From positions 1-64,000 of the forward strand of contig ML002210.1 of NCBI GenBank assembly GCA_003614675.1: 64,000 nt of DNA. The letters are read 5' to 3'. The position numbers and the translations under genes were made by a program. Shown here one piece after another: positions 1 through 64,000 of this stretch. The notes beneath the pieces are model-generated. The model saw nothing but the letters and a program-made list of their open reading frames with translations. It was not told the DNA's origin and searched no databases. The first letter of the stretch is position 1, and the number at the start of each line of letters is the position of its first letter. This DNA comes from Dimargaris cristalligena. Its lineage: Eukaryota.

Positions 1-121
1 TTTATTATCTATCTTTTCAAATAAAGTTCAGTTTTCAAGGATTTGATTTCAGTTCTTTACAGAGAATATAGGTGATTATTCAGCTAAAATTACTAGAGGC
101 TGGCTCAAACAGTTAGCCCCC

Positions 122-1125
122 AGTCTGATAGATCATCCAACTGTACTAAAGATCCTATCTAATAGTTTATCAAAGGCCACATGGAAGTCCTATGCCAGCC
201 ACAATTACCAATATCTTTAATTCTGTGAAAGGGCTGGGGTATTACCTCACCCCATCACTAATACCACTTTATTTCAATACTTTCTTCATCTATACACTGC
301 CCAAGTAAATTACCAGTCTGTACCTGGGAAGCTAGCCCCTTTAACTAAGTTTGATAAGATTATGTTCAGTGTGGCTCAATTTTCTAAAGATACAGTTACA
401 CAATCTTGTAAAAGGCATGCAGTACCACATTTTCAAGAGTTCCTAGGGTCAAAGGATCCCTATGGTGTACAGCAAATTCCATTACACTTCTTTACCCAGC
501 TGTATACCCCTAGGTGGTTATCTAATCCAGTGTAATTGGAATATGCAACCCTTTTCATCATTGGTATGGGAGAGGTTTAACTGAGCTGTATAACAAAAAA
601 TCCATTAGATAAAGCAAATATTACTGGTTAAAAATTAATCTCCCATATGCTTATTATTTAAAACCTTATACAACTGGGCCAAATTTCACATGTATTGTGT
701 TTGGCTGGTGGGTGAGTTTATTGGCAGCTTTACAATATCAAAACATGACCCTCCAGGATCACAGCCTATCAGTCTTTATCATTGGAGAAAAACAGAAAGC
801 TCATCTGGAGAGAGTCCATTGGGTAGCATGTCCCATTTGCCCGGGGTTCACAGCTATCATTAAATAATACCTATCCCAGATGGAGTCTGGGGTCCTTTGG
901 AAGACTTATAAGACAAACCCAGCTGCTTGGGCAACCCGGTGTCTTCAGGCTCTTCTGGTGTCCCTCAGATATCACTTAACCATTGCCTCTGAGTACTTGT
1001 CACATAGCTTGCAAAAAACAATGGTGGCTAGTATGTTGGCCACAAAGGTAGACCCATTGAGGGTGCTAGATTGGGGCTACTGGGATGATTTAGAGACTAT
1101 GTGGGCCTATTGCCGAATTAACTAA
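122..1125 (+). pseudogene. Degenerate tyrosine recombinase of a DIRS/Crypton-like transposon, interrupted by a MITE; element probably extends left of the window
   Basis: Frame from 122 reads SLSKATWKSY..YL*FCERAGVLPHP..LFQYFLHL (SAM-like N-domain). Excising 568-695 joins it in frame to LFIIGIVFGWWVSLLAALQ...K...YLSHSLQKTMVASML...LDWGYWDDLETMWAYCR, matching decayed R..K..HxxR..GxW..Y motifs. Three in-frame TAA stops; only about 4 CpG in the first 1200 nt. Confidence 0.8.
564..695. mobile_element. MITE copy 1 (internally deleted), inserted in the recombinase relic
   Basis: Clear similarity to the copies at 2881, 41725 and 47447; flanked on both sides by GTAT. Confidence 0.8.
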
Positions 1126-1755
1126 CCTTATTATGTGGATCTGCCTCTTTTATTTTCGTTTATTATTTAGTTTATCCTTAGATTATATTTTTCTATAATA
1201 TTCTAAAATCCTTTGGGCAACTCCCTTGTATTGGAGTTATAATTTCTGAGAGATAGAGCTATTGGGAATAGGCATCTATTAACGATAATTCGGCTTAAAA
1301 ACTCATTATATTAATAGAGGGGAAAGAAAAAATTCCGTAAAAATGTATCTCTCTCCTTTTATTACTTCCCACCAGCCGACCCTATCGGTTTATTCTATTT
1401 TTCCAGTCAAAATTTGTCTGCCGTGTTCTTTTCACATGTGTATGGCGACTTTTCGGTTGTTGCAGACCGTGTACTTGTCCATTCAGCGTAACAAGTAACG
1501 CTAATAAAATAGCAAACGTCAACGACATCTATTAACGATAATAAGCTTATACTGCGCCCGCTGGCGTGGGGACACGGCGGGGTCAGCCGCTGCTCGAAAA
1601 ACCTTTCTGACTTGTGATGCATACACCCACCGCATCCTTTCCATTCCATTCCTCTATTAGCAGTGCTGTCTTAATAGCTAGCTCCCTCAAGTCCGACCGA
1701 CTTGTTTTGTTCTCCACTATTGTTATTTCTCCTACAGACCATTTATAACTCCCCC

Positions 1756-4002
1756 ATGCCAACCTCCATCCCCCAACCGGTGACCCTCGCCCCGGCCGAG
1801 GCCTACCTCATCACTGCCGTCCACACCGCTCTTTTTGTGGGCAGTCTGTACCTGTTCCGAACCAAAGAGCTGGCGCGCCTGTCCCGTAACCACCCGCGCG
1901 TCATTCGTCAGCGTATTGCAAGTGTCTCCTGCGCTATTCTCGCGAGTGCGGCGCTATCGGTCTATTTCCTGGCCGTCAAAAACCCGGCTGTGGATGTAAG
2001 TGCCCCCCCTTATAGAGCTTACTATGTATTATTCCCGACCGTACACTGCGGCTTTACCACCTTCTCCTTGTATCTTCGGGGTGACCCCGAGCCGGGAATC
2101 GGCGGTGTACCCTTTTTGGCAAATTCCTACTCTGCCTATATGCGCCATGGCCCAGTCCTTTGGTCATTCTTTAAAAAAAGTCATTTTTTTTACAGTTGCC
2201 ATACCCGCTGCTAATGCGAAATGTCTCAAACCGTATTCCAATGCATTGATGATTCCTTTAACCCGGGCCCAGTGGTCCGGTTTGCTCCGTTGGATTTTAG
2301 CTCAAAGTGGCTGTACAGTATCGCATATCCAATCGGGCGCTTCGTTGGGGCTCGGAGCCACCTTGACCCTATTTGCCGGGCCATTGTGGGTAGAGTACCT
2401 GAGTATGCGTCGATCTGGCTGTGGGTTGCGCTATTTCATGGGCGACATTGGCACTGTTTTCCGGGACATCGGCACATGGCGGGACATTATTTTGGTAGGT
2501 GATCCGGGACGGAACTTTGGTCAACCGCCACCACATAGCATCCGTGATCGTCGTCTGAACCAATTTATCGTGTATTATGTACCCTAATTCCACTAACTGA
2601 ATGGTGAATTACTCTCTACGCTTTCTTCTGTACCCCCCCCCCCCCAATAGGCACCTTTGTTTGAAGAAATAGTCTTCCGGGGCTTGGTGGTTGTTTTGTG
2701 GAAAGCGGCCGGTATTTCCGCAATAACCACTATATTTCTCTCCCCTCTTTTCTTTGGCATCAGTAAGTACCAAGTGGCCCGTAGACGGCACTCTATCCTT
2801 GGTTTAAACTTGCCTCGTCTAGGCTGTCGCTCTCTGGTAAACGATTGCGGTGTACTGGAGTTGCGCCAATTGAGTTTGACATATGGGAGAAGTTCATTCA
2901 GGCTGTATAATGAAAAATCCATTGGGTGAGGTCAATATTACTAGTTAAAAGCTATTCCCATATACATTTGCCGATACATGTATTATGTAAAACCTTATAC
3001 AGCTGGTTTGAATTTCATCCATATTGAACACCCCTCATTCACTATAGAAATCACCCCTTCTATTAGGGAGACCCCTTTTCGGAAGGTCCTGAATTAATCG
3101 TAAATCGGTGCTCACCATTATTGTATGATCCTTGCCAACCGCCCCCATGAACCCTTAGGTCACTTACATCATTCGGTAGAACGATATCAGACCACCCGTA
3201 GTTTGACTTACGCTCTCCTCGCACCAGGTAAAACTATAGTTGACGCCAAACTTGAACATGCCCCTTGGCTCAATCTTTTGCTAACGGGGAAGCCATGCCG
3301 GACTTGTATAACCCCAAATCCTAAAAAAATGAAATCAATTTACTAATCGATATTCAAGCTGTAGTTTCTACTCCTTGTCTTTCTTAACATAATTATAATT
3401 ATAATTATACATATAAACATTACAATACGCGCGAACCTGGAACAAAACCCGATCTTGTACACCCCCCACAGCCTTCCAAATGACTTACTCGTCTGTGTTT
3501 GGTTGGTTTGCCGTATACCTGCTATTAGCCACTGGTAAGTAACTGCAAGTCATCAACAATACCTTGGATACATGCATCAGGTCGATAAGATCCGCTCCCC
3601 TACCAGCCCCAATTCCTGCAGCAGTTAGGGGAAACGCAGCTTCTAATGAGTTATCCTGGACACCCCCCCCCCTTAAATTGGCGTTATAAAACCAGGCAAC
3701 TTGATTTCCCCGACTATAAGCCATGCCATCTGTAACACGATTGGACTGCCTGATATTGCCAAGGTTTCCGAATTCCCGGATCAAGAGCGAAGTAAGTCAG
3801 CCTAAGCCATACATATCTTTCTATACTATCGAAGCTTCCGAGTAGCTCTCTAATCACGCCAAAACACATGGATATATCGACTAATACGCAACTGTTGGCA
3901 ATGCCGCTCTTCAAATAACTTTTAGGCATATGGGCAGTTTATATAATTGGCATCCTTGGGTTTGTCAGTATCATTTATTATATTGGACTGCCAAATATAT
4001 AG
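1756..4002 (+). CDS. RCE1: CAAX prenyl protease 2 (Rce1/CPBP family), 7 exons
   Basis: Exons 1756-1995, 2273-2494, 2651-2762, 3159-3227, 3472-3534, 3696-3791 and 3926-4002 join in phase. Motifs: R-N-H-P-x-V-I-x-x-R, APLFEEIVFRG, FFGISHLHH, FQMTYSSVFGW, HAICNTIGLP. Confidence 0.9.
2881..3024. mobile_element. MITE copy 2, in RCE1 intron 3
   Basis: 144 bp with imperfect ~30 bp TIRs (ATATGGGAGAAGTTCA...TGAATTTCATCCATAT); 126/144 identical to the 41725 copy by hand alignment. Confidence 0.88.
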
Positions 4003-4626
4003 CCCCGTCTACACCTTTATTTTATCCGTTCAATACAATGGTGGGGGGTGGTAGCGCTAGTCAAACAATGTATACATGCATACGGACATACTTCGATTTA
4101 TATTGCGTAGAGAAAAACCACTCCCCTTTCTAAATATAATAAGACCGACCTCTTTAATTAGTTAAACAACGGCAGTATATTATACGTGCACTGTTAAATA
4201 TTAATGCAATATTGGGGGGGGGGGTCTTTGAGTAGTTGCTTATATACCGCTAAAACCGCTAACTATGGGCATAGTGGATGTAATAACTCTACTACCTTGG
4301 GCCCCAATAGTTTTTTGAGGGATCGCTATTTAAATATTTAAGGACAGTCCGGATTAAACGGATATAGAGAAACAGTTACCTATGGAAAGCCTAATCCTTT
4401 TTCAGATCACAGATATGGCTGTGTACAAATCAATAGGTAGGTCTATGTTAATCTATTAACAAGGCTAGGCCCTGTAAGCGGTCCTGCATCTGCCCCCAGG
4501 ATAACTGTACAGCTATAATCCCTACACATTAGCATCTCAGTTTTATTGATATCTAGATAAACTTGCGTCCCACATAGTAAGGCGGGACGAAGGGGAATTT
4601 AAAGCCCCCGCTACCACCGAGCCAAA

Positions 4627-5172
4627 TCATTTATCGTCGGCGGAGGGTTTCTTAGTACCGTATTTTGAACGAGAAGAACCCCGGTTGGGTACACCCTGTA
4701 AATCGAGGGCCCCCCGAATAACATGGTAGCGTACACCGGGTAAATCGGGCACGCCGCCACCGCGGACTAGGACGACTGAGTGCTCCTGGAGGTTGTGGCC
4801 CTCGCCGGGAATGTAGGCGACGACGACCTCGCCGTTGGACAGGCGGACTCGGCATACCTTACGGACGGCAGAGTTGGGCTTCTTGGGCTTAGTAGTATAG
4901 ACTTTGACACACACGCCCTTCTTCTGGGGACAACCGTCCAGCTGAGGCGACTTGGAGATGTTGGGCCGGGTCTTACGGACACCACGTATGACCTGGTTGA
5001 GGGTGGCCATTGATTGTACAGACCCGAATTGGGGACGGAGAGTTGTATTACTGGAGACGGATCCAGAGTGGAGAGTGGGCCAGGCGGCACGGCCTCCTGC
5101 AGGCCGCGCGACCGATTGGACGAAAGGGGCAACACGGCCCCAGGAAGAAAGCGAACGCACAAGACCGAACAT
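4627..5172 (-). CDS. MRPS12: Mitochondrial ribosomal protein S12 (uS12m) with N-terminal presequence
   Basis: [43 protein letters not shown] and RSKYG; Arg/Ser-rich N-terminal extension; intronless. Confidence 0.95.
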
Positions 5173-5657
5173 GGCGAAATATAACTCAAGATAAATGGGG
5201 GGAAAAGGAAGCCGATCAATGCAGTATAGGTAGGAGGGACTTAGGAACGGAGGGCGAGCCGAATTACGAGAGATCTGCTACGAAACCTGACTGCATGGGG
5301 GGAAACAGCCAGGGCTGGTAGCTCATTCTAGATTGAAGACTAAGTGTAGGGCTGATTCCGACTGGACGCTGTAGTAGCTACTGGTTTGGTCAAGAATGTT
5401 ATGGGGGGGGCCTCTACTATGTACGCGGGGCAAATACTCCTTCCCCGTGGTACTTTATTTATCGGACCAGGCTTAAGTAAGCAATAATGGTGGGGGATAG
5501 GAAACTTAAAAAATTCATGGCTGTGTACAGAAAGCAATAGTTTTCACTGCTATTAGTTCGGTTCTATCTAAACCGTGAAGCACCCAACTGTCTCTGGTCT
5601 CCAGTATTTTCATTTTGTCCAAATAACTTTTTCCTCACCACCCCCCATAATACTACA

Positions 5658-7107
5658 ATGAGCAAGCGCATTCGGGACGACGCGGACCTGCCGCCCTCCG
5701 ACGAGGACGAGGAAATGGCCAGCTCGGGGTCGGGGTCCAGTGAGGGCGACGAGTCCGATCCGGACATGAAGGTACGCATTTCCCCCTTGGGGAGAGAGAG
5801 TCAGGACGGTTGGGCGAGAGGCAATATCAATAAGTAGCGGACATTGAAAGGGCGAACCTCTTGAGGCTGTGCTATGCTCTTTGCCTTACATTTTCGCGCC
5901 ATGTTTCACCTCAATGCAGTGCACTTGGCTTCTATTCGACTCAAGGCCACGGGCCTTTTCCATTATCCGTTCAACTTAAACTCGTTCGTTTTCTTATACG
6001 GTTTACTAATACTAACCAATGGGTCTGTTCTATATATATTAAAAAAAAACCTATTAATCCACGGCAACCTTAGGAAACCGTTGATGTGGACTTTGAATTC
6101 TTCGATCCTAAGGAGGGCGACTTCCACACCATCAAACGACTGCTTAGCCAACTCTTTGTCGAAGACAGCGAGAAAATGGATATATCCGGAATGACTGAGC
6201 TGATTATCCAGCAACCCCTTATCGGCACCTGCGTTAAAGTAGAGAACGATGGCGATCCATACGCCCTTCTGACGGTACTCAATATGCAGCAGCACGCCGA
6301 GCAAAACGCCATCAAGAAGCTGCGGAACTACTTGCTGCACAAGGCCCGTAGCTCCCCCAAAGCCAAGGACCTCTTGAGCAAACTCCTGGATCCGGCTAGT
6401 AAAAAGGCCGTTGGCTTTGTCTTGAGTGAACGGCTGGTCAATGTACCGCCCCAGATCACACCACCCATGTTCCGCATGCTGGCTGAGGAGATCCAATGGG
6501 CGGTGGAAGATGTAAGTTGATGCATTCATATATATATATATATATATATTATTATTATAGTATGGTTTTGTACCAAGGGGTATAGGGAGTGGCAGTGACC
6601 CTGTGACTGGTTCGCAAATGGCAGGGGTATTCCCTATACCAGGTCTATTTTAATTTTATGGTATCTATACTGTACGCTTAGACTAATCCCTGTGGCTGTT
6701 TTGGTGTGGGTATTCGTTAATATGGGGGATTGCCTGTAAATGCATTATAGAAAGAACCCTACGAATTCGAATACTATATTCTTATTTCGAAAACGTACCG
6801 CCAAGTGGAGTCTTCACTCGATGTGGATGACGAGGAAGAGACGCCGGCGGCCAAATCCGCCAAGGATAAGGGCCGCAAGAAGGGCCGGTTTGCGGACGCG
6901 GTCTTTTACATGCAACCGGAGGAGGAGTTCGTGGAGCAATTTGCGCAGATTTCCTTCGATTTCCGGCTATCAAAAGAGTCGGGGGTATCGGATAGCAAAC
7001 GGACTTTCAACGAGTTCGGGATTGCCCCCAGTCGTCGGTGCTTTATCATTGCCAAAGACAAAATGGAGGAGTTCGTGAAAGGACTGGAGTCTTTTGTCCT
7101 AGGATAA
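5658..7107 (+). CDS. BCP1: Bcp1/BCCIP ribosome biogenesis (uL14 chaperone) protein, 3 exons
   Basis: Exons 5658-5771, 6074-6511 and 6751-7107. Acidic N-terminus; VDVDFEFFDP..DFHTIKRLLSQLF, GFVLSERLVNVP, YILISKTY, QPEEE. Confidence 0.92.
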
Positions 7108-7991
7108 TTATTGATCCGATTACTTTTGTTCTATTTCCCATTGGGGTTATTTCACTGAACCAGAATAGCTCGCCCTTAATATCACCCGGAAGAAAGGATA
7201 CTGATATATATATATAGTTACAGTGATCATTTAGCCATCGGCCAATTATTATTTATAATTGATAAACTAGAGGCTTGGTTAAGCTATGGATGCGGAAAGA
7301 CAGGGGAGGGCTCTCGAAAGTGGAAATGGATTGGCACCACAGGGGGGGTGATGGGGCTCTGCGTCAATAGCAGAGAGGAGTTTAGGTTAATCCCATGGAT
7401 TTTAGTGCGGAACCGTTTATACTGTCAGGAGGGGGGGTCTCCCACGGCAGACCAAGGCTGGCTGCTATTTGCTCGTTAGTAATGGCAGGTAGACCTCCCC
7501 AAGTCACGCCCCGCCATAATAAGTGAGGTATATATTTACATATATAAACATTAGTAGAAGTTACTTACTGCCCTAAATCCCCGATTACCGGGCTATTAAA
7601 AGATATTGTATATTGATAGTTCCCAATAATAGAATACATTCCATACTCCCAAGGTAAAATCTTTTAAAAAAACGGCACATTGGGAGGGGATAGCGGCGAT
7701 TGTGCTGACCCTAGTCCTTCGGCATTCCTGTTCCCATCTATTTATAACGCCTGGTTTTACGGCGGAGTGGGGCGATAGTGATAGGCCGGCTGCCACTGTA
7801 GATTGCCCTCCCGCCTGCCTGTTTTGAGTCTCCGCAAGTGTGCGCCTCCTCCCCGGCTGTATTTAACCATTGATGCGCTCCGTCGCGCTGTGAGCTGCAT
7901 ATATCCCTCTCCCGCTCGCTGTATCTTCAACACTCCGTCTTTCTTCCCGCTCTTGCCTTTCTCCAGATTACATTCCTCCTTTGCTTAATTG

Positions 7992-8119
7992 GTAAGTCCC
8001 TATCGAGTCTTACGCGAACCCGTGCGTTTCTCGGTTGCATTCCTCACCCTCAAGTCCTTTAGCCTGGCAGCACTAACCGAGAGTTGGCGACACTACTTCT
8101 CTCTCCTACTCCCCGCCAG
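7992..8119 (+). other. Probable 5'UTR intron of the CBA1-like gene
   Basis: GTAAGT donor at 7992, CACTAAC branch at 8071-8077, pyrimidine tract, CAG acceptor at 8119; ATG at 8160. Confidence 0.7.
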
Positions 8120-8159
8120 GTCCTATTCTTATTTATATTCCTCGCCATCGCCGACTGCC

Positions 8160-9963
8160 ATGCCTCGACTGGCCCACGTTTTGCTTGCCGGTCTGGCCCT
8201 GTTCGCCGTTGCCCGCTCGGACGACTTTTGTAATGGCGACCCCGACAAGGATAACTTTCCCGACAAAATCGTAGTTGGTAAGTGAAGGGCGGACTGCTGG
8301 TGTTGTATATAGAATTATTCTGACCGTTCCGATAAAGTCCCCCCCGCTGATATTCTTTTGAGGGCTCCGCTGGCTTCCATTGCCACCTTGTGACCTTCTA
8401 CTTTGCCCGCATGTATCATCCACCAACTCAATCTTACTCTCTTCCGTTGTATCACCCGGTACGGCTTCTTGGTCCCGCCCTATCTAGGCTCGTCGTCCAA
8501 TTTCACCATCTCGTACAGCAATAATTACAAAATCCTGACCAACCAAATTGCCGGCGAGGCCTATGGTCTGTACTGTGGCTCCGACCGGCCCTCGGCACCG
8601 GGCAAAATCAAGGCTTGGTTCCAGGTCCCCATCACCTCGGTGGCTGTGCTGGATCGCACCCTCGTGCCCTATCTAGAGGTAAATCCGCCCTTCTATTTAT
8701 TTACATGGTATTCGGGATAGACCATCGAGTTCTTGTCCCCCCTATCCAGTAGAATACATTGAAGGGGCTGCTTCTCTTTTTTTTTCTCACCCCCCTCCCC
8801 CGGTTGTCTTTTGTATTACCCGGCCCGCTTATCTCTTATCCTTCCGCCAGGCGCTCAAACTCACATCGACCATAAAAATAGTCCAGGACCCCCAAAACGT
8901 CACATCACCCTGTGTACAGTCACTACTTAGCGATGGTTCGGCCAAGTCCCAGGCCAGTGCCTCGGCTGACGACTGGGCCCCCGTTCAGGTGGCCTTCACC
9001 AACACTTACTCCAATGATTCGTCCTACGTGGCCTTCTCCGCCTCGAATGACCACCTCTACCCCCTAGAGAAGGCCGAATGGATCAAGTTTATTTCGGTCT
9101 TCTTCAACGCCGAAGGCAACGCCACAGAATTCTACCAACACGTCAACGCCCAATACGATTGCCACACCAACAACATCGCCAAGGTGAACAAGCAACAAAT
9201 CGCCTGGAGCCAGTCTGGTAAGGACCTCGAGACGGGCGATGATTTCTGGACTCTGCAGAGTAATGCCTACGTAGAGCGGCTGACCTCCGATGCCGGTGGC
9301 CATCTCGTTAGTTCCAGCTCCGGTGTCACGAACGATACGTCGCGGTTCCAAACCGATGTCGCTACCGCCAATTTCGTCGTCGACCAGACCGACGTAGGTA
9401 CGGGCACGATGTCCTTCGATGGGTGGCTAAAGACCTTCGGCTATTCGGAAGACCCCAAATCCACGGACAATTCTTTCTACTTCCAGAAGCAGGTCTGGCG
9501 AACTGACAAGCTGCGCAACCAATACAACAATTACGACTGGGGCCAAACCTCGTTCGCCCGCCCCGATCTGGCCCTGGCTGACCTCATTACCATGCAGTAT
9601 CCCAAGTACCACGGTAAAATTGACGACGCGGCCAATCTGCAGTGGATGAATAATCTGGCCCAGCCCCAGGATATCGTTCGGCAGGGTTCCGCCTCGTGCG
9701 ACAAGACCCCTCTGGTCTCCACCTTCCCCCAGTGCCCCTCGTCCCCCAATCTGACCCTGCGGGACGAGTCGTCGTCGTCGTCGGACGGACTCAACGGGGC
9801 CCGGATTGCCGGCATTGTAATCGGATCGGTAGCCGGCCTGGTTTTGCTTGGGATCCTTTACGTCTTCTTGGCCCGTCGACGCCGTCGCCAGCGGCTCCAG
9901 GAATTCATCAACCTACGCAACCGCAACAGCGGTGAGTTGGACGATCAGCGTGAAGCCATGTAA
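8160..9963 (+). CDS. Type I membrane protein with a periplasmic-binding-protein (BtuF/CBA1-like) ectodomain, ~473 aa, 3 coding exons
   Basis: Exons 8160-8277, 8488-8678 and 8851-9963. Signal peptide; FTISYSNNYKIL, VPYLEAL, TSPC, PLEKAEWIKFISVFFNAE, DW..S..RPDLALADLI; C-terminal TM helix followed by RRRRR. Confidence 0.8.
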
Positions 9964-10951
9964 AGGAAGAAGATGACCCATCTACGGAAGGGTTGCGTTG
10001 ATTTTCAAATGTTCTCTATTAATATTATTCATTTTTTGATGCATGATCTGGGCGATATTGGCCTTCTTTTCCTCCCAATTTCGCCCTTTATGCTCGCATG
10101 TAATTCGTTTCCGAGTGACCAGGAGGGGCATCCGCCTCGGCCACTGAACCCACATTATGAACAGGTTTCTTTTAGTTCCATGCCATGTGTCTCTGGCTTT
10201 TTTTTCTATCATTGATTTATCTTTCTTCAAATCCCATGAAACAGTCCGGTTCTGAGCGAGAGCCAAGCACTACTGTCGGGCCATTTATCTCACCTTTATC
10301 CATAAATCAGTATGATACACCAAATATACTAGCCGCCCCTGAATTAATAATATGGCCTAGATAAATGAGACATGCTACACTGCCTAAAATGATTGAATTA
10401 TGCCGGTCTTCCCCCATTGGGGAACTTAAGCCCGGCTGTTGCACTGATACCGCGGGGTGACGTTGCTTGGTCGCCAATGTATTTCTAGTACACTTTCAAC
10501 TCCTGAAGGTAGTGGCTGAAATTTAAATAAAAATGATACTATAGTAGAGGCTACGTGAGCCCAGTCTAAAATCTACTAAGAAGACCTGATTAATTTGATT
10601 GTAATCTTTTATATGGCACTTTCTGGAAAGAAACCCCCCCAATCGTTCAAGAGATAGTTCAAACAAGAATGGGGGTGGAGGAGTCCCATAGTTAAAGCTA
10701 CACAGTGCCATGACCGTTTAGCATGAAGAGGCGCGCCGCAAAGAGCGGTGTGAACCATGGAAAAATAAAGCCCGCCGTATCCAAGCGAAACCAAGGCGAC
10801 CTCGCTGGTGGGGGGGATATAATAGGCCAACCCATTCCCTCATTCCCGCTATTTTTATAGTTCTGCCACACTACCTTCTTCGTCCCCGCCTGCTTAAACC
10901 CTTTATCTTTTCCTATTTTACCAAGTCGTTTCCATTCACATTTCGTCCACC

Positions 10952-12409
10952 ATGTCTCGGCCTCCCAACACTTCGAGCCTGTTTCGAAATATCTGTCAAA
11001 AGCCCGGGGACCAACCCACCATCGATTTCTCCAAGCGCATTCCCAGACGTACACAGGTTGCTACTTCCCCCGGATTGCCCAATGTCGAGCCTGCTAGTCC
11101 GCCCGCTGCCGAAAGCAGACCTGCGCCCCCGAGCCAACCCAGTATTAAGCGCTCGCCCTCTCCGGTGGGCTGGGGTGCTCCTACGGCCCCCGAATCCGTT
11201 TGGGATGTTCGCCTTCGGAACGCCATTGCCACCTCGTCCCATCCCACAGTCGTCAATCCGCGCAAAGCGAAACGCCAGCCGGCGTACGTTGCTAGTTCGC
11301 TGCAATCGTCCGTCGACGACGTTATTCTAAATACTGTACAAAACGGGGGTACGCACGTCCCCCAGCACAATCTAGCCTTTAACGACATCAAGCAGTTGTT
11401 TCTGCAACTATGGGACCCCTTCCCATCTATCAATATTTGCCACATCGTGCCCTACTACAAGGAAAAGTACGGGGCCCCCGTCGTCTTCCCCTACGCAAAA
11501 TTGGTAAGTTTTATTGGAGAGGCTTTAATACCCAGGCCCTTCTTCGCGTGGAAGCCAGGGTGCCGGCTTCTGGAAGGGAATCTTCCGAACTCACCCCCGG
11601 ACAGTGCACCACCTACGCCCATTTCATCGGCTATGGAAAGCTAGTCCGTAGAAAAAATTTTATTACAGTGTGCTAGACTTAACTTTTTTTTGTATTGAAT
11701 GCCCCGTGTATCGCCTCCGTGCTCACATTATCCCCCGCCCCTTTCTAACCGCAGGGACAAGCCCTAACGAACCTCTTCGGCAAATCCCTTTACGTGACAT
11801 CCATCGAATCCGCAAGTTACGTATTTCTCCTAAGCCGATTGGTAAAGCCCCCCCAAAGGCATCACCCGGGCCCCCATCGAATACCCACCCCCCGAAAACC
11901 TCGAACAACTCCGCCGGCGGGTCCTGACCCTAACCTGCCCCCCCTCTTTCAAAATGCCGGTTCTCAAGGAGATATACACCCGCGTTTACGGAAAAGTGGA
12001 GGATGTTTTGTTTTTGGAGGGGGAGATGTTTAGTTCAGTCGAGGACATTATCAACTATGCCCTGGATACCGCCACCAAACCCACGGAGAAATCGAAATTC
12101 GCATATGACGAGGCGTACTTCGAACCCCTCCTTCCCTCCGAAAAGCCACGGCCTCGCACCAAAGTAGAGGAACCCAACCCGGACCCGATTACCACCTCGG
12201 TGGACCTCACGGACCTAACGGACACGGACTGGTTAATTGCATTTGGGCTGGACCAGGAATTGGATCAGCAGTGTCCATTAGGAACCGAGACATCTTCCCC
12301 GCCCCCGGTACTATCCCCGCCGCATTCCGTTCCCCTCACGGACAACGAAGTACGTGCTGGAGTGATAGCCATTTACGAATTTATCCAAGCCCAAACCTCT
12401 CGATCTTAA
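10952..12409 (+). pseudogene. Hypothetical protein with two LOTUS/OST-HTH-like winged helices; +1 frameshift in a C7 run (pseudogene or sequence error)
   Basis: Exon 10952-11503 splices (GTAAGT..CTAAC..CAG) to 11755, giving IKQLFLQL..INICHIVPYYKEKYG..FPYAKL|GQALTNLF..YVFL. Removing one C at 11848-11854 joins it to ENLEQLRRRVL..FKMPVLKEIYTRVYG..FSSVEDII. The 3' end is uncertain. Confidence 0.5.
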
Positions 12410-13576
12410 GATCGCCGGATCGTGTGTCTCAAGCTAAAGTATTCATTTCCTAAAAAAAAACCCCCTCCGCCCTGTTCCAGGGATAATGGAAGGGTCAGAA
12501 AAGGGAGGGGGGTGGATGGTGCGGACAAACCACACTATCGTTTGAAGGGCGGGGGAATACCCACTTTGGTTCGGGAATGTCGCCGCAAGTAAGCCCGGGC
12601 CCCCTGGATGTAACCCCCCACAGGGCACCTGCCTTAACCCCCGGATGCACCAGGCGTGGGCCTGGTCACAGACTCTCAGCCTCTCCGGCAATGGGTCCTT
12701 GGAGGATGGAACTATAGTCCGTTCGCCTGGGTAGATGTGATACCTAGGGGCGGGGTTGTGTCTCTCCGAATCATCTTCGAATTGGGACACCGAGAGAACA
12801 GCGAAGTTATCCCATATGTACACTAGTATCCTGGCCCATCTGCCTTGGATTAACAACTGTATAACCCAGCTTGGTAATAAACGCGTTATATTCACCAGTA
12901 CATACTGGGATATGATTGCCTATATTTCATTTGTATAGGAAAATCCCGCCTACAGATTCGAGATTATAGTTACAGCTCGGTTTTGTAGGTCGACGATAAT
13001 CGGGTCCCGAAGGGGACATTTTTATAGTTCCTAAACATTCGACCATCCGGCTCGAAATGCACGGACGGATTCATTCAAGTCGCCTCATTTCTAGATTGCC
13101 TGCTGTATCGCAGTTGAAAGGCGTTCTACTCCCGCTTGGACTTATATAAAACGACCGACGGTTTATCCGATATTATTACACAGATAAGCTTTGGAAATGC
13201 ACTTATCCAAAGGATAGGAGCAGTAGCAATACAGTGCCAGGTACAAATGATGTTGCCGTGAATTGCGGTATGAATATGAATATAAAAAGCAATGAAATAA
13301 ATATAAAAAATAGGAAGGGGGCACTCATTCCCGGACATCAGCCTCCAGCTCTAGCCAGCCCTCCCTGAAAAACAATCGCAACATCTGACACGCCCCGCAC
13401 GTTCAGCAAATATCATCATAGGAAAGATATTGCGATATTTCATAACCCTCCTTTGTTGAAGTTAAACAAATGGGAAGTGGCTATGGAGGTGGGGGGGGGG
13501 GTGGTTTGACTTAGAGGATTGGAGGCGGCTTGGGAAAGTACGCCTCCCCCCCTAATGAATAGTAAGTTGTGGAATA

Positions 13577-14773
13577 TTAATTGGGCTGGTCAGGGGAGTC
13601 CAGCCGATTCTGCTCCATGATCTTAAGGAATACCAGCATTGTGTAATGGGCGTCGTTTCCTAAATGCGGGTAAAGGGTCAGAGTTTCATAAATTCAATAA
13701 ACAATCAAGGCCGAAACCATGCGTATACGAGTTAGAGTGGAAGGCTGCGTATCGTTGGGAATCAGGGACGCAGCCAAACTGGTCTAGAGAAAATACAAAG
13801 ACATATCGGGCAGCATTGACTTACCGGCATTATGAAGATGGGAATATTCAATGCCCAGTTCCTCGAGTAGAATAGCCAGGCGACGTCCGTTGCGGGGGTT
13901 CTTGGTGTGTGCGCAGTACAGAGCCTTGGTGTCGAGGCGGGGCACGGAATGGTGCAAATGCATATCCTCGGATTTCAAGAATTTGATGTCGCTTGCCACG
14001 TCGTGGCCTAGAAAGGCAATGGGATAGGCTTTGGTAACGGCCGCATGAAGTTCCATCAGACCTTCGTAACGGGGCATGACCTGGGATTTGCCGAAGTTGA
14101 AGCGGTGCTTATTATCGGCCACAAAGCGGCCGTTGTATAGTTTGATGGTCTCCTTGATAATAATATGGCGCGTGGTAATTTGGCGGGTTACGGGATCGTA
14201 CATGCACCAGCCCACTTCGGTGAGCTTGTTTTGGTCGTGTTCGTAGGCCTCAATGTCTAAACACAAGATGGTGTGCTTGCCGTCATCGACCATCTTAAGA
14301 GTGTTTTTCAAGAGGCTACGGTAACCAGCCAGCTGCTGCTCGCTAACCACAGGGGGGTTATCAGGGTTGGGCCGGGGCTTTTTCTGGCTCGAATTCTTAT
14401 CCTTGCCATCGCAGGCCTTGGCTGACCGGCCGGGGGCCTTCCCCGTAGAGTCGGTCTTGCGGTCCGCTTTGGAGGCAGGCGAATCGGGACCCTGGGTCTT
14501 GAGGATACGTTTGGTGGACGGTCGGTTGACCTTGGACGCGACCCGTTTCGAGTTGCCTGGACCAGGGGTAACGGCGGCTTTGTTAGGATTAGGTTGGCAT
14601 CCCATGGCGACTTTCGACTTTCTGGATCGACTAGCGGTTTGAGTGAACCAATGCAAAGGATCCCGAATGGCCAAGGGTAATGGAACAACGGGGGTCAAGG
14701 GGGTGAAAAGGGGATACAGGCGGAATAGACGGAGAGTGGAGGTTGATAGTAGAGGTAGTAAGGCACAGCGCAT
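13577..14773 (-). CDS. Gfd2/YDR514C-like (QIP-related) DEDDh exonuclease-fold protein, paralog A
   Basis: Exons 14773-13825 and 13659-13577. CLDIEAYE..LTEVGW, NGRFV..FNFGKS, LGHD..SDIKFL, DTKALY, LHNAG|NDAHYT. Start is 14773 or 14605. Confidence 0.85.
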
Positions 14774-15455
14774 AACTCCAGGACGGTAGACTGACTTCGT
14801 TGCGGGGCAATGCGCGGACTGAGGGACCCTCGCTTATTTATACATGGAAAATAAAAACAGATACAACCTATCTAAGTAAAAAGAGCTAATGTCAAACCCG
14901 CGGAATGGAAGATGGAGAACCCCGGGCAATGGGAGGGAGGAAGGCGCCTCCCACACCCTTCTTTGTATCAGGAAGAGAAAAAAAATAGAGGAGGACAAAT
15001 CAACCACACATATTGGTCGTCGTCAACTGGACGAGAGAGCTGAAGAGGGGGCGTGAAACGAAGCGCAGACGGAACAAACCAGTAGCTGGACCAGGGGGCC
15101 AATCCCTGATTATCGACCTTCCCCTATCCTTTATCAAAACCCTTCAACCTTCCTGCTACTAGCTCGACATCTCGCTGTCCAATGTTGAGCCTCTCGCCTT
15201 ACAAACAAAATACTTCAAGAATGCTACACTTTCCTTCAGTTTTGTAGGTCATCCAATTTATGTAAGTGTATTTTTTTAGGGGATTAATTCAAGAAAACAA
15301 TGGAAAAATGACTCCAAGGCGGGGGCGGGTCGCCATGGTCAGTGTGCTTTGGAAGCCGCTGTTTCAGAATAGGGACGGAATACTAGATGGCCGAGGCTAG
15401 AAGGAGGGGGGGGGGGACTTCGGGCCACTACTATTTGGGCGGTCCACCGTGGAGA

Positions 15456-16255
15456 CTATTCGATGCCGACCAACCGGAGGAATAACTTCATGGTATAATA
15501 GGCGTCGTTACCTATAGGAGGAACCCCAGTTATAAATCGAGGCAACAAAAATCATACATATATTATTAATTTGAGTGACAGTCTCTGGGTAGATTGATAA
15601 TGGCATCGCCTCAACCCATCACCTAGTACGCTGAAAAAACTGGGCGTTGTCCCGGACCGACCCTAGCCAGCCTGATCTTCCGCGCCCAGTCGGCACTTTA
15701 TACATATAATTGATCCTTACCAGCATTGTGAAGGATTCCTGATGGAATATCCATTTTATCTAGAACGATCCCGAGCTTCCGGCCATTCCGGACATTGTTG
15801 GTGTGCGCGCAGTAGAGCGTCTTGGTGTCGAATTGCAACACGGGCATATCCCGCAGGTCTACGCCACCCTCGGACAGGTATCGCAAATCACTGCCCAGAT
15901 CGTGGCCGACCAGGGTCTGCGGCTCAAGCTGCTGGACCGTATCCTGCAGGGCTTGGAGGATCTCGACGAGGGAGGCGGTTTTACTTTCGCCGAAACTGAA
16001 ATTATAGCGGCGGTCGGGGACATATTGGCCGTTGCACAAATGGGTGTTCTCCGATACAATGTAGTGGGTGACTTGCGGCTCTTTCCCCCCCGCTTCGTAG
16101 AAACACCAGCCAATTTCAGTGAGTCGGCCATTATTCCGCTCGTACGCTTCAATGTCGATGCATAGAGCGGAGAACTGGGGGTGTTCCGCAAGCTGGCGGG
16201 CGGAGGCCAGGTTGTTTTTGTACTGGTCCAGAGCGTTGGGCTGCGCACGTGGCAT
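15456..16255 (-). CDS. Gfd2/YDR514C-like (QIP-related) DEDDh exonuclease-fold protein, paralog B
   Basis: Exons 16255-15721 and 15511-15456. CIDIEAYE..LTEIGW, NGQYV..FSFGES, VGHD..SDLRYL, DTKTLY, LHNAG|NDAYYT. Confidence 0.85.
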
Positions 16256-16663
16256 TGGAGAGAGCGGTCGAGACTAGATAGGACGAAGGCCCGGAAATGG
16301 GGAGGGTAGAGAGCCGGTATAGAAAGGGGACAATGATAATACTATATACGCACAAGAGCGATGATGATATGGCAAGAAGTGAGAAGTGAGGAGCAAAGGG
16401 GAACTTCCCCGTTTGGGTGGAGCGGGTGCTGCGATAGATATATAGGAAGCAGGAAGTGGGAAGAGCAGCCCCACGCATGTAGAACTGAAAACGCTGTGTT
16501 GGAATCTCCGACCTCGGAACGCCATTCCCCTTTCCCTTTGCCCTCCTCCCATCCCTTCCTTTTTCCTCATCCTCATTTGACTTGTTTCCATCGCCCGTGG
16601 CGTCTCCACTGTTTATTTCCAGGCTTCTCTTTGTAGCTCAGCCCCCTCCCATCCGTTTTCACC

Positions 16664-18064
16664 ATGAGTCAATACACCACCATCCCCAGTGGCCGGGACA
16701 CTCCCAATTTCACGCATGGTCTCGCCATCGAGACCGATGACACCGCTACTTCCAACTACCCCCCCGTCAGCGGCCGCATGAACACGGCCACGCGAGGTAC
16801 CACTGATAACCATACCGTTAACACCGCCCATTTGGCCCCCGCCAACGAAAACAGCGTGCCCATCTACGGAAACACCCTGGATGAGCCCGTCTGGACGACT
16901 ATCGTAAGTGACTGGGGCTGAAGCCCAAACTCGCCGTTCTTCCGTTCACCTGGTCCATGGTCCCCCCAATTTAGGTTAGGGACATTGTAAAAACCACTTC
17001 TACCCTCAGCGACCCTGGGGTGAAATCCCACTCAAGGGGGGGTTTTTTGCCAAGGCCGGCCTCCCCGCTTTCGGCCCAAGGGGGTTAGTCCGTAGAGGGC
17101 TGTACTGTACATATTTAAACCCCTAACTGTTATCAACGAACCTTATCTCCATGTATACATCTACTTTAATTACCATCAGATGCGGGACTTAAGCAATGTC
17201 TGGTTTAAATTATCTCAAGTCCTATTGCCGCGCCAGCGGGAGAATTCACTACGAGACTGGGATCTATGGGGCCCGTTGCTGCTATGTCTGAGTCTAGCAA
17301 TGTAAGTTCTGCCACCTTTGCCTGCCCAGTCCATTCCCGCAGCCCTTTACCTGGTTGGAATAATCTAGTTTTGGGTATCTAACGCGCCGATCAGGAAGTC
17401 AGTTACAGTTTCGCTTTCCCTTTTCCACCCACCCATATGTCGGCCGTTTCCTATTCCCCTTCACTGTTTACTAATTATGTTGGACTCTCCCCCCTCTTAC
17501 TTTATCCCGGATGCAACTCCAGTATTATGAGCTTACAGGCCCCAAATCAGCAGTCCGCTGCCGTCTTTACGGGCGTCTTCGTGATCGTCTGGGCCGGTGC
17601 TGCCATCGTTACCCTCAACTCTAAGCTGCTTGGTGGCCGAATGTAAGCTACTCCTTGGCATTGCCCCACTACGCCTATTAAATACCACCTGACTATTCCC
17701 CCCCCGCTCCACCTGCCTTACCGATTACTAACTGCTCATCACGTATGTACACCCTGTTCTCGTTTCAACAACAATGCCCCGTTTTTCCTTCCACTATCCC
17801 GGATGAACTAAACGCAGCTCCTTCTTCCAAAGCGTGTGTGTCCTCGGCTATTGTATCTTTCCGCTCAACGTTGCGGGTTTAATCACCCTGTTTGTACGCT
17901 TCCTGTTGGTGCGTGTCATTGTGGTGGTCATTGCCATCGCCTGGGCCACCTATGCGTCCGTTGGGTTTCTGGCCGATGCCCACTTACCCAACCGCCGTGT
18001 CCTGGCCCTGTATCCCATCTATCTATTCTTCTTTGTCATTGGCTGGATTATTTTAATCTCCTGA
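16664..18064 (+). CDS. YIP4: Yip1-domain Golgi membrane protein (Yip4/YIPF6), 4 exons
   Basis: Exons approximately 16664-16903, 17180-17301, 17523-17642 and 17818-18064. TLDEPVWTTIMRDL, LRDWDLWGPL, VTLNSKLLGG, FFQSVCVLGYCIFPL, LALYPIYLF. Confidence 0.88.
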
Positions 18065-18493
18065 GCACTTGGTCCTTGGGTGGAAAGCCGCTCACTATCG
18101 GCCGTGACCAACTTGGTTTTCGCAAGGTGCGTATCTATCCCCTTATCCCGGCCCTATATTGCAATATCTTCATCGTGGCTTCCATTCTCTCCTCGGATTT
18201 AGGTAGACAAAATACCTCACTTTTTTTAAAAAAAATATATATGCTTTAAAATACAATAACTACGAATATAGAAGAAACGGCAATAGATGAATCCTGAGTA
18301 AATGAATTGCGCTCGAGTATGTGAAATATGATTTGAGCGGGAGACAAGCCTTGGCAGCAACACTGGGGTATATATCCCCCATTTCATAGGGCGTACAAAT
18401 GACCTATTTTATAGAGCAGCGTAAGGCGGTGAGATGAAGCGGGCAACACGCTAGGAGATGTATGGCAAGAGTGATCATACCGAGTCCCGTTTT

Positions 18494-18889
18494 CTAGTGA
18501 TGCTCGGTCCGCGTCTTGAATAGTCGAAGGCTGGTCCAAAAGGACTGAACTCGGCCCATGGCCAAAGACACGGTTCGACGGGTGTATTCGATTAAAGGGG
18601 TTAAGGGTGAAGTGTGGTGGTGTGGGTAGAGACGAGTGGATCGGGACTTGAGGTGACGACGGTTATGACCCAGATAGAGATGGACATGGCGCTCGCTACG
18701 GATAATATGCAGGCGGTTCCGGCTGGTTCCTTTCAGATGCGCCCCCGATCGCCGGGCGAAGGTCGGCGGTTGACGGACCTGGGCTGGTGAGAAGGGGTGG
18801 GACGGTGTATCATGGGCCGGGGGCAAGGGCACAACAGCCTGGGCGCAAGTGGCCAGGCCGATAACCAAAAGACATGATTCAATTTTCAT
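18494..18889 (-). CDS. Hypothetical small basic secreted protein
   Basis: ORF from MKIESCLLVIGLATCAQA (signal-peptide-like, AQA cleavage site); Arg/His-rich; no recognised family. Confidence 0.5.
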   Translation of the reverse strand: MKIESCLLVIGLATCAQAVVPLPPAHDTPSHPFSPAQVRQPPTFARRSGAHLKGTSRNRLHIIRSERHVHLYLGHNRRHLKSRSTRLYPHHHTSPLTPLIEYTRRTVSLAMGRVQSFWTSLRLFKTRTEHH

Positions 18890-19935
18890 GGTAATCACAA
18901 CTATAATCAGTTAAAAGCGGGAGATAAAGTGGCGGGAGAGCAAAAATGTTGATATGTACTGCACAGGCGACGGATGAATAATAAAAAAGGTTTAGCGCCG
19001 AGAAAACTATACAATTTATTGAATAATCTAGAGGCGAGGAGCTGCGTTTTATAGAAGATACGGGGAAGAGGGTGCCAGAGAATTCACTATAATATTCATG
19101 GGATGATAATTGCAGTTACAGATATGCCCCGCTCGCTATTAAAAAGGGCAATTGTGGATAAGGGCCCATTTTCGAACGACTCAATATATGTGTGGAGTAC
19201 AAGGCTGGTCGCGTTCAGCTCTACCCCTACCATAAGGTCCCCTTTGATATTTCCAATACAATTAGAGGGGTACAATCGTAAGATTATCCGCCCGAACCGG
19301 GGCAGGATAGAACAGCCACGCTGATTTATGCCGGAAATAGATATGCCCCTCGATTGGACTATCGAAGGACCGTTCGTAAAGATTAACGACTCCCCTCCTT
19401 TAATCTTGCATCCCCCCCCCCCTGTATACATATAATCGTTTCGCTAATGAGCAAAGCTGATTGGCCGGTAATGAAGAAGAGCATCCAGGGCAATAAAGAG
19501 TGCACCGCGCTTAGGGCGAGTAGGCATTCATTGTCTCGCACCAATTAGGGCGATTCCGCCGCTAGCTTCGATGGAATACTATCAAAGACATTGAGCTGGG
19601 CTGTGGTGGATATAGAGGAGGAGGGTGAAGATAAGAGAGAGAGAGCATCGATTCAGCGTGGTCATATTCCGGCTCGTACAGTCATTTTTATTAGGGGAAT
19701 ATACAAGAATCGTGGGATATTAGCTCTTTGGTCAAAATACAGCCCCTAGATGGCTTGCCATTCTTTAAATCTCAACCGATTCCGCATTTTCCAGAAATAG
19801 TGAAGTTTAATCGTACAATAATTAACAAGACCTGGCTTCCTTAAGCAGGAAATATCGGTAGACTGGTCAATATAATGCAAACACTCCGCTAACACGCTCA
19901 AATGCGCAATGCCAACTCCACGCCGACAGCCGATG

Positions 19936-21720
19936 CTAGGCGGAGGGGCGGTCGGCCATATTACGAATATACTGCCGTGTCAGTTGGTCGGCCATGCGAA
20001 TGGGCTCTGGAATCCGGAATTTACAGCACTCTCTGACGAGGGTCACTGCGGTGGGAAGGGAGACGCGGTGACCCGTGGATATATAGATGGGTTTAGTCGT
20101 TCCTGGGGTGCAAACCGCCTAGGACGTATAATGGATACAGGCCCACCGCATATAAGGGACCATAGAAGCGACATCCACAGAATCATAAAAGTGGACAGGA
20201 CTAGAGGGATTTTAGGTTAGTATACTATGGGCCCAAGGGACAATCTTAAAGATAGTGAGAATATGGCATTTCTTACACCCCGATAACAATAGAGAAAACA
20301 CTAAACCAACCCCCGCATTATTGAAGTGCCTGGGGTATGTAGAAGTCTGTCACTACTGACCCCGATGCAAAGTCGAGTTTTCCGATTAGCCAAAGTTGGA
20401 GACAGTAGCCAAGATTCAGTTAAAGTGCGGGCCATCCATTACATTCGCCCCCATCCACTAACGACGGGGCCTCAAGAGCCAGAGAATAGGTTAGTAGGTA
20501 GAACAGTAGGTGAGTACTTACCGCACCCCAGGTTCGCCCCGATTGACCAACTAGGGCCAGTTCGTCACCCCCACCATCTAATATTTGTTGCATGCGCTCC
20601 CGCACCCGCGCTACGGTCAGGTCCTTCTCAGCATCGATTTGCAGGAAATTTTTCGCCACACCAATGGTGGGCAAGTTGGTGACAACCCCCAAGTGGCAGG
20701 CCAGCCCAAAGCCCCGGGGGTGTAGCACCCCATTGCCGTCAACCAGCACTATTTGGGGACACAACTCGGGGGCTTGCTCACGTAGCTCTCGAACCATGCC
20801 TTGCAGAATGGGGACTTCGCGGAAAGCCAAGTAGCCGGGAATGTAGGGGAGGTCGAAGCGACACTCCTTAAATTTTGCATACACGACCTAGGAGGTGGAG
20901 TAGGTGGTTCGAGGGCCGGATACCGTTGGGTTAAGTCCCAAATATTCATAGCCAGGTGCTAATCAATGGGGTCAGCAGGGACGGCGCACATGGCCTTGGG
21001 TAGGATTCACTACTATTCATGGCAGGAATATACCGGATATTGAGGAGGTTGGGCGACAAGGCCGGTGGATATACACCCAATGCCAAATAGGCGGCCACTT
21101 ACATTCATGCTGGGAAATTCTAGAACCACCAGGCCGGCTACTGCGGTACCGAAGCCCTCGCCGGTGAAACTTATATCGACCCCACCAACTAAGCGGAGCT
21201 CGGGAAAGTGGAAGGTTGGGGACGGGCCTTCCCCACTACCATGCACTTGAAAAGTCCGCAGGTCGTCGTTGGTCACCAGTTGGTTCCGCAAGTGAAGCTG
21301 CTGTCTATGAGTGGTGGATAGTTGGGGTGGACTGTAGGGCATGAGTCGCTTAGGGCGGTACAGTGCATCCATTATTTATCCAGTGGTTTTGGGGCGAAAA
21401 GCTGACCAATCTCCCCCATGCGGTGTTTTTTGACCCATATTTGGAGGTCCGACTTGGGCGTTGACAGTCCAGGTGGGGGGCACTTGACTGGGCTCGACCG
21501 CTCCCAGGGTCCAGGCCGGTTATTATTGTTTCCATTGACCATTATATGGTTTTAGGGGGGCGCCTGGGCCAAGTATAGTGAGCACACCAACTAGAGAGGG
21601 CTCTTTAAGCGACACTTACTCTTGAAACGCTTGAAGTAGGTGCTGATGGGCCCCGTGGTCCAAAGTGCCGGCTTCGGAGGTTTCCGGCGGTGGTGTAGAG
21701 TTGGGTCCAGTGGAAGACAT
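19936..21720 (-). CDS. ENDOV: Endonuclease V, 4 exons (~283 aa)
   Basis: Exons 21720-21620, 21304-21103, 20887-20522 and 20118-19936 join in phase. VGGVDISF, PYIPGYLAFRE, LVDGNGVLHPRGFGLACHLG, PTIGVAK, PIYISTGH, RIPEPIRMAD. Confidence 0.93.
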
Positions 21721-23038
21721 GGGGCGAAAACAGGGAGATTAGTTGATTGTGGGGGGAGCTGGTTGACGGGAAAGCCCATTCCCAACGGAGGAGGGGGGTG
21801 TCTAGATTGACGAGCAAAGAATTAGTGGTGGGAGGAGGGCTGCAAATGGTAAAGGGCGAAATTCAATCTGGCGGGGGACTGGGGCGTCCGCATATAGGGC
21901 AGTGCTGAGATATATACGCCAGTAGCCGAGGCGTATGGATTCATCATAGGTAGTTTAACTGACTGGGCGGTGCTGCTGCCCTTTTTCCCTTTGGCTACGG
22001 ATATTAATTTTCGAACAAGCCACTACTACTCACTCGCCAGTGACCTGGACTGGATGCGCGGGATCCTTCCATTGGCTGTTTTCTGATTTAGGGGGGCGGA
22101 GTAGTATCGGACATTTGATGTCTAAATTGGCGACGGACTATATTACACCCGATGCACGACTTGATCCGGGGTGCATCGATATGTGGCTGGCTAGCACGTA
22201 ATTTCGGCTATTTAGCGCGAAATCACTTGGGGCGTTCGGAAAATAGCCGGTGCACTGGAATGTTTTGAAATTATCGCGGGTTTTAACCGGAAGAATGCGG
22301 TGGTTGTGGTCGTGGTCGTGGTTGGAATGGAAGGAGCTTGTCCACAGCCATCCTTCGATACTCCCCCAGTTAGGTACGCACGAGCAAGAGACCTTTTCCG
22401 ATTCGAGCGTACCACCAACCCTGCCTGATGTAAACAATGTCTATCGATGTACAGGGCAAGGGGGGAGGTATCACGTGGCCTAGTTGAGCGGCTGGTTTGC
22501 CTTGAGAACGGAGGGACTACTTGCTATTGAGTTAAAAGGGTTGAGTGGGCGCTTCATTATTAAACGTGAGGAAGGAAGAAAGGGGGGATGGTGAGTTTAT
22601 AGGTGGGCTGGTTGTTTGGGGGGCTGGATGCGAATGGGGGAGAGAGAGGGCGACCCCCCCACCCAACATCAGTGGTGGTACATTTTTTAAATAGGGCAGG
22701 TTCCCATTGGCATACACTGAAGGGGGCTCTCTATATGCTTATATTATTATTGTTCACCCGCACAGCTGCTAGAATGAACGAGAGAGAGAAAGGATCGCAC
22801 TATATGCTATATGCTATATAGTATAGTATAGTATATATGCTTTGGCCACTGTTTTTTTTTCGTTGGGTTTTTCCTCGCTGCCTAGGTAGCCCCAGCCTTT
22901 AAATGCTATATATCACTGCCCCGCACTCCAGCCCTTTCTTTCTTTACCTCGACTTAGTCCCTGCTTGTTCTTCGCCATTGTTATTACTCTTTGCATTTCT
23001 TCTCATCAATCAACCAACTTTTATTCATTCACAATCTG

Positions 23039-23253
23039 GTAAGTTCTTTGTTGATCTCTCTCTATACTATACCATCGTTTACGGCGTTGTTTGTTTAACC
23101 GGCTTCCACTTCCACTTCCACTACACACCCACCTTTTGCCCTGGTATCCTTTCATTCGGCTCACCTTTGTTTCTCTCTCCCTCTCCCTCTCCCTCTCTAT
23201 TTTACCCCTTCGCCCCCCGGACCATCTCCTCTCTTTCTCACCTCCCCCATCAG
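23039..23253 (+). other. Probable 5'UTR intron of Ran
   Basis: GTAAGT at 23039, long pyrimidine tract, CAG 13 nt before the ATG. Confidence 0.6.
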
Positions 23254-23266
23254 ATTCAAATTCAAC

Positions 23267-23914
23267 ATGGCCACTGCTACCGTTCCCGAATTCAAGCTCG
23301 TCCTCGTCGGTGATGGCGGTACCGGTAAGACTACCTTCGTCAAGCGTCACCGCAGCGGTGAGTTCGAGAAGAAGTACATCGCCACTGTCGGTGTCCAGGT
23401 CCACCCCATCACCTTCCAGACCACCCACGGTGTCATCTGCTTCAACACCTGGGATACCGCCGGTCAGGAGAAGTTCGGTGGTCTCCGTGACGGCTACTAT
23501 ATCCAGGGCCAGTGCGCCATCATCATGTTCGATGTCACCTCCCGCATCACCTATAAGAGCGTCCCCAACTGGCACCGTGATCTGACCCGTGTTTGCGAAA
23601 ACATCCCCATCGTGCTGTGCGGTAACAAGGTTGATGTCAAGGAGCGCAAGGTCAAGGCCAAGACCATCACCTTCCACCGTAAGAAGAACCTCCAGTACTA
23701 CGACATTTCCGCCAAGAGCAACTTCAACTTCGAGAAGCCCTTCCTCTGGCTCGCCCGCAAGCTGGTCGGTGATGCCAACCTCCAGTTCACCGCCGCCCCC
23801 GCTCTGCAGCCCCCCTCCGCCGAGATCGATCCCGCTCTCATGCAGCAGTACCAGCAGGAGCTCGACCAGGCCGCTGCCCAGCCCCTGCCCGATGATGATG
23901 ACGATGATATGTAA
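23267..23914 (+). CDS. GSP1: Ran GTPase
   Basis: [36 protein letters not shown] and acidic DDDDDM tail; strong codon bias; intronless CDS. Confidence 0.97.
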
Positions 23915-25029
23915 ACTCCCCTTTCCTCTGGCCCTTTTCGTCTGATCACACATCTCTAGTGGTGTGCTGCCTCTCTCTCGCTCTTTCTTTCTCCCTCATT
24001 CCGTCGGTCTCTACGCCCCACTCATTTTCATTCTCCTCATGGTGTTTCCAGATTTAGTGCACCTTGTGCCCTACTCCATTTATACTGTTGGCTAATTTCA
24101 TTACATAAAGTCTCTAATGACTCTTCTCCCTTCCTTTCCACCAAATCCGAATGGTGTCGAGTTTACTTTTTGTATGTTCCCTGCCCCCTCCCTTTTATAG
24201 TGTAACTTTTAAGAAGAGGCTACCTACCGGGTGAGTAACGGTTACCACTCCCGTCTACTACTGATGGGGCGTGTGGGAAGAGCAAGGGTAGGGTCCTTCA
24301 TTAGTCGATGATCACTTCCTTTTCCCCCATTCCTGAAATTTGATATAAATACGCTTACTTTTTCAACTGTTTGGCCAATTTCAACCCAATAAATCAATCA
24401 ATCGGATATCAATAATACTGCCTCTGTGTCTGTGCTGCATGCAATTCAGTTATCATTGAATCCGACTACTTATCTGATATAGGGCTTAGGCTGTTGTCCA
24501 TCTCCCCTGCCCCGCCTAGTGGTGCGATTGATGAAATAGCTGGAAAGCACAAGAAGTGAAAGGGGTTAATGCCAAATGACCCCCTCCCTGGAATGTGGAT
24601 AATGGGCGATATTATCGAAACTCGACATGCACCATCAACCTGTACTTTTTAATGAAGAACAAGCCTGCCGGCGCTTCTACTCACCCAGCTTAAAATACAT
24701 TTCTATCTTTATTGATTCATAGTTGTCGCCGATGCCGACACTAATGCACTTTATCTTTTGAATGGCCCCCATGCGTACATATAAGTCTTGATTCATAACT
24801 TTGCACTATTCGCTAACTCTTGGTGGACGTCACGGCCATTACTAGCATTGCCACAACTTTCATTGGCGCCAAGTAATCGCGCTACAGACCGCCTATACCT
24901 CGAACCAGGTCACACCAGCCCTTCCTGACAACCCTTCGATCATCGGCCTTGACCATTCCGGCCCGCTCCACCTCGGGGATTCAAATCCCATTCCTCATTA
25001 CCCCTACCCTTACACCCTACATTGACGGC

Positions 25030-26645
25030 ATGACTCGGACCAAACTACCCTTTTTTAAAACAGCGGAGCATCGCCTTCCTGTTCTAGCCCTCTACCGGAA
25101 TCTGCTTCGCTTAGCCGGCCGGTTCCGCGACGACATTGAGCAGCGCTATTTGAAATGCTGGCTGCGGGAACGCTTTCGGTTTTTTATGCACTTGGTTTCC
25201 CCTCTGCAAACCCAGCAGCGACTTCAAGACGCCCTAGAGGTATAGTAGTAGCCTTACATTTATATACCGATAATCCATAAACCCACCCATGGCCAATTCT
25301 TTCACTGCGTTTTTGTTCTGAAGTTGTAGATACCTGGCGGGCTGACCTATTTAATACGTTTATGTCTACGCCACACATGCCCACTTATATAAATACCCCA
25401 CCTCAAAAACAACCGGCTCGGCACTAAAGATTCAAGGTCGTCTATCCCGGGCTTTACAGGGGGATACCGGTGAGCAGAAATTCGTTAATGACTTAGCTTA
25501 CGGCCAATTCGGGCGGATCTACGACATCATTTACCGGGTAAGTAGCCCGCCAATTCAGTCCTCCGCCTTGCCGAGTACCCTGTCTCTATTCCGACTCCAA
25601 CTGAAGTGGCCTTCACCACTACGCGTCCCGGGCCACTAAACCTCGGTATACGCATTATTATATAACTCTGTGCCACTCATTGGGTTATTTCCCTCCTGCT
25701 GATAAATTTGATCAACTGCAGATAAAAAACTATACTAATCCGGTAAGCTTAACCACTCCTTCTCCTTGATGCCAACTTTTCGGAAAAAATACATTTCCAA
25801 AAACCATATTTGAGCGACGGTGGACTATACTTCCATCTAATGTTCACCCCTACCCATTCCTCCTCAAATACCTATCACTTAATACATATACCTGCTTTAA
25901 TGTTTACTCTTAATATAGCGCAAGCGGTGCCGCTACTTAGATGATATTCGGTCCTCGGCGGCCATTAAACGCGACCCCCACCCAGCCTACCGAATAACCC
26001 TTGATCCCCGAGTATATTCTCCCCCTGAGCGACTCACTCGAATTGATATTCTCGACTTTGATCCTCCCTATGTCCCCGATACCCTTCGAGTGATTGATTC
26101 GGTAACTGCCAATGGTTTTTACTTCAAGCGTATTAAAGATATCAAAACCCCCCGTCGACTTACAGTGCGTATTAACCGATTTAACGTCCAAAACCAGCAC
26201 CATATCACCGCAATTCAATTGTACTCTGAATTCGTTGACCACGCCCGAATGGAAGACCAGTGGTTACAATCTCTAGATCTGCCAACCGGCTATGGTAAGT
26301 CGCTAATGTTATTGCAAAGGGCTGGTTCGGAGACTGTTCATTTTTGACTGTCCAGTAGGGCACGTCTTGTCTTTTTCCACACACACATACACACACATAT
26401 TACACCACACCGGTCATAGGTCGATGTATATCATCTACTCTAGTGTGCCTTTCGATACATATCCGACTAACCCAGACTCTGCTTAATTGATTTGTACCTT
26501 TTGGGTTCGTATGTGATCAGAGCCCGTTCAGATTGAATTAGTCGACCAACTCAAAGCTGGACTCGATTATATCAAAGCGAATAACCATAGTCGGAAAGAG
26601 GACTATATTCCCTACCGGCATTTACTATACAGGGACGATTTTTAG
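25030..26645 (+). CDS. LYR-motif mitochondrial protein, 5 exons
   Basis: VLALYRNLLR..RERF. Exons 25030-25239, 25430-25537, 25722-25742, 25919-26294 and 26521-26645 join in phase. Confidence 0.72.
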
Positions 26646-28192
26646 CTAGGGTGGTATTTTGCCCGATTGGCCACTCTGAATTGTGTACAGATTCGTGTTT
26701 TTCATTGTGAATATGGGATTTGCGTGTAATATATGGAAGGTTATCCTTGTGATGATAATGTAATTGTGGGGTGGTGTTTTTTCACATGGGCGTATCCAAC
26801 ACACTACACCAGACTATTTGGAATTACTGCTTAACAAGGCATATGAGGATTGGGGCCTGAGTAGATCCGATACTAGCCTTAACTGAACCGACGAATGTGC
26901 CATTAGTAGCCGCAATCCAAATATTATATATATATATATAGAGTGAGTGAAAAACAGTTTATAAAACACCCTAGCTGACAGTTCACCATCGATCCCTGCT
27001 ACGCACTGGGATTGTTTTTATAATTTACGCGCTAGCTGTAAGCAAATGCACAGTGACTTAGTCTCTAGTTGTTTCATTAGTTTACTGTACGATGGGATGG
27101 GTAGGCCAATGTCACGTCCCACTTGGACAAAAGGAGACGTAGTAGTAACGAACGAACGGAAGGAATGTGTCCATTGAACCACAGCTCCCTCCTTCCCTCT
27201 ACACACTATTTCCATATACTTTTTTTTTTCACACACAGCTTCCGTTAGTCCTTTTGGTACCTGACAGCTGTTCGGGTATACTCAGGATAAGGGTCAGATG
27301 TCAGATACGCCGAAGAAATGTATAAAATAAGCAAGGGGGGCGCATTGTACTGTAGACGAAGAACAGGAAGTAATTATATTGGTACAATATTATGTGGTAA
27401 ATAATAACAGCCGATGCCATACAGACAGCTGCTAATAAGGAGGAATTAATGTGAACGACAAAATGAACCTGGGCTGGTGGGGGGCGTTTGTGTGGCACTT
27501 GTGGCAGTTTCTTTATGGTGTAATTTGGTGGTTTTCACGCCCAAAAGACAGATGAAAGGAGTCTAGTTTGTACTCCTCGAGTTATAGAGATGTGGTTGGT
27601 TGCTTTACCAAGGATTACCTGACTACCTGCGCATATAACTTACGGGTGTCCGTGTATGCTAATTTGCCTACCTATAAACGAAGAGCCACGGCCTGGACTA
27701 TAAAATAGTTCGCATATAATATATATATGCGCATATAAACCACCCTGCGGCAGAAAGAAGAGGCGGCGCGGTCTTTTAGGAGAGAATAAGGGACCCGCGT
27801 GGCGCGGTTGGCCTCACCGGCAACTTCCCTTTCCCCTCTTCCCCCTTTTGGCCAACCACCGCTCCATACAATAGGCAGGGCCTGGTCGAACCGAGCCTTT
27901 GAGATCCCCCATGCGTTTCCATCTGCTTCACTTTACTTCTCTTCCCTACCTCTCGCTATTTCGCTTCACCTTCCCAATCTCTCGTCGGCTCTATATTGCA
28001 CAACTCCTCTACCGGCCCGTCGTACTCTTTCCCTTCTCTGGTCTTCTTTCCATTAACCCCAAGCAGCGCCCATCTCCCCGAGAACGCACCGCGCTGACAC
28101 TGTGGCAAATTCCCTCTCTTTTCCGATTCACTGCGGTCTTCTCGGGCTTCCAACCTATTCCCGCCCTCATCCCTCCCACTTGACACTTCACC

Positions 28193-30473
28193 ATGGGTAC
28201 TAGCGACCTGGACAGGTAAGACCGCCAATACATACCCCTATGGTAGCAATCCCTACCATCTAGCTGGCATCGCGGCCGATAACTATGCCGGCCCGGACGA
28301 TGTTCGCGCTACCCTTGAATTAGCCTTAGGGAGTCCATTGCCCCTCTTATTTAGCCACTTCGCTAGGCTCTGTATAGGGGATGCGGTCCTGACAGCACTT
28401 TTATTCGCCAACTAGACCGACTCCGGCCATTTATTAATTTCATTACTTCTACTGATTTTTATTTTTTATTGTTACGACCCTATCCCCCTGATTTTACGGC
28501 CCCGCCATCCATAGACAAATCCAGTTACTGCGCAACTGCGAGATTATCACCGAGGCCGAAGTCAAAGAGCTATGCAATAAAGCCAGGGAAATCCTCATTG
28601 AAGAAAGCAACGTGCAGCAGGTGGACGCCCCCGTAACGGTAAGTAGTCGTTCCCCTTGTGTACCCTTACCCCACTCTTCCGATGAACTACCGGACTGGTC
28701 GGCCCACATTCTGGATAAACCAGTCCAGTATTAGGGTAACCTAGACCCGAGCCTATTTACTGGCCATGTCATTGAGTAGTAGTATCCTCTCGTATTCTAA
28801 ATAATGCTGCGACCCCTCCTCCCCTCTCCTGTACACCCTTTTCCGTGCCCTTTAACAGATATGCGGTGATATCCACGGTCAATTCTACGACCTCAAGGAA
28901 CTATTTCGAGTGGGTGGTGAATGCCCTGAAACCAACTATCTCTTCATGGGTAAGCCCGGCAATATGCCCCCACTACTCTGCCCAATCTGATAAGATGCCA
29001 TCGGGGACCTACTCCACCTATAGTCTCGGCAATCCTCTGGCCAATCGCGGTCCTATTGGAATACTATCGACCTTTTTTTTTTTTTGACTCACACTTTGTA
29101 CTCTGCCCCCATTACTGTTGCATACGGACTATCATTATACTGGATTGGGTGGCTTTGGTTCGCACTCGATAGGTGACTTTGTGGACCGTGGCTTTTACAG
29201 CGTCGAAACGTTTCTTCTGCTCCTCGCTCTTAAGGTTCGCTACCCCGATCGTATCACCCTGATTCGCGGTAATCACGAATCAAGGCAAATCACTCAGGTG
29301 TACGGCTTCTACGACGAGTGCGTCCGGAAATACGGCTCTGCCAACGTCTGGAGGTATTGCTGCGAGATTTTCGACTACCTAAGCCTGGCCGCGATCATCG
29401 GCGATAAGATCTTTTGTGTGCACGGTGGTCTCTCCCCCGCAATTGCCACAGTGGATCAGATTCGAACCATTGATCGGAAACAGGAAGTCCCCCACACCGG
29501 GGCAATGTGCGACCTCCTCTGGTCCGACCCCGATAGTAAGTCGATGTGCCTTTTATTTTGCGTGTATTTTCCGCCATGCGGGCACTGTGCCTTCGTCGCT
29601 ACTGGAACCGGTGCTGGACATGTTTTTGAGCCCACTGTTCTTGGCGGATATACATGTTGTCACCTCTCATGCGATGGTATGCCAAGACTCGCGTGCCGCC
29701 TATCTAACCCTATACTACACATGTATCTCACTCTACCTCCACTATTCATAATTTACCCAGATGTTGACGACTGGGGCGTTAGTCCCCGAGGGGCCGGTTT
29801 TCTCTTCGGAGACCAGGTGGTTAAGAATGTAAGTACATCGGCCGTTTTATAGTTGTCCATCTCTATACGTTTTCTATACCCTACCTAGTGGTCGTTATTG
29901 CGGGTTCACTCCCAAATTATGCTATAACCTCGACTACCCGAGGCTGCGAAACCCATACCTAGCTAGGCGCAAACCTTCCGCGCCATTTCCAGCCCCGGCC
30001 TAACTCTGGCCCGTGTATGCCCTTGGTGCCACTCTAATATATATTTAAATTTAGTTTCTGGCGGTTAATGACCTCGATATGATTGCCCGGGCCCATCAAT
30101 TGGTGATGGAGGGGTACAAGCTTATGTTCGACGATAAAATCGTTACGGTCTGGTCAGCGCCAAACTACTGCTATCGGTGCGGGAATGTAGCGGCCATACT
30201 AGAATTTGACGAGAATTTAGAACGGAATTTCAAGATATTCAATGCCACCCCTCAGGTAAGTCCGTGCATCATGGTACTTGTGCGTAGTTCGGCAACTGGA
30301 TGATCGTATTTTACAACCCGGGCATCTCTGATATACCACCCATTAACTCGCGACAAACGACTAAGTGTATCCATTTCTTTTGATTACCAATACCTGTTTA
30401 TGCTACTTTTTATTTCGCATAGGAGGCCCGGGGAATTCCCACCAAGAAACCAGCACCCGACTATTTCCTATAA
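28193..30473 (+). CDS. PPH3: Ser/Thr protein phosphatase 4 catalytic subunit, 7 exons
   Basis: [10 protein letters not shown].., [59 protein letters not shown]-terminal PDYFL. Confidence 0.92.
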
Positions 30474-32038
30474 TTATCTATAATCAGCCGATGTTTTATT
30501 TCATTTCTTTTGTGGTAGGGAAGAGAGAAGGGTTAGCCATGCTCTACACATTCCTGCGAACGGGTGTGGAGGGGATGTTTATTTATTACCTTCCTATTGA
30601 GGACAGACCAGTTCCAGTTATAAACTATATATACATTAGTGCACCGATTCTTCACGAGCTCGCTTCTCTGCTTTATTTCCTTCTCCCGTTTCTCGTTTAT
30701 ATACACACCCTGTTCGTTATACATATACGCTATCTATATTTTGATCAGTCAGTCCTAAGGGGGAGTGTCCCCCTTTCAATCGACTTATTTATGCACCCCC
30801 AGTGGAATTTCCTCTCCCCCCTGGGGTGACTTTCCTGGACTGCAGTTACTTATCTACTCTTGCCACCCGACACCACCCTCTTCTATCCACTATCCAATTG
30901 CTACTTTTTCGCCACCGTTTTTGCCAACGCTTAAAATATGAATTCCCGAATTAGCCACGTAGGGGTTATGTATTCTACTCGACGCGACGTTTGGCTTTCG
31001 TACCCTTTCCCCTTTCAAACCCAGCTTTTGCATTCTATACTCTACCCTCGTTCCCGCTAAATCAAATTTATACCCATCGATTTCACCCTACCCAACTGTA
31101 GTTAATTAGTTGGACGCGCCTCCAATGGCTTGGTATTGTATTATTCACCCGATACTAAGTATCCCCCATCTCATAATTTAGTATGGGGAGGCGGTGAAGG
31201 GGGGAGACCCCACGACTGCAAGTGTCTGAGGTTTCCTCCTGCCTCAGTGATTTTTTTTGCAGAACTCTAAGAATGGACAGCCAGATGCCTATTATATTAT
31301 ACAAAGGCATTTGTAGCACGTTACGGATGGCCGCCAACCGAGCTATTCTTCTATATTCACGAAACGCGGGTAGTGGTCACTAGCGAGACGCAAGTGGCAC
31401 ATGGCTGTAGTGCAGATGAGTCCGTCTGCCACTGAAAGGGAAGCCAGTCTATGCTTGGAAAGGCTTAGGAGGCGTTTTCCAAAGCAGCTCCGAACGGTAA
31501 GAGAGGTGCAGTGAGGCCGTGATTAATGAAATGGGAGAGCCAAGTCATCCTTTCCTTTCTTTTGCGTTCTTTGATTTTTCTGCCATTGTCCAAAGAGCCC
31601 GCGCCCTCACTCCTGGACCCTTCTTCCCCCCCTTTACTGGCAAGGAACAGCAGTGGATACCGCGACTTTTTCCACCTTTTGGTCTATTGTACTTTTTTCA
31701 CGCACCTTCTTCCAGTCTGTCCTTTTACCATTATATATTATTGTTTTTTGGTAGTGGGTCGCCGTCGCCGCTTTACTGCTTTTAGGAAAGACTATTGTTT
31801 CGTGGTACCGAATTGGACGCTAGTATATATTTCCCTTTGCCTTTTACTTTCATTCACTCGGCGTCGTCGTGACAGTTGGTCCTATTGATTTTTTTAAACT
31901 CCTTAACTGGCATTTCTTAGCGTTCCTTCCTACTTTGTTACTTCTTCAGTCGATGTGTCGATTCGCTTGACCAGCCCCATCTATACCTCCCTCCCCTTTA
32001 CTCTATTTATCCGGCCCAAAGCACCCATAGACGCCACC

Positions 32039-32737
32039 ATGTCGTTCAACATCTCAATGCCCAAAATCACCAAACAGGTGCAGCCCGACGGCCTGAACCT
32101 AACCACCGAAAATGAATCACCTCTCAGCGACTATTTCTCACTCTCGCGTACTAACCGCATGTACGCCTGCGGGGGCTGCTTCGTGCTGGGGTTCGTTCTC
32201 TGCATCCTGTCCGTCGTTATGCTCAGCTTGATGAACATGACTGGCTTCGCTATCTTCTACACCTTGGGCAACATCATAGCCCTATTTGGGTAAGTACTCC
32301 CTAAAGTCGTGCACCAGGGTCCCAGACTGGTCTAGGAATCCCACCCCCATACATGTTATGCACCCTATCCACTATTGTTGAACCTCTTGGCCTTCTTCTA
32401 TTCGGTGTGCGAACTCTTAAACTCACCTTTTTCCCATTTTGACTATGCCACTTGACCAACTACTATGGCACTATTGCCCCGGCACGCTAGCACCATGTTC
32501 CTGATAGGCCCCATGCGCCAACTTAAATTGGCGGTGCAGCCCGTACGGTTGATTGCCACCATTGTCTATGTGGTCACCCTGGCCCTGACTCTCGTTGCTG
32601 CCATTGCGCTGGACAGCGTGGTTCTTTCCATCATCATGGTGATTGTCCAGTTCTGCGCCCTGGTCTGGTACTGTGCCAGCTACGTTCCGTTCGGCCGCAA
32701 AATCATTGAGAAGACCTGCGGTGCTTGTCTTACTTAG
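32039..32737 (+). CDS. SFT2: Got1/Sft2-family vesicle transport protein, 2 exons
   Basis: Exons 32039-32289 and 32491-32737. LSRTNR, FAIFYTLGNI, TMFLIGPMRQLK, VQFCALVWYCASYVPFGR; four TM segments. Confidence 0.88.
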
Positions 32738-35460
32738 CCGGCCAACACCATGGGATTGGGTCTGCCTCCCCCCCCTCACCCACCACATCTAAGTGCGAAT
32801 TACCCACCACAAGCGACCATCGATTTGTACCACCCTCTGGGCTACTCATCATTTTATTTTTAATGTTATGGCTGTATTACAGTATCCCCAAGCGAGGGGA
32901 GGGATCCACCGGTGCCTTGGTTGGAGGGAGGGACATGCCTTTCCCATATTTTATTAGTCTGTAATGATACTAAACTGTTTGATTATTCCTTTATTTCTGA
33001 AAATAGCGCACTTCACCTAAACCCACCTTCGTTGATCACCCGGGCCTGCCCTGGGTGTAGTGGCGATGATAACCTTTGATACATTTTTCTATACAATTCC
33101 GTCCCCAATACCCAGCTGAATATAAAGTCCTGAGTGAGTAGTATAACCTAGATTATATTATTGAGGAGCAAGTGCTTGCCCCGCCAATGTGGGTAGTATT
33201 GATGCCCAAGGGATAAGACCTACTATTTCCAATCTACAAGCTAATATTGTCCTGAAAATTGGTCACTGCGCCTGTCCCACTCTAGTAATATTCCAGAAGG
33301 ACAAGCTGGAGGTTGTGTAATTCTAGTTGTGTATTGCTCTCATTACACATCACTTGGGGTATTTATCGACGTGAAATATGACTAAGTTGACCATTGGTTG
33401 GGTGGATGGCTCTCTCCCTCCCCCCTCCTTCCTCACATGGGGTAGTTTCTGGCCAGCTTACCACTCCACCTGTATCTTCCTGGCCCATTTCAAAGTCGGG
33501 CCATATCAATAGGACCTTCCTATTTTGATTGGGCTGGTTTTGGTCCATTCGTCGGGCTAGCATTTTAGACGATATATAATCTGCACAAAAGCCCCAAGAA
33601 ACAGAGGATCAGTAACTCCTCAACGGGGCACCTACCCTCTCTTCAGCCGTTCTAATAATACACCTGTTTGATGCGGTGGCTGTTAGTCTTGGCAACCCGG
33701 GGCACTCTGAGTACCAATTATACGGTCCTCATTAAAGGCACCCCTGCCTATGGCCCATGTATCCCGGTGGGTGACCCAGTCTTTAAGATGGCAGTGGCCA
33801 AGAAACAACTGACCGGGTTTTGGAATTCACCCATCAATAGCCGCCTGCGATTAGCGGAGTATACGAAAGGGCGTTGCTGAAACTCGGCAAGGATTGTGGG
33901 AGCTAAACTGGCCTTTGGTGATGATGGATCCATAATTTTGGACAATACGGCTCGTGTCACCCTTTAGTTTAAAACATGCCTCTAAGTTAGTAGGTGACAA
34001 TGCCAGCAATAAGCCAGACTCACTCTTGAGAGCCCCCCCCCCTGTTTTTAGGAGGTTTACGCTCCGGGATATGGGATGACACATCATGGCGATTGTCTAG
34101 CCTTGCAAGGGGATGGGCGTCCAATGTAATAGTGGAAACGCAAAGCCCGGGACATGTCAGCGTAGATACGCTCACAATATACGGCCAGCTAGGTTTTACT
34201 GGAACGGGCCCGGGTAGGATTTGGCATTTCAGTGAGGGTGGGGACCAGTAACATATAGTCCCAAAGACCGATTCTTTTAAGAAAAAGACCGTCATCCCAG
34301 GGACCATTGCCGTTGGTGGAATGAAGCTGGGCCGTGACGCGGCTTAATGGGAAAGTATTCTGGACCCCTAGAGCTGCGTGTCTCAAAAAAAAGGGGGAGG
34401 GGGGGTATAATGGGCCAGTCTGGGCATGTGGGGTAATAAAGGGCCGGGGGGAGAGCAGTCCTATTAACCCCACAGTCTATGGATAGGAGTGGATAGAGTG
34501 ACTTTACTCAGCATCGGCCGGCGACTCCATTTCGAGGTGTTCTATATTTACAGGCTAGGCGCCGACCTGCATTGCTCAAAAGAGAAAATAATACTACTAG
34601 AGAACAGTGAACAGTGAAAACGGATATTGATTATGCCGCTTACGTATTGCACGGGGTTTCCACCTTTATGGATATTTGTTCTACGGAACCCAGCAGATGG
34701 AAATTCCGGCCAGATCTCATTTGATTAAATTGCGTAACCCTCCGATGGCATCAGCGAAGCCTCGGCGCGACGTTTTTTGTTTATTGGGGAGGGGGAAGAT
34801 TTTTAGAAGGGAGGTTGTGCGCCATTAATTCTCGAATGCTTCCTCATTAAAACACACTCCATCTCCAAAATATACAATACAAAACTTGATACTGAAAAGG
34901 GTGGATTGGCTTGGGGAAAGGGGCAGGGCGTATTGTTAGGCTAATGCAAATCGTACACAGGTATGTCTGGACTTCATGTACACCACTGCCCTAGTTGGGT
35001 GTAGTGTAACAGATGTTTCGGCCTCCTAGATTTTGCACCACCGCTGTCCCTTCAATGACTATGGACTAGGGCCTATTTGGGCCCGAAATTAATGATGATA
35101 GGAGTGATTGATTATAAGGATTTTAAAGAATGACAAAGGTCTTCTTTCTGATCACCCCTGAACGGGCCCATCATCCCCACACCACACATTGATGCTGGCC
35201 AATACGCAAAGACGAGCAGTTGGTCCACCTCTAGACGAGGGAGACTATTAACGTATGGTTTGACATGTTGAGTGGGATCTCTAGGGGTACATCAAACCCT
35301 ACTGGGGAAATTTTAGAGAGCGAGAGCGAGAGACAGAGGAAGGGGGGCATACTCGTGCGCACCCGGATTAGCTCGTTCCTTGGCGGGCTCTCTCCGACAG
35401 TCTAAAAATGAAAAGTCCGTCCACCATCATGAAGTAATGAGGAGAGGGGGTGGAAATAAA

Positions 35461-35526
35461 TGAGAGAGGGAGAGAGAGAGGGAGAGAGGGAGAGAGAGAG
35501 AGAGAGAGAGTGTGTGTGTGTGTGTG
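35461..35526. repeat. Compound (GA)n/(GT)n microsatellite
   Basis: Read directly from the sequence. Confidence 0.9.
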
Positions 35527-37809
35527 GGCCATAATTCCTCGGCCTATAGGGCGTATCACATCCCCCCCACCAAATTTAGTAAATCCAGATGGGTTTATAT
35601 AGTCTAGAAGAGCAGAGAGCCCCCGTCAATCATCGAGATACCCGCGACAGCCACATCGGTACGGTTGGGAGGGTTTAGTGGTGCAATATTCAACCGCACC
35701 GAAAATCGGACTCCCCAAGCGAAGCCGCTAGCGAGCGAGCGAGTGAGTGAAGGATAATATGCCTATTGGTCAAGGGAAGGAAGAACAGACCCTTCCCGGT
35801 TGCCTAACGGGTGTTTTATTGGATTATTAGAGCAAAGTTTATGGTGTACCCCCCCCCCACAACCAGTGGACAGCATGTCGCCCAAACAGGTAGATCGGGA
35901 TCGGTGACGCCACACTCACCGACCAGGGTGAAAGAGAAGGAATAGAAGATCACACTCACACTGGCGGACTACCATTGCTGCGTTGAATAGGTATCTACGT
36001 TAGTTAGCCTCTTCCTCCCATCCCACCTTACTTATCTTATATCTCTCTTTCTAAAAAAATGATAATTCAATAAAATGATCGAAAAATCCCGACATTCGCA
36101 AAAAGTGGGTTTGGGTTAAAAGATAATATATATCAGAATACTATTTATCCGGGAAACTAGTATAGATGGATTGAGGTTTCTAATGAGTCACTTACATGTA
36201 TACATCATACCACTCACTCATCCCAATCACGTTCTATTTGCTGCCATGAAAAATCCGACTGCGAATGAAACGTTCATCTAGGTTAGCCAGCCTAAATAAA
36301 GCATTTTTAGTCAGCAGGCTCATTGGAACCATTGGTAGGGGTCACACGACCCTAAAAAGGCGAGTCCCACACCCTGGTGTCTGGGCCATCGTGGGTGGTG
36401 GTTGGCGTTGTGCGATTCTGGGAGGGGTTGTAAGTGCACTTTCCTAGTCACTAACTAGTGCGGGTATAACTATTAGGTGTATTATATATAAACCGTTCTC
36501 TCTATCACTCACCCGCACTGCCCCTTATCCGGCACTCGTAAAACCCTCCCTGTTCAGTGGATTAGAGGGGCGAGAAGTAATGATTAGAGAATACCAATAG
36601 TTAAAAGCTAGGCATGAGCAGCCCTTGCCGGGGTCCGTTTCGGGAGTCGTCAACGACCATGGATTGGCTTGTCCCACAGTCCACCTTTTCCGTTACGTTC
36701 GCTTCTGATGGAACAACAAACCTTTGAGCCAATACTGGTGGAAATATAACGGAAAATATCTACTATGCTTGAAATGACCCGCCCCACCAATGAGCCATGG
36801 CGGGGGCCACATCAAAGATTTCATAGGACTATTTTTCGCATGACCAAAAAAAAACCACCGCCGTACCGCCCCATTCATTAATATTTCTATTTATTTGCCC
36901 AATACAACACCACTCCTCCCCCAATGATAATAGCAATGATAATTGGCAAACCAACCCACTCGTATATCACCATCAAGGGAGGAAAAGGGAATACCACCCT
37001 CTACATAAAATGCCAGTGAATTCAGAATTACGAGAAGATGTACGGGATTTATTATGCAAATGGTGGAGGCTTTAGGATGCCGATTCGGGGCTCGACATTT
37101 AACCAGGGAGAGAGTGGGTGTATATGTAGCGCGGGAAGGTTGCCAATTTTGGAACCAGGGCGAGGGAGACGGGAATAAAAAAATTACAGGGCCAAAAGAA
37201 AAGATGTAAAGTATAAAGTAGGGGGGGCGAAGTAGAGAGGGGGAAAGAATACAAAACGGGATGGCGAATAGTGAAGACGGCCGGGGCGCGATTAAAGGAG
37301 GTTAACCATGTTCACGGTTGCCAAGAACTAACTACCGAATGGCCACGGCAAGTAGAAAGGGAAGGGGGGTCGGTAGAGCAAACGAATAGATTGATGGTGA
37401 GGGTAAGATAGGCGGTTGTATGTAAATCTAGAATATATGTATATCTATAGGGCCGGGATTGAAATTCAATTCCGAGAACATGGGGAGAAATCGAAAAAGA
37501 AGGTAGACCAACAAAGACCGTCAATGGCGAAACGGGCGATGAATGGAGCAAATTAATGAGTGGCTACGGAGTCATAAAAATACAGACACAAGGTGCGAAG
37601 GGGAAAAATTCGAAGCCAGACGGGTCGATCGTTTCGGACTCGCTCTCTCTATTTCTTTCTCTAAATTCCCTGTTAAGCAGGATGCTGCATCCCACGGGGA
37701 CTATAATTGAAGAGTAAAAAATAAAATCGAATAAAAAGAGAGAGAGAGAGAGAGAGAAAGCGCGACGAAGAACAAACCGGGGGAGCCAGCGACGAGAGGG
37801 GGGGAGGTG

Positions 37810-38196
37810 CTAGACCGCCACGTGCAACATATCGACCAGGATTTGGGCGGCCTCCATCATTTGCACCTGCTGGTGCTTCGTAAGGTTGTATTTTAGGCAG
37901 GTCTCCCAGCTTTCGTGGTGCTCCCAGCGGTGCTTGGTGAGGCAACTCCGGTGCTTGTATTTCTTGCCGCACACGGAGCATACGACAGTGGACCGGAGCG
38001 GGGTGAAGCCGTTGAAGTTTGCTGGGGGGAGTTCAGGCGAGCTGCTGGCGCTATGGGGGACGAACTCGTGGTGCCGGATATGGTGGGGTTGCTCCCGGGC
38101 GGCGCGCAGGTGGGCCTTGGACCGGTCGTCCTTACTGGAAATGGGGTCGTAGAAGTACGAGGGGGTGGGGAGGTGGGAAAGCGTGGAGTAGGCCAT
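37810..38196 (-). CDS. Small single C2H2 zinc-finger protein with a conserved KHQQVQ..EAA.IL helix
   Basis: CSVCGKKYKHRSCLTKHRWEH followed by W..LTKHQQVQMMEAAQILVDM; GC-rich coding-like composition inside non-coding DNA. Confidence 0.85.
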   Translation of the reverse strand: MAYSTLSHLPTPSYFYDPISSKDDRSKAHLRAAREQPHHIRHHEFVPHSASSSPELPPANFNGFTPLRSTVVCSVCGKKYKHRSCLTKHRWEHHESWETCLKYNLTKHQQVQMMEAAQILVDMLHVAV

Positions 38197-41100
38197 GGTG
38201 AAGTATAGATAAGCGGGTTTAGTATCGGAGACGGGGAGTTTGGGGAATAATAATTATTATTAATATAGGGAAGGACAACAGCCACTAGGTAAATAATTAT
38301 TAATTTATCCTCAGGGATAGTACAAAAAGAGGCGATATAGAGAAGGGGAGGAGGTGGGATAGGCAAAGATTGTTAAAGGATTGTTGAATAGTGAAGATGG
38401 GTGGCCTGTCTTGGGGAGGGCGGCGGCGGGGGGTTATTTATACGTTCCGGGGGGGGGTAAGCATATATACTGTTGACCAGAGAGACGCATACATGGACAG
38501 TCAACAATAGGCTTTTAGTTTTTGGTTTCAGGTGGGTTTTGTCATAAATTACGGATGCTAATTGGGAAGTATTATTTTTGGGGAGACCAATAAAACAACC
38601 CCTAATTTTATTTTCTGTAGTGCGGGAATAGAGTATATACATTTCACTTATATATATATATGCGATAGCCACACACTGCGCTGGCTGATTGATTTGGCCT
38701 ACGATGGGATGGGACTATATATTTTAGTATAGTATGCTATATTCCCAATGGAAGGGACACCACTGTATCAACAAAACCCCCCCTCCATTCATTCTATCCC
38801 ATCCACTCTAATATACACGACCCCTTCCTGTACCACAAAAATCCTCCCGCTTTTTTCCCTCCCCTCGTTATGGCTGGAAAATTATCAAAAGAATTGTTAA
38901 ATTTCTCGCCTCCGAACACCGGCGCCTTGGCCAGCGGATTGGTCCGCCTCTTCTCAAATAGATTATTTATATACACCCCCTCTATCTATTTTTCTTACGA
39001 GGCTTAAATACTCAGTTAGTTAAAAACACAATGGCCTTGGAGCAAGACGGACTAGCTGGGGCCCAACACACTATAGTCCACACGCACACTCCCTTCTAAC
39101 CATTTCCCAAGGCAGCCCCAATAACCGTGGCCCATAAAAACTGTACTAACGGCCCGGTCATTCACGATTCATTCCGGCTCCTTCCACCATATCTCTCCCA
39201 ACAGGTAAAGTATTCGGGTTACACTGTTCCCCGTTTAATGGGCCAGGGTTAGGCCTATTCCCCTTGGGTTGGCCTGGCAGTGTGCGAGCGATGCTTCTCG
39301 CCAGATGCCAGTGATTATAACCGGCTGTGGATGGAAAAGGGCGTCTACTTTCCATGGAGCTTGACTTGGGTTGCACGAGTACCCCTCTTTTTTTCCTTCT
39401 CTTCGTTCGGCGGGGTGGGTCTACTGCTGTCCCGCTGGCTAAACTCGCTCCTTGAAGTGATATAGCCGTACCCCATCGGTATTCAGCCGGGGCGATTCGC
39501 CCATACTGGTCTAGTACAACCAGGGCACTTTTTTACCAACAGGATATATTTAAATTTATAGAAACTAAAGCGGCAGCATGGCTCCGGTTGGCACTTCATA
39601 GTAGAAGGGGCCAAATCCGACCAAAATAGACGGCGGGGATCGTCCACCGCCCGAATAGGGTTCTCGCCATCGTTCTATAGGGCAACCGCCCTGTTGATGG
39701 TAGACTGCGCCTGTTCGTTAGGGAACTGGGAAAAAGGTCCATGGTGGAAGTACCAGCCAAAGCCGCCGGTTGGCTGGCACTATCTCCCCTGGTCAAATTC
39801 CCCTTCCCCCAGCCAGCCAGCCAACCAACCAAAGTTTCCGGTGGATTGTTTATATGAGCTTGTTGGACACCCAAAGTTAAAGGCAAAGGATTCACGTCAG
39901 TATTCGCATCTTCGCGGGCCTTCGAAGGTCTATGTGGGGCGGGGTCCGACAAAAGGCGCGAATCGAGCCATCAATAATGGGGAAGGAATGCTGCCCGGGA
40001 ACAGGCTGCACCAGATACCATATTTTATTTTTATTGAATTTTATTGAATTTGTACATTTTAATTAATTGCGGGTCGCCTTGCATGCCCACTATTACCTGA
40101 GTGGGGCCCATCCCCCTTATCTTCTTCACATTGTTAAGAGTGCTATAGCAGACCATGCGGCTGACCCGACTGGGTCTAATTAAGTCTTCCCTCGTATTAC
40201 CCATTAGCTCGTCTCCCCGTGCCGGCGATTGATTATTCAACCGACTCAACTGTTCCCCGTAGGTCGGCCTTGCAGGGTCTCCAATGAGCGAGGCGGTGAA
40301 ATTTATCGCCCCGTTTTTATTTGATGCACTCCTCCCACTAAGCCTAGGTGCTCCTTGAAAAAAACCGTTGATTGTTAACTAGACTCATTGTGGTTTTACA
40401 ACTACCATAATTGGCACTATCGCCATCACTATACCCATACCTATAACCACCGACACCATTATAAATCATTGAAGGTCACCAGCGTCGGTCTGCCGGAAGC
40501 TGCACCGGCATTTGTTGTTCTTTTATATATCTCTCTCTGTAAAAAAGAATAGTGATATAGCGATTGAATTTATTTTGGTCGGCCAATTTTCACAGGAAAA
40601 TCCGGTGTCCAAATGATCCACCACATGCAATAGTAGCCAAGTAATTAACGTCTCGCCAATAATTTCCATGGAGGGTAGGCGAGGAGACCGCCCCTAGCTA
40701 CTTCCATGCACTTGCGATTCACTTGACCATGTATGATTTTCCACTCGCCTCACCTCCCCTTACTGAAAAAAAATAAAATCAAATAAATAATAATAGCCAA
40801 ACCAGTGGAAAATATACTATAATAAGGCAGAAATATCACCCTAAAAAGGTGGAGGTATCACCGTCACCAGCCATATAGTAGCACTAATACTAATAAAAGG
40901 GGAAGTCGAAGGACAAGGGGAGGGAGGGAAGGGGAGAAGAGAGAGGTGCTAGTGGATTGCCTGGTCCACCCCCTATTATAGGGATCCTATCACGTCCCAT
41001 AGACACAGTCTTTGGAACGCCCTTCATCTACCCCACCCGACAATCGAGAATTAGGAAGCGCTCTCCCCGTTCTCTCCTTCACAGCGGGTCGGAACATAGT

Positions 41101-41724
41101 TTAAGTCCTGGCTCACTTCTTCTCTTCTGCCAAATCGATCACCCCGGGCTGGGGAGAGGGCTCCAAGTTCTAGAGGCGATAACGTAGTATTAAGCCACCC
41201 TAATGCTTCATAGTTGCACAGCCGACGAGCCCCTTCATCATAATTCCCTAATCTTCTTTGCCTCCCCCTCCATACTAACCCCCCTTACGTTACCTCCATT
41301 TTGCTAGTCAACTGGCGTATCAGGAATACGAGCGGCAGCCAATCATCACCCCATCTCGGATCGCTGGAAATTAATTTTTGGTCAGAAAAATAAAGGTCTA
41401 GCAATAATAATCAAAATACAATACAACACCATGGAGTAGGTGGTAGTACACTACTCCAATCAAGTTAAAGTCCATTGAATGGAACTCCTACAGCGAACTA
41501 GAAGGGGTAGTAGCAGCACCAGGTATTTGGAAACTCACTTGACCAGGGGTGCCACATATATCCTAGTGAATCCCCCAAATAAACTACCAGATGGGACTGC
41601 TGGCCCCACTCCTCTTCTTCATTTTTAAAATGTGTGAAGGTCCCGAAGCCTTCCTCGGCCGGGTAAACAGCACCACTACACTCCCCCAATCCAACGCCAT
41701 CCTATCCGCGAAGGGTGCTTTTCA

Positions 41725-41868
41725 ATATGGGAGAAGTTCATTCAGGCTGTTTAATGAAAAATCCACTGGATGAGGCCAATATTGCTGGTTAAAAGCTATT
41801 CTCCCGCATATTCACCCATACATGTATTATGTAAAACCCTATACAGCTGGTTTGAATGTCACCCATAT
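41725..41868. mobile_element. MITE copy 3
   Basis: 144 bp, ATATGGGAGAAGTTCA...TGAATGTCACCCATAT. Confidence 0.88.
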
Positions 41869-42554
41869 GATTGACGATAGGGCTAACCACTGGTCCGGCG
41901 TACACGTCGCAATCCCCAGGTAGAAGGAGAAGGCCCTACGCCAGCCCTAACATAAATAAAAAAACTGGTAGGCCCTCTAGCTATCTGACTAATGGATAAG
42001 GTGGAGTGAGGGATACTCAGGCCCAAATCGGTCCTAAAATCCAATCAACGCAGCACATCTAATGTCATTACGCATCCACCTGCACGGAATCCGGTCATCG
42101 TGGCCCAGTCAGTCGCCCCTGCACTCATTTTCTCAACCGACTCAGTGGGTTGAATCGATTTAGTGCTTACGTGGGGGGGGGGTTGTAGTATAGAGGGGAA
42201 GAGAGGAGTGAATCCAATCTAAATCTAAATCTAAATCTTGGCCGTGTTTTTATTTATTTACAAATAAATATATATGGCCATTTTAGAATTGGCTTTAAAA
42301 AACGGGCCCTGGTTGCGCTACTACAGTCTCCAATGAGATATTCGCGGCATTTAGCACTATTAGGTATCCCGATTTCCACAGCCACTTCGAATGGGGGAGA
42401 ATGGAGAGGGGAAGTTGTCTGTAGGCGGGTAGGTAGATGGGCAGTAAATACATGTGGATAAATATAAGTGTATAAGATAAAGGGGGGATCAGTGGATGAA
42501 GAGGGGAGAAGGATTCTCTGTCTCTGTCCTGTAATACAATCTTGCGGCTAGTAT

Positions 42555-42650
42555 ATGTGCGGGTGCGGGTGTGGGTGTGGGTGTATGGGTATGGGTATGT
42601 GTATGGATATGTGTATGTGTATGGATATGTGTATGTGTATGGATATGTGT
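42555..42650. repeat. Degenerate hexamer array including an 18-bp unit (GTATGGATATGTGTATGT, about 3 copies)
   Basis: Read directly from the sequence. Confidence 0.85.
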
Positions 42651-45604
42651 GGCTATAGTTGTTGCTAGGGTAATGCGACTGTGGGCTGACTAAAATCGAG
42701 GCCACATTCCGCAAATAGGTCATCAACGTGCCTTCAAATCACACCCGCTACCCTATTCGACACCCCCACGTCATTCTAGTTTCGTCAAACGTCAGCTATC
42801 GCCGCGCCAAAACTATTCATCCCAGTGCATGTCGGATGGAAAAGTTTCGTTTTGGTGGTGTATTATGTACACACGGCCGAGGCCATAAAAACCTGCCGAA
42901 TCGTTGGATAGTGCACGACTCCGATTGGTGTGGGACAGGCCTGGTCTTCCTGGCAGCGAGTAGTCTGTTTATGCCGGGAATATCCCTGTCGAATGGGGCT
43001 GCGCTTACTTACGGGTGCCAAGGATGGATGGCCCACATCATCACCACCTTTATTATCATCATCATCATCATCATCATTATCACCCACTTGGTCTATATTT
43101 AATCCAGTGTAGTCAGCGTCTATCGTAGCTTCCTTTAAAAGTGGCCCAATCATTAGGCGACAGCCTGTAGCGGCTCACATTCCCCCGTGTTCTATTGTTC
43201 CTGCTGGTCTGGATAGTGCTGAAGGGGCAGTCGGGGTGTGTAGAGTGGTATGGTAGTGGGCTCTATACGCCCTCCACTCACCATCTATTATTATTATTAT
43301 TATTCGCCAAGGTCCGGGTAGTTTCCAACCACTGTGTGTGTGTGTGTGTGTAATGGTTTCGCTCTCCCTTGTTCTCCAGCTTTGAACTGACTACTGGGTT
43401 GACGTTCCCTGCGGCAGCCCCGCCGGTGGATTTCGAAAGAAAATCTTTTACCACGTGCATACCAATTGGCTTGGCTGGCTGTGGGGGTTACACACCACCC
43501 ACACACACTAACCCTCATTAATTATTACCCTTCTCTCCTCTCCCATCCGGTATTGCCACTATACACAACCACATAGTCCTGTCCCCCCAAAAATCACCAA
43601 TCATCGTTTGCAACGATTCATTCCACTTTTTTATTACTATTATTAATATACCGACATTATAAAATTTTATCCCAGTGCTTCTGGTTTATAATTGCACCAG
43701 CTGATCCATTTTAGGGGAAGGCGGTGCCGGAAAGGAGAGAGAGATATACTCTCCCCTGGTCTCTGGGGGTGCTGCCCCTCCTATAGCATCATTGGCTAAT
43801 TAAATGGCCATATTCCCTGTCCACCCTTATACATAATAGTAATAACAATAATCTATTCCCTCCGCGGCGGCCCTAAACTTTTTTAGAAGGCGTGTGTAAC
43901 CACCGAAATAAAATTGAAACATCGGGGTGGAATGGTCTGGGTATTGTGTAATAATAATAATAATAATCAAGGCTAGTCCACCCCAACTAGGGAGTGGCGG
44001 TTGGGCTTGGGAAATGATAAGCTGTGGTGGTTGCTCGTTGGTAGGGAAGAAGAGGTTTCAGATCCACTCGAGTATATTTGGTCTGCTTCTCTGCCAAATA
44101 GTAGATAACGAAAAGTGTCACCGCAACCCTCTCTCCCCTTCTTCCCCCCATCTTTCCCGTTGGCATACGCTGAAAAAAAGTGGCTGGGTAACGGTGACAC
44201 TGGGATTGACCACCGCAATCATCTGGGAGATGATTCAAAAGAGAATATCCCTGAATGTACCTTCATAGTATCGGTGACCCTGTAATGAATAAAATTTCAC
44301 CTCCTGACCCTTGACCGTACAACCGACCCCCCAGTTATATATCACCATCTTTTATTTTAGGCCTCAGTGAATTTTGGTAGTATCCGTCACACGACCACCT
44401 CTATATATCTATCTATCTATACGACATTCCCCCGTATATAGGCTTGGCCGTCGCTCAAAAAAGCCCCCGGAGGTGGGTGGCTTTATGATAGCACGGCAGC
44501 GTACCGGGAAAAAGGCCCACTCTGCTGACGGGGGGTTGGTGGGATCTAGGACAGACACGCCGCGATTTTAGTAGGAGGGCTCCCTAGAGTTTAGCCTTTG
44601 CTTTTGCGAGCTGAGCACCGTTCCATCCACACTAAAATTTGGGTAGGGTGGGTTCCAAATAAAATATGTGCGGTGTATAAGTGTATAAGTGTGTGTGAGT
44701 GAATGAGGAGGGTTAGTTGGTATTTTCACCATGAATCACGGCGATAGGGCGCCCCCCATTCTCACCCCACTCCACAACCCATTGGCTGGATCCAACCCTG
44801 GTCGATACCATTATTGGCGGAGACCTGCCGACCTTCGTTTACCATAACTGTAGTCGTATAAGAATAAACCTTATATAACAACTATACTCTACTCCTCTGG
44901 GCGGGGAATGCTGCCTTCCACTCCAGGGCAGGATTTCCTTGGCTGCAGCAGGTCCTCTACCCCTGACTTACTGATTCTTAGTTTAGATAAGGGGATATAT
45001 AGATTCGGTAGGCTTAAATAGGCCCATCTCATTCCCGTCTTTGGTGAGCCAGGTGGTATCGATTGTACGGTTTCGGTTTCGTTTAGGACACGCTGCTAAA
45101 GACAGGCGTCCTTTTTCGTTTTATAAAACACCTCCCCCCATTATGAAGGAACCGGAATCATTTGACCCGCTTCACTGGCGGGAACGGTAAACACCAGTGG
45201 TGGCGGAGGGGTCACCTGATTTACCGGTTTGCCAGCTTCCGCTTCTCTAGAAGGTGGGATGGTACTACACGACGCGACCATTGGTGGTGGTGCCTTTCCT
45301 ATTGTTATAGAGAGGGCCAGCTAAATTCCAGAATGATGATGCACACCCTACCCTATAGTGTTTGTAGCGAACCATTTCCATCGTAGGTTCTATTCCGGCC
45401 GTTGCTGCCTTGGAATTCGACGATTCATGGGCACTGTCGGGCCACCGGAGGCAGGCCACGCCTCAGTATTGGCATGGCCTACTCTATAGGGATAGTAATC
45501 AGGTGGGTCTTGGCTCAGCCCCTGCCGGTACTGCACCACACCACCATTCACTTTGGGCTATTTCTAGTAGGAGGAGGGACCAACCGTGTCCATCCCTGCT
45601 GGTC

Positions 45605-45635
<31 letters not shown>

Positions 45636-46816
45636 GTATTTTGTTTTACTTGGCTGGTCCCCCGCATGAATGAATAATAAGCCTATAAAAAAATGCCCAT
45701 GTATAAAATCAGGGCCAAAAAACCGGGGGATATAATTGGAATTCGCCTCATTGTTCCCCTACGGCCGCCTAATCTCACTCATACTGGGGGCCAGTCAATC
45801 GCCTCGCCATTCCCCCTATACGGTAATTAAACTGCCTCACTTACCTCGTCTCCCTTTTCCTCCCCTCCATTTCCATTTTCCCCTCGTTCACTCGTCTAGC
45901 AAAGCAATCCAACCACCTGTGCTACCACGCTGGGTTTAAGCCTGCTATTCCCTCTCTGCTCTTACTCCCCCTATCACCTTCATCGGGATAAGGATCAGCT
46001 AAGCAGTAGGAGAGTCCCTTCAGCGGACTACTTGGACACTAGCTAGTGCCTCCAGCCCTCCGCATCTCATGGGCAGCTGTCAAAATCTTAGGTGGGGGAT
46101 AATCCTCTTCTTTATTGCCCAGGTCCGAATTAATAGCGCCGATGGCGACAGCCTAGTGAATATATATATATATATATATATAGAAGGCACAGGGGGGGTC
46201 CCATCCAACAATGGCAGCCAGGAGCAGCGTATCATATCAAACGGGAAAGTAACCGCCAAGCGGAAGGTGACCAAACCTGGGTAGATAAAAATATTACCAC
46301 GGCTGGACCGGTAAGAACACCCACACCCCCTTTTTGCATCTCCTCCTTCACCTTCACTTTCAAATCCCCCCCATTCGACAATGGATGTCCTCACGCCTAG
46401 TTGTGGCCCAACCAACTTGGGCACTCCCAGCAACGGTCACTGTTCAGGAGTCGCTTGGATTTTTTTTGTCACCATTTATGGGAAGGGATCGACATGATGC
46501 ACACCCACATACCACCTATATCCTTTTCGGTACGAGCCAGTGGTAAGGGGAGGATATGTATGGGTGGGTGGGTGAAATTTCGGTTTTCACGCACCAGGGG
46601 GCCTAACTAGTGCGATATAATGACATGAGCCGGCGCCGCGAGTGCGGGTGGTTAGTGCATGTCCCCCAGAGAATACCCTGGAACTTTGATATCAATTGGG
46701 GAGGTGTTCGCAAGGGGGTTATTTTCCCCCTTCTCTCCTTAAACGAATAACATCCGGATATAAAATCCTCCACCAGATTCACCAAGTGTGCGTATGTGGA
46801 TGTAAATGTGGGTGTG

Positions 46817-46848
<32 letters not shown>

Positions 46849-47446
46849 GATCGACTACTTATCCCTCATGCATGGCAACGCTATTCGGCTACCGAAGGCT
46901 GCCTCTTATTTCTATTCCCTTCCTTCCCCCCCTTTGGCCAACATCTACTTTTAGATTTATTTCCAACGGGAATGGCCCCAAGTATTAAAGTATGGTGGGA
47001 ATAGTCCAGCGGGGTTGACGTACACACCGGGGCCCGCAGACGGGTCCAAATGGGTATCGGGACGGCTGACATCAGCCAACGATGGCCAAATTTATCATCA
47101 CTTCGAAACATTTGGAAGACTCCTAAAACACCTTCAGTCGACCTGTCCGGCACCGGGTCATTGGTCCAGGAGAAATTGTACCCTCTGCCCCTTTCCTCGC
47201 CGTCCAACCTTGTGAATAAAGTTTATAGAACGGGAAAATCGGCCGAGTTGCTGGCCGATTAAAAAGGTTTATCGTAATCCTGGGTTGATGATTCTGTAGG
47301 TGCTCTATATATTATCTGGTCACATGTTGCATAGATGCCTCTCCTCTTCCTCTCATCCAGTCTGCAGCACCCGGGAAAATTCGACTATATAGTTCGGGTG
47401 GTTTACTGGATTAGTACAGGTATTTGGATGGGGGAGGGGGTAAAAC

Positions 47447-47590
47447 ATATGGGAGAAGTTCATCCAAGCTGTATAACGAAACATCCATTAAATTCGGCCA
47501 ATATTACTAGTTAAAAATATTTTTTTCATATATTTTCCCCTACACGTATAATGTAAACCCTTCTATGGCTGGGCCGAATTTCACCCATAT
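47447..47590. mobile_element. MITE copy 4
   Basis: 144 bp, ATATGGGAGAAGTTCA...CGAATTTCACCCATAT; more diverged internally. Confidence 0.85.
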
Positions 47591-49713
47591 CCACCATTTT
47601 AGTAGGAAGGGGGATGGCGGAGGTTCACTCGAAGCAGCCGTCTAGCAAGAAGGCAAGTGGGGGTGTCATAATAAACCCGGGGGAAATCATGGAATCATAA
47701 GGCTGCTTCGAGATTGGTCGATTTGACCCGTATAGCATAACTTTTCTCCCCCTCTTAGGCCAAGGGGTCCGGCTGGGCCAGATAATGATGGCTTTTTTGA
47801 ACCATTTTAGGTTCGTGAAACTGTGGCATGGACCAAGCCTGTCTTCCGCACAACGGGAACGTTGCTTTAACTTCATGGCACTGGTGAGACTGGGGCGTGG
47901 CCTCTAATTAGCTACACCACGGGTGGCTGAAAAGTAAGTCGCCTATTTGGGCGCATTTTTTAGACGGATATTCTTTTCTTAAAAATAAGAGATAGAAAAT
48001 GTCAATGTGTGAGTAGGGGGGGGGGATTTGCCCGTTATGATCCCGTGTTTCCAACTCAATGCCCAGTTTTGGGCTTGGACACTAGACATAGTTTCAGCCG
48101 AGGCCCATCCTCCCAGCGCGGCTCCTCCCCTCTCCACGAGACGAGACGGCTCGATCCTCCTCCTCATTGGAAAACCACTTCGCCCACTGGCTCTTTTCAG
48201 CTTACACTGGTTGTCGAACCACGAGCTCCAATTGATTATTAAGGGGGATCCGTTTTATTTCCGATGCCCCGAATCCGCCTGGGGTGGAGTTGGCCCCCCC
48301 CTACTCTGGTATATTAGGTTGATTAAAGCAAGACGATGAACCCAGCCCAACAGTCCTCCACCGCCTTGGAAGACTACCAGAGGGGGTGACTTTCATTAAA
48401 TGAATTCCCGTGGACTGTTCATTTATTTTATTTTATACGTGGGTGGCTATTAAATTTGATCAGCCGTTCTTCCTGATTCTCCCCTGTTTTTGTGGGCAAT
48501 CATCGCTACATGTGTTCCATCATCAATCCCGTTCTTTGGCGGATTATTAGGCAGTGACGCTGCGTCTTTTCCTTTCCTTTTATTTCACTTTCCAGCCCAT
48601 CCCCCCCTGGTGTAGCTCAGCTCAGAGTAATTCCCGGCCCAGCCATCTATGTTATTCAATCATTCAATCATTCGTAGTTTCCAAATGAACCAGTAACCTT
48701 GTTTCTCCTCCCCCTGCGGTCACTCCCCCCCATCCCAAACCACCCTTCCGCCGATATATTGTACTGGGCTATCTCTAGTTTCGCCCAACACCCTAAGCAA
48801 GCCGCCTTGTCTAAACAATAGGGGGGAAAAGGCGTGCAGTTTTAGTTATCCTGGAATTTTGGGTTCCAAGTGCCATGCATAGTGGCTGTTTCCCGATTTT
48901 CCCCTGGACTGGAATCCGGATTGCCCTTCGGGGTCACGGGAAATGGGTGTTTTCCCTTAGGTCTACCCCCCAGCCTTCCCTCCCACTGGCCGACACTGAG
49001 CTTTCGGGGTGTAATGCACTGTCAACCGTGCGTGTCCAGGGGTATCACTAGTTTAATGCTCGTTGTAATGAAATTATGGGTAATAGTCCTTCGAGTATGA
49101 ACTTTTTTTATTTTAATACTTTTTATTTAGAAATATATAGATTGATGTTTCGCTAAAATTATCCATACAGAGCAGGCTGCTGGCCAGTCAAGTTAGGGAA
49201 CCACTCCAATTTACCGTAGAGGTGGAAGGGGTCCCCCATCTCTAACCCCGGCTGATTGTCCGATATATGTCTGATTTGGGCCACGAATGGGAGGGCTACA
49301 CGCTTTAGACTATAGCGGCAGTCTATTACCACATCCCCCTCCAGCTCTTATTATTATCATCATTATATGTTAGTTTATTGCCCAAAAAATGATTTCAAAA
49401 TAAAACCCCCCAAATCGCCCGATTGGGAAAAGTTGATTGATGCGCCGAGATACACACTGTGTCACCGCCTTGTAACACCCGGAACAATACTCAGCATGTG
49501 GTCAGATTTTTCCGGCAGACTATTAAGAGATGGCTAGAAAAAGGTGAAAACAGGTCAGCGGGGACTAGGTGAGGTTTTTGGGCTGACCACTACTACTAAG
49601 CATTCTAGTTCGCACCGTTGGGTTTAAATAGGGCCAACGGGTAAAGGGGGTGGTCTCCTATTCGCCTGGCCTGTCCCTCTCGATTCACTCGCCTGTATAT
49701 CAGACATAAAAAA

Positions 49714-49745
<32 letters not shown>

Positions 49746-52700
49746 GCTGCATATGTAAACGCTTCGCACCTATCACTGCTGCCCTTCGTTTCCAGGCCGC
49801 ACCGAAAGTGACGTGCACGTTGTTAAGAGTGTAGCAGTAGAGGTGGTGGTGGTGGTGGTGGGGAGGTGAATGCACGCCTGGATTATACCGAAGGGTCTCT
49901 TCCGCGTCTCCGTTGCACCAGAACCTGCCTTAATCTTCACGGCGGCCTAATGCATCTGGTATTAGTTATATATTTGGGGGTCTTTTAACTGGCAATGTTC
50001 CTTTTATTTAGGGTTCGTGAAAACAAACCCAAAACAGGTCAAGCTTATCGAAATGGTCTGCCACCATCCACACCACACCACTCTTCTCTCCAGCTACTAC
50101 TCTAGAATCAACCCCTTCGGGTAGGGTGAATTTCGTGGGTAAACCAACCTTCCCGATATACGACTATAGGGGGGAGGGACTTGGCCGACAAACATAGAAA
50201 ATCAGACGAAACAAAATAAGACATGATTTCTTTAGGGTTTCCAAATGAATACATATATATATATATGTATGAAAATGACACACCCACATACACAAGGTGA
50301 TCGGCCAACGCTGAAGGGTTTCTACCCAGTACGATATATCCTAGGTAAGGGAGGCGCGACCAATGGACATTAGCTTAATTACCACTCACCATCAAAATAA
50401 GGGAAATTTCGTAACATGGAAGACCTTGTTCATATAGAGTAATGGTGGAAATGATTACTATTTAAGGAAGGAGGGTCAGAAGATGGGAGAGGGGAACATG
50501 CTACATTGGTATAATAAGCGTGTATCTGGCCACACATTCTCTTTGGCCATGGTAGATTGGGGTTAACAGTGGCCAGGACGTCACAAGGATGCCCTTTTAG
50601 TGTGCCAGCGTTGGGCTGACTGGCCTCCTCCCCATCATCATCATCCCTTTTACTAAATGTCCCCCCCCCTTTTCCGCTTTCTAATCCTAAATTCAACGTG
50701 AAACGCCGTCATCGAAGACGTATTACAGGGCTTTTATTCCCCGCCCCTTCTAGTTTGGCATTCCCGCCCATACACCAAGGCAGGGTTCCGTTTAGTCACA
50801 TGTAAAAGGCACCTAATGGCCGTTGGTTTTGGTTTTCCGTTGCTTTGGCCTTGTTTAGGTGGGAATTAGTATTAGTATTAGTATTATTATCATTATCACC
50901 ATTATAATAGCTAAAAGACCCCCTTTCCCCTTCTTCGCTTTCTCCCAATTTACTTCTATTGGCCCAGGGTCACTCTCGCCCAACAGTTCATCTAAATATG
51001 GCCAGGCACACGACAGTCCAAAGAAGCTGGTGCAAAAATTTGGTGAGCCAGTAGTAGTCCCTCCGCCGTTGACCCAAAAAGATTGGTCCTACCTTAAACA
51101 TTTAGCCCGAATTGTACTAGCATTGCCCCTTTCGCTGCCAGGATTATTTTCTCATTGGAACGTAGTTAGGGTTAGTCGAATTTTACACTGGTGGTATAGG
51201 TTTCCCTTAAATGTCTCGCTACCATCACTAGAGACTATCATGTCCCATTTTTCGTATTGCCGATGGGGAGTTGGTACGAGTTGGCTCTGACCAGTGATGG
51301 CCTGTTTATAGAAATAAATCAATGAAAGGGGCGGAGAAACAAGTGCACATGCCATTAGTAGTGGCCATGGAAACGGAGCATTTGCGAATCAAATTTATGC
51401 CAGTGGCAGGCTAGTATAATATAGGATGTCGGGTTTAGTTTACTCCCGGTTAGTAAGGGTGGGGGGAAGAAAGTCCCCGTTCGTTAATCCCCCCCTTTGG
51501 CCGTAACGAAACACGACTACTGACGCCATGGTTGATGTGGGAATGTGGATATATGTCCCAGAGTAGGCGAGGGGGGTATTAAACATGGGGGCGGTGGTGT
51601 ATGGGACGTGGTATCGTTTAACCTACCTAATCGGCTGGCGTTAATTTGGCCTAATCTGGTCCATGGTTCAACCCCTCAATAGTAATGACAATGCGAGTGG
51701 GTAACGAACAATCAGCCCCAAGGCTCAAGCCTAATAAAACTGCCTTTTGTGGGTCCAGCAGCCTCGTTGTACTCCATTTCTTCTTCTTCCGTCGATTAGT
51801 AAGTAGATGGGGTGTGGATGGCCTCAAGTTAACCTAAAGCTAAAAACCATCAAAGGTTGTTTGCCATAATACCCAAAACCGGCGGCCTTGGGTTAAACAA
51901 TCGAAATCCAGTGACGGTGCGAGGGGGCACCATTCTTAGTTTCAGTGTCTTCTACCGCTGCTTCGTCTTTCCCAGCCCACCAGTATGAACCAAACAGACC
52001 CAGCCGCTGCATCGAACATAAAGTGGTCTTACTAATAAGTAGCACGATACCCCATCCCACTGGGAATATACTAATGCAATAACACCATATCCATAAGGCG
52101 GCCTCTGCGTTGGCACCATCTTTCAAACTCCCAATCATGGCCATCCCCTTTGCAGAACTTTTTGTCATTGACAGCCCATGGAGCCAATCCGCTGGGAATA
52201 TTCACGGTATTACACACCACTCGAGTGTAATAGACCAGCAGTGTACTCATCCATCCACGGTGCACCAGCGGAGAACGGATAAACGGATAATTACTAAATT
52301 ACTAGCACCACCCCGAGCAGCTGCACCATTCCCGCACGGCCCAACCCCTCCCTCTCTTCATTCTTCACCCTCCCCCCCACCAATGTCCCTCCCTAAATTC
52401 AGTCCAAGCGGCCAGTGGATCTTCCCTAGCCCGCCAGTGATGTAACGAGTTGTACGACCCCAGGAATCAGTCCGTGCAAGGTCAATAATACCTATTAAGT
52501 ATTCATCTCACCACTGATTCCCGACGGCCCAAAAATTATATCCTTTCATATCTCGTGCAACCGCTAGGGCCATGAATTGGGTCGCCAAACCCCTGCTGTT
52601 GCCACCTACCCGCCCTTCATTTTACCCTGTAAAAAAATGAAATACAATGAAAGGGATACACACCAAGGTGAGGTATAGAGGGGGATGGTACCTAGGTGTA

Positions 52701-53154
52701 ATTGCGGCTGAGGCAGGTCGTCTAGAGGGGCGGCCGTGTAATATAATCCATGGCTATTCTAGTTCGCATTATCCACGCTGACCTGCTGTCCATGCCTAAC
52801 CATCCCGAATTTCATCCCAAAAAAGAATATCATAGGAACCACTATTCCAAACACATATACATACACACGCACACGCATATCTATATATGTATATTTGAAA
52901 ATAAAACACCAATAGCAACAAACACTTAGATCGGTGTACATGCATCGGCCATTGCAGTGGGGTACCTCTAACATATTTAGGGTGCCCACTAGGCACCTTG
53001 CGTATATATGTAAAGAAGAACCTCGGGTAGTGAATACCACCTCTTCCCCTCTCTATGGACCTGGGCGTAGATACCACACGTATTACCGAGGTTGGCTCGA
53101 AAGACGTTCCCCCTTGTTGCATGCGAGGGAAGGAAGGTAAATTCCATCCCGCGC

Positions 53155-54302
53155 TTATTGTTTCGGTTCACCCAGGATAAAGCGTTCGAGTTCCTTATAG
53201 GCGGTTGCGAGATCATCGTTGATGATGATTTTATCGTGGTTTCCGGGAATGGCCGCGTAGGCCAGTTCCTTTTTGGCCGTGCGCAGGCGCATTTCCAACG
53301 ATTCGGTGGTTTCCGTACCCCGGGAATTCAGGCGCTCCTCGAGGGCATCCGGGGACGGCGGCGCAATGAACACGAACCGGGCGTTGAGGTCGGTCTTCTT
53401 CACGGAGATGACGCCCTGCATATCGATGTCCAGGATACAGATCTTGCCCGCGTCCAGCACGTCCTTCACCGCCTTGATCGACGTGCCGTAGTAGTTGCCG
53501 GAGAACTCGGCCGATTCGATGAACTCACCATTGGTCACGGCCCTCTCAAACTCCGGACGGGTCACAAAATGGTACGAAACACCGTCCTTCTCACCCTCGC
53601 GGGGTTGGCGGGTCGTGTCTGAAGAGGCGTGATAGGGGTGGGGGAGGGTTAAAAAATGGCCATGGATGGATGTGCCAGTAGATGAACATACCCATAGTTT
53701 AGCGGTTAGGTATAGGAAATGCATGTATTTAACGGGTGGCCTACCCAAGGGAAGGAAACAATACTGATGTAGTAATATTAATCATCAATAGGAGGTCATA
53801 ATAGCGTCTTATCAATCATTTCGCAGTGCGGGTTACTTACGGGAGACACTAAAGCCAAAAGTGTTGGGATGGTCCTTGAACAGCAGCTTAAGGAGCGTAC
53901 TCTTGCCGGTACCCGAAGGGCCGGACAGAACAACGGGGCCTGGGTAGATAGTCAAAGATACAGGCCGAGTCGGTCGTTTTACACAAGGGTTAATAATACG
54001 GAACCGAGAAAACAGAGTGTGGGGCCTGGGGTATTCGGATTCGTGCGGGCCATGCCCTAGCCCTGCATCGTTAGCATCGCCATTCCCCTCTCGGGGACCC
54101 GTGGGCACTCTAGGAGCTATTCGAACTCGGGCCAAAAGAGCCAAGGTAGCCCAGACCAGGTTGGAAAAGGGTGAAGTAGGCGAGGTACACGATACTTACG
54201 CTTGGAGGTAGGGGTGGTGGTGGTAGTAGAGCTCGACATGGTGCGGAGAGAAGTCGTGAAGAGGGTTAGACGGCGAGGAAAACGGAATAAATAGGAAATC
54301 AT
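53155..54302 (-). CDS. GUK1: Guanylate kinase, 3 exons; short form from ATG 54239, possible mitochondrial long form from ATG 54302
   Basis: Exons 54239-54200, 53939-53841 and 53618-53155 (200 aa). [47 protein letters not shown]. Confidence 0.93.
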
Positions 54303-55407
54303 ATAGAACTGCAGAAGTCCAATAAAAGTCAATGGAAATGGAAACCAAACTGGATGGAAGGTAGAGGGCAAAAAAGTTGGAAGATCAGACCATGCGGACC
54401 GCCGGATTGAGAGGATGGGGTGCTGGCCTTCCGAATGTAGACAATCTCAGGTAACAATCAAACTGAAGCTTAGATAAAAATATTCATTGATGTGTGATCT
54501 ATTAGGGTAACTGTTTCATCTCAGCGACTTCATCTTTGCGAACATATATCATCAGGTTATTTCGGCGAAGGTGATTAGCCCCCGCTTTATCTTTCCAATA
54601 ACTCACCTTCTCTTTCTTTATTATATCCACCATGTAATAACCCGACCAACAGTTGGCTAACAGTTCCGGTTCTGAGGCATATCCAATACTCCCCCGAGTT
54701 ATCGTATCGAATTTAAGAGAGGTCGCCTCCATCAACAGGTCAATCGGATTCACCTCCTGTTGATTAATGACATTTCTCATACATATACTTCCCTGAAGTA
54801 GATCTATAATAAAAATGGTTTAATGGGGGTTGGGGTGATCATAAATGGGGTGAGTTGGGTTGGAACCGCATAACAGAACGAAATGTTCGAATACTTTTTT
54901 TGTCTTTACGTAAAACTAGGGACGGTCGGGCTTCCTTGGTTGGGAATGCCGAGGGCCAGCAGAATCAATCAGGTTTAAGAGGTATGTATAAAGTATAAAA
55001 AAAACGATATGGTGTATATGTATTGAAATGGAAGAAGGGGCGCAGAGAGGGCAGATAATCAGAAGTGGCCGGAACATACATTCAAGGTATGTAATGGTGC
55101 AAAGGGGTAAAAAGCGGAGAGAGAAGAGGAATAAAGAGGGAGAGAGAAAGAGAGAGAGTTGGGGGTAGAATATGCTAACCAAATGAATGCACAGGAGGTA
55201 CATGAAGAACGTCGTCAGATCGAAAGAAATACAGCATCATCGAGAAGAAATTATACCAAGAAGCCGTAGTAGGGGTCCGCCCCGTACGCCAAGCAGCAGA
55301 ATCGGTGAATACAAACGACCTAGGTTTGAATAGGCGGGTCGCTTTGTTTGGGGGGAGAGGGAGAGGTTGTGTGATGCGGGTGGATAGTATTAGACGCCAG
55401 CCCGGAT

Positions 55408-57504
55408 CTAGACGAAGGTCCCCGCCTGGCCCACGCTGGGCGACGAATAAAAGCCGTCATCATTGCCACCATGGGCGGATGCGTACTGGCTCTGGCCGTG
55501 GATCGGGCTGCCCACCGTGGAGACAGTGAGACCAACCTGGGTCATTTGGTTCAGCAGGGCCAGGCGAAGGACAAAGTTCTGGGACAGGTCTGGGCCACGG
55601 GGTTGGCGGGTGGGAATGACCACGGAGGAGTTAAGAACCCGGGAGGGGTAGCCTTGGAAGGCGGGCGAGCTAGAAGTTGGGGTAGACGGAGATCCCGAAG
55701 AATTGGGTAGACGGGGGTTCTCACTACCCTGCGTACGTCCATACGGATCGGCCACGGTGGGACGGGGCCCTACGGAGAAGCTGACGCTGCGGAAACGGCC
55801 GCTGGCGTGGCGACCATTGGCATCGGGGGTCAGGTCTTCAGCCACCATTGGGGCATAGGGCGAGGCTAAGTAGGCCTCAGGAGAAGCGGTGTAGGGGTTG
55901 TAGGGATAGCCGAGGTTGGCGAGAGTGGCCGGGGTGAGGTGGCCATGGGGGACCACCCGTTGTCCATACAGGGCGGGGTGGGCCATGTAGGACGGGTAAA
56001 GGGACTGGATGTGGGACTCGGAGGTGAGACGGCCCCGGTTGGGTTTGGGCATGGTAGACACGTTGCCGACGGGCGGCATTCCCGAGATAGAGGCCCGGTG
56101 GTGTCGGACACGGGGATTATCGGTGCGGACGGTTTCGGTCGGTTTGGTCAGGCGCACGCCGGCCTTCCGGGAAGTGGGTTTGGGCTCGTGGGGTGACGAC
56201 GAGGGCGAATTGGCCGCACTCGGGGAGTCCTGGGGGGAGGCGGGGGAAAATATCACCTGCGATATAAGGCCGAATCGCTCGACGATGGCGGCCACGACGG
56301 CAAATAGATCGGCCTCGTTATCGTCAGTAAGCATGAGCTCCAATTCACGGCGGGATTTGTCGTGGCGGAAGGACGCAATCTGATCGTACAGCTCCCGGGT
56401 CTTGGGGTCGTCCAGGTTGATGGGGATGTCGGAAGTCGGGGTCGGGGGTTCGGTACCGGCCAGGGGAGACTCGCCGCCCCCATTGGCAGAGGCCAGCGGG
56501 CCATCGTAGTGGCTGCCGGCGGAAATGGAGTTGCGATGGGCCAGACGGGCTTCCTGTTTGGCGGCTTCGACATCAGCGGGCAGCATGCGTTTGTATTCGA
56601 CCTTGAGCTTACGCCCAGCTAGATCAAAGCCATTTAGGGTGGCGAAGACGATCATGGTCTCCTCAGGGGTCCGGAAATTGGCAAAGGCCAAGCCGCGGAA
56701 GACACCGCCTTCGTAATGGTAATTGAGAGCGTAGGGCATGGGGATGTCCAGGGCCACGATAGTTTGCAGCAGTACTTCGCGCTTGACGGAAAAGGCGATA
56801 TTCTTGATGACCACGGCAGTGGGGATCTCGTCGGGACCGGGGGCCTGGAGGGCGAGGGAGCGACCGTAGGGGGAGGGGTCAAGGCCAGTGGGCAGATACA
56901 TAGGGAGTTGACCCGCATGGGCCAGTAGGGGCGAAGTCAAGCCCGAGGCAGTGGCCATGGAATTGCCCAGTCCCGTGGGGGGTGGGGAGTGAAGTGGCAT
57001 GGGGTGGTGGCGAAGGTACTGGCCGCCTACCATGGGGAGGGGCTGGGGACGCAGCGGGAAGCTCATGGACTTGGAAGGCGGCCGACTGCGTCCGGTCCGG
57101 GAATTCTGGGCCGGGCCGTGGGTAGTAGGGGAGCCCAGAGCCATGCCAGGAAAGGGGATGGTGGAGTTAACGTAGTGGGGCGACTGCGTGACTGGGGATT
57201 GCAGAAACTGGGTAAGCTGGTGACTGGCTAGGGATGATGAGTGGGAAGGCAGCTGCATCGAACGACGCTTGTCGCGCTTGTTGGCGGCGCGCGCCCAGTC
57301 GGCGTTCAAAACAGAGGCAGACGGGGCGACGGAGGAGTAGACCGAGTAGGCCCCACCGCCCAAGGTGGTGGCAATATCGCCCTGGGTGGGGAAATGGACG
57401 GACATGGGCCGGCTGCGACGGGGGTTGGATTCACGGGCAACTCCCGAGGATTGGTCGAGGTTAAGGCTATCGAGCCCCTCTTGGATATCCTGTAAAGTAG
57501 ACAT
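55408..57504 (-). CDS. PIN4: Pin4/Cip2-like RNA-binding protein (RRM, degenerate R3H-like region, C-terminal RQPRGP motif)
   Basis: PTAVVIKNIAF..PYALNYHYEGGVFRGLAFANF..GRKLKVEYKRMLP, NLDDP.TRELY, PTRQPRGPD..NF. Possible 5'UTR intron at 58028-57585. Confidence 0.82.
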   Translation of the reverse strand: MSTLQDIQEGLDSLNLDQSSGVARESNPRRSRPMSVHFPTQGDIATTLGGGAYSVYSSVAPSASVLNADWARAANKRDKRRSMQLPSHSSSLASHQLTQFLQSPVTQSPHYVNSTIPFPGMALGSPTTHGPAQNSRTGRSRPPSKSMSFPLRPQPLPMVGGQYLRHHPMPLHSPPPTGLGNSMATASGLTSPLLAHAGQLPMYLPTGLDPSPYGRSLALQAPGPDEIPTAVVIKNIAFSVKREVLLQTIVALDIPMPYALNYHYEGGVFRGLAFANFRTPEETMIVFATLNGFDLAGRKLKVEYKRMLPADVEAAKQEARLAHRNSISAGSHYDGPLASANGGGESPLAGTEPPTPTSDIPINLDDPKTRELYDQIASFRHDKSRRELELMLTDDNEADLFAVVAAIVERFGLISQVIFSPASPQDSPSAANSPSSSPHEPKPTSRKAGVRLTKPTETVRTDNPRVRHHRASISGMPPVGNVSTMPKPNRGRLTSESHIQSLYPSYMAHPALYGQRVVPHGHLTPATLANLGYPYNPYTASPEAYLASPYAPMVAEDLTPDANGRHASGRFRSVSFSVGPRPTVADPYGRTQGSENPRLPNSSGSPSTPTSSSPAFQGYPSRVLNSSVVIPTRQPRGPDLSQNFVLRLALLNQMTQVGLTVSTVGSPIHGQSQYASAHGGNDDGFYSSPSVGQAGTFV

Positions 57505-59865
57505 GGTGTAGGAGGAAAGCGAGCGGGGCGAAGATGCGACACGACTTGGTACACAGAGCGATGATGCGTCGGGATACGGAAATTCTAGAATTAGGGTAGT
57601 AGAGGGGACATAGGCCAGGTCGGCGGTTTCATGGACGAGGATGTGTTAGTAAAGTAAAAGGATAGGTGGGCCACATCAACAACACGCCTAACCCACGGGG
57701 AGAAGAGGGACTAGTAGTCGCTTGGAGGGGTAAAATGAAGAGAGAGAGGGGGGCATTGTTTATAATCATCATGGATAAAGAGGGCGTGGAACTGAAGGAG
57801 GCGGGTTCTCTCCTCATACGGGGGAGCCAGTTAGTGTGGGCCTGGGCACTGGGAGCCACGCGCAGTAAGAGGCACAGGGACCAGTCAGAGTGTGCAAAAA
57901 GGGCGAGTTGCCTTGGGTGGGTCGGGCGTGACTGGTTCGCCTGGATGAGAGAATCCTCAAGTAGGCAGGCGGCACTGGGGCGAGATGGTACGGGCCAAGA
58001 GTAGATGAGAGAAGTCTTGGCTACTTACAGAAGAAACGAGACCAATGAGAAGAGCAGGGGATAGTGGCGGCCGGGAACGTAAACTGACGATAGGGGAGAT
58101 GACGAAGGGGCAGGGTTAGAAATACAACTCGGTGGAGTTTAATAGGGGAATAAAGCGATAGCGAGCGACAGAGCAAGAATCGTAAGGAACTGGGCCGATC
58201 GGGTCGGGAAGGCTAACGGAGTCAAAAGGAGCCAAGCTAAGCGGGCATTACAACAATATCGAACGGAAGGAAGCAAACGAAGAGGACAGCGGAGCGAAGC
58301 GGGGGCGCATCAGCCGTGAACGCAGCAAGTAGATGAGCGCGTTAGAGGGTTAAGGAATAATATATAGATAGATAAGTAAGTAAGTTAAGTTAGCAACGAA
58401 AGGGAAGGAAGCAGCAGCAGTGGCCGCGGGGTTCTTCGTTGGCAAAAAAAGGGCCATCCAGAGTGTATGCGCCTCTCTTTGCCTTAGGACTGGATAGGCC
58501 TTATAGAGCGCATATATAATATACACACGCATTCACCAGCGATTGACGCAAGCAAGTACTTCTTCCACCCAGTAAGCATGGGTTACTTATTCGACCTTAT
58601 TCTAACCTAACCGGCTGAACAATGCCCACAGCCGATCCCTCACCACCCGACGTAATCGGCCTTCCGCGGGGACCTGGTGGAGCCCCCGCGATGCGTGGCG
58701 TGGCCACCTACCTCTCCCCATCCCGTCCCGCTCTGCCTGCCTGGTCTCGGCGATTAAGCAGCGGTTCAAAGGCCCATTGTTCCCCTGCCTCTCTCATCAT
58801 AATAGCCTAGGCCACGGCACACCCGATCCGCACGAGTTGCATGTCGGCTGCGTCCCCCCTCGCTGCGCTGTATCCTCCTCCTCCTTTGGTTGCCTCCAAT
58901 CCGACCAGGCCCCAAGGTGCTTGGTAGGAGGAAGTGTCAGGGAACAGGGGTGGTCCGCCTGTGGTCTTTTACCCGCAAAACTCACGATTCCGCCTGGGGA
59001 GGCCGGGTCCCGTCAAAGGAACTGTTGCCCATCGAAGCCAGGCGAAGGTGAAGGAACGAGCCGCAGGCATCTCCACGTATAACCAAGGGCGAACGAAGTG
59101 GGAAAGGCCTTGGCTAGATCAGCGCCTATACCTGAAACCTCTGCTCCTTTTATATCCCCCTCCCTTTCACTCTCACTCTCTGTCATCCTTCTTCACTCCT
59201 GTGGCATCCCAATCAGTCATGTTGGCCTCGGCCATCAATGCGTGTTTTTCCTTCCTTTTCCATGGTCAATCCAACCGGCATTATTTCTGGTGGCCTTGTT
59301 TGACTGAAGGGTACTTCCATGACAAAATCCCTTGTTGCTCCCGACAACCATTATCATCAGCTCAAGGGTGAAATATAGATCAATCAAAGTCTACGTCCAG
59401 ATGTGACAGGCTTTTTGACTAATAAAAAAAGTAGCTTGGTATAAAATCGCGAGAATCCTTCACCCCAGTCACCCAAATATGATCCTCATCACCTATATAC
59501 CTCTAATTATACTCCAGTAGCACGGATATTTACCATGATACACCAGTTAATCCTCTAAACAAGCCGATCCACCGCGCAATAATCGAGACGGTATCTCGAT
59601 CACAATTAGAAATCAAACCGACACGTTCCACAGCATACCCTTCCGTAATCGGATGGCACCGAAGCAGATTAATCCCCAGCCGGGCAGAGCCACGCGGTTA
59701 GTTCACTAAACTAGCTTGCAGGATTTTGGACCCAATATTCAAGTGAAGTTTATTAGACAAGTTATAGGTTAAAGCAACTGCCAATGGAGGAGTAGTGTGT
59801 CCCATTATGGACACCATTCCAAACAATCTGGAAATAGGCGGTAAACCCTGCCGTCCTCCCGGCTC

Positions 59866-60666
59866 TTACATATCCACCCAGCGTACATGCCCACGTCGAG
59901 ACTGAGGGAGAGGTGCTTCTGTAACAATGGGTAAAAATATCGGCCGGGTATTGGGGTTCGCTGAGTTTAGGCTGCTTGATGCTTGCCAGGGTAAACTAAT
60001 GCCACCCCATAATCGGCGAGACGAGTCTCTGGACGGAGCATGGAGTCTGATTTGCTGCTGAAAATTACTCTCCGGGTTACGAGGAGTGTGCTGTAGCCCC
60101 CTGGAAAGAGAAGTCCCACTCGACAGATAACTCGGGGTTTGACTAACCATTAGGCTCATCGGCTGGTAGACAAGGGGTGGTCGGTCAATAACGGTAGTAG
60201 AGATGGTGGTCTCATTAGAGGACTGACTCGATTGGCCCCTGTGCTGCCCCAGTCTGCGAGCGATACGCTCCCGTTTGGACCGTCTCGATATATAACATAG
60301 ATACCCGCATAGGCTGAGCATCAAAAGCGCAAACCCCAAGACCGAACCCACCAGAATAAATACAACCATATCCGTACTTGTGTTGTCTTGGCGCTTCACG
60401 AATCGGCGGATAAGTAGTTGCTGATGAAGCTCGCGGGTTCTATAACGAGTATTTGAAATATTTTGGCCTCTCAGCTGGATCCAACTGGAGGTCAAGGGTT
60501 TGGGCGTTTGTTGTAAAGGCGGTCTATGTAGTGATTGTTCCCGCTTCAGCAAAAGGATAGTCTGCCCAGAGATTACTGGTCGTAGTAGACCTTGGGCTGG
60601 GACCCGAGTCGAGCTAGTCGTATGGCATCCAACTGCCGCCATAATTATGAGAAATCCCAATTTCAT
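59866..60666 (-). CDS. Hypothetical single-pass membrane protein
   Basis: Long ORF; signal-like MKLGFLIIMAAVGC; TM segment MVVFILVGSVLGFALLMLSLCGYLCYI followed by basic RRSKR. Confidence 0.6.
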   Translation of the reverse strand: MKLGFLIIMAAVGCHTTSSTRVPAQGLLRPVISGQTILLLKREQSLHRPPLQQTPKPLTSSWIQLRGQNISNTRYRTRELHQQLLIRRFVKRQDNTSTDMVVFILVGSVLGFALLMLSLCGYLCYISRRSKRERIARRLGQHRGQSSQSSNETTISTTVIDRPPLVYQPMSLMVSQTPSYLSSGTSLSRGLQHTPRNPESNFQQQIRLHAPSRDSSRRLWGGISLPWQASSSLNSANPNTRPIFLPIVTEAPLPQSRRGHVRWVDM

Positions 60667-62424
60667 GGCTTTAAGGCGGTGTAGATAGCAGTAATTAAAA
60701 ATGATATAATATATATATATAATGAACAAATAGTAGTACTAGGTGGGCAACAGCCGAGAAAACCTATACTAGAAAAACAAAACCAGGGCATTTATACCCG
60801 TGGAGACCTATTGAATAATACAACTTAGTGACGAAGTAATCAAAGTAACATGCTAACAAAATAGGAAAAAATAATGCTCTTTAAATCATATAAAACTCGG
60901 TACTATAGTAATAATAGACAAATATTACGTTCTGTAGACCGGGAGGCGTAAATTAGCCAAATAATAATCCGAATGGAGGTGCTAGAGGTAAAGTAGTATG
61001 AAGCAACAGGCCGGGAGGTTGAGATTTTATAGGTAAGTATTGGGCACGGATTTTATGCTTTAATGTTCGATGAGGGCTCGGAGTCCATTCCTTTTGACGA
61101 GCCCCAAAAAAGAAACATATTTAGTAGAGGAGGTGTCTTTGTGTTGGTCTTTAGACTGGGCTACTAAATTGTTCATCGCTTGAGTATTGGGGTCATTTGT
61201 CCACTTAACAGTATAATAGTAGCTTACACTGATTTTCAATACGGTGCTTAGCCTGGATCGCCTGTTTCTGTTCTCTTTGCATAAATGACCTCCGTTGTTC
61301 CTGCTGGGGAAACATCATTGTTGTAGATCAGTATAATTCCTAAATGATACACACTGTGAGGTCAATTAATTCGATCATTGATTTTCAAAACCGAACCTAA
61401 CCGTCCCGTGTAACAAAACGGGATGCGTTTTGCCAGTCTGGCATCGCGGTACTCTAATGATATATTTAGAAACTAAAGGGACCTCATGAATCAATCCGTA
61501 GATCCAGACCAATACGTTATAAATGATGTTTCTGTATCCCACGTGGTAATTGCACCCCTCCTCGATCGACTGTGACCCATTCCTCCTCGGAAAGTATTTT
61601 TTAATGCCGGTATTTACATCTATTTGAATCTATTGTATTTAGTAATCACTGGCTCTGTTTAAGCTCCGGGGTACTTTTCTAATGGATATAGTTTGCCGGA
61701 TATTCCAGATACTATATTCGTGTTTGACCACCTTTAGGTAAATAGCGAATATGGAACCGCTTAAATAGAACCGGTGCACTCAGATCAACAGCCTCGTTGG
61801 CATTTCGAGAATAGGTCGCCTATTCTATTTCCAGAGTTAAAGGGCCTAGACCGGCTGACTAAGGTATAGCATTGGCTTGCTTCGTTTTGGTTTAAGTGGG
61901 AAGGGGTTATCTTAACCTCCCATAATTGATATAATGTCTAGCGAGGCATATGGGGTAGTCAACAGGCGGGGTAGATTAGGTGCTAAAATATCAGCCAACC
62001 CAGCTAGCAATGGGTGCTCCACAGCTTCGGATGTCAGCTGGCTGGGTTCCCCTGAACTAGCCTTGGGAGACAGTCTCTCATCCCTGCATCACCAGTCGGT
62101 TAGCACCAATCAATCTAATATAACTATTTTTTCTCCCGTGGGACAAGTATATATATTTGTTGTCCCAACCCATGAATCTCTCTACAGGCTTAATCGGCCT
62201 TGGGTTGGGGTCGCCAAGCGGAGCACATGCAGAAATCCCTGAATTTACTTCACATTAAGCTCCCATCCCATAGATGCGCTGCGCCTAGGCTTCCCACTTC
62301 ATCTCTACTCTTGCCTCATTTTGTTTGCATCCCATCCCTCGTTTAAAACTCCGCTAGTTTCTAGTCATCTACGCTGCATTGCCGCTCTACACCTAGCCTT
62401 AATTCAGTGGTTCAACTCGTGCCC

Positions 62425-64000
62425 ATGGCCACTCGAAATCGCACCTTTCTTTTCGTTCAGTACCGTAACTCATTTGGCCATGCTCACCGGAAACGCCGCG
62501 CCAAGGCCATCGGCACTAGTCCGGGGGGCATCCAGGGCCGGGGGCGCAGCGGCACGGTCAATTCAATAAGTAGTGAGCGCGACGGTCTCATCGGTGAGGG
62601 CTCTACTTTGGTCCCTAGTTCCGGAAACGACCCCATGGCGCTAGACGCCAGTGACGTAATAATCGAAATGGCCACCCTACCGCCGAAATGGTAAGAGGTA
62701 TGTCGCCCCACGTGGTCTATACATTAGAATGAATAATTCTTGACTTATGGCAGAACCGGCTCCTATTTAGTTTACATGGCTGGCCTGTTGTTCGGGTGTC
62801 CGCCTTCTTAATTACAAATTGGGCATAGTTTAGACTGTATCCTGGTTTGCGCTCCGTATCAATTTGCACTAATGGTTTATCCTTATGTCCAACTATCCCC
62901 CACTTCCAAATCCTTCCAGAGATACGCAGGAATCTATCTATACCAGCACCGCATTCGTACTGGCTGCTTCATTATCAAATCCCTGCGGTGAATGTGATTC
63001 TAGATTGCGACACCTGGACTGTGTCAATTGCGCCAGAAGAACCCATATTGCATACTTTCTTGAACATCCTACCTTCGGCCCTACTGCTAACCCAACTCTG
63101 ATGGTCCTATATCTCTACAATCCCTTTCTTATTATTGCATTACTGTTTCCGACCCGCTCCTTTCTTGCGCCATCATAGGGTGGACATAGTTGACGAGGTA
63201 AGCCTTTTAGTATTAATATTTGGCAGTTGCTGTACAGACTGTGGATTATAGAGTGCTAACAGCCCAAGCCATCGCTTCCGTCTTTTTTTCTATTAGAGTT
63301 TACCATCCAGTTTTCGGCATTATGTTGTATATTTATCTATTCGATTTCCGGCCACTCATATTTTACTTTATATTCCCCACATCTAATCCGGCCCTATTTT
63401 AGATTAACGAGAAGTTTCAACAAATTCGAAATGACAGTAAGTAATCCTCTGACCACCATGCTCTAATAAGTAGCCCAGTTCATGAGGATTTTTTAGCCAA
63501 TAGACTCTGGGTTAGGTAAAATGCCTTGCCCCCTCATATACCTACATCTAATGATTTCGCGTAAGCTATGTATTACGTATTATTTTACCCGGTATACCAT
63601 TCCCCCTCATATCATCCTGGAACTCTATTCCAACCGCTCGTTAGTGAAATATCTATCCTCACTACATAAAAAGCACCTCCTCCCGGGGTTTGATGATCGC
63701 CGGGAAGATGAGGATATGATCGAGGACCTCACTAATTCAATAACCAAGGTAAGGTTATACTCATATACCTTCGTAGCATTCTAGGCATAATATTCCTAGA
63801 ACGATATTAAATTGATGGACATATTTACCCCAGTTCTACCTATGAATTCATCTAATTCTCACAACTATACGCATATGCCTTTTATCCATGATATATATAT
63901 GTAACCCTCCTTAGCAATTCCACGAGGCCCAGGAACTGATCCGATATATTGTCCAGCCCAGTGCTGAGGGCCAGGAAGTTACCGTCGGTAATAACATCCG
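62425..64000 (+). CDS. TLG2: Syntaxin-16/Tlg2 t-SNARE, 5' part (runs off the window)
   Basis: N-peptide MATRNRTFLFVQYRNSF. Exons 62425-62690, 63179-63197, 63403-63436, 63645-63748 and 63915 onward give LPPKWVDIVDE..LHKKHLLPGFDDR..IEDLTNSITK. Confidence 0.9.

Follow-up and report, generated by a model that had tools for sequence, protein, structure and literature searches.

Gene structure and predicted product

The window analysed here is a stretch of 64,000 nucleotides of Dimargaris cristalligena DNA (GenBank assembly GCA_003614675.1, contig ML002210.1, positions 1 to 64,000 of the forward strand). The host is a haustorial mycoparasitic fungus. A gene of three exons is found on the plus strand at positions 8160-9963, with an ATG at 8160, two GT-AG introns and a product of 473 aa (Table 1). 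The exons joined by script contain no internal stops and their translation is exactly the database protein P0002, which is identical in sequence to the D. cristalligena hypothetical protein H4R33_003271. Orthologues are present in four other Dimargaritales (45-55% identity, E 1e-92 to 1e-122), the AlphaFold2 pLDDT is high over both exon junctions, and the ectodomain carries six N-x-S/T sequons and six cysteines. These observations support a real protein-coding gene, and the sequons and cysteines fit a protein of the secretory pathway. The flanking genes are unrelated housekeeping genes, and gene neighbourhood was rejected as evidence on function for this reason.

Table 1. Features of the P0002 gene; positions are those of the window.
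Feature	Position	Strand	Details
Exon 1	8160..8277	+	codons 1-39 and first base of codon 40; start codon; joined exons give P0002
Signal-peptide-like hydrophobic N-terminus, aa 1-19	8160-8216	+	in exon 1; model has an N-terminal helix 2-23
Intron 1	8278..8487	+	210 nt, phase 1, GTAAGT...TAG
Exon 2	8488..8678	+	aa 40-103; first N-lobe strands; YK (53-54) and QVPI (85-88) motifs
Class III (helical-backbone) binding-protein fold, aa ~41-378 (predicted)	8490..9675	+	interrupted by intron 2; structural matches span model residues 41-378
Intron 2	8679..8850	+	172 nt, phase 0, GTAAAT...CAG
Exon 3	8851..9963	+	aa 104-473 and stop TAA 9961-9963; remaining ectodomain, transmembrane helix, tail
PLEKAEWIKFISVFFNAE, aa 174-191	9061..9114	+	most conserved family motif; corresponds to CrCBA1 E206, F214, F215, N216, E218
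Long inter-lobe backbone helix, aa 191-211	9112..9174	+	DSSP element H191-211 of the model
DWGQTSFARPDLALADL, aa 332-348	9535..9585	+	W333, G334, Q335, D347 correspond to CrCBA1 W394, F395, E396, D408 (column tallies, published residue list)
Transmembrane helix, aa ~420-444	9799..9873	+	hydropathy; model helix from 419; phmmer resemblance to single-pass transmembrane segments only
Cytosolic tail, aa 445-473	9874..9960	+	29 aa; starts with a run of R; contains FINL
FINL, aa 455-458	9904-9915	+	form taken in P0002 by the group-B [FYW]xx[LM] motif

P0002 begins with a hydrophobic N-terminus (MPRLAHVLLAGLALFAVA), followed by an ectodomain of ~380 aa, one transmembrane helix and a basic tail (RRRRRQRLQEFINLRNRNSGELDDQREAM), and is predicted to be a type I membrane glycoprotein. 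The YK motif lies at residues 53-54 and SPC at 122-124, while DWGQT at 332-336 is followed by ARPDLALADL at 339-348. In this last block (DWGQTSFARPDLALADL) both the F and the E of CrCBA1 (F395 and E396) are replaced. Every feature named in the original prediction for this gene, from the signal peptide through the ectodomain with its listed motifs to the transmembrane helix and basic tail, is present in P0002, and the deviation of DWGQT from the DW(F/Y)ES motif that it pointed out is real.

Fold and kinship with CBA1

The AlphaFold2 model of P0002 has a mean pLDDT of 90.7 and a pTM of 0.82. Two alpha/beta lobes and one long rigid helix, the hallmark of class III binding proteins, are present in the model. 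Foldseek returns 159 matches at E≤0.001, and VIA-align gives Z scores of 18.1 for 4hn9_B, 17.4 for YiuA, 16.8 for CeuE and 16.0 for the heme-binding PhuT over ~245-275 residues, with the best 50 rows, all class III structures, at Z 15-18. According to the model, the ectodomain adopts the class III (helical-backbone) fold of binding proteins, as had been predicted. Among the best 50, the closest solved structures have siderophores, iron chelates or heme as ligands. BtuF is missing from the best 50 structural matches of Foldseek and VIA-align, which says nothing on the ligand.

The Pfam model PF01497 (Peripla_BP_2) is matched neither by exon 3 at E≤1 nor by P0002 at E≤0.01. It is matched by 6 of 15 aligned relatives of P0002 (best 1.3e-27), so the homology of P0002 to this family is transitive only. 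P0002 likewise has no match to the NCBIfam BtuF model NF002894 (cut-off 234 bits), against which the bacterial relatives score 19-25 bits only. A fungal-weighted profile run against PDB sequences gives one weak match, 4hn9 (E 0.0073). Other candidates from the Pfam and NCBIfam scans of P0002 are weak look-alikes of transmembrane segments, and a phmmer search of PDB sequences with exon 3 gives only matches to transmembrane helices; both were set aside.

The link to CBA1 (cobalamin acquisition protein 1) is found at the sequence level. By BLASTP, P0002 aligns with the chlorophyte protein P0236 of Micractinium with E = 5e-26 and 25% identity over 410 columns, which is the whole ectodomain. Sayer et al. 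2023 (PMC10828217) describe calling CBA1 homologues with their own HMM at E≤1e-20, and Dorrell et al. 2024 give an identity of 27.8% (E 1e-14) between the two CBA1 proteins validated by experiment. Our comparison with CBA1 was made through P0236 and the published residue list, which stand in for the CrCBA1 and PtCBA1 sequences. P0236 has 16/16 of the residues (K78 ... D408 of CrCBA1) listed by Sayer et al. as conserved in CBA1, and P0002 is identical at 12/16. The four substitutions are V253 to I, which is conservative, P251 to Q (Q218), F395 to G (G334) and E396 to Q (Q335). Of the pocket cluster proposed for CrCBA1 (W255, W394, F395 and E396), two residues are retained. The signal peptide and single C-terminal membrane anchor typical of the CBA1 family are also present in P0002, as the hydrophobic N-terminus and the helix at ~420-444. 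In our tree the eukaryotic members, P0002 included, are united in a single clade, apart from the 11 bacterial rows, with an SH-aLRT of 100. P0002 sits inside a clade of 35 rows with a support of 93 (98 for the inner 29 rows), apart from the fungal group A (99). From these alignments and the tree, P0002 is assigned to the eukaryotic CBA1 family, and the kinship originally predicted is borne out.

Knockouts of CBA1 in Chlamydomonas and Phaeodactylum are reported to abolish B12 uptake (PMC10828217). The same paper reports that land plants retain CBA1 homologues without any B12-dependent enzyme, and membership of the family is therefore no proof of a B12 ligand. Sayer et al. 2023 (PMC10828217) also report fungal CBA1 homologues, some beside METH, and propose them for B12-uptake testing, so the idea that CBA1 serves fungi in B12 uptake is not new. 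The split into groups A and B, the group-B tail motif, the lost bacterial glutamate and the riboswitch link in bacteria described below are additions of the present analysis.

Fungal paralogue groups and the bacterial sister subfamily

The fungal CBA1-like proteins fall into two groups of paralogues: group A terminates in a hydrophobic stretch, and group B, to which P0002 belongs, has a transmembrane helix and a cytosolic tail. At least 15 residues follow the hydrophobic C-terminal segment in 45/46 group-B proteins and in 0/62 of group A, and 60/62 group-A proteins end within five residues of that segment, as would be expected of a GPI signal or a tail anchor. The motif [FYW]xx[LM] is found in 30/46 group-B tails, compared with 6.8 on average, and never more than 15, when the tails are shuffled 2000 times. 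Within the Dimargaritales the tail is 56-93% identical, against 49-55% for the ectodomain. The first position of the group-B motif is mostly F, where a classical tyrosine-based sorting signal has Y. A sorting role of the motif is a conjecture.

The presumed cleft-lining motifs remain conserved; group B is variable at both the F395 and the E396 columns. The E of the DW(F/Y)ES-type motif varies across fungi, being present in 35/77 group-A and 22/50 group-B proteins; the original suggestion that DWGQT marks a shifted ligand is weakened by this variability. The fungal clade that lies closest to the chlorophyte sequences is not that of P0002, so the function of P0002 may have diverged.

Both groups occur in Mucoromycota, and they coexist in Jimgerdemannia and in Ambispora gerdemannii. 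Group B is also found in saprotrophs and symbionts (Calcarisporiella, Radiomyces, Umbelopsis, Ambispora and Jimgerdemannia) and is thus not tied to mycoparasitism. No group-A protein from Zoopagomycota is found among the 84 matches of the homologue search. Should this absence be real, Dimargaris would be left with group B as its sole candidate B12 receptor from the family. Dikarya, which are reported to lack B12 use (Orlowska et al. 2021), are not represented among the organism-named fungal matches.

A glutamate at position 283 of P0017 is found in 69/69 bacterial relatives and in 0/158 eukaryotic members, with Q in P0002. A second one at position 147 of P0017 is likewise present in 69/69 bacterial relatives and falls mostly into a gap, a shortened region, in group B. 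Class III binding proteins are described as unable to do without such Glu-Arg salt bridges when they dock on their permeases (PMC3741162). Of the two docking glutamates at the lobe apices, a class III trait, P0002 lacks the first and is shortened in the region of the second, with the mapping to BtuF being approximate. The predicted absence of a cognate ABC permease, part of the original prediction, thereby gains indirect support. The Cys of SPC is eukaryote-specific and is seen in 0/69 bacterial relatives.

The bacterial loci also bear on the ligand. A cobalamin riboswitch lies within 4 kb in 14/32 of the bacterial sister loci scanned, on the same strand and upstream of the gene in seven loci and divergent in eight, one locus having both; the background is 21 riboswitches in 21.1 Mb (five genomes). 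Independently of the algal genetics, this link speaks for a corrinoid ligand in the wider family. The 18/32 loci with no riboswitch within 4 kb include 13 of Bacteroidales type, a set that contains the nearest relatives of the bacterial query. A FecCD permease gene is directly downstream in 4/4 bacterial loci inspected, followed by an ABC ATPase in three; among the four, a divergent TonB-dependent receptor is present at one locus and CobN at one. A profile of the bacterial sisters matches the IsdE-like heme binders (4m7o, 8e-10; IsdE 2q8p, 4.9e-9) slightly better than BtuF (5.5e-7). The motifs that the original prediction regarded as characteristic of B12 and iron-chelate binding proteins are less widespread than that; what they mark is a single bacterial subfamily together with the eukaryotic CBA1 family.

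Putative ligand and comparison with known systems

Table S1 of Orlowska et al. 2021 lists for Dimargaris cristalligena one MetH, one methylmalonyl-CoA mutase, one MeaB, one epimerase, one CblD and two CblAdo transferases, with zero entries for CblC and RNR II. The B12-dependent enzymes expected originally are thus on record for the species. Because this table credits the fungus with MetH and methylmalonyl-CoA mutase, a B12 capture receptor acting without an ABC permease is the best reading of P0002. We place it about halfway between doubt and acceptance, the ligand being putative. By kinship with the family, the ectodomain would be exposed at the cell surface and capture a corrinoid (vitamin B12) in the cleft between its lobes. 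A BtuCD-type ABC permease would not be its docking partner; the glutamate invariant in bacterial relatives is missing. Loaded P0002 might then be sorted or internalised via its tail, and the captured vitamin would supply MetH and methylmalonyl-CoA mutase.

Several observations count against B12. P0002 departs from CrCBA1 at two of the four pocket residues proposed and has Q218 in place of P251; it lies in a paralogue clade; the nearest structures are those of siderophore, iron-chelate or heme binders; land-plant homologues occur without B12 enzymes; and more than half of the bacterial loci (18/32) have no riboswitch. Group B could instead, though we regard this as rather unlikely, keep the fold and family and capture a different bulky chelate, for instance heme, some other tetrapyrrole, or a siderophore or metal chelate supplied by the host fungus or the environment. 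The ligands of the top structural matches among the best 50, the slight preference of the bacterial profile for IsdE-like proteins over BtuF, the replaced F395 and E396 at columns where group B is variable, and the plants that are reported to retain family members without B12 use all point this way, and the presence of A and B together in Mucoromycota fits a division of labour between paralogues. Set against it are the reported action of the sole experimentally characterised members in B12 uptake, the riboswitch link in the bacterial sister group and the restriction of named fungal matches to lineages reported as B12 users. The lack of group A from Zoopagomycota among the 84 matches, if real, would also leave group B as the only B12 candidate of the family in Dimargaris.

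A surface protein with no part in uptake, such as a sensor, a protein for adhesion or host recognition by the haustorial mycoparasite, or a ligand-sequestering scavenger, is improbable. The single-pass topology, a strongly conserved cytosolic tail that could signal rather than sort, and the loss of the permease-docking glutamate are consistent with such a role, but group B occurs also in saprotrophs and symbionts, the presumed cleft-lining motifs remain conserved, and the tail is short (29 aa) with no signalling domain recognisable in Pfam scans. Very improbable indeed is a conventional substrate-binding subunit that feeds an ABC importer in the membrane. Sayer et al. (PMC10828217) raise this as one option for CBA1, and a FecCD permease gene adjoins all four bacterial relatives inspected; the C-lobe Glu missing in 158/158 eukaryotic members and the shortened region of the N-lobe Glu in group B count against it.

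Going beyond the capture of B12 without a permease, group B may be a fungal invention in which a bacterial-type B12-binding domain that lost its docking surface is combined with a transmembrane helix and a short tail whose conserved F-x-x-L/M motif resembles a sorting signal. It would then be a self-contained endocytic cobalamin receptor and the sole family member acting so in Kickxellomycotina. This proposal is tentative, and we consider it doubtful. Animals take up B12 by the cubilin and CD320 routes; an endocytic group B, if true, would be a third eukaryotic entry route beside these and algal CBA1. Early-diverging fungi have reportedly been recognised as B12 users only recently, and the gene at 8160-9963 is a concrete, testable candidate for their B12 uptake. 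The A/B split, the conserved cytosolic motif and the lost docking glutamate narrow the hypotheses on vitamin import without a permease. The gain is incremental, since a role of fungal CBA1 homologues in B12 uptake had already been suggested in print.

A comparison of P0002 with E. coli BtuF, the binding protein of BtuCD-F, shows a common class III helical-backbone fold in the P0002 model, with the ligand presumed in the inter-lobe cleft. BtuF is soluble and periplasmic, whereas P0002 is membrane-anchored. BtuF docks on BtuC via Glu74 and Glu202, and the equivalent invariant Glu is missing in P0002, an equivalence that is approximate and comes from position arithmetic. The bacterial sisters are PF01497 lipoprotein-like binding proteins of ~375-410 aa from Bacteroidota, Chloroflexota and Cyanobacteria. 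They share with the P0002 family the fold and the YK, PLGRAEWIKF..FFNKE, DAG and D(F/Y)WES..RPDL.L.D motifs, but have no eukaryote-type cysteines, transmembrane helix or tail. They have G, not W, at the CrCBA1 W255 column, retain the two invariant glutamates and adjoin FecCD and ABC ATPase genes.

Group A, with members in Endogone, Glomeromycotina, Mortierellomycotina, Mucorales, Umbelopsis and Sorochytrium, shares with group B the eukaryote-specific cysteine pattern C124, C207, C386 and C398 and the loss of the C-lobe glutamate. It retains DWF(E/x)S where P0002 has DWGQT, and its identity to chlorophyte sequences is 34%, against 25% for P0002. CBA1 itself (Chlamydomonas Cre02.g081050, Phaeodactylum Phatr3_J48322) resembles P0002 in its signal peptide, BtuF-like class III fold and C-terminal membrane anchor, and in the exact spacing of the AEW...FFNxE and W...D blocks. 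Unlike CBA1, P0002 sits in a separate fungal paralogue clade and has a true transmembrane helix with a 29-aa cytosolic tail carrying a conserved motif, in place of the hydrophobic extreme C-terminus of CBA1. Like the hosts of CBA1, the host of P0002 has B12-dependent enzymes according to the published table.

Gene model and predicted fold

The gene at 8160–9963 on the forward strand consists of three exons. Joining these by script gives a translation with 0 internal stops that is exactly P0002, the 473-aa database protein of this gene, titled hypothetical protein H4R33_003271 of Dimargaris cristalligena in the protein search. Orthologues from Tieghemiomyces, Dimargaris verticillata and two Dispira species (45–55% identity, E 1e-92 to 1e-122) align across both exon junctions. 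The motifs of the original prediction are all present, each at its expected place, and the hydrophobic N-terminus, hydrophobic helix and basic tail are all seen, so that its observation of the gene and its features is confirmed. Six N-x-S/T sequons and six cysteines are found in the ectodomain. Four cysteines of the eukaryotic family lie at P0002 columns C124, C207, C386 and C398, where 0–1 of 69 bacterial relatives have one; C124 is kept in 152 of 158 eukaryotic members. This pattern points to putative disulfides gained upon the move of the domain into the eukaryotic secretory pathway. The neighbouring open frames have matches to ribosomal protein S12/S23, BCCIP and a DEDDh exonuclease-like C-terminal domain; all are housekeeping genes of an ordinary kind, unconnected with B12.

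Features of the gene, its protein P0002, the window and scanned bacterial loci (L0xx)
Feature	Position	Strand	Remark
Exon 1	8160–8277	+	
Exon 2	8488–8678	+	
Exon 3	8851–9963	+	
Two introns			210 and 172 nt, GT-AG ends
YK	P0002 53–54		
SPC	P0002 122–124		
PLEKAEWIKFISVFFNAE	P0002 174–191		
DWGQT	P0002 332–336		
ARPDLALADL	P0002 339–348		
Hydrophobic N-terminus	P0002		
Hydrophobic helix	P0002 ~420–444		
Arginine-rich tail	P0002, C-terminal		
Flanking open frame	window 4627–5277	-	
Flanking open frame	window 6751–7107	+	
Flanking open frame	window 13784–14833	-	
Cobalamin riboswitch pair	L039:3352–3887		3352–3556 (-), 3680–3887 (+)
DUF7676 gene	L063:7496–8095		E 3.9e-75
DUF5074 protein	L050:564–1652		

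An AlphaFold2 model of P0002 built from a 50-sequence alignment (pTM 0.82, mean pLDDT 90.7) shows two alpha/beta lobes with a 21-residue helix (191–211) between them, and a long C-terminal helix beginning at residue 419. Foldseek gave 159 matches in the PDB at E ≤ 0.001, led by CeuE (9.5e-9), with 4hn9, an iron-complex binding protein of Eubacterium eligens, and the heme binders ShuT and PhuT also among the best. VIA-align, whose matches cover model residues 41–378, ranked 4hn9_B at the top (Z 18.1, rmsd 3.6, 273 residues aligned), followed by YiuA (Z 17.4), CeuE (Z 16.8) and PhuT (Z 16.0). In the model the ectodomain thus has the class III, helical-backbone binding-protein fold; its absence, which the original prediction had named as a ground for rejection, is therefore not at issue. 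BtuF is not among the best 50 structural matches listed, and fold rank within class III does not discriminate the ligand.

CBA1 family and two fungal groups

Direct scans of the P0002 sequence against Pfam, NCBIfam and PDB sequences gave only TM look-alikes. Homology to binding proteins is clear via relatives at the sequence level: a profile of 15 relatives, run on a 1.84-billion-protein library, retrieved 5219 representatives at E ≤ 0.001, of which 1491 reach E ≤ 1e-30, and 6 of the 15 matched Pfam PF01497 (best 1.3e-27). Sayer et al. 2023 (PMC10828217) showed that Chlamydomonas and Phaeodactylum need CBA1 to take up B12; they also give 16 conserved residues of the Chlamydomonas protein (CrCBA1), report fungal matches to a CBA1 HMM and propose testing of fungal CBA1. 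We compared P0002 with CBA1 by proxy, through the chlorophyte Micractinium protein P0236 instead of CrCBA1 itself. P0236 has 16/16 of the published residues in order and is 25% identical to P0002 over 410 columns (E 5e-26); for CrCBA1 and its Phaeodactylum counterpart, E 1e-14 and 27.8% identity are reported (Dorrell et al. 2024). P0002 retains 12/16, with the changes V253→I, P251→Q, F395→G and E396→Q (CrCBA1 numbering). The last two bear out the DWGQT deviation from DW(F/Y)ES that had been noticed. The suggestion drawn from it, a shifted ligand, is weakly founded, because the glutamate column has Glu in only 35/77 proteins of fungal group A and 22/50 of group B, which includes P0002. Tandem arrays of two to four CBA1-like domains plus a C-terminal hydrophobic segment occur in some family representatives of 900–1500 aa (P0027–P0030, P0047, P0053, P0060).

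A search with the DWFES-type representative P0059 returned 84 proteins, the organism-named ones being from Endogone, Glomeromycotina, Mortierellomycotina, Mucorales, Umbelopsis, Sorochytrium and Gonapodya among fungi, and from Micractinium and Catharanthus outside them. In a quick maximum-likelihood tree (83 rows, LG+G4, SH-aLRT only, rooted on 11 bacterial rows) the eukaryotic members fall together (support 100), with group A (21 rows, support 99) apart from group B (35 rows, support 93; inner 29 rows, 98). P0002 shares group B with Coemansia, Calcarisporiella, Radiomyces, an Umbelopsis protein and the second copies from Jimgerdemannia and Ambispora gerdemannii. Because the search was short and used no mixture model, the composition of several rows is deviant and one long-branch pair was flagged, the deep branching order is not secure. 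Assignment of 249 proteins to group profiles separated the C-termini: among proteins of ≤650 aa with a hydrophobic C-terminal segment, 60/62 in group A end within 5 residues past it, whereas 45/46 in group B carry at least 15 more. The nearest Atlas clusters (Zoopagomycota and Mucoromycota for P0002, Mucoromycota and Chlorophyta for P0059) accord with this split in outline.

In group-B tails a basic stretch precedes the motif [FYW]xx[LM], such as FINL, FVEL, FIEM or FYKM, which occurs in 30/46 tails (26/42 when four of five Dimargaritales are left out); over 2000 shuffles the count averaged 6.8 (sd 2.3) and reached 15 at most. Within Dimargaritales the tail is 56–93% identical, against 49–55% for the ectodomain. 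We infer a candidate sorting signal. Its first residue is mostly F, where the classical sorting motif has Y. In the literature searched, the Sayer et al. supplements lying outside this scope, no description of the two groups or the tail motif was found.

Bacterial relatives and probable corrinoid import

The bacterial proteins closest to P0002 resemble lipoproteins, are ~375–410 aa long and share its motif set. Their NCBIfam matches to IsdE (heme) and BtuF are weak, far under cut-offs, and their profile matched IsdE-like PDB entries (8e-10, 4.9e-9) and BtuF (5.5e-7). At least 602 loci came out of a genome scan; 80 were retained, and 32 of the 80, picked for full flanks and taxonomic spread, were scanned with Rfam. 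A cobalamin riboswitch lies within 4 kb in 14/32, against a background of 21 per 21.1 Mb in five genomes. It is upstream on the gene's strand in seven loci (L040, L039, L062, L063, L051, L024, L053) and divergent just upstream in eight (L043, L039, L050, L056, L044, L058, L068, L076), L039 having both. The other 18/32 gave no cobalamin riboswitch within 4 kb; 13 of them are Bacteroidales-type, the kind nearest to the bacterial query, and one of these, L020, has a FecCD gene but gave no riboswitch even when the threshold was permissive. Of the four loci inspected, 4/4 have a FecCD permease gene just downstream and 3/4 an ABC ATPase gene after it; a divergent TonB-dependent receptor occurs in one and CobN in one. 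From riboswitches and neighbours, a large part of this sister subfamily, not demonstrably all, is predicted to be the binding subunit of corrinoid ABC importers.

The back-to-back riboswitches of L039, intergenic and upstream of the binding-protein gene, suggest divergent B12-regulated operons. In Chloroflexus (L063) the genes for the riboswitch-linked binding protein, the FecCD permease and the ATPase are followed by a DUF7676 gene, which may be part of corrinoid uptake or salvage. The Fulvivirga (L050) DUF5074 protein is encoded downstream of a TonB-dependent receptor gene that is divergent and under riboswitch control; it may be an accessory protein for B12 capture at the surface.

Docking, ligand and role

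Class III binding proteins dock on the permease via two Glu–Arg salt bridges described as indispensable, those of BtuF being Glu74 and Glu202 to BtuC Arg56 (PMC3741162). Two glutamates are invariant in 69/69 bacterial relatives, at positions 147 and 283 of the bacterial protein P0017, and equal the BtuF pair only by position arithmetic on a profile match. At 283, Glu is found in 0/158 eukaryotic members, and P0002 has Q; at 147, it is found in 30/77 group-A and 11/31 'green/other' proteins, and in group B the region is shortened, 26/50 proteins having a gap there. On this arithmetic mapping, eukaryotic members of the family seem unable to dock on a permease of the BtuC type, which lends support to the proposal of a receptor without cognate permease. 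A conventional ABC partner for P0002, the arrangement seen in the bacterial loci, is very improbable.

Supplementary Table S1 of Orlowska et al. 2021 (PMC8085122) credits D. cristalligena with MM-CoA mutase (1), adenosyltransferase (2), epimerase (1), MeaB (1), MetH (1) and CblD (1), and with 0 CblC and 0 RNR II; MetH and MM-CoA mutase, B12-dependent enzymes to be checked under the original prediction, are thus on record. The same authors describe LMBR1-like proteins as universal in Opisthokonta. Ascomycota and Basidiomycota are 0 among organism-named fungal matches in the word-limited protein searches with P0002 and P0059, which fits a link to B12 use. We regard B12 capture with tail-mediated sorting by P0002 as an about even prospect. 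The paralogue group of this gene is divergent, two of the proposed pocket residues are altered in P0002, and iron-complex and heme binders lead its structural matches; next to the riboswitch-linked relatives, another chelate is an unlikely ligand, although one of some weight. A non-uptake role is improbable.

The original interpretation is partly supported, and we infer the ligand. P0002 carries a class III binding-protein ectodomain of the CBA1 family on a type I anchor, and fungal homologues of CBA1 with their proposed role are already in print.
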